The notes under the pieces are model-generated. The model did not search any database and was not told where the DNA came from. It saw only the letters and a list, made by a program, of their open reading frames with translations. Shown piece after piece: positions 1-64,000 of a DNA stretch of 64,000 nucleotides. Every line of letters starts with the position of its first letter. The first letter of the stretch is position 1. The stretch covers positions 5,146,001 to 5,210,000 of the forward strand of contig OZ024753.1 in NCBI GenBank assembly GCA_964016885.1, written 5' to 3'. This DNA comes from Eledone cirrhosa. Taxonomy: Eukaryota. A program made the translations under genes and the position numbers.

Positions 1-148
1 TACTGCAGCTTCCTTCCACTGGGATTTCCTGGCATTTCTTCACCCAGTGATCATACATTATATATATATATATATATATAAACATATGTATGTATATATG
101 TATATCTAAACATATATATATATACATACATTCAAAAGAAATCATCAG

Positions 149-200
149 GGCTTTCCTGATGATGTCTTTCGAATGAAACAGTTCTCATCCTGTAGAAGCC
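149..200 (+). ncRNA. Type I hammerhead ribozyme motif (family A), preceded by a truncated inverted copy
   Basis: ggctttc-CTGATGA-tgtctttcgaat-GAAA-cag ttctcatc ctg-TA-gaagcc. Stem I ggc(t)ttc/gaagcc, stem III ACAG/CTGT, GUA cleavage triplet; stem II is weak. 129-149 is an inverted copy of 155-175. Confidence 0.65.
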
Positions 201-254
201 GTCTCTGTCTCTCTCTATATATATTAGAATTGGTGCTCTGAAATAGCGATATAT

Positions 255-562
255 ATATGAATGTATATATAGTGTATTTTAGAATGCACTGTATGCTTAA
301 TTAAAAGCATTTTGAAGACCTTACACTATTGTTTTAAAGTAGTGACTATGTCACTTACTTCTATTTTCAGCAAACAAGGGGAGATAAGCTGACAGAGCTC
401 TGTTTCGTACTGTTGGTACTTATCAAAGCCTAGCACTTCCCTTGTTTGCTGAAAATAGAAGTAAGTGACATAGTCACTACTTTAAAACAATAGAGTAAGG
501 TCTTCAAAATGCTTTTAATTAAGCATACAGTGTATTGCAAAATACACTATATATACATTCAT

Positions 563-565
<3 letters not shown>
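255..565. repeat. Long inverted repeat (~125-bp arms) with a hammerhead in the spacer; Penelope-like terminal remnant
   Basis: Arms ~255-380 and ~437-565 are near-perfect reverse complements (e.g. cttacttctattttcagcaaacaaggg / cccttgtttgctgaaaatagaagtaag). Flanked by (TA)n. Confidence 0.9.
386..431 (-). ncRNA. Minimal hammerhead motif with mutated core
   Basis: Minus strand aggct-TTGATAA-gtac caaca gtac-GAAA-cag AGCT ctg-TC-agctt. All three stems pair, loop III AGCT is palindromic, triplet is GUC; CUGAUGA has decayed to UUGAUAA. Confidence 0.65.
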
Positions 566-605
<40 letters not shown>

Positions 606-726
606 AGGTGAGTTTTATTGTAGTACAATAAAGCAATGCAGATATCGGATAAGAAGCACTCTACAGTTTGTAGGACTGGAGTATACATAATATAAGATCA
701 AAAGATGGTTAAAGGAGTTCCATGTA

Positions 727-793
727 TTTTATTATGCGCATTTCAAAAACAAACATCATCATGCAATAATATTTGTGTTTTCATCAGATAAAA
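727..793 (-). ncRNA. Minimal type I hammerhead ribozyme (inverted twin of 931-997)
   Basis: Reverse complement of the 931-997 motif, intact core. Confidence 0.78.
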
Positions 794-930
794 CAGGAGA
801 ACATGATATGAAGGCTAAAAAACACTTGTGGATAGTGCAGTTTTAAATCAACATATCGTTGATTTAAAACTGTTGATTTAAAACTGCACTATCCACAAGT
901 GTTTTTTAGCCTTCATATCATGTTCTCCTG

Positions 931-997
931 TTTTATCTGATGAAAACACAAATATTATTGCATGATGATGTTTGTTTTTGAAATGCGCATAATAAAA
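931..997 (+). ncRNA. Minimal type I hammerhead ribozyme
   Basis: ttttat-CTGATGA-(long G.U-rich stem II)-GAAA-TGCGCA-TA-ataaaa. Perfect 6-bp stem I, palindromic TGCGCA, AUA triplet. Confidence 0.8.
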
Positions 998-1029
998 TAC
1001 ATGGAACTCCTTTAACCATCTTTTGATCT

Positions 1030-1086
<57 letters not shown>

Positions 1087-1326
1087 GATATATAAACAAT
1101 GAGTTATTTGTTTTGTTGATTATTCAACAAAGTTAAAAAGTTAAAAAATAATTGAGATCATTATTTAAAATCTATCTAGTGTCTAAACTTAATGATCCTT
1201 TTCAGTTTTAACGTTATCCTCATTAGCATATTTATCCTCAGCTTTGGAAATTTATTCACTATCTTCAATGAACTTATAACATAACGTTCATATGAGGATA
1301 TGTCACTATCTTTAAACTAAATATTG

Positions 1327-1387
1327 TATTTTATCTGACGACAGTCTACTAGAATATTGGTACCCTTGAAATATGTATAATAAAATA
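1327..1387 (+). ncRNA. Minimal type I hammerhead motif at the end of a probable Penelope-like fragment (~1090-1440)
   Basis: tattttat-CTGACGA-...tacta gaatat tggta...-GAAA-tatgta-TA-ataaaata. 8-bp stem I; loop tatgta is consistent with CpG-decayed TACGTA; the base of stem II is degenerate. Confidence 0.65.
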
Positions 1388-1885
1388 AATACGGTTTTAT
1401 AAAGATATTTTCCATTTATTAATATTATTGATATTATATATACACAAACACACATACATTTACATATATGTAGAAATGTTTATGTGTACATAAGTGTTGC
1501 ACTGGATATACTCATGAAATTGAGAAGAAAGAAGAATTTGGGTAATTTCTGTTCTAAATAAATAATTCCTGTTTTTGGTAAACTACAAATTGGTAGATCT
1601 ATAACATTTTTACATTCGCATGTATATGTGTATATACATATGTATGTATATGTGTATATATGTGTGTAAATTTATACGTGAAAGAATGTATGTAAGTACA
1701 CAAACACACACGATAGACGTGCTCCATCATCCACTTTTCTAAAAAAGTATATTATACACAAAATGCTAGCATCAACAGTTTTTCAAGAGATGGCAACATC
1801 AATGAACTTGTTATTTGTCTCTAAAAAAACTTTTTTCCGATTCCGCTCTGCCTGTCCCTTCAATCGTTTTTAAGTTCTCATTCTT

Positions 1886-1920
1886 TCTTCTGATGAAGGA
1901 TAGCGCCCAAAACGTTAAGA
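1886..1920 (+). ncRNA. Degenerate minimal hammerhead motif
   Basis: tctt-CTGATGA-aggatagcgccc-AAAA-cg-TT-aaga. Stem I tctt/aaga, ACGT palindrome; GAAA to AAAA is consistent with CpG decay. Confidence 0.5.
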
Positions 1921-2141
1921 CTCTCTTCCTGCTATTTCAAGCGTTAAACTAATATATTTCTTCCATATACTGTACCGTTTGTGTTGTTATTTCTGTTTAC
2001 CTTTTACATAAATATATATACATGCACACACACATATGTGTGTGTGTATGTGGTCATCATCATCCTTACCATTTAATGCCTATTTTTCCATGCTAGTGTG
2101 TATGCATAAATATGTCTGTGTGTATGAGTGAGAGAGAGAAA

Positions 2142-2172
<31 letters not shown>

Positions 2173-2747
2173 GGAGATAGGGAAGCTCTTGTTGTTGGTG
2201 TCATTGTTTAAGCCCTAGGTTTTCCCTGAATGATTCCAGTTGTGACCAGAAATAAATTGTATTCTCCAATGTTCCAATGTAATTTTCCTTTTTTTGAAAA
2301 TGGTAGAGTGTGATTTAAAGGAACTTAACTACTGTTTCTATCAGTTCAACAAACCATATAGAAGCTCCCAAGAGAGGTAATAACTCTTTGAACTTTTTCT
2401 ACCCTGGCTACTAAACTTTTGCAACATAGGCCTCCACTACCAATTAGATGACTTAGGTAACAGAAGCTATCAATTACTTCTGACAGGCCTTCTGTGTAAT
2501 TGAGAGACACCATTCCTAGGTTTATCTAACTACTAACTATTCTTCTGTATCTATTACACATGAAATCCTTCTCTACCAGATTTTCTGTGAACCCACTGCA
2601 CCTTTTGCGCACTCAATTTTTTTTATATTCAGTAAATAGTGTAAATTTCCTACCTGCTACTCCTCTTTTTTTTAAATCTAGTATGGTCACTCCCCAATTG
2701 CTAATAGTGTTCAGCTTTCTTTCCATATATATATATACATATATATA

Positions 2748-2975
2748 ATGCTGGATAGAATGCTTTGCGGTATTTGTTCCAGCTCGCTGCTCTTTGAGGT
2801 CAAATCCTGCCGAGGTCAACTTTGCCTTTCATCCTTTCGAGGTCGATCAAAAAGTACTAGTCTGCTGGGGTCAATTCTTCCTCTTTCTAGAAGAAATCTG
2901 CTGTACTGGGGCCTGGAGAGGGATGGGCTCTGCCAGGCTTCAAATGCACAAGAAACGCTGTATGCCAATATGGAA
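2748..2975 (+). mobile_element. tRNA-derived SINE, family 2, tail type A
   Basis: B-box-like ggtcaaatcc, central gaggtcaactttgcctttcatcctttcgaggtcgat, tail gaagaaatctgctgtact...ccaggctt. Homologous copies at 11515, 11806, 18870, 52215, 55070 and 60290. Confidence 0.8.
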
Positions 2976-3739
2976 ACAAGTTCATAACTTTGAAGTTATG
3001 AAATGTTGGAAAGATGTTCAAACATGTTAGGATAAGTTATCTCGTCCGTGGCTTTGGAATGGATATATGTTAGGACGAGTTATTTCGTCTACGGCACTGA
3101 AGAGGTTAAAGAAGTGTCCATTCCCAACACTCTAACCATTGATTTACTGTGAAACTATGTCATTTCTCTATATCTTTTACAGTTACTACAGTATCCTCGA
3201 TTTTCTCACACTTTAACATTCACACTGCCGTCACTTAACCTCTTTATATATCTACTTTCCCCCTCTTATAATCCCCTACTGGGTTTTCACCTCCCAGATT
3301 CTGTACTAAACATATTTCACTTACCTCCCATGTTTTCCCATCAGCCACCAGTTTGTAAAGATTCAGAGGAAATATAAACCATATTAAATTTACTCAGTTA
3401 TCCTTAATTCTCAAGCAAGAAACTTTAAAAAGCTATGAGGATTATCCCCACTTCTTCTTCTGGGGATTATCCCCCCCACCCTCTTCTTTTTCTGCCTAAA
3501 GAAAGAAAATAAAGAAATATATCTTTAATTTATAAAACCTGCAACATAACTGTCAATATTGCTAAATATTTTATAAGTTATTCATACACACATATACATA
3601 CATATCTGCACACATACATACACACAGAGACACATACATACATATCTGCACAATACACACATACATATCTGCACAATGCATACATACATATCTGCACACA
3701 ATACACACATACATACACATATGCACACACATATTAAAT

Positions 3740-4010
3740 GAGGTACTTATCTCACCTGTGAATTATCTCCACCTTTACCTTTACCAAGCCACACTCTAAA
3801 AAGTACCTTACTCCCCTAACACCTCACCTGTAAACTATCTCTCACCTGGACCTATGATAACTAACACCTGCAAGGTACCATACTCTCCTAACATCTCACC
3901 TGTGAACTATCTCTCACCTGCACCTGTGACATCTAATATCTGTAATAAAATATGGTAGCATGAGAGTGGTACCTTACTCTACTAACGACTCACCCCTGAT
4001 GTCATCTTAA
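3740..4010. repeat. Degenerate tandem repeat rich in CACCTG
   Basis: Recurrent (ggtaccttactctcctaac)...ctcacctgtgaactatctctcacctg units. Confidence 0.7.
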
Positions 4011-4796
4011 CTGTTGTCTTCTATTTATTCAACTGCACACTGCTTATCAAGTTTCTGTAAATGTTTCTCATCCATCTCACTTCCCCATCAAATTGACTAG
4101 CCTGATCCCAGACGGGTAAGTAGTGCAAGTCATGAAACATGCAGCTTGATCTCAGGAGGATAAACAATGCAAGTTATGTACAACTTAACCTGGTCCCTGG
4201 AGAGTAAACAGTGCAAGTCTTGTACAACTAATCTAGTCCCTGGAGGATAAACAGACTTCATTACACAGAAACTTAGTTTTTTAGTAGATCAGTCATCTAG
4301 CTATGATGTGGGGTCCCTTATTTGCCTCTAGAATAAGGGGATGCAACATAAATTGTTATAACAACCAATGAAGTTTTTAATAGAAATATAAACAGATAGA
4401 GTTAATGTAGGTTTGGAAGTCTTGCTTGAATTGTTACTGGAATTTACACACACACATACATACACTGGCATGTACACACAAACACATGGTTACTCATAAC
4501 ACATACATGCACTCATCCACTTAAGTATACATATGGTTGCACTTAAAAATACACATATACCATTTACATAGGCAAGGACTCCTATTCATACATAAACACA
4601 CACACACACACACAGACATCAGTAATATTGTCATCTGTCACAAGGACACACACATATATTAAAAATCCCAGCCAAAATTCATTCCCATTTGAGCAAAGTA
4701 CAGCATGGCTGGCTGGCCAGACTTGTCTCATGATGTGGGCAACCCATCTAACCCAAGCAAGCATGGAAAATAGACGTTAAACGGTGATGTTTATGA

Positions 4797-4884
<88 letters not shown>

Positions 4885-4885
<1 letters not shown>

Positions 4886-5210
4886 TCATTTCATCATCAT
4901 TTCATTTTACGTTCGCTTTTTCCCTGCTTGCAAGGGTGGGACGGGAACTGATGCTGGCTTGATTTCTACAGCTGGATGCCCTTCCTAACACCAACCTCAT
5001 TTACAGTGAGTGCTGGGTGCTTTTTTGCCGTGGCACCTCCACGACCACTTTGAAGTGGAATGATAGGGAGCCCAGTCCCTATCATCTCATTTCTACAGCT
5101 GAGTAAACTGGGGCAATGTGAAATAAAGTGTCTTGCTCAAGGAAACAACACATCACCCGGTTTGAGAATTGAACTCACAACCTTTCGATTGCAAGGGCCA
5201 ATGCTCTAAC

Positions 5211-5214
<4 letters not shown>
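4885..5214 (-). mobile_element. tRNA-derived SINE, family 1 (CORE-like centre, RTE-type tail)
   Basis: Reverse complement of the 8841-9140 element. Confidence 0.88.
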
Positions 5215-5258
<44 letters not shown>

Positions 5259-5280
5259 ATCACATCAATAAACTAGTAAC

Positions 5281-5340
<60 letters not shown>

Positions 5341-5341
5341 G

Positions 5342-6060
5342 AACAGCGATGTTGCATGGTAGTGAGACCTGGGCGCTGAAGGTGGAAGACTTACGTAGAT
5401 TAGAGAGAAACGAAGCCTGCATGCTCCGATGGATGTGTAACAGTAATATACGTGAACGACAAAGCATAAATGAATTGAGAGAGAGACTGAGCATAAGAGG
5501 AATCAAATGCTGCGTGCAGGAGAGGCGGTTACGCTGGTATGGACATGTGATGCGTATGAAGGATGACAGCTGCATAAAAAGGTGCAGAGCACTAGAAGTT
5601 GATGGAAACCGCGGAGTGGGGAGACCCAAGATGACTTGGGATGAGGTGATAAAAGCCGACCTTACCCAACTACACCTCTCAAAGTCAATGACACACGACC
5701 GTGACTTCTGGCGTCACGCAGTAATACAGGGTACCCGACCTCCCATGGGTACATGCTGAAGCATATAAACAATATGCCCCCCCCCCCCCACCGCAAGGTG
5801 GTCGTGGAGGTGCCACAGCAAAAAAGCACCCAGCCCACACTGTAAAGTGGACGTGTAGGCGCCACGAAAAAGCACCCAGCACTCACTGTAAATGAGGTTG
5901 GTGTTAGGAAGGGCATCCAGCTGTAGAAATCAAGCCAGATCAGTTCCTGTATGAGCAAGGCATGGTCAGCCGACCAGACACTGCCCACAACAGGACAACC
6001 CGTCTAACCCATGCTAGCGTGGAAGAACGGACGTAAAACGGTGATGATGATGATGATGAT
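5342..6060 (+). mobile_element. Young 5'-truncated RTE LINE: ORF C-terminus, 3' UTR and (ATG)n tail
   Basis: ORF 5349-5759 MLHGSETW...RRLRWYGHV...GRPKMTW is uninterrupted. Ends catgctagcgtggaagaacggacgtaaaacgg(tga)n. Confidence 0.92.
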
Positions 6061-6334
6061 ATTATATATATATATTATATATTATATATTATATATATAT
6101 ATATATTATATATATATATTATATATATATTATATATATATATATTATATATATATATTATATATATATTATATATATATTATATATATATATTATATAT
6201 ATATATATATATTATATATATATATATATATATATTATATATTTATATATATATATTATATATATATATATATATATATTATATATTTATATATATATAT
6301 TATGTATATATTATATATATATATTATATATATA

Positions 6335-6375
<41 letters not shown>

Positions 6376-6599
6376 TTATATATATATATTATATATATTA
6401 TATATATATATATATCTATCTATCTAAGGCGGGTAAAATTCCCGAGATCCATGGACGAGTTCTCTCCAGCGGTCTCTGTCCCTCATTATCGCTGCCATAT
6501 CCTGCATCTCCAACAGACCAGTGTCTGTCCTTAGGGCATCAACATATGTTAACCTTTGTCTTCCTCTTCTAGTGTGTCCATGTAGGGGCTCCCAAATAT

Positions 6600-6631
<32 letters not shown>

Positions 6632-6745
6632 ATTATATATATTATATATATATATATATTATATATATATATATATTATATATATTATATATATATATAT
6701 ATTATATATATTATATATATATATATATTATATATGTATATTAAA
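6060..6745. repeat. Interrupted (TA)n arrays enclosing a minus-strand LINE 3' remnant (~6430-6597)
   Basis: (TA)n with periodic TT interruptions. The reverse strand of 6430-6597 reads as a ...RGR...DR..WR-type LINE C-terminus. Confidence 0.7.
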
Positions 6746-6746
6746 T

Positions 6747-7131
6747 AAAGTCAATGACACACGACCGTGACTTCTGGCGTCACGCAGTAATACAGGGTAC
6801 CCGACCTCCCATGGGTACATGCTGAAGCATATAAACAATATGCCCCCCCCCCCCCACCACCGCAAGGTGGTCGTGGAGGTGCCACGGCAAAAAAGCACCC
6901 AGCCCACACTGTAAAGTGGACGTGTAGGCGTCACGAAAAAGCACCCAGCACTCACTGTAAATGAGGTTGGTGTTAGGAAGGGCATCCAGCTGTAGAAATC
7001 AAGCCAGATCAGTTCCTGTATGAGCAAGGCATGGTCAGCCGACCAGACACTGCCCACAACAGGACAACCCGTCTAACCCATGCTAGCGTGGAAGAACGGA
7101 CGTAAAACGGTGATGATGATGATGATGATGA
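6747..7131 (+). mobile_element. Second near-identical copy of the RTE 3' end
   Basis: Matches 5681-6060 apart from poly-C length and a few substitutions. Confidence 0.93.
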
Positions 7132-7599
7132 TATATACATATATATATATATGTGTGTATGGTCCCGTAGGGGTTACTAGTTTATTGATGTGATGTTTGT
7201 CAATCAAAATTGTTATTTTACTGAAAAAGAAATCCCAGCACAGCAACTGTAGCTGTGTAAAATATATGCAGCAGTCAACAGGTTAAAAAGCAGACAGCTT
7301 GTCCTTGGACACACTTTAATATGTCTCCAATATGTCTGTTAATTTCAAATTAACACATAACAATGAATATATGAAACAAATGACATGCAATAGTTGTTCA
7401 TAAGAATGAATTAACTATAAATATCAATACGATTAGTTTAAATAGATTTGGAAAGTTTGAGATAATGTGTGTATGGAGGTGAGGTGTATGCTACAATAAT
7501 GTTGTACAGTATTAGTACATTAATGTTTAGTATGTTGGTACTTTAATATGTTTGTAATTGTGTGTATGAAGGTGAGGTATATGGTACATTAATGGTTTC

Positions 7600-7725
7600 A
7601 GATATAGGCACAAGGCCAGCAATTTATAATCAGATATCAGCACAAGGTCAGCAATTTATAATCAGATATAGGCACAAAGCCAGCAATTTATAATCAGATA
7701 TAGGTACAACGCCAGCAATTTATAA
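7600..7725. repeat. 32-bp minisatellite x4 containing a SINE-tail motif
   Basis: Unit cagatataggcacaaggccagcaatttataat; ggcacaaggccagcaatt also occurs in the family 2B SINE tails. Confidence 0.85.
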
Positions 7726-7832
7726 CCTCTTATGTAGCCATTTAATATTAAAGATAGTTTAGACATTTTTACCTTAATTTTATTTATTTCCGCCAAAAAT
7801 ATAGAAAAAATGTTTTAAAAAATATTCTTCAG

Positions 7833-7928
7833 ACATTCTGAAGTTTTTCTTTACCAAAAATCAAACTGTAGAACTATTAGTGAATTTTTGTCAACGAATC
7901 ATACAAGAGTTTGAAATTTTCTCAAGAC
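7833..7928 (+). CDS. Candidate internal exon, product unknown
   Basis: ttcttcAG / GTAAGT boundaries, 96 nt, open frame (ILKFFFTKNQTVELLVNFCQRIIQEFEIFSR). No homology recognised. Confidence 0.25.
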
Positions 7929-8840
7929 GTAAGTGAATTTGAAGATACAATGTCATTTCTCACACTAGTAACATGACATGAAATTTTTGATGCTGAAATT
8001 TATTTAGATTAGGAAAAGGAAAAATTGGTTGGCTGGTTGGAATGGTGCCAGCAGATCTTAATGTTGCTATTGGATCTTATTACATAAACCAGATGTTTCG
8101 TGGCAAAATTAAAAAACAGAATCCTTCTGGAGTTTTTCAAATATTGCTTCTAATTTCGCAGGATTTCGCAGTAACATATGAAAATGGCTTCTCTCCAATA
8201 ACATTTTAAAATAATTTCTCAAAAGATGTTAAACTCACTTATAACTTACTTAATTTCAGTTTTAGCAATCTTTCTTTTTTTAAAAATTTATTTTAAAACA
8301 ACAAGAACAACAAAATTGCCATCATCCTGTGGCAACATTCCTCTCATTAAAGGATAGAGTAATCAAATCAAATTTTCTGTAAATAAATTTAGTGGAAATT
8401 AAAATACAACCAACACCAATTAAACTAAACAAGAAAAATAAAATGTTTATGTAGTTGTTGTTGTCATCACCATCCTCCTCTTCCTCCTCCTTCTCATTAT
8501 CATCATCATCATCATCATCATCATTATCATAAACATCATCGATACCAATGCCATTTGTTGTTGTTGTTATTGTATTGGATTGCTAATGTGAGAAACAGAT
8601 TTCTTCTAACAAATGAGGTAACTGCTAACTTCCAGCTAATATCTTGATTAATCAAAGAAAATATTTAATAAATTCTGGAAATTTGTGGAAAATTTGAGAG
8701 GACTTTAAAAAAGCTTTAGAGGACATTAACATTAATCTTTAATCTTTATATATGTGTGTGTGTGTGTGGTGTGTGTGTGTATATAAACATATGTATATAT
8801 ATAACACCTCCACTTTGTTCTTATATATATATATATATAT

Positions 8841-9140
8841 GGCTTAGTGGTTAGAGCATTGGCCTTGAAATCGAAAGGTTGTGAGTTCAATTCTCAAACT
8901 GGGTGATGCGTTGTTTCCTTGAACAAGACACTTTATTTCACATTGCTCCAGTTTACTCAGCTGTAGAAATGAGATGATAGGGACTGCAAAGTGCCACGGC
9001 AAAAAAGCACCCACCACTCACTGTAAATGAGGTTGGTGTTAGGAAGGGCATCCAGCTGTAGAAATCAAGCCAGAATCAGTTCCCGTCCCACTCTTGCAAG
9101 CAGGGAAAAAGCGGACGTAAAATGAAATGAAATGAAAATG
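8841..9140 (+). mobile_element. tRNA-derived SINE, family 1 (CORE-like centre, RTE-type tail)
   Basis: A-box tggcttagtggtt, B-box gagttcaattctc, CORE-like tccttgaacaagacacttt...cagctgtagaaatgag, tail cttgcaagcagggaaaaagcggacgtaaaatga. Confidence 0.88.
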
Positions 9141-10448
9141 AATATATATATATACATATATATCAGCAGTGATTTGTATGATTGTATTAGATGCACTGAT
9201 GTTCATTCCATTCCATTCCTGCCATCAATGCTGGTATCTCTGCAGAAAGATCATATGCACTGCGTCTTCTCCTCTGAATAAGACTTTAAAAATACATTTT
9301 ATCATGGGACCAACCATAGGAAAGTTGTCATGTTTTTGGCATAGCTGAAGAGTCTTCCCAACCCTTTGTTTTCTATGGCTGGATACCCTAAGTTATATAA
9401 ATGAATGTAAATAACAACAAATCTAATTTTAATATAAATCTTTAGTTTTTAAGTGAGACATCTGGAAAGAAGAAACACACATGTTATTTGTACTCTACTT
9501 CAGTTATATAATCTTTAAAATCGAATGTACTAGCTTAAGCACCAGTAACTGTCATTGCTTTTACCATAACATCAGGCCAATCCTGAGTTTAATTATTTCA
9601 TTACTTTAAAATTATGCTGGAATATTTTAATTTAAATAGAAACCCTTTAAAATTATTGATTTTGTTTCATAGAACAAAAGCTAGTTTTGGCTTGGCTGGG
9701 CTGGGCTGGGTTACACAAGTGGGTTTTGGCCATGCTGCAACTACTCCAGTAAATTTTAATTATTTATTTATTTATCCCATTATATTTATTTTACAGAAAC
9801 CTTTCATTGTTATTCTTACTTCCAATTATTCCATCTATGTTTCTTCCTTCAGCCATAATGAAGCAAATAAAAAAAATAAAAAAATAAAAAAATTGAATTT
9901 TTTTACCCCACAAAAAAAAAAAAAAATCAACATGGTAATAAATTAATTTAATTAATTTAATTGATTGAGTCAAACAAATTTTGTAGACAAAATATTTAGT
10001 GTTATATATGTATAGCTGAAGCTTTTAGTTCTTTCTCTCTCGGCAGAAACAGATTTTTAACTTTACCAAAGTATAAAAGTATTTTATGACCTACAGCATG
10101 TCACTTACTTTATAACTCATATCAAATTCTAAAGTTTGGCACTTAATCTTATTTTTTATGTTCTTGTTCTTCATTTTGTTGGCCTTCTTTCTTTCTTTCT
10201 TTCTCTCTTTCTTTTTCTGTCTTTCCTCCTTTCTTTCTTTCCTTCTTTCCTCCTTTCAATCTTTCTTTCTTTCTTTCTGTCTTTCGTTCTTTTTGCTTTG
10301 CTTGTTGTTTTTGTTGGGGGTGTGTGTGTGGGGGGGGGGGGGGGTTTGATTTTTTATGGAAATTTTTTTTTATTTAATCATTTTTATTATTATCATCATT
10401 ATTGTTGTTGTTGTGTATTTTTCTCCTGGGGGCTAATTACATTTTCAG

Positions 10449-10501
10449 TAAACCTATACCTGTCAATATATCAGACCTAGTTGCCAAATATTCTGGCACA
10501 G
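10449..10501 (+). CDS. Candidate internal exon, product unknown
   Basis: ctaat branch-like site plus ttttcAG acceptor, cag/GTagaa donor. Only one frame is open (KPIPVNISDLVAKYSGT). Unique sequence between microsatellites. Confidence 0.3.
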
Positions 10502-10552
10502 GTAGAAGAAGCAAGGTCAGAGGTAGTATGACAACTAAAAGAAGGAATAACG

Positions 10553-11160
10553 GGGGTTGTTGGTGGTGGTGTTGTTGTTGTTGATGGTGTTGGTGGTGTT
10601 GTTGATAGTGTTGGTGGTGGTGAATGTAGCAGTGATGGTGTTAGTGGTGTTGGTGGTGGGGATGGTGGTGTTGGTGGTGGTGATGGCAATGGTGGTGGTA
10701 GTGGTGGTGGTGGTGATGGTGGTGGTAGTGGTGGTAGTGGTGGTGGTAGTGGTGGTGGTGGTGGTGATGGTGGTGTTGGTGGTGGCAGAGGTAGTGGTGA
10801 TGGTGGCAGTGTTGGTGGTGGTGGTGGTGGTGGCGGCGGCAGTGGTGGTGATTGTGGTGGCAGTGGTGGTGATGGTTGTAGTGGCAGTGGTGGTGGTGGT
10901 GATGGTGGCAGTGGTGGTAATGTTAGTAGTGGTGGTAGTGATGGTGGCAGTGGTGGTGGGGGGGGGGGGGGGGGGGGGTGATGGTGGCAGTGGTGGTGAT
11001 GTTAGTAGTGGTGATTGTGGTGGTGGTGGTGGCAGTGGTGGTGATTATAGTAATGTTAGTAGTGGTAATGGTGGCAGTGGTGATGTTAGTAGTGGTGATG
11101 GTGGCAGTAATGGTAATGTTAGTAGTGGTGGTGTTGGTGGTTGGTGGTGGCAGTGGCAGT
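10553..11160. repeat. Degenerate (GGT/GAT/AGT)n array with poly-G run
   Basis: Direct inspection; poly-G at ~10957-10978. Confidence 0.95.
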
Positions 11161-11514
11161 GAATATAATATAAATAAATATAAAAACAAATAAACACATA
11201 ATATTGTTAGCTATAAAATCAAGCAAAGAGTTTAAAAGGCTTTTTTCAAAGTAGGTAACATTAGTAGGTAAAATTTAATTCTGCATAAGTCATCAGTGGC
11301 TGGCTTCGCATTGAGTCGTATCTAATATTACATATGTTAAATGTTAAATGAACTCTTGCATTCCAAGTTGACTTCAACTTAGAGTTGTGTTTAAAATTTC
11401 ACTAGCTACAGAAATTAACATAGCCATAGGTTACGGTCTGATGAGCTTTTATATGAATTTCAATAACTTCAGTAATAAATTTAGTTTTATATATGTGTAA
11501 TTAGATGATGATAA

Positions 11515-12103
11515 GGCGGCGAATTGGCAGAGCTGTTAGAACATCAGATAGAATGTTCGCAGTATTTGTTCCGGCTCTCTGTTCTCTGTTCAAATCTTTG
11601 CCTTTCATCCATTCGAGGTCGATAAAAAAGTACCAGTCTGGGGTTGATTCTTCCTCTATATCTCTTTCTCATTTCCTCTCTCTTATTTTCAATCTTTCTC
11701 TGGAAGAAATCTGCTGTACTCAGGCCTGGAGAGAAGATGGGCTCCGCCAGGCTTAAAATGCTCAAGAAACGGTGTATGTCAATATGTGTAATTACATGAT
11801 GATAAGGCAGTGAATTGGCAGAGTTGTTAGAATGTCGGATAGAATGCTTTGCAGTATTTGTTCCGGCTCTCTACTCTCTGAGTTCAAATCCTTCAAAGGT
11901 CAACTGTGTTTTTAATCCTTTTGAGGTTGTTAAAAAAAAGTATCAATTCAGTACTGGGGTTGATTCTTCCTCTATATCTCTTTCTCACTTCCTCTCTCTC
12001 ACTTTCTATCCTTCTCTGAAAGAAATCTGCTGTGTTCAAACTTGGAGAGGGGTGGGCTCTGCCAAGCATAAAATAACTAAGAAACCCTGAGTTACAGGAC
12101 CAT
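11515..12103 (+). mobile_element. Two tandem family 2A SINEs
   Basis: Each starts atatgtgtaatta.atgatgataaggc.g.gaattggcagag.tgttagaa and carries the shared core and tail. Confidence 0.85.
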
Positions 12104-12329
12104 ACAATACAAAATACAATATGGATCATGATGATATATATATCATGTATGATGATAAATTTTTGGTTTTAAAATATTGTTATGGAAGAATATTTTTGTA
12201 AAGTTTTGTATATATGTGTGTGTATATATATATACACACACATATATATACAAAACACTAGTTTATTAATATGGTTGGTTATTTCACTAAATTCCTTCAA
12301 ATGGTTCATTACTTACAAAAATGTAGACA

Positions 12330-12462
12330 GTGTTTTTCATTAAAAATATGGTAATGAAAGGGTTAAAGACATAGGTAGTGTCTTTCATAAGATATATGGT
12401 AATGAAAGAGTTAAAGACATAGGTAGTATCTTTCATTAGAAATATGGTAACGAAAGGGTTAA
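12330..12462. repeat. Triplicated terminus (~50 bp) of TTAA-MITE family 2
   Basis: tttcattagaaatatggtaatgaaagggTTAA repeated three times. Confidence 0.75.
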
Positions 12463-13999
12463 TACAAAAATAAAGTGAAATTCTTCCACTTGATACAAAA
12501 TGAAAGTTTGCCTTAGTGTGAGATTTTAAACAGTAAATATTTCCAGTTTTCTAAACAACAGAGACTAACAGTATCTCAGATGCTGCCCCAATATAGTGTG
12601 TATGAATCATCGATTCTGAGAAAGAAAGGAATGACAAAATATGTTTACTTGTTGTGATTTCATTTTTTTGCATTGGCCCACAAAACCTCTCCAATCTGGC
12701 CCACCTCCAAAAACATTTGCCGAACCCTGTCTAAACAGTGTAGAATGGTCTCCAGTAGCACACAGATACTTATACATACATACATACATACATACATACA
12801 TACATACATACATACATACATACACATATATGTTCCTATATGCACACACACTCACACACATATACAAAAACATATATATACAAAAACATACATGCATGCA
12901 CACACACACATATATATATACATATATATACATAATACACACATATGTTCAAATATGCACACACGCACGCATATATACAAAACATACATGCCTGCACACA
13001 CATTCATACACACACATATACACACACATATATGGACATGCACACACACATACATATATTGAAAAATCAAAGATACAATGAAAATACTTAGGAAAAAATA
13101 TGATACAGTAGATGAGGCACTGCTCCAGATTGGCATGAGCTCAGAATAGTAGGAATCTACAAAATAAATTTAATAAGCATATTTAACCCTTTTTATATCA
13201 ATCTGACCAAAAATTAGCTCTGGTTTTATGAAATAAATGTATTTCATTAGAAATACAGTCATGGAATGATCTTTTATGTGTTCATGACTATATATAGTCT
13301 TGTGGAAATTTATTTTTGGTTAAAAACCAAGTTAATGAGAACACACATGAGAACACTCATGAGAACATGTGATCAGAATGTTGACTATATCACATATTTG
13401 AATTTGTTTATTCTCTCATCAGGTCATCTATACTTTATCAAGTGACAGCCCTTTAAAATACTCTCTGTTATAGCAATGCTATGAGTGTGTGTTGGATTGC
13501 CTCAAAACAATATTAGAGGGAAGCTCCAGCTTTCCTTATAGGGGGGGGGGCATATGATTAAGAAGTGTGTGGGTCTTCGTTCCTGCTCCTTTTATTATAC
13601 AGTGTGGATTGGGTACATTTTGTCATGACACCTACATGACCACTTTACAGTGTGTGCTGGGTGTTTTTGTTGTTGTGACACCTACACGACCATTTTACAG
13701 TGTGGGCTGGGTGTAATCAGCCCTTCCTTCCTCACTCATCTCTAGCGTGTGACGGACAAATACACAAGGCTATTATATTAGTAGATGTAACTATATTAGA
13801 TGATTATATTAAGTTGATTGTTTTGTATAGTTATAAAATGGTCCCAAGGCTTAAAATGAAATTCAGGGGGTACAGTAGGGTGGAAGTGAGGGAGCTACCA
13901 GAGTAGATGTAGTAAACACGAAGTGTGGCTAAGTATTTTTTAGGCATTCATTTATTCTCAATTTTGTGATACTTATAACTTATTCAAATATATATATTT

Positions 14000-14006
14000 C
14001 ATCATT

Positions 14007-14058
<52 letters not shown>

Positions 14059-14235
14059 ACACCAACATCACCACCTTCATCATGGTCATCATCATCATCA
14101 TCATCACCACTACCACCATCACCACCTTCATCATCCTCATCATCATCACCACCATCATCATCATCACTATCATTATCATCACCACCACCACCACTACCAA
14201 CACCATCATCATCACCACCACAATCATCATCATCA
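14000..14235. repeat. (CAT/CAC)n microsatellite followed by minus-strand RTE 3' remnants (to ~14530)
   Basis: Trinucleotide array, then duplicated cttcctctac.aca...ctatgtgaggttcagtg segments (reverse strand contains ...CGRGR...). Confidence 0.7.
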
Positions 14236-15234
14236 TGAATGTGTCTTCCTCTACCACATCTTCCCTCCACTTGTTGTGTCCATTCATAATTTCCTATGTG
14301 AGGTTCAGTGATTTAGGGGTCAACTCTCACCGTGTCAGCTCAAGTATTCCTTGGTCTTCCTCTACTACAGCCTCCCTCCACTTGTTGACTTCATTCATAA
14401 TCTCCTATGTGAGGTTCAGTGGTGTGAGATCAACTCTCACCACTTCAGCTCAAGTCTATGTGAGGTTCAGTGATGTGAGATCAACTTTCACCACTTCAAC
14501 CCAGGATCTCATCGTTCAAGTGATTTGATCCACTTAGCTTTTCCACAAACTTTCAATGAAGATGGCAAGAAAATGATGACGGCAGTGACAATAAGGATGA
14601 TGATGATGGTGGTGGAGGTTGTGGTGGAGGTGATGATGATGGGTATGATGACGATGACGATGATGATGGTGAGGAGGAGGAGGTTGAAGGTGGTGATTGT
14701 GGTAAGTAAAAGAAAAATGAAGGCAGAGGAAGAAGAAAGCGGTGAACAACAACAACAATGACAACAACAACAACAATGGCAATGATAAATATATATGAAG
14801 ATTTGTGTTTTATATTATTGTAAAATACACTTTAGGATTCGAAAACTTTTAACTTTCTGTCTGAAAGCTGTTAGAATATGAAAGAATTACATGATGGCTT
14901 TTACAAGTAATAAATACAACTAACATCATATATCAAGTTGATGTGATGGAAATGGACAAAATTTTGCAGACTGGTTTTTATTTTCATGAATTTAGAGCTA
15001 TGTCAAAAATGAATGGCATTTGATATACATCCTACTTCTTTCCAAAGCTACTCTTAAAACTAATTTGGGAATAACTTCATCACCTACCCTAACGTTTTCT
15101 TGTTTTTCTTTGTTTTTTTATTTTTATATACAGATCGAATAACAAATTTGAAACACTGCCCAAGAAAATAATTAAGAAGGGGTATTAGATGAAATTTCAA
15201 ATCCCACCCTACCCCAAATAAAAGACTTCTCTGA

Positions 15235-15305
15235 AACTCTCTCTCACTCTCTCTATCCCATCTCTTTCATCTCTATCTATCTATCCATCTTTCTCTCTCT
15301 CTATC

Positions 15306-15382
<77 letters not shown>

Positions 15383-15488
15383 CCCTCTCTCTCTCTCTCT
15401 CTCTCCCATCTCTCTCTATATATATCCCATCTCTCTCTCTATCTATCTATCTTTCTTTCTCTCTGTCCCATCTCTCTCTCTCTCTATC

Positions 15489-15558
<70 letters not shown>

Positions 15559-15635
15559 ATCTATCTATCTATCTTTCTCTGTCTCTATCCTCTCTATCTA
15601 TCTATCTTTCTCTCTCACCCCCCCCCCCCCCCCAT
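15235..15635. repeat. (CT)n / CTAT compound microsatellite with poly-C
   Basis: Direct inspection. Confidence 0.95.
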
Positions 15636-16597
15636 TACTCTGTCATTCTCTCACTCACTCACTCCTAATCTCCTCCTTTATATAATAGTGACCACAAGCC
15701 ATAATTATATTAGTTTATACAACAGACCAGTGTTAAAATGATTGCCAGTGAAGCATTTAAGAACCACAGTGAAATTTTCAAAGAGACTGAATCAATAACC
15801 AATATCTCCTGAAATTTGCTGAGAAATATTTCACTTCATTGCTTGCTTTCCCACTTTTTTCTCTTTTTCTTTATTATCCCATCTCTCTCACACAAAAATG
15901 ACTTCCTTACCCCCCAAAAAAACTTCTGGCAAAAATATTAAGTAATCAAGTGAAAGGAACTAGAGATGCGTGTGTGTGTGTGTGTCTGGTGGTGGGGGAA
16001 TGATCTTCCTTCAAGCCATTCCTGTGTGCTAGCCGACAGTTAAGGAGTAGCAATCTCAAATACTTACTGTAAATAATCCAGGCAAAGTTTCTTAGATTGA
16101 TCCATATTCAGTGTTGTTTCTAGCGTTAGCGACACTCCTTGGTAAACTGAGCTTTGATACTCTTACAGCTATAATTCTGCACTCCCACAATAAGTTCCCA
16201 TCCCTCTTTTACTTAACATATCAACTACAAAACATACATATTAGCTGATTTATAATTTCTATAAAATGAGAAATATTATTAAAATATGAAATAAAATTTG
16301 GGGGAGGAGAGCATTTCATGACATCTCTTCGCAACACAACACCTGGCTTGCTAAAAAAACTGAGAAAAATATCCTACATCTTGAACTGGGTTAGCTTATG
16401 TCATAAAATATACATGTATAATGTATCTCTCATCTATCCAAAGGTATCCATTTCTACATAGAAGAAGGTTACCACTCCAAGTAATAAACATGTCTGCAAC
16501 AATTTAACATATCTTTATTCTAATAATTTCAAATTCCTTTTCTTCTTCTTTCAGTTTTCAACATTTATTTATTTCATCTATCTACTTATGATGATGA

Positions 16598-16728
16598 TAT
16601 TATATATATATATTATATATTAAATATATATTATATATATATATTATATTTATATATTATATATATATATTATATATACATATATATATATATTATATAT
16701 ATATTATATATATTATATATATATATAT

Positions 16729-16760
<32 letters not shown>

Positions 16761-17085
16761 ATATTATATATATATATATTATATATATATATATTATATA
16801 TTATATATATATATATTATATATATATATATATTATATATATATATATTATATATTATATATATATATATTATATATATTATATATTTATATATTATATA
16901 TATATATATTATATATATATATATTATATATATATATATTATATATATATATATTATATATATATATATATTATATATATATATATTATATATTATATAT
17001 ATTATATATATTATATATATTATATATATTATATATATATATATTATATATATTATATATATATATATTATATATATTATATATA

Positions 17086-17116
<31 letters not shown>

Positions 17117-17150
17117 ATATGACCTCATATATATATATATATATATAATA
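16598..17150. repeat. Interrupted (TA)n array
   Basis: About 550 bp of TA with periodic TT. Confidence 0.95.
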
Positions 17151-17600
17151 TCACCTCATCCCAAGATGACTTGGGATGAGGTGATAAAAGCCGACCTTAC
17201 CCAACTACACCTCTCAAAGTCAATGACACACGACCGTGACTTCTGGCGTCACGCAGTAATACAGGGTACCCGACCTCCCATGGGTACATGCTGAAGCATA
17301 TAAACAATATGCCCCCCCCCCCCCCCCACCGCAAGGTGGCCGTGGAGGTGCCACGGCAAAAAAGCACCCAGCCCACACTGTAAAGTGGACGTGTAGGCGC
17401 CACGAAAAAGCACCCAGCACTCACTGTAAATGAGGTTGGTGTTAGGAAGGGCATCCAGCTGTAGAAATCAAGCCAGATCAGTTCCTGTATGAGCAAGGCA
17501 TGGTCAGCCGACCAGACACTGCCCACAACAGGACAACCCGTCTAACCCATGCTAGCGTGGAAGAACGGACGTAAAACGGTGATGATGATGATGATGATGA
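17150..17600 (+). mobile_element. Third near-identical RTE 3'-end copy with a 5' fold-back
   Basis: Matches 5625-6060. The 5' junction tatcacctcatccca...tgggatgaggtgata is a hairpin. Confidence 0.92.
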
Positions 17601-17724
17601 CTTAATTGCAACCTACAGTTGTAAGTTTAAACTAAATATGTCATAATACCACCATTAAACCCATGGCTGTCTTTAACCTGTTTATATTATTGCAAGTTGT
17701 GAAAATACATGGCTTAGTGGTTAA

Positions 17725-17943
17725 CCCTTTAGCATTTATATCACTCTTTATTTACTATTGTATTTCTGTGGTAAAGACTTTATCTCATAATTATCTCACA
17801 TAATATTGAATCTATGAGATTTTGATATTATTTATTTTGAGAACAATACCTTAACATAAGTATGAGAGGCTGGTTATGGCCGGTTTGAACAGAAAGAGGT
17901 GAGGGAACTTTGGCTGCATATAGCCAGTTTAAATGCTAAAGGG
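17725..17943. mobile_element. piggyBac-like MITE, family 1
   Basis: TTAA-CCCTTTAGCATTTA ... TAAATGCTAAAGGG-TTAA. CCC/GGG termini with TTAA duplication. Confidence 0.85.
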
Positions 17944-18128
17944 TTAAAGTGTTCAGTTGATGATCCTAAGGTTCTGAGTTCGATTTATGGTAGCACATTG
18001 TGTCCTGGAGCATGACACTTTATTTCGCATTGCTCAAGTTCTCTCAGCTGACAAAAAATGAATTTTACTTGTAATTCAAAGCCTTGTCACATACTGTGTC
18101 ATGCTGAATCTCCTGGGAATTATATTAA

Positions 18129-18335
18129 CCCTTTAGTTACGAACCCAGTCAAAACCGGCCTGGTTCTATGAAATAAAATCCCCAATTTTAAAGGTTTCCA
18201 ATTTAAATTAAAATCTTCCAACATAATTTAATATCTTAGTATTGAAATAATTAATAAATTTAGAAAATGCCTAAACATTTTCCATTAATTAATTAAAATA
18301 GAGAATATTTCATTAGAAATGTGGCTATGAAAGGG
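18129..18335. mobile_element. piggyBac-like MITE, family 2
   Basis: TTAA-CCCTTT ... AAAGGG-TTAA. Related decayed copies at ~13184, 18484-18716, 19100-19370 and 55240-55472. Confidence 0.75.
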
Positions 18336-21300
18336 TTAAAAGTACACATGTCCACAGAATGCTGGGCCACTTATAATTTAATTTCATGAGCAGACTGTTC
18401 AATTGGTTAAACAAGTGGAACACACACCATCAGAATTGGAGTGCCAACACACATTATTTCTAGCACCCAAATCAGATATCTATTTAAATCTTTTGATACC
18501 AACTTGTCCAAGGCTTCCAAAGGTTCTGTGATATAAAACTCCACATTTTAAAGTGTTCATATTTATTTGAAGTCTTCTGTTAAGTTATGTTCCAAATATC
18601 AACATTGTCATAAAAAGTTATTTTATTAAATCCTTCTAAATTTTTGATTATTTTCAAAATTAATTGAAACACATCTGTGATATATTTCATTAGAAATATG
18701 ATAAAAAAAAGGGTTGAAAACTATCTTCAACTCAGGAGGTTCTACAAAGCCATAAAAATTATCGTTTCTCAGTTAACTAACCAATTTGCTTTTTCTATAT
18801 TCCTCACTTCCAAAGTTCATTTTTCTAACCATATTTTGCTAAATGTATATTTATAATTAATGCTTTAAAGTATTTGTTGTGGCTCTCTGCACTCAGACTT
18901 CAAATTCTGCTGAGGTAGATAAAATAAAGTACCAGTCTAGTATTGGGATCGATTCTTTGTCTATATATCTTTCTCATTTTCCTCTCTCTGATTTTCTATC
19001 CTTCTCTAGAAGAAATCTGCTATATTCAGGCCTGGAGAGGAGATAGGCTCCGCCAGGCTTAAAATATACATAATTCTCAACTAAAACTTATCTAAGTTGT
19101 TTAACACTTTTATAACATATTTTTAATGAAATACACTGCCTGTGTGCGTTCCAATTAATTCTGAAAATAACTAAAAATTGGGAAGAATTTAATAAAGTAA
19201 TTAAGTTTTTTATTAGTAAGTTGATATTTAGAACATTTCCTAACAAAAATTTCTAAAAATTGTAATGGGAGGTTTTAATATAAGGATAAAGATTTAATAT
19301 AAGGATAAAACTTTTTTTATTTTGTATCATAAATCTAGGGCAATTTCAGGCAGTTAGGTGTCAAAAGCTTGTGAAAGCGAGTGGCTTAGTGGTTAGAGAA
19401 TTACGATTCGTAATCGTAAGGCTGCAAGTTCAATTCCTGGACTGGGCAATGCATTATGTCCTTGAGCAAGACACTTTATTTCACATTGCTCTTTCTGCCA
19501 GGATTTGCAACTAGTAGATAGTATCAGCAATGGAAAGATCAATGGAAACATTGTTTCCTTGGATTGATTAGATAGTATCAACAATTGGAAAGACCAATCA
19601 AAACATTGTTTCCTTGATCCAATTTGTTCATCAATTCGATTGAAAAATGCAGTCTTTTTTTTTTTCAGCTTCCCATTGCATATACAGCAGATATTACTCA
19701 CCTCTTTCTTCTTTGTCCTTTACAAGGTTTCTAGTTTCAGTCACACTGACATATACTCAACTATTTACCTATTTCTGGGTTATATTTAAACTCTATGAAT
19801 GTATAACTGAGACGTGTCATCTCATCTGTTAGCTTCAGCAATTTGTGATCAACTCTCACAACCTCTGCTCATGTTTTCCTTGGTCTCCCTCTACTGCAGT
19901 TTTCATCCACTGGGATTTCTTGGCACTTCTCATAAAAAAATTTAGTTATTATATATATATGTGTGTGTGTCCGTGTGCGTGTGTATGTGAATGCGTGCAT
20001 ATATGTGTATGTATGTATATATGTATGTATATGTATATATATATATGACCACATACTTACATTACATATATATGTATATATATATATACATATGTATATA
20101 TATATACATATGTATATATATATATATATACATATGTATACACGCACATATATACACACACACACATACACACATATATATATATATATTTGTATATATC
20201 ATCATCATCATTTAACGTCCACTTTCCATGCTAGCATGTATGTATAACTCCAACCTGGGTGTTACAGAGATCCATTTACCAATTCTGGGTGTCAACAGAT
20301 ATTTTACGGAATTTCTAAAATACTTGGAGAAGAAAATGAAAAGAGAATTGGTAGCAAATTTCCAACAATGCATCTTTGATGCTAATTAAAGGCAGTCTGT
20401 ATGGAAGTTGTTTGACATTGTAGAAATAGCAGTAAAACAACTCCCTCAGCTATGTTCAATAATACATTCTTCACCTATAAAAAAAACTTATTATTCACAA
20501 CCGTCTGTTTATCCCATTTTCTTGAATGTATTAGCGTCCATCTGGCTTATATGTTCACCCAATTAGCAGGTGATCAGGTGGCTAGACAATTTCCTGAAAT
20601 ATATTTTCGCAGTTGGTAAGGTCTTTCATAACACAGAACCTCAAGAGCCTTGATCCCTCCTCATTCCTTGTATCAATAGCATCCATGTACACCTATGTAG
20701 CCCTTACCATGATGCCCAACATGTTGATTAGCCGTTTTAATACCATATTGTTAATGAAATGCATCATCTATGCTTTTCAATTAATTTTGTAAATAATCCA
20801 CATTTGAAGTAAATCAGTAAAACAATTATTAAGCTGGAGTTAAGTCTTCTTTGATCTTGCTCAATGGGACTGTTGTCATCCCAGGTCAGTGATCCCAGAA
20901 GCATCATCATATGTAGAGCCAAGGGTGTGGTGTTTAGTGCATAACTTAACCCAATATTTCTTCCACAACGTTATTTTTTAAATTTAAATGTAAATAGTTT
21001 AAAACAAGAGTTTTAGCTCTGTACATAAATTATGGTTTTTACAGCTAGATGCCTTTCCTATAACACTTTAAAGCATGGACTAGGTACAGTTTATCAAGCC
21101 ACTAGCACTAGTGAGGTTTTCAGTCATGAGTAAAGTGTCCCTGCTATGTTAGGAGTTTTTTTTTTCAAATTTGCTGCTGTCCTAGATGGGGTGGTTTGGG
21201 GCCAGGAGGTTGGAATCAAAAGGGTTAAAAGTTACTGTTATTCATCATTAAGTTCGTTTACTAGATCATCTCATAGAGACTGTCTTTTTGTTCATCTATC

Positions 21301-21576
21301 AATCCTGATTGGTCTAAGCTTAATTAATCTGCTACATACTCTAGCTCCCTTAATTAATCTATCCATTGCTCGGTCAACAGTATACATACACCACCCACCA
21401 CCCACCATCCACCATTGTGCCATCATCCACCCAAAAGTATTTCTACCTGTGTTCCTTGCCCATGAGATATAAGGCCGAGATTTCATTCCATCAAACCTCT
21501 TTTATACAACACTTATTTACTCAACTCCATTCTAGCATCTCTACTGTTTCCCCCAAACCTATCTTTACCATATTCT

Positions 21577-22097
21577 GAGAAGTGGTATGAGCATAAGCCA
21601 GAGTCGGTGATAGAAAACGATCAGGTGAAGGTACTATGGGATTTTAGGATACAGACAGACAAGAAATTAGAACACAATAGGCCTGACCTGATGGTTTTGG
21701 ACAAGGAAAACAGATCGTGCCTGATTGTAGATGTAGCCTGCCCATTTTACACGAGAGTGCAAGAAAAGGAGAGGGAGAAAATTAACCGATACCAGGATTT
21801 AAAGTGGGAGTTAAAAAGGATTTGGAACTGCCATGAAATCAAGGTCGTCCCGATTGTCATAGGGACACTAGGTACTATCTCAAAGATTTTCCAAGGATGG
21901 TTAAAGAAGATTAGTCCAGCCCTGCTTTTTGGAACACTTCAAAAGGCATGCTTGCTGGCAACAGCAAGAACCTTCCGATACGTCCTGGATGTCTGAGGCT
22001 GCAGGTAGCGGCTTGATATTCATTTCAACAAACTTTCCAGTTAAATAAAAAACAATGACTGAGACTCAAAGAACAATAATTATAATAATAATAATAA
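21577..22097 (+). mobile_element. 5'-truncated R4/Dong-like non-LTR retrotransposon (restriction-like endonuclease domain), (TAA)n tail
   Basis: Open frame EKWYEHKP...LWDFRIQTDKKLEHNRPDL...IVDVACP...EKINRYQDL...VPIVIGTLG...LQKACLL*, containing the RPD...D catalytic motif. Confidence 0.9.
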
Positions 22098-22258
22098 TTG
22101 TTTCTACTTTTTGGCACAAGGCCAGCAATTATCCCAGTGTATTACGGGTACTTTATTTTATCGACCCCGTAAGGATGAAAGGCAAAGTTAACCTCAGCGG
22201 GATTTGAACTCAGTCCATAAAGGGACGTAACTGTGCTGCAAAGCATGGTGTCCGAGAC
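22098..22258 (-). mobile_element. tRNA-derived SINE, family 2, tail type B
   Basis: tgtttctacttttggcacaaggccagcaatt...tcgaccccgtaaggatgaaaggcaaagttaacctc...gatttgaactcag. Homologues at 24650, 27677, 30834, 35965, 42135, 46620, 53416 and 57920. Confidence 0.85.
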
Positions 22259-22854
22259 ACAAGGTCAGCAATATCATATCTTGTAGATACGATATTAAGT
22301 AATTATATGAGGTAAAGCCTTTACCACAAAAATACAATAGTATATATAGAGTAATGTAAATGCTAAAGAGTTAAATAAATACAGTGTTCAGAGTCATCCT
22401 GGATGTTATTACATTTCTTACCATCTTATCAGACATTAAAATGTCTATAAATATAAAATTGTTTATTAAATACTATAATTATAAACCTTTTTTCACAGTG
22501 ATAGACAGCAGAAAGATATTCAGTGAAACCTAGTTTCATAAACTTAACGTCAGTACGCGTTACCAGTTATGGCCAGTTTGAATAGACAGAAAGAGGTGAG
22601 AGAATTCTGGCTGGATACAGCTGGTTTAATGCTAAAGGGTTAATTCATTGCTGAAGGCTGTACATCACCAGAAATGTTCGTAAACCGAAACTATTTTTCA
22701 TATAAGAACTGTTGAGATACAAATATAGTGAGAGAGAGAGAGAGACATAGATATGACCATAATAACTAACTACACAGCAAGTAACCCTTTCCTGCCAATA
22801 TTCCAAGCTTGTCACCAGTTGTTGTTGCTATCTTGTGTATTCATTACTCAAGTC

Positions 22855-22950
22855 AGCGTTCATGAACTGAGATGCTTTATGTTCGGAAAAATTGTTTGTG
22901 AACTGATTTGTTCATGATGTGAGGCATTCGTGAACTGAGGTTCTACTGTA
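22855..22950. mobile_element. Tigger/pogo-like terminus
   Basis: Subterminal ttcgtgaactga repeats ending GAGGTTCTACTG-TA. Confidence 0.55.
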
Positions 22951-24099
22951 TTTGTGTCATTCTAGCTTAATAAGTAACTCCTGTACTGTGGTAAACAACA
23001 GAAAGATATATCTGTGTCATTCTATCTTAATTAGTAACTCCTGTACATGTAAAGGAGAGACTGTTGGGTGGATTAAAAAATTTAATTAGTGTTGATAATT
23101 TTTTTTTTTTTAATAATTATAATAAACAACATCACTTACAAAATATGAAACTTTGGGTGCAGTTTCGGTAATATTAAGAGCATGAAATCTTTATTGATAT
23201 ACTCTTAGAGAATTTGATATGAGGAATTTTGATGGTAAGGGAACGTCAAAGGGCTTTGTTAAGAGAAGTGGATAGGAGTGTTTTGCAAAGATTCAACTTA
23301 GATTATGCTTTTGAAATGGCAGAAAAATGTGAAATTCTGAAAGATGAAGAATGAATATAGCGGCAGTCTTGTGATATGGTTAAAGTCTACAGAGAGGAAT
23401 GAAATCAGAAACTGAATAAATTCCAAAGGAAAGCAATGTTATTAATGAATTGGGGGAAACCATCAGAATGAGAATCCTTATCTAACTGTATTTTATACTC
23501 TGTGGCCTTAGCAATAATCTAGTTGGCCTATCTGTAGAAACGCATCATGAAAACATCATAAAGACACATTCATCATAGAGAGTTGGATCTGATTTGAATG
23601 GTAAATAATGTATCTTAGAGATTGATTCTATCTACATGAAAGATATGTTCATCTGATACTTAAAATGTGTGCTGTAGTATTGATAAAACACCTGACATCT
23701 TAAAAAGGAAGAGCAAATTTCATTTACATTTAATTAATTCCTCTTATTACTAAAAAAAGTAAGAAAGAAAAGAACGAAAGAAAGAAAGAGGGAGAGAGAG
23801 AAAGAAAGAAAGAAAACAAATATCAACAAGCCACAGTCAGTTAGTTTAGGAAATGAAAGTCAACTTATCAAAGATAATTAATGTAAGATTTAATTAGAAG
23901 ATATATATATATGTGTGTGTGCAATGCTATATTAAAGAATTCCTGCCACCCATCAAATATTTTAGTTCCTAGTATCAATCTAAGATGTCTAAGCTAAATA
24001 TCATTCTTCGTCATTCTATAGAGTAAAAATTTAATGGATGGCGCTAACAAATGTTTCTAAAGTATCTATCACAAATTTGTTACAAAGTATAAACCTAGA

Positions 24100-24290
24100 T
24101 AGATTAGCTAAGTTATAAGTCTGTCTATAGATTAACTAAGTTATAAATCTGTCTATAGGAGATTAACTATGTTATTATTTTGTCTATAGGAGATTAGCTA
24201 AGTTATTCTTTTGTCTATAGGGGATTAACTAAGTTATTATTTTGTCTATAGGAGATTAACTAAGTTATTAGTCTGTCTATAGGAGATTAG
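24100..24290. repeat. ~30-bp minisatellite x6
   Basis: Unit gattaactaagttattatttgtctatagga. Confidence 0.88.
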
Positions 24291-24613
24291 CTCATAAACA
24301 CCATGTGTGTTTTCTAGATGAACAACTTCATCCTTTTGTTCCAGCAGTATCCACCATGTTAAGAACAAAAACAAATTTTTCTTTTTAATTTTCGGCAAAG
24401 CCGGCCGTAAAATGCAAATGAGGCTAATCAGTCGATGCATACATTTGAGAATACTATGTATCCTCAGCAGTTCCATTGTGTAGCAGACACAAGAATACAC
24501 AATCTTGATAAGGAGTAAACACTCAGAAACAATTGTCAATTGTTTTCTCTCAGCTATCCCTGGAACAAAAGGGTGAAGTTGTTCATCTAGAAAACACGCA
24601 TGGTGTTTATGAG
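24291..24613. mobile_element. Fold-back element / MITE with 54-bp inverted termini, unclassified
   Basis: ctcataaacaccatgtgtgttttctagatgaacaacttcatccttttgttccag (24291-24344) is complementary to 24560-24613 with about 2 mismatches. Confidence 0.8.
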
Positions 24614-25040
24614 GCTGTTTGCTTGTAAACAAACCAAATATTAATAATTGTTTCTACTTTTGACACAAGACCAGTGCCTTAAATCAACCTCAGTTCATTA
24701 CTGGTACTTTATTTTATCAACCCCCATAAGGATGAAAGGCAAAGTTAACCTAGGCAGAATTTGAACTCAAACCATAAAGGAGTGTAACTCTATGCTGCAA
24801 AGCATGGCACTGACCCTCTACCGATACTGCTAATCCATATTAATAATATTATATTATAATATTATTATTCACTCACAAATACATATAAGCAGCGTATTTC
24901 ATTTGAACTACAATAATGAAAGGGTTAAAGGGGAACATACATAGTACAGTAGAAAGAAGCAGTAAAATAAATAGAATAGATTGATTTCAACTGAGATAAG
25001 AGTGTAACTTGAAGTTTTTAAAAGGCAGAATCATTTAAAA

Positions 25041-25384
25041 CAGAGGTTCTCAAACTTTTGATGCCACCACCCCACTCACGGCCACGTAATACCATCAGTG
25101 CCCCTACCCTTGTTTCTAGATATACCTGCTTACATGCAAATTGTATATAATATATAATAAATAAAATCGTTAATTTATATATAATAAATAATATAATATA
25201 TATTATGTATAAATAAATAATATGTTTTTTATTTCACTATATTTATATATATATATATATATATATGTATCATTTAATATTTAATATACTATTATATCAT
25301 CTCTACCACCTCCTTAGACCACCACCACCCCCGACCTTCTCAATGGCCTCCAGCGGGTAGTAACGCCCACTTTGAGAACCTCTG
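25041..25384. mobile_element. hAT (Charlie-like) MITE
   Basis: Terminal inverted repeats CAGAGGTTCTCAAA / TTTGAGAACCTCTG; perfect 8-bp target duplication ATTTAAAA. Confidence 0.92.
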
Positions 25385-25824
25385 ATTTAAAACAATAGAA
25401 TATGACCTGGCTTTCAGAGACAGGGAAAAGCATTTTGATCATAAGGGCTTGTCTTGTGAATGTAGTCTAGAATGGCAGAAATTGATCAAGATAAAGAATT
25501 CTAAAAATGAAGAAAGTACAATGTAGGGTGTGTTTGAGGTTTCAGTTTGTTATAGTCTGAATATATTCTTGGCAATATTTATTACAGAAGTTAGAGCTAC
25601 GAATTTTTGAGTGACAATGTTTGTGTACATACGTATATATATGTACATATTTATGTATATATATAATTACACACAATAATATATGTATACATATATATGT
25701 ATATATATATATATACATATATATGTGTGTGTGTGCGTGTGTGTGCATGTGTGTGTGTGTATACACATAAAAACAACACTTTATTTAGTACACCCTTATA
25801 CACACACATATATATATATATATT

Positions 25825-25858
<34 letters not shown>

Positions 25859-25908
25859 TATATATATTTATATATTTATATATATTTATATATATATATA
25901 TATACACA

Positions 25909-27553
25909 CATGGTCATGGTCGTGTTGGACAGCTCCAAGATGATCACAATGGGGTACATGTTGGGCATGGTTATGGTTCAAGAAATGAAGAAGGAGTTAG
26001 ATTTCTTGAATTTTGTGATGCAAGTGCACTAACACTAACTTCCAGAAACCTGCCAACCACCTAATAACATACAAATCAGGCAAGCACATAAGCCAGATTG
26101 TGTCAAATACCAAGGCAAACCCTGGGGAAGAATGTACCCCAGAGCACAGGTTAGTCGTTAGTGATATCTCAATAAGCAAGAGATGGAATGAGACATACAG
26201 GAAGGTGTGGAGAAGAAAGGTCTGGAAGCTAAAAGACCTTTCACTAAAATACAAATTTAGGAAAGCCCTTCAAGATGTGTATGGCGAAAAGAGAAGATAA
26301 GCCACTATACTTAGCTTTTGTTGACCTAGAGAAGGCCTTTGATAGGGTACCCTGATCTGTCATCTGGTGGTCCCTAAGGAAACTAGCTGTTGAGGAATGG
26401 CTTGTGAGGACAGTGCAAACTTTGTACAGAGGTGCTGTCAGTAAAGTCAGGGTAGGAATGGAGTTTAATGAGGAATTCCAGATACAAGTAGGAGTACATC
26501 AGGGTTCGGTCCTCAGCCCGCTCTTGTTCATTATAGTCCTCCAAGCCATAACATAGGAGTTTAAGACTGGCTGTCCATGGGAACTTTTCTAGGCTGATGA
26601 TCTCAGTAGAGGAGCTAGGGAATAAATTCTGGCTATGGAAACAGCAGTTGGAAGCAAGAGGACTGAGAGTGAACCTAGCTAAGACAAGAGTGTTGATGAG
26701 TAGAAAAGAGGACAAAACTCTGATTCAGGGAAATGGCCATGTTCGATATGCAGAAAAGGAACTGGCATAAATTCTATAAAATTCACGCAATGCAGATCTT
26801 GGGTACACAAGAGATGTAGTGGGATAGCAGGCAAACTAACAGATAGGGAGAAATATGTATGCAGTAGATGTACAGGGAAATTTGACAGTAGAAGTCGCAT
26901 TGATAGACACATTTTTCAAATGCAGGTGAGTGCTATAGAAGTGGTTGATAGCTTCCGGTACCTAGGTGATCAGATTAGCATGGGAGTATAGAATAAGGAC
27001 AGGTTGGAAGAAGTTTAGGGAGCTGCTTCCTCTGCTGACAAAGAAGGGTTTCTCCCTGTGTATGAAAGCCCGGTTATATGATGCCTGTGTGAGGAGCGCG
27101 ATGCTGCATGGTAGTGAGACATGGGCAGCAACTGCAGAGGATATGCGATGACTGGAGAGAAATGAGGCAAACATGCTCCATTGGATGTGCAATGTCAATG
27201 TGCGTGAACGACCAATCCTGGATGTGTTGAGAGAGAAACTGTGTCTAAAAGGGATAGATTTTAGTGTGTGGGAGAGGAGACTGCGATGGTATGGAAATGT
27301 GATGCGCATGAAGGATGACCGATGGGTGAAGAAGTGCCAGGAAATGCCAGTTGAAGGAAGACGTGGTAGAGGTAAACCACGAAAAATATGGGCAGGGGTG
27401 GGGAGAGCAGACCTCAGATCGCTGAAGCTCACGGTGGAGATAATGAAGAACCGTGACAAGCGGAGAGATACTTTGCTGAATAGGACCCGTCCCACCCTTG
27501 CAAGCATGGAAAAGCGGACGTAAAATGATGATGATGATGATGATGATGATGAT
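25909..27553 (+). mobile_element. Decayed RTE-clade LINE (APE end, RT, Cys-rich finger, C-terminus, (ATG)n tail)
   Basis: Motifs across frames: [82 protein letters not shown]. Contains stops, frameshifts and internal deletions. Confidence 0.95.
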
Positions 27554-27676
27554 ATATATCAACTCTACTTCATCGTCTTCATCCTTACGGGGTCGATAAA
27601 ATAAAGTACCAGTAATACACTGGGATAATTGCTGGCCTTGTGCCAAAAGTAGAAACAATTATTACTATTATCATCA

Positions 27677-27860
27677 TTGGCAGTATTGATAGAGGGCTGG
27701 ATGCCATGCTTCGTAGCATAGAGTAACGAACCTTTACGGTCTGAGTTAAAATCCCACCGATGTTAACTTTGCCTTTCTTCCTTACGGGGTCGAGAAAATA
27801 AAGCACCAGTAATGCACTGGGGTAACTGCTGGCCTTGTGCCAAAAGTAGAAACAATTATT
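27677..27860 (+). mobile_element. Family 2B SINE, with a partial copy at 27580-27660
   Basis: attggcagtatt...gagttaaaatcc...ctttgcctttc...ggggtcga...gccttgtgccaaaagtagaaac(aat/att)n. Confidence 0.85.
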
Positions 27861-28161
27861 ATTATTATTATTATCATCATCATCATCGTTTAACATCCAT
27901 CTTCCACGCTAGCATGGCTATCTTTTAATATTCATTTTCCATACTTTTGATTTAGTAGTATGAATTATACACACATGATGCATGTGTCTGGGTGTATATA
28001 TTTAGAATATACGGGATATATAAATACTTGAATATATATATATAAGTAGATATTTTTACTGAAATAAGTCCAAAATAATATTTATTCCAATACTGTTTAA
28101 CAAGATAAGAGTCAGCTAATGTGTTACAGAATATGTATGTATACATATATATAAATATATG

Positions 28162-28192
<31 letters not shown>

Positions 28193-28214
28193 TGTATGTA
28201 TGTATGTATGTATG

Positions 28215-28252
<38 letters not shown>

Positions 28253-28315
28253 AAGAGAAAGAGAGAGGCTGAGAGAGACATCTCTAATCATGTGATGTTT
28301 ACACACACACACACA

Positions 28316-28364
<49 letters not shown>

Positions 28365-28483
28365 GTAATATTAATGAGAGTAAATTTTTAACTGTAATCC
28401 TTTATCATAATACTTTGATGAGTGATATATATATTATCTGTTCTATTTTTTTTTCCAAGTGACTAGTATTGGTATTTTAATCA

Positions 28484-28583
28484 AACTCTGATGACACCCA
28501 TGGTCTATACTCATTGATCGCCAATTGTTAAATAAAATGATTTGCTATAAGTAGTATAACCTAGGTAGAAACAATTGTCAGTT
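28484..28583 (+). ncRNA. Type I hammerhead ribozyme with extended stem II
   Basis: aact-CTGATGA-(73-nt hairpin including tatact/agtata)-GAAA-CAATTG-TC-agtt. Palindromic CAATTG, GUC triplet, ATTAAA just downstream, lies between TA arrays. Confidence 0.72.
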
Positions 28584-28853
28584 ATTAAATGCCTTGAACT
28601 CTTAAATTCTTTGGTTTGTAAACAAATTGTAACTATATATATATTTATGTGTGTGTAGAGAGAGAGAGAGAGAGGAGGAGATAGAGAAATGTATATATAC
28701 ATTCATTCATAGACCAATATATATACAAATATAAATGATTATTCTCACATATATACAATATACACACACTCACATACATGTAATAACATATCTAAATCAT
28801 CCTAATAATAATCAACATCATTTTACAGCTACTTTAAATGTTTATATATGCGC

Positions 28854-28904
<51 letters not shown>

Positions 28905-29199
28905 CACATGAATTCATACATACAAATGTTTTAGTTTATAAGTATGTACAAGTGAATATATATTACCATTAATATTTATTTTTACAATTTTTCTTCTGAT
29001 AAGAACTGATATAGATGACAAAGTTCCTACTGTTAAAATCTGTACAATAAAATATTTAAATACGATGTTGAACTTGGAGAAAATTCTTACATATTTTGGG
29101 TTCCCATTCATTTGGTTAAATGAGTGGAGTATTTTTCTTTTTCTCTCTCTGCTTATTTTTTCATTTTTTTAATTGATTAGTTAGAGGAAAATCGTCTCA

Positions 29200-29370
29200 G
29201 CCATATGCTTTTTAAGGTCTCTGTGACTATTGGCTGCTACAACCATGTCCTTTTCAAGGTCTCTGTGACTATTGGGAGCAACAACCATGTTCTTTTCAGG
29301 GGCTCTGTGATTATTGGGGGCAACTGTAATGTCCTTTTCAGGATCTCTGAGATTAATGGGACCAACAGTC
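29200..29370. repeat. 42-bp minisatellite x4
   Basis: Unit aaccatgtccttttcaaggtctctgtgactattgggagcaac. Confidence 0.88.
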
Positions 29371-29503
29371 ATGCTACCTTTCTACATGGATGTTGCATAT
29401 GTATGTATATATCATCATCATCGTTTAACGTCCATTTTCCACGCTAGCATGGGTCTGGATATACGTATATATATACATATATATATATATATATAATACA
29501 TAC

Positions 29504-29573
<70 letters not shown>

Positions 29574-30802
29574 GTATATATATATATGTGTATGTATATA
29601 TATATATATATATATAAATATATACATATACAAACATACATACATATGCATGTGTGTGTATGTGTGCACACATATATATGTCTACACATAAGTGAATGCA
29701 TCATATTTAGCTATCATATGCATTTGTTTAAGCATGCACAAAAGTAATTTTATAGCCCCCCACCCCCATCCCTCAAACCTACAATCACACAAACATACAC
29801 ACCAATAATTCTCATGATAACACAAATCCAGTCATGCATACACAAAGATGCATATATTATATTACTATGCATGCTTGCATTCATTTATGCATTCCATTAA
29901 ATTATGCATATCTACATATCTGCATATGTAAATGATTTGTTGTACATATAGAAGCGCCTAGAAATGTTAGCATGATTTGCTTGCGATGTGTGGAGCTGTG
30001 TGGAGCTGGGCAAGGAGAAGAGAAGAAGAATCTATATTTAGCTTTCTGATAAAACATTACATTCCAACCAACACCTCCACGTCATTAGTAAGATTTAAAG
30101 CTTTCTGAAATTATATGATATCTGACCAGACTAGGATCTTGGTGTGAGAAGAAGAAGATTAGTCATTTCCTTCTTACGGAAACATTTTTCTTTCCAATTT
30201 ATTCTTTTTAATTCATTTTAAAATATTTTTTTTTTTTTTTGTTTATACAATGTATAAGTTTCAGCTGGGTTGTATATGTATGTCTAAATTTCTACAGTCA
30301 GATAGGTGGTACACTTATCTATCTGATGATGATGATGATGATGATGATAATGATGATGATAGTATTTCCAGGATCATTCGTGAGCAACTTGCCATTACTA
30401 CCATTATTTTATTCGGAGGTGTTCCCAGTTTAGAAAAGATACACCCCTGCATGATGTAACAAGTGACTAAAAGGGTTGGTGAATCAGCAAAGACACCTGG
30501 CTATAAAACATTGTCTCAAAATGTCTTGTCCAACCCATTCCAGTATGGTGGTGGTGGTGGTGGTGGTGGGGTGGTGGGGTGGTGGTCATAATGGTGGCGG
30601 TGGTGGTTTGGTTGTTGGTAGTGGTGGTAGTGGTGGTGATTGTGATGGTAGTGTTGATGGTGGTGGTGGTGTTGATGGTGGTGGTGGTGGTGGTGGTGGT
30701 GGTGGTGGTGGTGGTGATGAATATGATGAGGCTGAGAAAATCTTGAAACATTAATGAACTAATAATGAATTTAAGAATGTTATTGTAAACAAAGTAAGTT
30801 AT

Positions 30803-31223
30803 CCCTTTAGCATTTCCATTATTCTATATTTACGGTGGATTGGCAGTATCGGTAGAATGTCAGACACCATGCTTTACAGCATAGAGTTATGGACCTTTAC
30901 GTTCTGAGTTCAAATCTTGCCGAGGTTAACTTTGATTTTCATCCTTACAGGGTCGACAAAATAAAGCACCAGTAATGCACTGGGGTAATTGCTGGCCTTG
31001 TGCCAAAAGGAGAAACAATTATTCTATGTTTGCTATTGTATTTTCACAGTAAAGGCTTTACTTTACATCATTATCTCCCATAATATCAAATCTATGAGAT
31101 TTTGATTTTATTTATTTTGAGAACAATACCTTAATGTCAGTATGAGGGGTCAATTATGACCAGTTTAAACAGAAAGAGGGGAAAGAATTCTGGCCAGATA
31201 TGGCCAGTTTAAATACTAAAGGG
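30803..31223. mobile_element. piggyBac-like MITE family 1 interrupted by a family 2B SINE (30834-31017)
   Basis: CCCTTTAGCATTT ... CTAAAGGG-TTAA. The SINE is flanked by a 16-bp duplication attattctat(a/g)ttt(a/g)c. Confidence 0.85.
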
Positions 31224-31341
31224 TTAAAGAACCAATAAGAAAATATAGGAAATCCTTAATTTAAAAGATTAAAATCAAACACTGTTGTGTCATTGATATA
31301 AAATGTTTGAAAAATAAAAGCTGTTCTCTCTATTTACACAG

Positions 31342-31441
<100 letters not shown>

Positions 31442-31889
31442 CATGTGTGTGTGTATGCATGTGTATGTGCATGTGTGTGTGCATGTATGCGTGTATGTGT
31501 GTGCATATGTGTGTATGTGTGTGTATTTGTGTGTGCATGTATGTGGGTGTGCATGTGTGTATGTATGTGTGTGTGTGCGTGTTAAGATTAAGCAATGCAT
31601 GACAAAACATCTGTTAATGTGCACAAAAGCAGCATGCTACTTCAATATTAGCACTGTGCACCTTTGACCTCAGACTGAGTACACAGCAAACACCCTAGGA
31701 AGTGCATCATACTAATATATTTTCAGTAAATTAATTCTTGTATATACCCCTTATCTCTGCCACCCCTCTCCCCACCCTATATCTTCAAAATAAACAACAA
31801 AAAAATACTTTATAAAGACATAAAGACCTAAAAGTGGACCCTTTTGTGTAAGGTTTATAATTCATATGTACTCTTCTTCTTCTTTTTCT

Positions 31890-32165
31890 TCTTCTTTGCC
31901 CACTTATTCCTGAGAGAGTTGTGGGGGCAGAGTCCTGACAGCTCTGTCAGAAGCAACCATTTCCAACTGATCCAACTGGATCCCCCAGCGTGACCAGCCA
32001 AGCTCTTGGATGTTATCCAACCATCTTGCTCGAGGTCTATGATACTTTCCTGAGACATTCTACTAACCACAAGCCCATAGTATTGGAGCAGTGATCTCTC
32101 TATTCTGAGAAGTAGTGGCTTTACCTGCAGTGAGTCTCCGAGCTACACACTTTAACTCTGATCTA
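31890..32165 (-). mobile_element. LINE 3' remnant, homologous to 54660-54985
   Basis: Shared ccacttattcctgag...gggcagagtcct...ctgtcagaagcaaccat...atccaacc.tcttgctcg; (AAG)n-type tail on the minus strand. Confidence 0.7.
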
Positions 32166-32286
32166 CACTTTGTGTAAGGATTATAATTTACATGTACCCT
32201 TTTAATGTAGGATTAAATATTTCTTTTCTTGTATCGTTTTTTTTTTTAGAGGGTACTCTTGTTACCATCATCATCTTAATCATCAC

Positions 32287-32324
<38 letters not shown>

Positions 32325-32384
32325 CAATCATCATCATCGTCATTATCATCATCATCATGACAATCATTATCATCATCAGCAACA

Positions 32385-32826
32385 TCTAGTGACATTATGT
32401 GACATCATGTGACATCCAGTGACATCACATGACATCAGGTGACATCAAGTGACATTATGTGACATACAGTGACATCCAGTGACATCCAGTGACATAGTGT
32501 GAGACCCAGTGACACCCAGTAACATCAAGTGACATCACGTGACATCCAGTGACATCAAGTGACATCATGTGGGATCATGTGACATCCAATGACATCCAAT
32601 GACATCAGGTGACACCCAGTGATATCATGTGACATCCAGTGACATCATGTGGCATCCAGTGAAACCCAATGACATCCAATAACATCAAGCAACATCTAGA
32701 GACATCATATGACATCCAGTGACATCCAGAGTGACATCTAGTGACACCCAGTAACATCCAGTGAAATCACCTGACATCAAGTGACATCCAGTGACATCAT
32801 GTGACATCCAGGGACATCCAGTGACA
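32385..32826. repeat. 10-bp GTGACATCNN satellite (~44 units)
   Basis: gtgacatcca / gtgacatcat / gtgacatcaa repeated. Confidence 0.95.
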
Positions 32827-33204
32827 GTGTTGTATTTCATTAGAAATATGGTAACAATACTGTTAAACATAGCAGTAGTTGATGGTAGGGTGGTAACTGA
32901 GTTGCTCAGAAACAACTCACAATTCCAGTTTTAGCACAATGAATATTGTTTGACATTGTATTAAATTTATAGAATTTACCCACAGGAGAATTATATCTAA
33001 TGGAAAATTAATCTTAAAATGTAATATATATTTTAATAAAGATACTCTTAAATTACTTTTATTACAAAATCTGTGCTCCATAGGCAAATCTTTGCTTACC
33101 AAAATGTTATAACTACAATTCCACTAATAGTGTGTTTGGCTTTGTTTCTTCTACCCCAGCTCATTATTTTCTTGAATTTGCAAATTAGCTTCTGTCTAAT
33201 ACAT

Positions 33205-33470
33205 CTAGTGGTAAGGCTGTTGGATTTGATTTAAGGCTGTTGTGGGTTTGATTCCTAGGCTGGGTTGTGAGTTGTGTTCTTGAGCAAAACACTTCATTTC
33301 ATGTTGCTCCAGTATTCTCAGCTTAAAATGGGTACCAACAATAATTGGGGGTTTAACCCTGCAATGGATTGGTGCCCTGTCCAGGAGGGAGTCTTGTACT
33401 CTCAGTTGCTTCACGCCACAAAACCAAGATAAGCACCAGCCTAACAAGCCTTCTGGCTTGAGTCAGACTT
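33205..33470 (+). mobile_element. tRNA/CORE-like SINE with a different tail
   Basis: tagtggtaagg...gggtttgattcc...gtgttcttgagcaaaacacttcatttc...aaaatgggtacc...accctgcaatgga. Confidence 0.7.
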
Positions 33471-33954
33471 TAATACACCTTTCTGTTGCACCCAAAACTA
33501 AACATTTTGGGGTCAGTCCCTCTTCTCTCTGAAAACCCTCCCCTCTTCATATTTAACTAGAATGTTATGCTCAACAACAACCATATCAAGCTGACCAGTC
33601 TGTGAGGGTCTCAAGATGTTTTATGAACATTGCAAATAAATAAATAAATAAAATAATGTTCACTCTACATTATAACAATATCTAGTGGCCTTGGCAGATT
33701 AAAATAAAATCCATACAAGTCCAGCTTGGTGAAAAGGGCTACTAGAAATATACCAGTATTAAAACAAGACCTACTGAAAGTAAGGATGACCAAAGCAATA
33801 GTGTGTAATGATGTTGAAATACTTGAGATGGTGAACAAGAGTATCTTAATTAAAAGACAGGTTTGGAAGTGAAAGCCCCCCCCCCCCCAGTTCTTGTTGC
33901 TCAAACTGCTCACTCTATCAAATACTATGATTCTTTACACAATGGTGATGATGA

Positions 33955-34295
33955 ATCATCATCATCATCATCATTTTACGTCCACTTTTCCCTGCTTGCA
34001 AGGGTGGGATGGGAACTGATTCTGGCTCGATTTCTACAGATGGATGCCCTTCCTAACACCAACCTCATTTACAGTGAGTGCCGGGTGCTTTTTTTGCCGT
34101 GGCGCCTACACGTCCACTTTACAGTGGAATGATAGGGACACCAGTCCCTATCATCTCATTTCTACAGCTGAGTAAACTGGAGCAATGTGAAATAAAGTGT
34201 CTTGCTCAAGGAAACAACACATCACCCGATCTGAGAATTGAACTCACAACCTTTCGATTGCAAGACCAATGCTCTAACCACTAAGCCATGCGCCT
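33955..34295 (-). mobile_element. Family 1 SINE
   Basis: Homologous to 4885-5214, 8841-9140 and 57005-57345. Confidence 0.88.
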
Positions 34296-34297
34296 TC

Positions 34298-34368
<71 letters not shown>

Positions 34369-34429
34369 CGTGTGTGTGTATAACAGATGTTAGAACGATG
34401 ATGATGAAGATATATATATCTATATATGT

Positions 34430-34547
34430 ATATCCTGGGTTCAATCGGGGGTAACCACAGTAAGTAAGGTACTCAATACATAGTAGAGTATAAATATTCA
34501 ATATAGAAATGGCTTATACAGGACTAGAACTGTTTCATTCGAAGGAG
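34430..34547 (-). mobile_element. Family A hammerhead-bearing element, truncated within the ribozyme
   Basis: tatcctgggttcaatcgggggtaaccacagtaag...caggactagaactgtttcattcgaa is shared with the 42620 and 44585 copies; only the GAAA/stem III half is retained. Confidence 0.75.
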
Positions 34548-35334
34548 AAGGTGGTGATTAGGATGGGTGGAGGTCATTGACCAAGGGATTTTAAGAAGAA
34601 TGATCTTTGAAAAAAATATATTTAAAGAACTATACACAGTACATATATATATGTACACAGTACATATATATATATGTACATATATATATATGTACATATA
34701 TATATATGTACATATATACATATATACACATATATATACATATATACATATATACATATATACCCAGTACATATATCTTGTACTGTGTATATATAGAATT
34801 TGTTGCTTAAACTTGTAATCTGTTATATATATATATATTAGTATATATAAATAAATAACCCTAACCCAAAACTTCATAAAGGAAAAATGGTTTCTAGTAG
34901 TATGTTTCATCGGTAATATATATATTGTCTGATGAAGTTACAAATGAATTTGATAGGAAATGGGTGAGTTGCCCAAATATAAATCTGATGTTGCATACAA
35001 ATTCTAACATTTCGTTTAGTCAACAAAGTAATTTCGATGTTGACATACGACACTTCATCTTAGTAGACTTTATTTTTAAAGTTACTTTTTTTAATATTTC
35101 TGTAAAAAGAATTTTTATGTATGTATATATATAAGGATAGAACCAGTTTAAAACTGGTTAGACCATTACTCAATAGAGTACTCGATACTTGGTATATAAA
35201 GTATGGCTATATTATAAAGAGTTGGGGACCCAATGGCTGAGTTCTTGCTGTTTCAACAGCTAGTTCTGGAAATATCTGTTGAAATGGCAAGAGCTAAGTT
35301 AATGGATTTATATATATATATTATATATTATATA

Positions 35335-35530
35335 TGAAAAGTTCATAGGCTGACTATGAAGGAGTGAAGCTAGGGTTGTGAAATCGTGTAGGCATTAATT
35401 TCAACTCTTCTTACTAATTGTTTCTTCTGAATTGTTTCTTTTCAGGGACTATGTTGAAAAATAAATCTCATTTGGTCATTCCATGAGAGTATCTTGGTCA
35501 GCCTATGAACCTTTCAGCCGACCCTCCTAT
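35335..35530. mobile_element. Mariner-like MITE
   Basis: Inverted termini tgaaaagttcataggctgac / gtcagcctatgaacctttca(gccgaccctccta). Confidence 0.75.
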
Positions 35531-36935
35531 GTTATATTTTTCATAAAATAGATTTAACTCTGAGAAGAGAACTGAGCTGTAAATTCTTCTTTTTCAGTTG
35601 TATATGCTCCACTGTTCAAAATACTGCCAAAATTATTTTGAAATCAACTCTGACCTATACTTTATGTACATTTGGGGCATATAGGCAAATATCTGTAAAT
35701 CATGTCACTATAGACAGCAGTTAGGATGAGGGTGGTGGACATGTTGATGAAGGTGGTGGTGGTGGTGGTTATTTTGATAGTGTCTGGTGGTGGTGGTGGT
35801 GGTGGTGGTGGTGGTGACAGTGTATGTAGTGGTGGTGGTGGTGATGATGATGATTTCAATGAAGGTTTGGGTGTTGGGGTGATAATGATATTAGAAATTG
35901 TGTTTGTGGTGGTTTTAGTTGAAGTTAGGCTTGCAGTGACAGCTGTGGCAACATCTAAAATAATGATTTCAACTATAGGAACAAGGCCAGCAATTTTGGG
36001 GGAGGTGAAAAAGTCGATTAAATCAACCACAGTGCATTACTGGTATTTTATTTTATCGACCTCTGTAAGGATAAAAGATAAGTTAACCTTGACAGGATTT
36101 GAACTCAGAACGTAAAAGTCCATAACTCTTCAAAATACAAGGTATTCACCAGGCATAATTCCAAACTACCAACGAGAGACTACAACGAGACTCTGTACAC
36201 ACAGTTCCCATGACAGTTCACTTCAGTTTTTATTTATAGAGTGTTTGCTTAGTCCACTTTTAGTTACGTGGGGGTATTCAGGGTTTTTTCCCCACAACAC
36301 ATTACCATTCCCAGCAGAACAGTAGAAAGGTTTAATAAGAGATAGAGTTGGATAAGTTGAGAATCTGGGAATAGGATGCAATGAGTAGGTTTCAGTGGGT
36401 GTGAAGTGCAGGCCAGAAAATTCTGAAGATCAAGGTTAGATTATCTTTTTCTTGGCTATGGCTTGGAGTAGAGTGTAACTGTCTATATCTGTCTATAGTA
36501 AGTTTGGATAGTATCAGAGAATTATTTTATTTCTAAACAACTTTATGTTTATATGCCAACAAATATATATTTCTGTGTATTTATTTAGCAAATCATTTAC
36601 GAAACCCAACACTTCTGCTAAGTTATGTTCAGGTTACATTTCAATAATGGTGATCAATGAAGTTATGTTCAGGCTGCATTTCAAAGATGGTGATCAATAA
36701 AGTGGAAACATGTCAGGAGTTGTTTTCAGTACTTGTGGAGAAAAGGTAAAATGATATTAGTCATAACCTAGTAGAGTTCCTTTTTTTTTCTCCCTGCATA
36801 TTTTGTTTTTATTTAGGTTTTTAATTATTAAATAATGGGACAGCCACTTACCCTCTTTTTACCACCAGTTGGTGAAGATGGTAAATACCGCCTGCGAACA
36901 CAATTCATTCACACCTCTACTACCTATATATATAT

Positions 36936-37218
36936 ATATTGTTAAGAAAATGTAAAAGAAACATAAGGACAATTCCCGCTCTTCGGCTGCCTGTTTTTTC
37001 TTCTGATTATTTTCTTTTTCTGTCATTCTCTTTGCTATCTTCTCTGTTTTTTTGTTGTTGTTGTTTCCTTCCCTAATAACTATATCTTGTAGTTATTAAC
37101 ACATTGTGGTGAGATGTACTGTCTTTAATGCATTGAAACATCAGCAACCTACAACAGACAGCCGAAGAGTGGGAATTGTCCTTACGTTTGTGTTTCTCTT
37201 ATATTTTCTAAACAATAT
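36936..37218. repeat. Inverted repeat (~60-bp arms) between TA arrays, Penelope-like remnant
   Basis: taaggacaattcccgctcttcggctgcctgtt versus aacagacagccgaagagtgggaattgtcctta. Confidence 0.8.
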
Positions 37219-37253
37219 TTATTAGTAGCCACACAGTGTTTTGCCACTCTTAA

Positions 37254-37292
<39 letters not shown>

Positions 37293-37699
37293 TTTAACAC
37301 ATGTTAACATGGAAAAATGGTGATGATGATGATAATGATATATATATACACACATATATATATCATTATCATCATCACCATTTAACGTCCTTTTTTTCAT
37401 TCTAACATGGGTTAAACGAGTTGTCCTGTTGTGAGCAATGCCAGGACGGGAGACCTTGTCTTGCTCATACAGAACTGATTTTGGCTCATCATCATCATTT
37501 AATGTCCACTTTCCTCCCTGCTTGCAAGTGTTGGATGGGTCTTCACAGACCAAGTCTGTACTGAAGAGGGCCACTGACAGGCTGTGGATTCACATCTCAC
37601 TTATCTATGGTTTCACATTTTATCAAGTGCATTTTATCATGGCACCAGCATCAATGAGGTTGTCATGTCTCTAACACAACTGTTTGATACCTAAAAGCA

Positions 37700-39135
37700 A
37701 GAACTATGACAGACTTACAAGGAGAGACTGCTGAATGGAGAGAATAAATGGGACAGTGAGAGCCTACCCCACCTAGACCCAACTGAGGGACCAGTCATAA
37801 AAGTTGACAGCAGTGTGACAGATAAAACAATTAAAGACATGAAGGTAGGGAAAGCAGCTGGCCCATCTGGTTTAGTTGCTGAGATGGTGAAATCATCTAG
37901 AATGGTAGGATATCAGCAAGTCAGATGCATAATTAATCAAGTAGTGCAGAATGATGTCATACCCAATGAGTGGCACAGCAGTATCATTGTAAACTGTGAC
38001 AAGGACAAAGAGACACATTACAGAGATATCAACTTGATGAATTAGATCATATAAATTACTGAAAGCAGAACTAATTAAAAAAAGAATCAAGTTGGATGAG
38101 ATGTAGTTTGGCTTTATGCCAGGTATGAGTACTACCGATGCCCTTTTCTGGGGAGACAACTGCAGGAGAGTTATTTAGAAAAGAGTAAACTACTGTTCCA
38201 GGCATTTCTAAACCCAAAGAAGTCTTTGATAGGGTCTCATACACTATAATTTTGGGGGAACTTTGGAAGGTAGGTGTAGACAAATGGCTTGTGAGGGCTG
38301 TGCAGACCATGTTTAGAGAAGCAACCAGCAGAAAGAGAGTTGGTAATGAGTACAGTGATGAATGAGAAGTGCAGGTGGGGTTCATTAGGGCTCAGCCATC
38401 AGTCCACGTCTGTTTATTATTGTCCTTCAGGCTATCACTGAGGAGTTTAAAACTGGCACCCCATGGGAACTTCTGTATGCTGATGACCTAGTCCTTATAG
38501 CTGAATTCATGTTAAAGTTAGAAATGAAATTTCAAACATGGAAGAAGAACTTTGAGTTGAAAGGCCTTAAAGTAAACTTAGCAAAGATTGAAGTATTAAT
38601 AAGTAGGAAAGAGGAGAGGAGGCTGATTCCAACAGGGAACTGGCATTGTTCGATGTCATAAAGAGGTGGGCAGAAATTCCATAAGGTGCACACAAAGTAG
38701 TCTTTGGACACAAGAGATGTAGTAGGATTACAGGTAGTTTATGTGGCAGATGTACAGGAGAAATAAGCACTAAGAACATATATGAAATAGATACCTTAAG
38801 TTGCTCAGGGGGTTTCTAAGGTAACCTAAGTGATCAAATCAGCAGTGGTAGAGGATGCTCTGAAAGTGTGATAGCCAGGGTAAGAACAGGCTGGAAGAAG
38901 TTTAAGGAGTTGGTACCTCAGTTGACAACAAAGGGTCTCTCTTTCTTTCAGAATGAAGGGTAGACTGTGTGAGGCTTGTGTGTATACTACAATGCTACAT
39001 GGCAGTGAAACATGAGCCTTGACTACAGAAGAACTGCAAAGGCTAGAAAGAAATGGCGTATGCTTCGGTGGATGTGTAACATTAGTGTGCATGAATGATG
39101 TAGCATAAGCAAGCTGAGAGAAAAACTTGGAGAGT
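37700..39135 (+). mobile_element. Older decayed RTE LINE (RT region)
   Basis: MKVGKAAGPSGLVAEM, IPNEW, FGFMPG.STTDA, PWELLYADDL, GLKVNLAK, RTGWKKFKEL, MLHGSET; many stops. Confidence 0.93.
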
Positions 39136-41164
39136 GGCTTCATGTGTGGGTGTGCAGTCTGTAAATTTGTAGAGAAACAAAACATGATATATATACGAGA
39201 CTGGTATGCATGGGCGATGGCTGATCTTCCACAAAAAATCTTGCCCAGGCTTGTTCCTCAGAGGGTAACTTTCTAGATGTAAAACTAATGGTCATTTGTG
39301 ACTAAAGAAAGTTTCCTCCTTATATTCACACATGTGTGTGTGTATGTGTGTGCATTTATATTATATTTATATTATTAAGATATGCAAATATAACTACACT
39401 AAAGCTGAATAGACACAGCTAAGTCAAAATTGTAATTTCTCATTTGACAAAATTGCATATTATCTCCAAGGATTATAACCTGAAATTATTTTTAGAACAA
39501 AGTTAAATATGTATTTTTATATATGTATTTTTATATTTCCTCATAAATAATTGACGCATTATTTGTTTTGTTTTAGTGTTTTTGTCTTTTTAGCATCACA
39601 AAATAATAATTTCATAATAATAAAGACGTTTATCCACTCCTTGTCTCTGGTGTTTAAACCCCAATGAATTTATTTAACTATTTTTGACAGACAGTTTGTA
39701 AAATTTATATGGAAAGCGAAATTTCAACTCTTCAAAATATTAATTGAAACTGACCTGACTTCCCTTGGCACAAAATAAATTAATAAGATTGACAATTTAA
39801 TCCTTTTTTAAATGTTGATATTACTGAATTTCGTGCAAAATACGTGCATGTGGATGCAATGATATGTTCAAAGATGGCTGTTTAAGTTTGACCAGAAAGA
39901 AACTGTTAACATATGCAACTAATTTGAAATTTGACTCTTCAACATTTTCCTTTTAGTACATTATTAGATTTGTGGAATCTTGTGACTTCCTTTCTTCTAA
40001 AACTCAATAGACTGATTGGTAAATATGTCTCAGAAGTAAAAATGTTCTGCTTATTTATGAAATATTTCCTTTCTGCTTAACTCAATTTACTTTACAATTT
40101 GATTTGCACATCAGAAAAGGAAAATGTTTTTATTTTAGCTGCTTTCAAATAAACTGGAAGTTTACAGTTTCATCTTGATTGGGACATGCCCAAAGAAAAA
40201 CACAAGTTGTTATCTGCAAGAAACATAAGGCTATCAACTAAATGAAGTCTTCAACCAGTAATAAGATCTATAAGTATGTAGAAGGTTCAATTTACAACCA
40301 CCAAGTTGCACTCTGTTCTCTCTGTAACATGCAAATTCAGTCTATGTAAACTATATAACAGGAAGTAGATGTAAGCAAGGAAGAGCTAATGTATTGCACT
40401 GCTCACAGCTACATCGCAGTATATTTTGACTAATATAAATCTGTATCAAGGAGTAAATAAACAACATTTAGGCTAAATCCTGTCTTTCATTGGTGTTTAG
40501 ATAATGCATAAATTTTGCTTGAATCATTTTGTAAAGTAAACCTGAAAAAATTAAAATGCTTTCAGTTTTATATATGTATATGTGTGAGTGTGTGTATGTT
40601 TATATAGATATATATATATATATCATCATCATCATCATCATCGTTTAATGTCCAATTTCCATGCTAGCATGGGTAAGATGGGTCGTCCCACTTGAGGTAA
40701 GTTGGGTCAGGTGCCTGTGTCTTATTTGTATAAGACTTTTTCTGGCTTGGTTTCTACAGCTGGATGCCCTTCCTAATGCCAACCACATTTACAGTGTGTG
40801 GTGGATGCATAGAAACAAGAAACAGATGGAATCATTAGACAAACAGCTTTGTTGGGAGATTTGAGTGTCAGGCATGTACAAATGCTTTGCCATGATGTTG
40901 AAGGCAAAACACTGTTTCTAGTAAATTTATCAAAAGCAACATGCCACTGGCAAGTGACATAGGAGAGTTGATCTCCAGTAGATCTGGCTTTGTGAAAGCT
41001 GTACTGTTGGTCACTAACCCTTTAGCATTTACATTACTCTATATTTACTATTGCATTTTCATGGTAAAGAGAATTCTGCCTGGATATGCCCAGTTTAAAT
41101 GCTAAAGCGTTAAGGTAAAAGAAGGGAATTAAGTTATTGGAGAAGGTTGTTGTTAATAGCTGAC

Positions 41165-41495
41165 TCTATTGATAGTTGACAGGGTCAAAGGGATTACCAT
41201 TCTTGAGAATGGAATAGACTGTAGTGTGTTTCCAAAGATCAGGACATATCCCCGTAGAGAGTTTGATACCAAAGTGTTTGGTAAGGATATGGGCTAGCTC
41301 TGGGGCACATTCCTTTACATAAGTGATAAGTGTTGTTTTGAAGCAGAAGTGTTTTCTCTTTTGACAAGTGTATGTGTGTGTGTGTGTGCTTAGTGGCAAA
41401 ATGGAGGGGTGGAGTGTTTGGTAAGGATATGGGCTAGATTTGGGGCAGATTTATTTACATCAACGGAAGAGACATTGTCAGGGCCAGTGACCATG
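41165..41495 (-). mobile_element. CR1/Jockey-type LINE RT N-terminal fragments, partly duplicated
   Basis: GPDNV...; KECAPELAHILTKHF...STGICPDLWK...V..I.K.G....PVNY. Confidence 0.7.
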
Positions 41496-42699
41496 AGTGG
41501 AGGTGCTTTCTCTTTTGACAAGTGTGTTGTGTATGTGAGTGTGTGTGTGTGGTTAGTGCCAAAATTGGTGGAATGGAGAGGGCTAGTCATGAGGAAGTGA
41601 CGACCAAATATAAAACTTTGTCTGGAGTAGTACTGTTTAGAGAACCATCATAGTTTAGAAGTGAGGGAAAAGAGGATTTAGTGACATAATATAATTTGCA
41701 GGCATATCTTGAGCTAATAAAAGGCCCAGGTCAGATGTGAAATCTAAGTCCCATTTCAAACTGCTCATTAAGTATTTTAATAAATAAATGAATAAATGTG
41801 TTAAGTACATGTGGTTTATGTATGTATTAGGGGTATATACATGTACATATAGTGCACACGATATGCTTAATGTGGGGCTAGGGTGCCGAAACTGCGGAGG
41901 AGGTTTTGCCAGAAGCAAGAGACCAGTGACGTCACATCAGGATTCGCGGGCCTGTCATTTCCTCTTTTGTCAGGATGTGGTCCCATGTGGTCATGGTATG
42001 ATTGTGTGTGAGAGACTCTCTATATGTTTTTGGCTGGACATAAGATGGGTGAACATCCGTGCAGGACATTCAATCCAGATTCAAGTGGAGACGCAAGTTA
42101 TGTCCATTCACTTCCTCACTACACTTATTAATAACTGTTTCTATTTCAGGCACAAGGCCAGCAATTTGAAGGGAAGGGGAAAGTCGATTATTGACCCCAT
42201 AAGGATGAAAGGCAAAGCAAATCTCAGCAGGATTTGAACTCAGAACATAGAGGGCCATAACTCTAAGCTGCAAAGCATGGTGTCCGATGCTCTAACGATA
42301 CTGTCAATCCACCGCCCTAAACTACACTTCCTAATAACAAAACTAGAACCTAACATGAGTAGACCTATCTCAAAATCCTAGGCCCAAACCAATTTCCCCA
42401 TTTGCACCTATTCCCTTCTAACCTTATAATATGCAGAATAACAGTTTTTTTTTTTTTTAAAGCATGACATATTTACTAGAATAATATATTTTATTTTAAT
42501 ACAGATGCCTTGAAGTATTTTTTTCAAATTTAATTTGTCTACATATCACCCTCCCCATATATATATGTATATATACACACACATATGTATATATATGTAT
42601 ATGTGTGTGTGTGTGAGTCCCAAATTCAATTGGGGGTAACCACAGTAAGTAAGGTACGCAATACATTATTAGAGTATATACAAATTTTAATATAGAAAT

Positions 42700-42751
42700 G
42701 GCTTCTACAGAACTAGAACTGTTTCAATCGAATGAAATCATCAGGAAAGCC
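42700..42751 (-). ncRNA. Type I hammerhead ribozyme (family A, best-preserved copy)
   Basis: ggctttc-CTGATGA-tttcattcgatt-GAAA-cag ttCTAGtt ctg-TA-gaagcc on the minus strand. Confidence 0.72.
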
Positions 42752-42752
42752 C

Positions 42753-42795
42753 CTGATGATTTCATTCGAATGAAACAGTTCTAGTTCTGTAGAAG
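42753..42795 (+). ncRNA. Inverted twin hammerhead (family A) lacking the 5' strand of stem I
   Basis: CTGATGA-tttcattcgaat-GAAA-cagttctagttctg-TA-gaag. The arms 42687-42745 and 42752-42810 are inverted repeats. Confidence 0.6.
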
Positions 42796-42808
42796 TTATT
42801 TCTATATT

Positions 42809-42848
<40 letters not shown>

Positions 42849-43054
42849 CGGCGTGTATGAGGGTGGGAATATCATTTTTTTTCCAAATGATTTTACAAGT
42901 AATTGGTATTAAAAAAAAAAGGAAAGAAAAAAAATGTTTTTCTGTGCTAGAAATTTTAATGCTGGCACATTTTTATTTATTTATTTTAGCTAATTTGAGA
43001 AATAATTATAACATCTACTAATGAAATAAAATTAGTAATAAATAGCAAGCTACA

Positions 43055-43360
43055 TATTAATCGATAGAGAGAAAAAAATATCCCAAACTCTGGTAACTTG
43101 AACAAGTAATGTTATCGACCAATGAGAGAGCTAGGATTTATGACGTTATAGCATTCTGCTAACTTTTCCTCCACAGAAATAAAGTTCCATTTACAAAGTC
43201 GACGACAAGTTTTTATACGGAATCAAACGTCAAGAGAACCGACATTAAAATTGTAGACGACTTTTTTAAAAAAAGGGAAAAGGAAAAAGGAAAACACATA
43301 TATATCTATCTATAGATATAGATATATATACACACACGTAATGTTAATACATCGCCATAT
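43055..43360. promoter_or_regulatory. CpG-retaining promoter-like segment
   Basis: Non-repetitive, with many CpGs in a CpG-poor window. AATCGATA (~43059), CCAAT (43119), TGACGT (43141), CGCCAT (~43353). Confidence 0.45.
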
Positions 43361-43402
43361 ATTTAATTTTTGACAGATACACATAATACCGAATATATAT
43401 AT

Positions 43403-43456
<54 letters not shown>

Positions 43457-44029
43457 ACATAAAGTGGTGGTGGGGGAGAAAAGAGATGAATTTGTGTTGA
43501 AGGCGCTAAAGAGATGAAGGCTTTGTTTAGTAGTGGAAGCTGTAGAAGAGGAGAGAGGTGTAGTTGCAGAGTTCCGTTATGTTAGTGCCAACAACATGGC
43601 TAAACGTTCCTACCAACTGCTGCCACAACTGTTGCAGTGGGAACTGTTAGAAAGTTGATGGAAGATGGATGGTAACACATCAGATCATAGCCTACCATCC
43701 AGTGATCATACTGGAGGTACTTGGATCCAATCTTGGGAAAAGGATATTCATTCAGTTTCGAGATTGAACTTGGGTAAGGAAGAACTTTCTTTTTCTCTCT
43801 CTCCCTCCCGCTCCTTCACTATCGCTCTCTCTCTTCCACCCTCCCTCTCCCCCACTCTCTCTCTCTCTCTTCCACCCTCCCTCTCTTCCGCTCTCTCTCT
43901 TTCTCGCCCCCCCCCCCCCCCGCCTCCTGTCCTCCATTCTCTCTCTCTCTCATCTTTCCTTTATCTCTTTCTATTTCTGTTTCACCCTCCAGCCCTGCCA
44001 CTCCTTCTCTCTCACCCTCTCTCTCTATT

Positions 44030-44458
44030 TTTTCACGCCATTTTGCGACTCTTTCCAAATTATTTATTACATCAAAGTTGACCGAACTTTTTAAAAAATG
44101 TATTAATCGTTTCCATTAAACCAACTTGTCCTCTACAACCCGTGTTTAATCTATAAATATTTCCCTCTCTAAACACCTACATCTAAATAATATAACCTCA
44201 AGTAATATTGACTGTCAATAAAATTATACTTACCAATATTTTCAATAATCCTACAACACATTTATTTGCTCTATTTCTTTACCTCATTTTAAAATTAAAC
44301 GTCAATTAAGTAATTAATCTATTTTAGGGGATGGGGGATAGTTCCTAGTTTAATATATTTTATTTATTTTATTTTCAATCAAACAAATTTAAACTGTTTA
44401 TTCTTCAAGCAAAATATATTTGGAAAATTAGAAATAAAAAAAAATGACTGAGGCAAGT
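44030..44458 (+). promoter_or_regulatory. Candidate transcription start / first exon of a plus-strand gene
   Basis: A pyrimidine tract is followed by the YY1-type motif CGCCATTTTG (44036-44045) and aaaaATGACTGAG/GCAAGT (ATG at 44444, GC-type donor). G/T-skewed intron-like sequence follows. Confidence 0.4.
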
Positions 44459-44649
44459 TTGAAAGACCAGTTTTATAAAGATTCCTGTTTGTTTTAGTGT
44501 TGTAAATATATTTTGTTTTATGTGTAGTGTTTGTGTTTTTCCAATGTGGTTATGTTTACAAATAACTATATATATGTGTGTGTGTATCCCGGGTTCAACC
44601 GGGAGTAACCACAGTAAGGTACTCAATACATAGTAGAGTATATACAATA

Positions 44650-44697
44650 TTCCTGATGATTTCTTTCGAATTAAACAGTTCTAGTCCTGTAGAAGCC
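44650..44697 (+). ncRNA. Family A hammerhead, inverted relative to its element end (44585-44720), GAAA mutated
   Basis: ttc-CTGATGA-tttctttcgaat-TAAA-cagttctagtcctg-TA-gaagcc. Confidence 0.55.
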
Positions 44698-44849
44698 ATT
44701 TCTATATTAAATATTGTATATATATATATTTATATATTTATATATATATATATATATATATCCGTATGTAGGTTGACGGCTGAAGGAAAAAGAGAACTCA
44801 ATACCGAAGTAGAGTATAAATCTTCACTTTATTAAAGCTAAATAGTGAG

Positions 44850-44899
44850 TCTTGTTAGTCTGGAGTTTCGCCAGTTTATCACAGGGTCATCAGACAAGA
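44850..44899 (-). ncRNA. Degenerate type I hammerhead (distinct family)
   Basis: tcttgt-CTGATGA-ccctgtgataaactggc-GAAA-ctccagac-TA-acaaga. 6-bp stem I; stems II and III are decayed; AATAAA lies downstream on the same strand. Confidence 0.55.
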
Positions 44900-45024
44900 A
44901 CTAATGAATCAAAACATATCAAATATGTTAGAATTTTGAGCTACACTCTCCGGGTATGAAATAGCGCTATAAGGTTTCTCTTATTGTTTCACCCGTGTAC
45001 ATATTCTTCTACAGAATATGTATT

Positions 45025-45060
<36 letters not shown>

Positions 45061-45085
45061 CTGTGTTTCTTATACGATATATGGA

Positions 45086-45183
<98 letters not shown>

Positions 45184-45824
45184 TTTTCATTTGGTTATAT
45201 ATATATATGTGTGTGTGTTTAGCTGTTGTAAACGTGTTTGTGTATGTTGTGTGCATGGATGTCTGTCTTTAGTTTATGTATTGCTGTGTATATATTATAT
45301 TTCTGTTAGTGTGTGTTGATGTTTGCTTAATTCTGAGTATATTTGTTGATGTGTGAGTGTGTGTTTATGTTTTCAACAGTGTGTGTTTATATATGAAGGT
45401 ATGTGTGTGTTTATATATATATATATATGAAGATATCTGTTTGTGTGTGTTTATATATGAAGATGCGTGTGTTTATATATGAAGATATCTGTGTATGTGT
45501 TTATATATGGAAGATGTATGTGTGTGTTTATATATTATGCCTGCATGTGTGTGTGTTTATGTTAAGATGTCTGTGTGTGTGGGGGTGGGTATGTGTGTAT
45601 GTGTGTGGGGGCGGGTATATATCGTGTATATATATGTGTATATTTATGTGTGTATGTTTATGTGTGGGAGGTATGTGATTGTGTGTATATGTATGTATAT
45701 ATTTATATTTGTTTTATGTGTGTGTATGGGCAGATATGTGATGTATGTGTATATTTATGTATGCGTGTGATTCTGTTTATGTGTCATTAAATTGCTGGCA
45801 GCAATTATTGGTAAACCAACTGGT

Positions 45825-46245
45825 GATTTGTTGTTGTTGTTGTTGTTGGTGGTGGTGGTGATGGTGGGGTTTGTTGTTGGTGGTGGTGGTGGTGTTGTTG
45901 TTGGTGGTGGTGGGGTTTGTTGGTGGTGTTGTTGGTGGTGGTGGTGGTGATGGTGGGGTTTGTTGGTGGTGGTGGTGTTGTTGGTGATGTTGGTGGTGAT
46001 GGTGGGGTTTGTTGGTGGTGGTGGTGTTGTTGGTGGTGATGGTGGGGTTTGTTGGTGGTGGCGTTGGTTGTGGTTTGTTGTTGGTGGTGGTATTGTTGGT
46101 GATGTTGTTGGAGGTGTTGTTGTTGTGTTTGTGGTGGTGGTGTTGGTTTAGTGTTGTTGATGTTTTTGGTGGTGGTGTTGATTTGTTGTTGATGCTGTTG
46201 ATGGTGGTTTGTTGATGTTGTTGGTGGTGTTGATGTTGGTGGTAG
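45825..46245. repeat. (GGT/GTT)n array
   Basis: Direct inspection. Confidence 0.95.
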
Positions 46246-46312
46246 TATACTTACTGGAAACTAAGCATCGAGTGTTCACTCTGGAGAACCTACAGTAACT
46301 GGACGTTACAAT

Positions 46313-46360
<48 letters not shown>

Positions 46361-46899
46361 GTGTGTGTGTTTCTGTGTGTATGTGAGTATATATCTATGT
46401 GTGTGTGTGTGTGTTTCTGAATATTTTCTAATCTAACAGTTGAATATATATGTGTTTCCGTTCAAATTATGCCCCACCCACCACACCACCACCACCATCC
46501 GCCCACAATTTATCTTTAAATTATTAATTATAATTATGCTCTCAGCATTTTTGAAAAATTTAGACTAATTAATCTACATTTAAAAAAAAAAGAAGAAAAA
46601 AAGGAATTGGTATAAAAATAATTTTCTACTTTTGGCACAAGGCCAGCAATTACCCAGTGCATTACTGGTACTTTATTTTATCGACCCCGTAAGGATGAAA
46701 GGCAAATCTAACCTCGATGGGATTTGAACTAAGAACGTATAGGGCCATTACTCTATGCTGCAAAGCATGGTGTCTGACACCCTCCTGATTCTACTGCCAA
46801 TCCAATATTCTTTGTGTAAAAATAATGGATCTGTGTAAAACTGTCAATTTATGGGATTGTGTGGTGGTGGTATTAGTGGTGATGGTGATAGTGGAAGTG

Positions 46900-47305
46900 G
46901 TGGTGGTGGTGATGGTAGCAGTGGGAATAGTAGTAGTGGTGGTAGTAGTAACCCATGCTAGCATGGAAGATAGATGTTAAACGATGTTGATGATGATGGT
47001 AATGGTGGTGGTAGTGTGTGAAACAACAAACTATTTAAATTGCAGTTGACCCTTTAGTGATGGTAGTGGTGGTAGTAGTAACACACACTAAAATAGACGT
47101 TAAACGATGATGATGATGGTAGTGGTGGTGGTGGTGGTGGTGGTGATGGTGATGGTGATGATAGCAGTGGGGATAGTAGTAGTGGTGGTAGTAATAACCC
47201 ATGCTAGCATGGAAGATAGATGTTAAACGATGTTGATGATGATGGTAATGGTGGTGGTAGTGTGTGAAACAACAAACTATTTAAATTGCAGTTGACCCTT
47301 TAGTG
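46900..47305. repeat. ~250-bp-period tandem duplication including an RTE tail stub
   Basis: acccatgctagcatggaagatagatgttaaacg...gaaacaacaaactatttaaattgcagttgaccctttagtga occurs twice. Confidence 0.88.
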
Positions 47306-47407
47306 AAATATGTTTAGCTTTACTCCTGTGTTTGACCATCATACTAATTGTTCTGACCTTTCTGTTGTTGGTCTCAGACCATTACTTCCTATTTACTGTT
47401 GTTTCTG

Positions 47408-47448
<41 letters not shown>

Positions 47449-48529
47449 TGTATGTATAGTATATTTGGCAATATACTGTATGTTTAATTAAAAACATTTT
47501 GAAAACCTTCGCTATGAGTTTTAAAGTTGTGACTATGTCATTTATTCTATACGGCGATGAATTTGTTTTGCAAGGTTTTTGATATGAAATCGTGTGTTGA
47601 AACAAATATTGTTATATTTGGGGTGGGTCATATTGTTATAATATGGCCAGAAATAATAATAAAACACACTCACTGTTTGGTTTTGGTTGGTTTTCGTTTC
47701 CGTATATTTTATATCCTTTAAGTTAATTTAGCTGGTAATCGACGTTTATCATAAACCAACAGTTAAAAATGTAGATCTAAATATATATATATAGTCTATC
47801 AAAGTTCTTTCATCACACACCTGTAACATCATCAGTTGTACTATTATGTTTCCTCCCCTTGTATTGTAATGTCTATTCTATTTTTTATTTATTTATTTAT
47901 TTTATTTATTGTCTCTGTTTGCGTATGCCTTTGTGTGTGTTTTATGCTTGGAGTATGTTCGTGTCTGAGTCAATGTGTGTTTGAGAATATCTAAATAATT
48001 CTAACCGTAACAGTTTCTGCCCTAGTAGATCATTAAGAGGTAGACCCCCAACTATAACTTCAATGGCTAAAAAGACACCGAGAGGAAGATGGAATAGTGG
48101 ACCAAAGCCATACGGACACCCAAGAACAACAATCAGGTGAGAAAAATCATTGGTGCAGTTATGCAATCATTGTGATATGCCAGTGGCCATGCCCAGCCAT
48201 CTTGTAGTGAAGTGAGGACCTGCTTATCATCAGGAAGTTACAACATAGCAACTAAGATAAACAACACTCTTCTGAAACTATATATATATATATAAGCTTG
48301 TACTGAATGTAGCCCACACAACGCAAACCAAAACAAACTGATATATCTAATAGAAGACAAAATCCACATCTCCACATCTTCTCAGTTGTTGGTGTAGTGT
48401 GCAGATGTTCATTTGTTCGTTCTTTAATCTACTTTTAAGCCCAATATCTCTTTGTAGATCCTCTCTCTCTTCTCTCTGATGTTCCTACATGCATCATTCA
48501 AAGTAGTTGATAACAGGAAAACATCAGTA

Positions 48530-49150
48530 TATATACATTTGTTAAACAACATCCATATCAATATAGCTACATCTGTTAACAACATCCATATCAATATGTA
48601 TAGATCTGTTAAACAACATCCATATCAATATGTATAGATATGTTAACAACATCCATATGAATATGCAAGGAAATTCCGTTATAATGAAAATCATGGAGTA
48701 TTAAAAAAATGTCTTGTAACTAAAAATTCTTTGTAACAAGATCGACTGAAATAAATTTGAGCGTTTGTTTTTACCTCAGGGATTGAAAAAAATGTTGTTA
48801 TACTGAAACATTCGTTATAATGGTATTCATTATAACAGAAGTTTACCTGCATATGTTAACAACATCCATATCAATATATATACATACATTAACAACATCC
48901 ATTCCAATATATATACATCTGTTAACAACATCCATACCAATATATATCTATCTTTTAACAATCATATCAATATATATATATATATATATATCTGTTAACA
49001 ACTTCCATACCAATATATATATACATCTGTTAACAATATCCATACCAATATATATACATCTGTTAACAGCATCCATATCAATATATATATATCTATTAAC
49101 AACATCCATATCAATATATATACATCTGTTAAACAACATCCATATCAATA
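48530..49150. repeat. ~33-36-bp minisatellite interrupted by a Tigger-like MITE (48666-48849)
   Basis: Unit catatcaatatatatacatctgttaacaacatc. The insert has inverted ends aattccgttataatgaa / ttcattataacagaagtt and ends tacctg. Confidence 0.75.
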
Positions 49151-49187
<37 letters not shown>

Positions 49188-49769
49188 TACTCTTTTACCT
49201 GTTCCAGCCATCCAGCTGATGCCATGCTGGGGCACCACCCTTGTTGCTACACATTTTACCTCTACTGGTGCAATATATATATATATATATATTATATATT
49301 ATATATATTTATATATATATATATATATCATAATCTATAATATATATATAAATTCAGCGAGAATCGTATTTCGGCTGGTAGAAAAAGCGAAACGAAACGC
49401 AAAATTGTAGAAATGCTGGCAAGCACTCCAATAGTTAAGAAAACTAGTGCTAAACAATATGTTAAAACGCCATACAAACTGAAAAAGTGGTCAAGAAGGC
49501 ATTAACCACCTAAGCCAAAAATCAAATCAAGTTAAACAGGTCAAACAAATATATATATATCTGTTAACCAACATCCATATCATTGAAAGTCCTATCCAGA
49601 AAACTGTAATTATTTTTCATGACTGTGTCTTGCTCATACAGAACTTGGTTCATACGGCAATATACCCTTCCTATTGCCAACCACATTTACAGTGTGGAGT
49701 GGGTGTTCTTTTTTATTGTGGCATCAAAACGAGTATAATCAATCTCACTACTTGCATGGTTTATATTTA

Positions 49770-50108
49770 AATGTAGCTGTGTATAAACCCAGATTTTATA
49801 GCTATATTTAATTGTCGCTGGGTTTAAACTAACATTTTATAGCTATATTTAATTGTAGCTGAGTATCAACCCAGATTTTATAGCTATATTTAACTGTAGC
49901 TGAGTTTAAACCCAGACTTTATAGCTAAATTTAACTCTCGCTGGGTTTAAACCCAGATTTTATAGCTATGCCAGTACAGTGTATATTTAACTGTAGCTGG
50001 GTTTAAACCCAGATTTTATAGCTATATTTAACTGTAGCTGGGTTTAAAACCAGATTTTATAGGTATATTTAACTGTAGTTCGGTTTAAACCCAGATTTTA
50101 TAGCTATG
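49770..50108. repeat. 41-bp minisatellite with an internal palindrome
   Basis: Unit tatatttaactgtagCTGGGTTTAAACCCAGattttatagc, about 8 copies. Confidence 0.9.
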
Positions 50109-50479
50109 CAAGTACAGTATATACTGTAAAACATCTGAGTCGTTTCTGCCAATGTCTCAATGTCTCAAAACAAGTAATATTGCATCAAGAAATATTATTG
50201 TGAACAGTCTGAAAAATGTCAAATGTATGAAGGTCATTTGTTTGAAACACTCTATTATGAAGTGTGTCTACTGCTTTTAAAATGTAGTGGAGTCCATTCT
50301 CCTTCAAGTAGATACCTAAAATACCTATATGGTACTTTGGTTTCTTGAAATAGTTAGTCCTCAACAGTCTCAATGACGCTCTATGAATAACAATGTAACT
50401 AAAATAAGATTCAAAGTTTTATTTGTATAAATAAATCTGTGTCAACAGTTTTACTTCATCTATTTTCTACCTTTATAAA

Positions 50480-50665
50480 TAATATCACACACTATTACAT
50501 TTTCTACATAATATCACACACTATTACATTTGTACATATCACACACTATTACATTTTCTACATAATACCTTTTACTATTACATTTTCTACATAATACTTT
50601 GTACTATTACATTTTTTACATAATATCACACACTATTATATTTGTACATAATGTCACGCAATTAC
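50480..50665. repeat. ~28-bp minisatellite
   Basis: Unit cataatatcacacactattacattttcta. Confidence 0.85.
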
Positions 50666-50873
50666 TATTTTGAGAGAAAACTGTGTAGAAGCATATTGGC
50701 GGGTCCATTTCTGTTTTGGGAGGGGTAGACTTGATGTGTAGCCCAGTTTAATATCTCCACTTGGCCCATGGAGGATCTTCACCAATATTCACTCAGTTCT
50801 AAACATTTAGAGTAGGCCTGCTGTCTGAAAATAACTTTCTCCCACCAGTTTCTGAGGCTCTAAAATGGTCAGA

Positions 50874-51356
50874 TTAACTCTTTAGCATTTAAACCGGTTG
50901 TATCCAGCCAGAATTTTTTCACCACTTTCTGTTCAAACTGGCCATAACTGGCCACTCATACAGATGTTAAGGTATTGTTCTCAAAATAGATTATATCAAA
51001 ATCTCGTAGATTTGATATTATGTGAGATAAAGTGTTTACCACAAAAATACAGTAGTATATATAGAGTAATGTAAATACTAAAGAATTAAAGCATGTCTTT
51101 TAGAATCTCCTTGGTTAGTCATGTATTGAATCTTGTTTCACCTTTAATAAAGTTGATGACACAGTTTAACACTTTTGCATTTAAACTGGCCATATCTGAC
51201 CAGAACTTTTTCACCTCTTTCTGTTCAAACCGGTTGTAACTGGCTGCTGATGTTAAGGTATTGTTCTCAAAATAAATAATATCAAAATCTCAGGTAAAGC
51301 CTTTACTCTGAAAATATGATAGTAAATATAGAGTAATGTAAATGCTAAAGGGTTAA
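50874..51356. mobile_element. Two adjacent piggyBac-like family 1 MITEs
   Basis: ttaactctttagcattt...ctaaagaattaa and ttaacacttttgcattt...gctaaagggttaa. Other copies at 41015-41113 (internally deleted) and 63241-63350 (partial). Confidence 0.82.
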
Positions 51357-51645
51357 GAAAGACACAAAACCTCAACCTTAAATTTCACTAAATATAATGT
51401 TGTTAATGTTGACTTTCAGCAAACATTCTCTATAATTCTTATTCTATTGTCCACCAAATTACTGCATAAACTTTCTCCAACCTACTTTTTTTAACCATAT
51501 AAAAATATTTTTACTTTCTTTTTTGACTTAAAATATTACATAAATTGTTACAAAAATCAAAGTTTGGAATTCTTGCGTTGCATTGAAATGGATCTAGAGT
51601 ATCAAGATTAATAATATGGGGTTACATAACTAGTATCAATTAGTC

Positions 51646-51903
51646 CAGCGGTCGCGAATCGGTGGTCCATGGACCACTGGTAGTCCGAGTAAAAAAATTT
51701 GGGCTTTGTTTACTTTAAAGATTTTTTTATGATTACATAACCATTTATAATTTTGTTATAATCAAATAGGTGCATTTTATAAAATGGAAGTTCTCTGATT
51801 ATTATTTTACAAATGTATTTTCAAAAAATTCATATTAGTGGTCTGTGAGATTTAAAATTATGAATTTAGCGGGCCATGAGGTCCGAAATGTTGGCGACCA
51901 CTG
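51646..51903. mobile_element. hAT-type MITE
   Basis: CAGCGGTCGCGAA ... TTGGCGACCACTG; 8-bp flanks aattagtc / ggttagtc. Confidence 0.82.
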
Positions 51904-52744
51904 GGTTAGTCACTATATCGATTTATCATGATCAATCAATCTTCTGAAACAATCATAAAACAATGAATTGATTAAGCACTAAGTTTCACCTTTTGTTTTC
52001 AGTTTTCAATACATCATCATCATCATTTAACATCCATCTTCCACACTAGCATGGGTAGGATACATATTAATATCATTAACTAAAGTTTTCACCAGATTTA
52101 AATCTTTATCTTCTCAAATACATCATTACATTTGAAGCAGCCTGGAATGGTTTGCCGGAACAATTCCAAGTAAATCTTTCTGAAATTTAACAAAAGGTTG
52201 ATAAAAAAAAATTGAAGGTCGATAAAAAAAATACCAGTACCAGTCTAGTACTGGGGTCAATTCTTTCTCTATATCTCTCTCTCGCTTTCTATTCTTCTCT
52301 GGAAGAAATCTGCTCCAGCAGGTTTTAAAATGTCCTAGAAATGCTGTATGTCAATAGAGTGCCCCTTTGACTCCCTCGGGAGTTACAGGATCATACATGC
52401 ATGCATAATATATATGACTGATCATTTATTGTATTCTCTTAATCTATCTCAGCATAGATTCCTATGTACCTTTTAAAACATTTATCTACAAGTAACACCA
52501 CCTTTTTAATATCACTAAACATCAGTGTGCCTCCTACATAATTGGGCAACAAATTTAACTGAATTCTCTTTTATCTGCTACTAATATCTCTTACACTCTA
52601 CTAGCTGACCTATTCTATTACAACACCCCTCACTAAAAATATCATCTCTGCTTCTACATCAGTGTGTTTACTTCAAATATGTTTGACATGTTTCTCGAAT
52701 GTTTGTTTAACATTTTTTTTCCTCTCAAAACCTGCCTGTTTCAG

Positions 52745-52801
52745 TACATAGATATCTGTACTGGAAATATAGATGGTTTGCAAAATCTGTCGAAAAAAAA
52801 G
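52745..52801 (+). other. Candidate small exon
   Basis: Pyrimidine tract plus ttcAG acceptor; aag/GTgcat donor; 57 nt, open in phase 0 (YIDICTGNIDGLQNLSKKK). Confidence 0.2.
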
Positions 52802-53029
52802 GTGCATGTGTCAGTGCATATATCAGGAATCTGAATGTAATTCACTCCCTAAAAGAATGTACTTGTACATCAATGCATGCAACAAGGAACCCAGATGTCT
52901 TGTAGATCTTTCTCCCACTATTCACCACCACCAACATCACCCCCTTCTTTTTTTTATATTTTCAAAATCTTACTTCACTCTAATCATATCAGGTTATTCT
53001 ACCACAACATACTTCTGTTCTCTACTAAT

Positions 53030-53310
53030 GTATATTTCATATATAACATCCCACCCACATATTTCATATATAACATCCCTCCCACATATTTCATATATAA
53101 CATCCCTCCCACATATTTTATATATAACATCCCACCTGCATATTTCATATATATAACATCCTATCCACATATTTCATATATATAACATCCCACCCACATA
53201 TTTCATATATAACATCCCTCCCACATATTTTATATATAACATCCCACCTGCATATTTCATATATATAACATCCTATCCACATATTTCATATATAACATCC
53301 CACCTGCACA
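53030..53310. repeat. 27-29-bp minisatellite x10
   Basis: Unit atatttcatatataacatcccacccac. Confidence 0.92.
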
Positions 53311-53724
53311 TGTATTTATTCATCATGGGTGCTAAGTCACATATATAAGCTACTTCATCTGTGACAACTGTCCATTCTCTCCATTAGAATATATTATCAT
53401 TACTATTATTATTAAAGGCAGTGGATTGGCAGTGATCGGTAGAGTGTTGGACACCATGCTTTGCGGTATAGAGTTTCGTCCCTTTATATTCTGAGTTCAA
53501 ATCCTGTCAAGGTTAGCTTTGCCTTTCATCCTTACAGGATCAATAAAATAAAGCACCAGTAATGCACTGGGATAATTTCTGGCCTTGTGCCAAAAGTAGA
53601 AATAATTATTTAGAGAATATGTCAGCACTGACTTAACTCTTAATTTTTCATGCAGATGACACCCCTGGATTAATTAATTTCTAAACAATTCTATTTTCTA
53701 TTTTCCTGCAGTAACAAGCTATAC

Positions 53725-53764
53725 TTTACTGATGAGGTGTAAATAATACTGAAACATGTTTGAA
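53725..53764 (+). ncRNA. Minimal type I hammerhead motif
   Basis: ttta-CTGATGA-ggtgt aaata atact-GAAA-CATG-TT-tgaa. Palindromic CATG loop, GUU triplet, AATAAA right after. Confidence 0.65.
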
Positions 53765-54659
53765 AATAAAATGCAAATACTGTTAGTCATTGGTTAAAAC
53801 TGTTTTTACATCACTGCAAAATTATTTCTAGTTAGTTTTTTTAATGTTCCCTACATTAAATATGTTAACAGAAACTGGTCTTATGTTATCAGAAGTTTAT
53901 TAACTTAAGAAGCTCGTACTGTAAGCTCACAAATTACTCACCAATAAGATAAGATAGTATGATTTATGTTTTAACATCCAGAAAAAGAACATAATACTTA
54001 ACTTTTGTTAGCTAAATGTTCAATTGGATGTGTTTAACACCTTCACTTAGGGATGGGATACAAACTCACTGTTATCGTTCTCACACTTTAAATAGGGATG
54101 GAAACTTCTCTCTTTATCAAACTATATGATTTTTACTGTTAGTTTAGTTTGTTAATAGCTGTTTTATGTGGCACCACCAGGAATGTTTCACCTATACACT
54201 AGGAAATAAGGGCTCGACTATAACTTATATAATTAAAACAATCCTCAGACATTACATAAAACTACTGCTAAACTGTAGTAGTAGCAGTAGCAGCAGCAGC
54301 AGCAGTAGTAGTAGTTTGCTACACTCAAAATATTTTATCCACTGCATCAAGTTGATTTCTTTAACTTTAGGTCACTAAGCTTAATTTACTACTACTACTA
54401 CTACTATAACAACAACAAATCATTAGTTGAGGAAATAGACTTGTCTTTTATATATTAAATTTCATTAGAAAATTTTATAATTTCTGCTTTTGATATTTAC
54501 TACATCCCTTTCCCAGTTAAAGATAAAATATTTCCAGTCAACAAATAACTAACAATACCATTTTATTATAGTTTTTCATTTACTTGAAATTTATTTGATT
54601 ATTATTTTGTAAAGAAAACTGCTTAAATAAATGATTAATTGGAAGAATGTTCTTTGCTG

Positions 54660-54985
54660 TTCTTTTCTTCGGCCACTTATTCCTGAGTGGGTCGTGGGGG
54701 CAGAGTCCTCAAACACTCCTTCCAGCAGGTCCTGTCAGAAGCAACCATCTCCAACTGATCTGGCTGGATCCCCAAGTGTGACCAGCCTAGTTCATGAATG
54801 TTATCCAACCGTCTTGCTCGGGGTCTACCCCTGGGTTTCCTTACCTGTTGGTTTCGCCCATAAAATCTGTCCAGCAATTCTTTCCTGAGACATTGTAACC
54901 ACATGCCCATAGTATCGGAACTGTGATCTCTCAATTTGGAGTAGTGGCTCTACATGGAGTGACATTCTGAGCTATGCACTTTGCT
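54660..54985 (-). mobile_element. LINE 3' remnant (RTE-like C-terminus)
   Basis: ORF ...RKPRGRPRARRLDNI..LGW...A.DR..WK...PPRPTQE*. Confidence 0.75.
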
Positions 54986-55616
54986 GTTCCCCCTTCAGAA
55001 TTTCAATTTGATTAGTAGCATATTGTAGATTTTATAGCTTCAGTATTCCTAAGTTATCCATTTTCTCACTCTCTCTATCCTTCTCTGGAAGAAATTTGCT
55101 GTACTCATACCTGGAGAGCATTGGGCTCCGCCAGGTGTAATAATGCCCTAATAAGGCTGTATGTTAATATAGTGCCCCTACAACTCATTCAGGAGTTATG
55201 GAACCATGCATGCATTCTTAAGTTAAAGTCAAATTAACTTTTTCATTACTGTTGTTTTCAAATATTTTACAAGATAATCAAAAATCTGGAGGAATTTATT
55301 GATATGACTAACTTTTCCATTAGTTTTCTGGTGTTTGAAACACAACTTAAGAAGAGTTTTTGCATAAAGTTATAGTGGAAAGTATTTAGATAAATACAAA
55401 CACTTTAGAATAAACAGCTTTTTATCACAGAACCAAAGACAGCTTCAGGCAGTCTCATATCAAAAGGGTTAAAGTTGATTCTATTCCATCTTTCTGTAGT
55501 TGATAAAAGTACTTGAAATATAATATACTGGGATAAGCAGCTATAGTCATGAAACAGCACTAAGTGAAAATAGGATCACATCTATGGGCTGGGGATAGTT
55601 GAAGAATATCTTATCA

Positions 55617-55648
<32 letters not shown>

Positions 55649-55783
55649 GTAAGTCAATAATTTGAATTAGCTGCACTTTCCCAGTAAGCAATAATATAAA
55701 ATTAATCATTAGCTGTAATATATATATGGTGTTGATACCATCAACACCATAAACACAGAGCTGGCATATCTAAGAACTGACTA

Positions 55784-55839
55784 ACTGCCTGATGAGGTCA
55801 TAACCATTCAATGGTTATCATCGAAATATATATAGCAGT
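55784..55839 (+). ncRNA. Minimal type I hammerhead ribozyme, intact
   Basis: actgc-CTGATGA-ggtcataaccat tca atggttatcatc-GAAA-TATATA-TA-gcagt. Perfect stem I, ~12-bp stem II, AUA triplet, AATAAA 1-2 nt downstream. Confidence 0.85.
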
Positions 55840-56758
55840 AAATAAAGGATTATGAGTTCATGCAATTGACTTATGTTTCGTCACTATATATATATTTATA
55901 TATACACACAGGCATAACTAGGGAAAATAGTGCCTATGGCAAGCAGTGAAATTGTGCTCCTGCCCAACACTGTATTTTTACCTATGGGCCTAATAATATA
56001 TATAAATGATTTAATAATCCAGCCACCATAGTGCTTCTCACCTATGATAATCAGAGACAGATCATACATCTGAAAGAGTTTTTTTTCACTCTCCAACAAG
56101 GCTTATTTGATTTTAATAGAACATGCTCCTAGTCCAAGTGGTACACATGGCACGTGCCATGCTTGCCATACCCTAGTTACACCTCTGTATATATACATAT
56201 GTATATATGTTCGTATTTATCGTTGTTGTGACTATTCACTAAAGCCACATACACAAGTTCCTTTGTCATCACCTTTGAGAGGTGCAATTGGACAAGGTTG
56301 GCTTTTATCACTTCGTCCTAAGTCTTCTTGGGTCTCCCCACCCCAAGTCTTTCAAAATATGGTAATGAAAGGTTTAAATCATATAAGTTTTGAATAGTAG
56401 GATTTGTGTAGTTGCTAATATTGCATCTATTTTAGCAATTCAGCTGTTGTTTTTTCTTCTTTTTGATGGTTTATACAGAACGGTTGTTGATATTTGTATG
56501 TGTTAGTTTATCATCTTAAATGAATCTCTGGTTATCAGAAACAGAATCATTGATTAATTCATTAGAACTAAATGTAAAAATAACCAACATTATTGTTATC
56601 TAGTTGATAATAATTAATTTAAATGTAAGTTTGTGGCACCAGCAAATTTACTTAGAACTGAAAATGTTTGATTCTATATCACTAAACAATAATAAAGTTA
56701 ATTGACATTTTATTAGGAAGAATTACCTTCAAATGAAGTCTCTCTCTCTTTCTCTCTC

Positions 56759-56827
<69 letters not shown>

Positions 56828-57004
56828 TGGCATGGGTTAGACAGGGCTTTTTGCAGCTGTATTTTACAGTCTGGTGCCTTTCCTAACACCAACTTTTTTA
56901 GTCACTTCTTAACTTCTTCACAGGAGTATTGTGTGCCTATTTTAAACTGGATACACATGGTCATATATGTATGTGTATATGTATATATATATATATATAA
57001 ATAT

Positions 57005-57345
57005 ATCATCATCATCATTTTACGTCCACTTTTCCCTGCTTGCAAGGGTGGGGCGGGAACTGATTCTGGCCTGATTTCTACAGCTGGATGCTCTTCCTAA
57101 CACCAACCTCATTTACAGTGAGTGCTGGGTGCTTTTTTTCCGTGGCACCTCCACGACCACTTTGCAGTGGAATGATAGGGACTGGGACCTCAGTCCCTAT
57201 CATCTCATTTCTACAGCTGAGTAAACTGGAGCAATGTGAAATAAAGTGTCTTGCTCAAGGAAACAACACATCATCCGGTCTGAGAATTGAACTCACAACC
57301 TTTCAATTGCAAGGCCAATGCTCTAACCACTAAGCCATGTGCCTC
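57005..57345 (-). mobile_element. Family 1 SINE
   Basis: Homologous to 8841-9140. Confidence 0.88.
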
Positions 57346-59411
57346 CATATATATCATCATCATCATCATCATCACCACCATTTTATGTCCATTTTCCCTG
57401 GTTTCTGTGGCGTTAAGTAACTGAGAATACAAGTCTCCCCCCTGGATGGGTTAGATGAGTTGTCTTGTTGTGGGCAATGCTAGGTCAGGTCATGTACATA
57501 CAGAACTGATTTTGGCTTGATATCTACAGTTGAATGCCCTTCTTAACGCCAACCTCATTTACAGTGAGTACTGGGTGCTTTTTGTTGTGATGCCTACACG
57601 ACCACTTTACAGTGTGGACTTGGTGTTTTTTGTCATGGCACCTACATGACCACTTTACAGTGGTCCCTGCATTCTCTGCTTTGATGCTTTGAGAAACTAA
57701 TATTTATCTTTTGACATGTATCATATATGTATAACAAGAAATTTTATGGGATATTTCTTATCCGGTTGGATAAGAAATATCCAAATCTGTGGTACCAAAG
57801 CCACAGAACTTTGCTGAGGAAACTCTGGCTATGTTTAGTTGGTAACATCTGGCCTCCTTCACTAGTTCCTGCTCCTTATCTGTAAGTGTTGTAACATTCC
57901 AGTTGCTGATAAAAAATATTGATTCGTAATCTAAACACAAAGCCAGCAAATTTGGAGTAAGGGTGAAGTTGATTGAATCAACCCTAGTACGTGACTGGTA
58001 CTTTATTTTATCAACCCTGGAAAGATGAAAGGTAAAGTTGACCTCAATCTGATTTGAACTGAATGTAAAGAACCAGAACAAGTACCACAATGACATTTCC
58101 TTCAATGCGCCACTGATTCTGCCATACCACAACATTTATATCTTTCAGATCATACTTAGATACAATTTTTGGTGCAATCCTTTTTCAGTGTATAATGTGC
58201 AGACATAAAAAAGAGATTAGTTGAAAAACTCACCTAATTAATTGGTAATGAGCCTATGATAGAATTGTAAATGGTTTTTAAAATACAAGTAATGAGAAAC
58301 CACATAATAGTTATTATTAGAAAGAAAAGCAGTAGAAACAACGTACTTTTAGAAAGTTAATGGGAATGACACTGCATAATTGAGACATGTCAACAAGAAG
58401 CTGAATAAAAAAAATATAGAGTTAGTTAAATATAAAAGTAGCTTATTTATATATTTATTTAGAGTTATAGACCAGAGTTTTTTGTGTGTGTGTTTTAGTT
58501 GAACAATAATAGAATATTACACTGATTCACAACAATATATATATATATATAATGATAATGATAATAATAATATATAAGGGAACAAAGAATCAGTTTTATA
58601 TATATATATATATATATATATAAATATATATTTATATCGTCTGGGAGTTTTTTTCATGGCGCAACCACTACCACTTTACAGGGGGGACTGGGTGTCTTTT
58701 GCTGTGGCACCAGTATGTGGTGGATAGAGTGTTTTTGTTATGGTACCAGTGCTGTCACTTTACAAGGTCGAACTGGATGTTTTTTTATTGTGGCACCAGC
58801 ACAAAAATATGAATATAAAATGAAACCAAACAAAGAGATGTAAAACAACTTAATCAATCAATCAATTGGTCAGAACTTATTTATAAATACTAATAAGGTC
58901 AACATAATCTACATTGGTTTTTCTATAATGGTTAGATACACCATGTCATATTTGAGAGAGGAGAACTTCTAAATATACAGCCCAACAGTCTGTGTGTGAG
59001 GAGAACTTCGAGACACTCACCATGACAGTCAGTATATCTGTGTGATATAGCACCATATTATATGTATGAGAGAGGGACCTTCCAAACATACAGCCCAAGA
59101 ATCTGTGTGAGAGTGAAACTTCCAAACATACACCCCAACAGTCTGTGTGAGAGGGGAACTTCCAGCTCTCACCAACATGTGTGTCTGTGTGTTATATAGC
59201 ATCATATTATATGTGTAAGAGGAGAACTTCTAAATATACATATATATATATGTTGGTGGTGGTGGAGGTGATGTTGGTGGTAGTTGTGGGTGGTAGTGTT
59301 GATGACAGTACCAGTAGTGGTTATGGTGGTGTTAGTGGTGGTGATTGCTCAATGTGGTTTCATTCTGAACAATTGATGTAAACATCATTCAGTTTTTTTC
59401 TCTCCCTGTAG

Positions 59412-59448
59412 TTTCATAATATTCCATGAAGCTACCCTGCTCTTAAAG
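59412..59448 (+). other. Candidate 37-nt exon
   Basis: Strong ttttttctctccctgtAG acceptor and aag/GTAAca donor; only one frame is open (FIIFHEATLLLK). Confidence 0.25.
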
Positions 59449-61129
59449 GTAACATGTTAACTTAGGGCCCCTCCCATCACCCCTTCACCTTTTTTATTTC
59501 TTTATTCCTCCACATTAGTTTTTCACCATCCACTTTACACTTCTGAAGTTTTCAGTTCCAAACAGGAACATTTATCTTCTAACGTACAATGAAAGGAGGA
59601 ACATTTATCTTCTAACATACAATGAAAGTAGAGGAAAAAAGGGGGAAAACAGAAATAGATAAATCAGAAAACAGTTTAATTTCAAGAATAATTTGTAAGT
59701 TATTTTCTTTTAAAGACTTTCTAATGTTTCTGGATTGTCTTTAGTTTAAGGTATTATATTTATATTTATTTTTATACACATTTTATTTTCTTCTATAGTA
59801 ATATATCATATAGCTTGAGTCCTTTTTTTTTCAATTTTTTTTTAGTAGATGTATTGTAAGAAACACTCTTTGACTGAAATTAAATATTTTGACATTGCTA
59901 TCTTGAAGTTCTGCTATAATTTTAGTTTTTGTAAGTGGCAGTAGAGGAGGTGGAGCATTTTTAAATGTATTTTATTGTAAGTGGATTGTTGTTGTAACTA
60001 ATAGATATTTTTGTTGTAAATTTATTTTCGTGTTGAACAAGGTGTAGCAGATGGAATTGTATTCAGTGACAACATTGTAAGCTGAATTTCAAGTATTGAG
60101 TGCTTTCACCTTGTCTTGTGCCCTCAATTCCTCATAGAGTCATAGGGACACCATCATAGTATACAGCATGGATTTAGACAGTGGGTGGGCAGGATCCATT
60201 TCTCTCCATGTCTGGCTACAGCTGATTTCAAAAGTAAGAAAGAGAGAGTTGATCTCCGTACTGACTGGAACTTTATGCCTGACCACAGCTGGTTTCTGCC
60301 ACAGAGAGAGGGGTAAGAGATAGTTAGAGAGAGGAAGAGAGAGAGAATCTCAGTACTAGACTCGAACTTTATTGATCCCCAAAAGATGAAAGGCAAAGTT
60401 GTTCTCAGCAGGATTTTGGTCGAGAGATCTAGAACAAATAGCACAAAACATTCTCTCAGATGTTTTAACAACACAGCCAATAAAATGTTCACCTTATTGA
60501 TTATTCAATATTGAACAGATGAAAATATTATATAGTATCTGATTAAATGGACGTATTTTCAGCATTTAGTTTTGTTTCTTTAAATTTTAGGTTCAACCCC
60601 CCACCCCTTTATTTTTGATTTAGCAATAGATTGGATTTAAAACCTATTAAAAACACTGTAAAAACTGCTGTGTAACAACACATCTGAGTTATAAAAACAC
60701 ATCTGGTAGAGAATTGTTTCCAAATATCATTTTACATATGTTTTGCCTTTTTTCCCTAATCTCCTAAACCCATCACAACATAAGTTTTTCCAAATGTTTT
60801 ATAAACCATCTGTTTATTACTGGACCTTTTTCTCTTTTTTATTTTTTTAAATTATCTGCTTTCTACAGTTTTGTAATTCAAATCAGTTTTTGTCATTGTA
60901 TACAAGCACAGCATAGATATATTGAATCATGGTCCTTTGAGGAGGGTAAGTGGAACCCCAGCAGCACAAAAAATAAGAACTATTAAATGGGCAGATGAAC
61001 TCTTCAGAGTCAATGGCCATGCACCCCAACTATGGGTTAAATAGCCTCACCAACCTGCAATTGGCAAAGCATGGTGAGTACAGCGACAACCCTGAAGACG
61101 TGACCAAAACCAAACAAAAAGTGGTAGAG

Positions 61130-61570
61130 CTCAACTAGGGAGGGGTTCCTTCAACAGGAGTGAGAAGGCCCTGGATTGGATTAGATTTGAATAAATAGAC
61201 ATAGTTATGATAATTCGAAAAATTTTATTTATGGAATATATCATGTAAATACAGTTTGATAGAAAAAGAAAAAAGAAATTTAGATTGAGAAGAATGGAAT
61301 GTAAAATAGGAGAATGTAAAGAAAAAAGAGAAAAAGTAAAATCGGAAAAGGGAGGGAATGGCAAGGATTCTAGTGTCACAGAAGAACGGGGAAGGGAGGA
61401 TGATTGGGCTCTGGGCCTAGGGCGCGGCGGTAAAGGGGCTTTACCCCATGGACAAGACTGCAAAAGTATTCCTGTGGACAATGGCTAGCGACACCCAGTG
61501 CAACAGCCACCCCACCTCGCGTGGCTCCTTCTTCAATAGGCTGCCGCTGTTCCAATATTGCAGTAGGGCT
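61130..61570 (-). mobile_element. GC-richer interspersed repeat, possibly a LINE 3' UTR
   Basis: Abrupt GC and CpG increase with a T-rich tail on the minus strand. Family assignment is a guess. Confidence 0.35.
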
Positions 61571-62771
61571 CAACTTAACTGATAAACTCAATAAGTAAAT
61601 ACAGTAACATAATCTATATTTATGAAGGAGATGTCCATTGTTACCATATATATATATGTAGTTTACTAAGACAATAACAGGACCTTTAAATTGTCACTTG
61701 ATCTTCTAGGAACTAGAAACAACAATACTTAAAAAATGAAAGATACATTGAATAGTGATAGACATCATTGTTTTTACATCAACTTTTTGATACTGGCATG
61801 GGTTGGACAGGATGTTTTAAGACAATGATTTACAGTCAGATGCGGATCCTGCTATGATTCAGTGTTACAGTGTACCTTTTCTATACACAGCACTATGTAT
61901 ATAAAAAAATAAAAATAGGATGCCCTTGATTATAAGTTTGCTCAACCAGGGTTTATATGGTGCTAAACAAAACACATCCTACATTTTATGTAGGTATTCT
62001 TTATTAACGGTATGGTAAACTGTTGGATATTTAGAGTTACTTTACTAACTACAAACTAAAGTTAGTCGTGGATGGGTTTGGTTATATAACAGTAGAAGTT
62101 AGTAGAACTTGAAGAAAACAGTTCACTCCTTTAACATTCAAATATAGTAGAGACATTCCTTAGCTGAATGTAGTGTTGCTGAAACTTGAGAGGTCCTCTA
62201 TAATGTTCAGATCCTCTTCCTCCTCACCATCATCATCACCGTCATCACCATCATCATCATCATTGTAATCCTCATCATCATTGTAATCCTCATCATCATT
62301 GTCATTATCATTGTCGTCGTCATCATTGCTTGCATGGGCTGGATGGGTTGTTACATTATGAGCCTAGCCAGGTCAGGGGACCACGTCTTATTCATATCGA
62401 TTTGTTTTTGGTTAGGTTTTCTATGGCTGGGTGACTTTCCTAACACCAACCACATTACAGTATGTACTTGGAGCTTTTTTCATAGCCCCACCATTACCAC
62501 TTTTCAAGGTAGACTGGGTGCTTTTTTTATGGTACCAATGGACCAGGTGCTTTTTGTTGTGGCACCAGTATGACCACTTTACAGAGTGAACCAGGTGCTT
62601 TTTGTTATAACATCAGCACGACCACCTTACAGGGTGAACCAGATTCTTTTTGTTAAGATGACCACCTCATTGATTTAAATTCAAAGTGCACACAAATTTG
62701 ATGTCTTGTAATCTTCAAGAAACTCTTTTTTTTTCTACCTCCTCTACCACATGATGATCACACCATTTAAA

Positions 62772-62965
62772 TACTTCTCATAGAAGCAGTGTAGAAGTTA
62801 GGTTGGTACTCCCCACAGAAGCAGTGTAGAAGTTAGGTTAATACTCCTCATAGAAGCAGTGTAGAAGTTAGGTTAATACTCCTCATAGAAGCAGTGTAGA
62901 AGTTAGGTTAGTACTCCTCATAGAAGCAGTGTAGAAGTTAGTTTGATACTCCCCACATAAGCAGT
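62772..62965. repeat. 35-bp minisatellite x5.5
   Basis: Unit tactcctcatagaagcagtgtagaagttaggttaa. Confidence 0.92.
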
Positions 62966-63520
62966 CACAAAATGTCAGACTTGACCTAGTTAAAGTAAAT
63001 TAAATTGTAATGAAGTGGAAGTCAATGTTGAACAGTAAAAGTCAAAGACAGGAAGTGACACAATGTGTACAAAATATAAATCAATATAAATTGAATATTT
63101 GACAGATTAAAGTGTTATTATCAATGTTTGTATTCACTAGCAGTATAGTTACTAGCAGTAAGTCTTTTTTAGTCTTTTTTTAGCTGAGTCAAAATAAGAA
63201 GACCTTATTGGAGCAGCAGTAGACAAAATGTAATATTTGATTAACCCTTTTGCATTTAGACCAGCTGTATCCAGCCAGAATTCTCTCAGCTCCTTATGTT
63301 CAAACTGGCAGCAATTGGCAGCTAATACTTATGTTAAGGTATTGTTCTCAGTCACTTAACGCCACAGAAACCAGGGTAAGTACTGGCCTGGTGAGCCTTC
63401 GGGCTTGAGACAAACTTTTAGACTTATTTGAATTGACAGTTTCTTCTTCCAATGTTTGCAGCCTTTTACACGCTAGAAATTCTTATTTATTTCATTAAAT
63501 TTCTAAGTCATACTCTAGAC

Positions 63521-63847
63521 CAATGATTCCCATCATGGGGCGCACACCCGACAAGGGGGCAATTTAAATATTTAAGGAGGCCATTTGAAAATGATGTTAA
63601 TGAGAACAAACCTCAGGTCTTACTTTATTACTTTTACACCAAGGCAACTTTGGTATACATTACTGTCAGAAACTCCTGCCTCACCTCCTTCATATGTTAT
63701 TGTACATCTGGCACCACCTATATGCCAATTTGTTTACACTTTGCAATTGATTATTGCTGTTTTCACATAAATGGGTGAAGTGGGGGGCAATAATAATTTT
63801 TGAAATGTTGAGGTGGGACATGGTACACAAAAGGTTGGGAACCTCTG
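63521..63847. mobile_element. hAT-type MITE
   Basis: CAATGATTCCCA ... TTGGGAACCTCTG; 8-bp flanks ctctagac / ctctaggc. Confidence 0.78.
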
Positions 63848-64000
63848 CTCTAGGCTGTAAATTCCAACACATCTGGATATATAGATCTGTTATACTAGTT
63901 TATTTTAGCTACATTAATCAACATAGTAATTTCAGTTATTATTATGCCCTTGACTTATTTTATATTATTTCTATTTCAATACTGATTGCTTTCCTCATTG

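What the first reader, a model, noticed from the sequence alone, without database searches (positions are those of the whole stretch)
42620..44720. Short mobile ribozyme family (A): four copies, all truncated or inverted at the hammerhead
Seen: copies at 129-210, 34430-34547, 42620-42810 and 44585-44720 share the same hammerhead. The last three also share the terminus ggtaaccacagtaag...gtactcaatacat next to TA/TG repeats. Two copies fold back head-to-head just 5' of CTGATGA with the same gggctttcc spacer, one has the ribozyme segment flipped, and one is cut inside stem II. No ORF is attached. Inference: an abundant non-autonomous Penelope-derived or retrozyme-like element of under 200 bp, whose reverse transcription ends or switches template at the ribozyme. 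It may be undescribed.
Basis: partly seen in the sequence, partly recalled or inferred. Interest (0 to 1): 0.75.

Follow-up and report, generated by a model that had tools for sequence, protein, structure and literature searches.

The report
Penelope stubs stopping at transcript start
These four short repeats belong to a family of tens of thousands of back-to-back end pieces of a Penelope-type jumping gene, a layout already known; they stop at the front edge of a ribozyme motif rather than at its cut site, likely because the RNA begins there, and the two halves were likely copied from two fixed start points.

Summary
The four copies are real members of one hammerhead-bearing repeat family (about 20 loci in 1.18 Mb of evenly spaced sample, so roughly 50,000 genome-wide). 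They show the known Penelope-like (PLE) insertion layout in miniature: two head-to-head arms, a tail on one arm only (46 of 48), ends beside dinucleotide repeats. Three first-reader points fail. The 'spacer' is the 5' strand of helix I. The copy 'cut in stem II' is a longer copy with an internal deletion. The family is not under 200 bp: an ORF-less 527-bp long form exists. The breakpoint hotspot is real (61 of 70 arms start within 18 nt) but is not the cleavage site (95 of 100 arms run through it). It lies 30 nt after a TATA box here; in a second family the hotspot is also about 30 nt after a TATA-like box but inside loop II. It likely marks the transcription start (inferred, no RNA data). Junction geometry favours priming from two fixed sites over one-way snap-back. 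Not a tandem retrozyme; no autonomous partner found. The scan reached similar readings on other DNA of this genome.

The parts
42613..42751 (-). Copy 3, tail-bearing arm, family positions +1..+139
   Evidence: 94% to family majority
42700..42751 (-). Type I hammerhead motif: helix I (+1..+7 with +47..+52), core CUGAUGA, short helix II with U.U at its base, GAAA, helix III, predicted cleavage after GUA (between 42706 and 42705); activity untested
   Evidence: sequence
42613..42674 (-). Tail (+78..+139), beginning with the ACTCTAC...GTATTGAGT motif shared with families B and C
42752..42822 (+). Copy 3, inverted tailless arm, +7..+77, ending in (TA)n
   Evidence: 92%
44587..44651 (-). Copy 4, tail arm truncated at +65 (+65..+134)
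44650..44722 (+). Copy 4, inverted arm +5..+77 (GAAA box mutated); with the tail arm it gives twin-priming-like geometry
149..206 (+). Copy 1, tailless arm +1..+58 spanning the hammerhead motif
129..148 (-). Copy 1, short inverted arm, about +8..+27
34433..34546 (-). Copy 2, +17..+134 (3' half of hammerhead plus tail)
34547..34641 (-). Copy 2, upstream family sequence -145..-45, joined to +17 by an internal deletion that removed the TATA box and the 5' half of the hammerhead

Best explanation
The copies are short head-to-head end pieces of a Penelope-type retroelement whose 5' ends cluster at the first base of hammerhead helix I, likely the transcription start, and whose two arms were likely made by priming both sides of a target break at two fixed sites on one RNA. 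Shown: layout, breakpoint clusters (5' at +1..+9; 3' at +62-69, +77 and +134/+139), one-sided tail, microsatellite-rich flanks, an ORF-less 527-bp long form with TATAAA at -30 and CCAAT at -85. Inferred: a promoter in the long form makes an RNA starting near +1; a PLE RT/GIY-YIG protein supplied in trans cuts (TA)n or (CA)n; one end primes at the tail end, the other near +77; both cDNAs run toward the RNA 5' end and are joined through 0-2 nt of microhomology. The hammerhead is inferred to be uncleaved in these templates and not to set the ends. Odds by step: PLE-type insertion 0.9, 5' edge = transcription start 0.7, two primers 0.6.
For: 70 position-ordered loci: 61 of 70 anchor arms start in -9..+9, the other 9 run to -84..-295; 48 of 70 are head-to-head; tail on exactly one arm in 46 of 48. 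In those 46 the arm reaching further 5' is the tailless one in 26, the tailed one in 16, equal in 4; one-way snap-back predicts tailed only. Five loci (and window copy 4) have the tail arm stopping at +55..+91, near where the other arm begins; 4 of the 5 have no overlap between arms. Both arms share the loop II variant in 16 of 24 pairs against 6.6 shuffled. 95 of the first 100 of 8,270 matches run through the cleavage site, at most 2 start at it (read by eye). Family C: 33 of 39 arms start 24-49 nt after a TATTTAAA box, inside loop II. TATAAA in a 5-nt window occurs at 0.7% of random places. 84 of 123 3' ends abut dinucleotide runs against 13% at random. In vitro, a Poseidon protein nicks and extends both strands, starts at two internal sites that bound the tail, and does not need hammerhead cleavage (PMC11167929).
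Against: No RNA evidence for the start site; the TATA reading was made after seeing the hotspot and rests on two families. About 4 of 27 long copies carry TACAAA instead. The one mapped Penelope promoter (D. virilis) is internal and TATA-less (PMC2377424). An AG lies just upstream of the hotspot in both families and could be a splice acceptor. Later flipping of the spacer between inverted arms could mimic the symmetry in overlapping cases. Arm-to-arm divergence at +29..+62 (12.2%) hardly differs from between-locus divergence (13.0%) (some rows misaligned). An extra G at -1, expected from a cap, is only suggestive: 3-G junctions 17 of 26, but G at -1 in only 3 of 15 unbiased other ends. No autonomous partner was linked. 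The 70 loci were anchored on an exact 20-mer at +9..+28, so later starts cannot be anchors.
Confidence: 0.62

Rival explanations
1. One primer at the tail end; the cDNA reaches the RNA 5' end, snaps back (CC on GG) and copies itself to an AT-rich site; the spacer is later flipped between the inverted arms in about half of the copies.
For: Junctions have short palindromes or microhomology; both arms share loop II variants; self-priming was proposed for PLE palindromic junctions (PMC3846280).
Against: Tailless arm is the more complete one in 26 of 46; four loci have non-overlapping arms that cannot arise by snap-back or flipping without a further deletion; inner ends pile up at +77 (21 of 118 ends) beside a motif conserved across families.
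Confidence: 0.17
2. The 5' hotspot is an RNA-processing or stalling point (3' splice site or RT pause) in a longer transcript rather than a transcription start.
For: AG at -4/-3 is kept in both family A subtypes and lies at the family C hotspot; in D. virilis the intron ends at the 5' end of helix I (PMC4209133).
Against: No shared first exon is seen upstream of short copies (100 rows); most starts are at +1 or later, not -2; no stable hairpin is predicted upstream (-80..+10 folds at -3.0 kcal/mol); TATA-like boxes sit at -30 in two families.
Confidence: 0.14
3. A non-LTR retrozyme: unit defined by hammerhead cleavage, amplified through circular RNA.
For: Type I hammerhead, no ORF, high copy number; retrozymes are reported to derive from PLE pLTRs (bioRxiv 10.64898/2026.07.22.740005).
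Against: 0 head-to-tail units among 263 cores in held loci; arms do not start at the cleavage site; direct pairs are separate insertions split by microsatellite.
Confidence: 0.03
4. Ordinary randomly 5'-truncated 3' stubs of an autonomous PLE.
For: 9 of 70 arms extend upstream with scattered ends; autonomous PLEs are abundant.
Against: Stop rate is about 20-fold higher in -9..+9; the long form ends sharply at -388 against microsatellite with no ORF.
Confidence: 0.04

Closest known systems
EN+ Penelope-like element insertions with inverted pLTR and one-sided tail (PMC3846280; PMC8557442 fig. 2; PMC2377424)
   Same: Head-to-head inverted arm at the 5' end, palindromic junction, tail on one end only, hammerhead in the terminal repeat, (TA)n targets.
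   Different: Whole insertion usually under 250 bp; tail about 62 nt rather than 30-40; sharp 5' hotspot; no ORF-linked parent found; TATA-type rather than internal promoter (inferred).
Poseidon_Ac internal RT initiation in vitro (PMC11167929)
   Same: Two internal start sites bounding the tail; both strands nicked and extended; uncleaved hammerhead in the template; AT-rich targets.
   Different: That work does not derive the inverted arm from dual priming in the text read; no ORF follows the hammerhead here; protein clade unknown.
Minimal hammerheads of metazoan PLEs (PMC4209133)
   Same: Type I topology, palindromic letters in loop III, dispersed single motifs, opposite-strand pairs noted in Schistosoma.
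   Different: Helix III is 4 bp with an 8-nt loop; helix II is 3 bp with U.U at the base (a U.U base is reported for an axolotl motif, PMC7229834).
Metazoan non-LTR retrozymes (PMC7229834; bioRxiv 10.64898/2026.07.22.740005)
   Same: ORF-less, type I hammerhead, PLE-related.
   Different: No tandem units; ends not set by cleavage.
L1 twin priming (recalled from the literature, not read here)
   Same: 5' inversion with small overlap or gap where one arm stops near the start of the other.
   Different: Inner start is largely fixed (+77, +62-69), and most tail arms also run on to the RNA 5' end.

Membership tests
EN+ Penelope-like element (insertion type) | Inverted 5' arm, head-to-head | tested here: met
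   48 of 70 loci
EN+ Penelope-like element (insertion type) | Tail on one end only | tested here: met
   46 of 48; length about 62 nt, longer than the 30-40 described
EN+ Penelope-like element (insertion type) | Type I hammerhead in the terminal repeat | tested here: met
   Core intact in 84 of 138 arms, helices I-III pair in 76-99% of arms; no Rfam match; alignment fold gave no consensus structure and no clear compensatory change
EN+ Penelope-like element (insertion type) | AT-rich or microsatellite target | tested here: met
   84 of 123 ends against 13% random
Autonomous PLE | RT plus GIY-YIG ORF joined to this pLTR | tested here: not met
   No ORF in long form; 0 of 50 tails run into shared non-repeat sequence (blind to continuations starting with A); 20 RT loci and 15 EN ends carry other termini; search not exhaustive
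Non-LTR retrozyme | Head-to-tail tandem units each with a hammerhead | tested here: not met
   0 among 263 cores in held loci; not a genome-wide scan
Non-LTR retrozyme | Unit boundary at the cleavage site | tested here: not met
   At most 2 of 100 arms start there
Non-LTR retrozyme | Circular RNA, self-cleavage | not testable with these tools
   Needs RNA work
Hydra, Neptune or other PLE clade | Protein motifs (RWK, DKT, CxCX5C and others) | tested here: inconclusive
   Hydra-type ORFs and a second ORF type occur in the genome but none is joined to family A
Catalogued repeat family | Match in Repbase, Dfam or published library | not testable with these tools
   Three short motifs had 0 hits in the one supplement file held for PMC8557442; other libraries not available

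The most novel reading that the evidence does not exclude
A 527-bp ORF-less solo pLTR acts as a Pol II 'mini-SINE' of Penelope-like elements, and its roughly 50,000 short insertions record the start of the capped RNA and both RT start sites. They would be genomic proof that the PLE inverted pLTR and one-sided tail arise by twin priming of both ends of a break on one uncleaved RNA, not by self-priming on an antisense template.
Probability: 0.4. Interest if true: 0.65.

Novelty: new member of a known kind. Interest (0 to 1): 0.42.

Why it matters
How PLEs make their inverted terminal repeat and one-sided tail is stated to be unresolved (PMC8557442, PMC3846280, PMC11167929). These short, very numerous insertions give countable junctions that separate the models, and they predict a promoter, a start site and two priming sites that the existing in vitro system could test. 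The element itself is an ordinary kind of repeat.

Tried and rejected
Rfam scan: no hammerhead family match, only microsatellite-driven miRNA and tRNA hits. Single-strand folds of copies were no more stable than shuffles (z 0.13 to -1.3); RNAalifold in a script on 138 arms returned no structure. Sequencing runs: no RNA holder listed, so no reads were laid. Partner search: a decayed RT abutting the long form in L135 led to two autonomous families with different pLTRs; a family-A-like copy 1.5 kb after a Hydra-type ORF in L055 is separated from it by other insertions; flanks of the 150 GIY-YIG matches were not examined, which leaves the partner open. Arm-versus-arm divergence at +29..+62 was nearly uninformative. 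Extra-G test for a cap was inconclusive. Literature: 'twin priming' plus 'Penelope' gave 3 papers, none on this by title or abstract start; hammerhead/octopus/retrozyme, Penelope/hammerhead/inverted/pLTR, promoter and octopus searches listed no paper on this family; the library lacks most subscription papers. A scan look-up by sequence found nothing. Dropped: one microsatellite-only hit (L199) from the sample count; row 67 was not fetched.

Full report
Numbering: +1 is the first G of GGCTTTCC; positions follow a majority reference built in a script. The window is G000:C13:5146001-5210000 in a 3.0-Gb animal genome. I took it for a cephalopod from the recalled look of its SINEs; this was not tested.

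Observation. The four places are homologous. Copy 3 is a tail-bearing arm +1..+139 (42751-42613, minus) joined head-to-head to a tailless arm +7..+77 (42752-42822). Copy 1 is +1..+58 (149-206) with a 20-nt inverted arm. Copy 4 is a tail arm +65..+134 joined to an inverted arm +5..+77. Copy 2 is +17..+134 continuing upstream into -145..-45, an internal deletion. The hammerhead is type I: helix I +1..+7 with +47..+52, core CUGAUGA at +8, three-pair helix II with U.U at its base, GAAA, four-pair helix III, predicted cut after GUA at +46. The core is intact in 84 of 138 arms and helix positions pair in 76-99% of arms, except the U.U. Loop II is the most variable part beyond +8. Against: no Rfam match, weak folds, no consensus fold and no clear compensatory change. 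Activity is untested.

Abundance and full length. 118 evenly spaced 10-kb stretches (1.18 Mb) held 21 clusters, 20 after dropping one microsatellite hit, some of divergent subtypes. That scales to roughly 50,000 loci. None of the 20 extended upstream of +1. Exact 20-mer patterns gave 1,532 and 8,270 matches. Walking upstream gave a long form of 527 bp that ends sharply at -388 against microsatellite in nearly all of 30 loci and has no ORF or similarity to the PLE proteins tested. That sharp boundary is unexplained.

Breakpoints. I fetched 70 of the first 71 position-ordered matches (all on C1; anchored on +9..+28, so biased to one subtype and blind to later starts; L271 and L272 may be one duplicated locus). 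61 of 70 arms start in -9..+9; 9 run to -84..-295: about 11% against 0.5% stops per nt. 48 of 70 are head-to-head, with many different junctions, so each was made anew. The tail is on exactly one arm in 46 of 48. The 3' ends peak at +77 (21), +134 (23), +139 (11) and +62..+69 (19) of 118. 84 of 123 ends abut dinucleotide runs against 13% at random.

The ribozyme does not set the end. Of the first 100 matches anchored at +47..+66, 95 run on through the cleavage site and at most 2 start at it (by eye). No head-to-tail unit was seen among 263 cores. The long form has TATAAA at -30 and CCAAT at -85; about 4 of 27 long copies read TACAAA. A second family (C), found through a shared tail motif, has the same layout. 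Its hammerhead has the U3-A8 core and a long loop II, and 33 of 39 arms start 24-49 nt after a TATTTAAA box, inside that loop. The hotspot thus sits at a different place in the ribozyme in the two families but at the same distance from a TATA-like box. I infer a transcription start (0.7). The reading is post hoc and rests on two families; an AG just upstream in both could be part of an initiator (consensus recalled) or a splice acceptor, as in D. virilis, whose intron ends at helix I and whose promoter is TATA-less. The extra-G test for a cap was inconclusive.

How the two arms arise. If one cDNA from the tail snapped back, the tail arm would always reach furthest 5'. It does in 16 of 46; the tailless arm does in 26; 4 are equal. 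Five loci and window copy 4 have the tail arm stopping at +55..+91, near the start of the other arm, four of them without overlap. Both arms share the loop II variant in 16 of 24 pairs against 6.6 in shuffles (the set may hold a locus twice), which fits one template or one subfamily but does not separate the models. I infer priming of both target ends at two fixed sites (0.6). This matches the in vitro behaviour of Poseidon_Ac. Later flipping of the spacer could explain the overlapping cases, so snap-back stays open. The shared motif begins right at the inner end in family A and about 6 nt after it in family C, in line with an earlier scan note on hairpins marking start sites.

Partner. PLE RT and GIY-YIG sequences are abundant, including ORFs of 1,000-1,240 aa and Hydra-type ORFs with RWR, DKT/DKA and CxCX5C. 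None examined is joined to family A. The search was partial.

Known context. Inverted arm, palindromic junction and one-sided tail are described PLE features. What I saw of each paper: PMC11167929 parts 1-2 of 4 (main text); PMC4209133 parts 1-2 of 4; PMC3846280 passages and Discussion; PMC8557442 passages, the Hydra section and a supplement search (one file); PMC2377424 and PMC7229834 passages; PMC13282606 parts 1-2 of 3 (its Zenodo library unseen); bioRxiv 10.64898/2026.07.22.740005 parts 1-3 of 5 (supplements closed). L1 twin priming is recalled, not read. Unseen supplements and repeat libraries may already hold this family. Earlier scan notes on other DNA of this genome reached similar readings; I had stated mine before opening them, and they are not independent support.

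Verdict. A real, abundant, ORF-less Penelope-type family showing a known layout; new member of a known kind. Its value is the countable junction set bearing on an open mechanism. Interest 0.42.

Noticed in passing
window 44756-44960 (minus; core at 44893): A second hammerhead-bearing element (family B) directly beside copy 4, sharing the ACTCTAC...GTATTGAGT tail motif and ending in (TA)n.
   Followed up: partly
window about 265-560: A pair of long inverted arms between (TA)n runs; the centre (about 385-445, minus) reads as a hammerhead with a U3-A8 core and a palindromic loop III (by eye).
   Followed up: no
L076:660-1042, L197:3361-5316, L250:5381-5791 and many short copies: Family C: more abundant than A (34 clusters in 1.18 Mb), U3-A8 hammerhead with a TATA-like box in loop II, some near-identical young copies; long form at least 1 kb.
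   Followed up: partly
L182:283-1213: Four hammerhead units at 310-bp spacing, a retrozyme-like tandem array.
   Followed up: no
L250:7318-9947, L055:5502-7952, L060:937-3336: Hydra-type PLE ORFs (frameshifted or with stops), L055 and L060 with a 1.2-kb 3' UTR.
   Followed up: partly
L170:3286-7005, L173:3707-6712: Two young PLE families with 1,000-1,240 aa ORFs, Asn/Thr-rich stretches and their own hammerhead pLTRs.
   Followed up: partly
L110-L139, family position -388: The long form of family A has a sharp upstream boundary against microsatellite that, read on the other strand, looks like a PLE 3' end; unexplained.
   Followed up: partly
L135 / L189:5741-5887: A decayed PLE RT lies antisense and abuts the first 147 bp of the long form; probably a nested insertion plus deletion.
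   Followed up: partly
L046, L055:3884-3945, L067:8643-8700: A sister subtype of family A with changed helix I letters that still pair.
   Followed up: no
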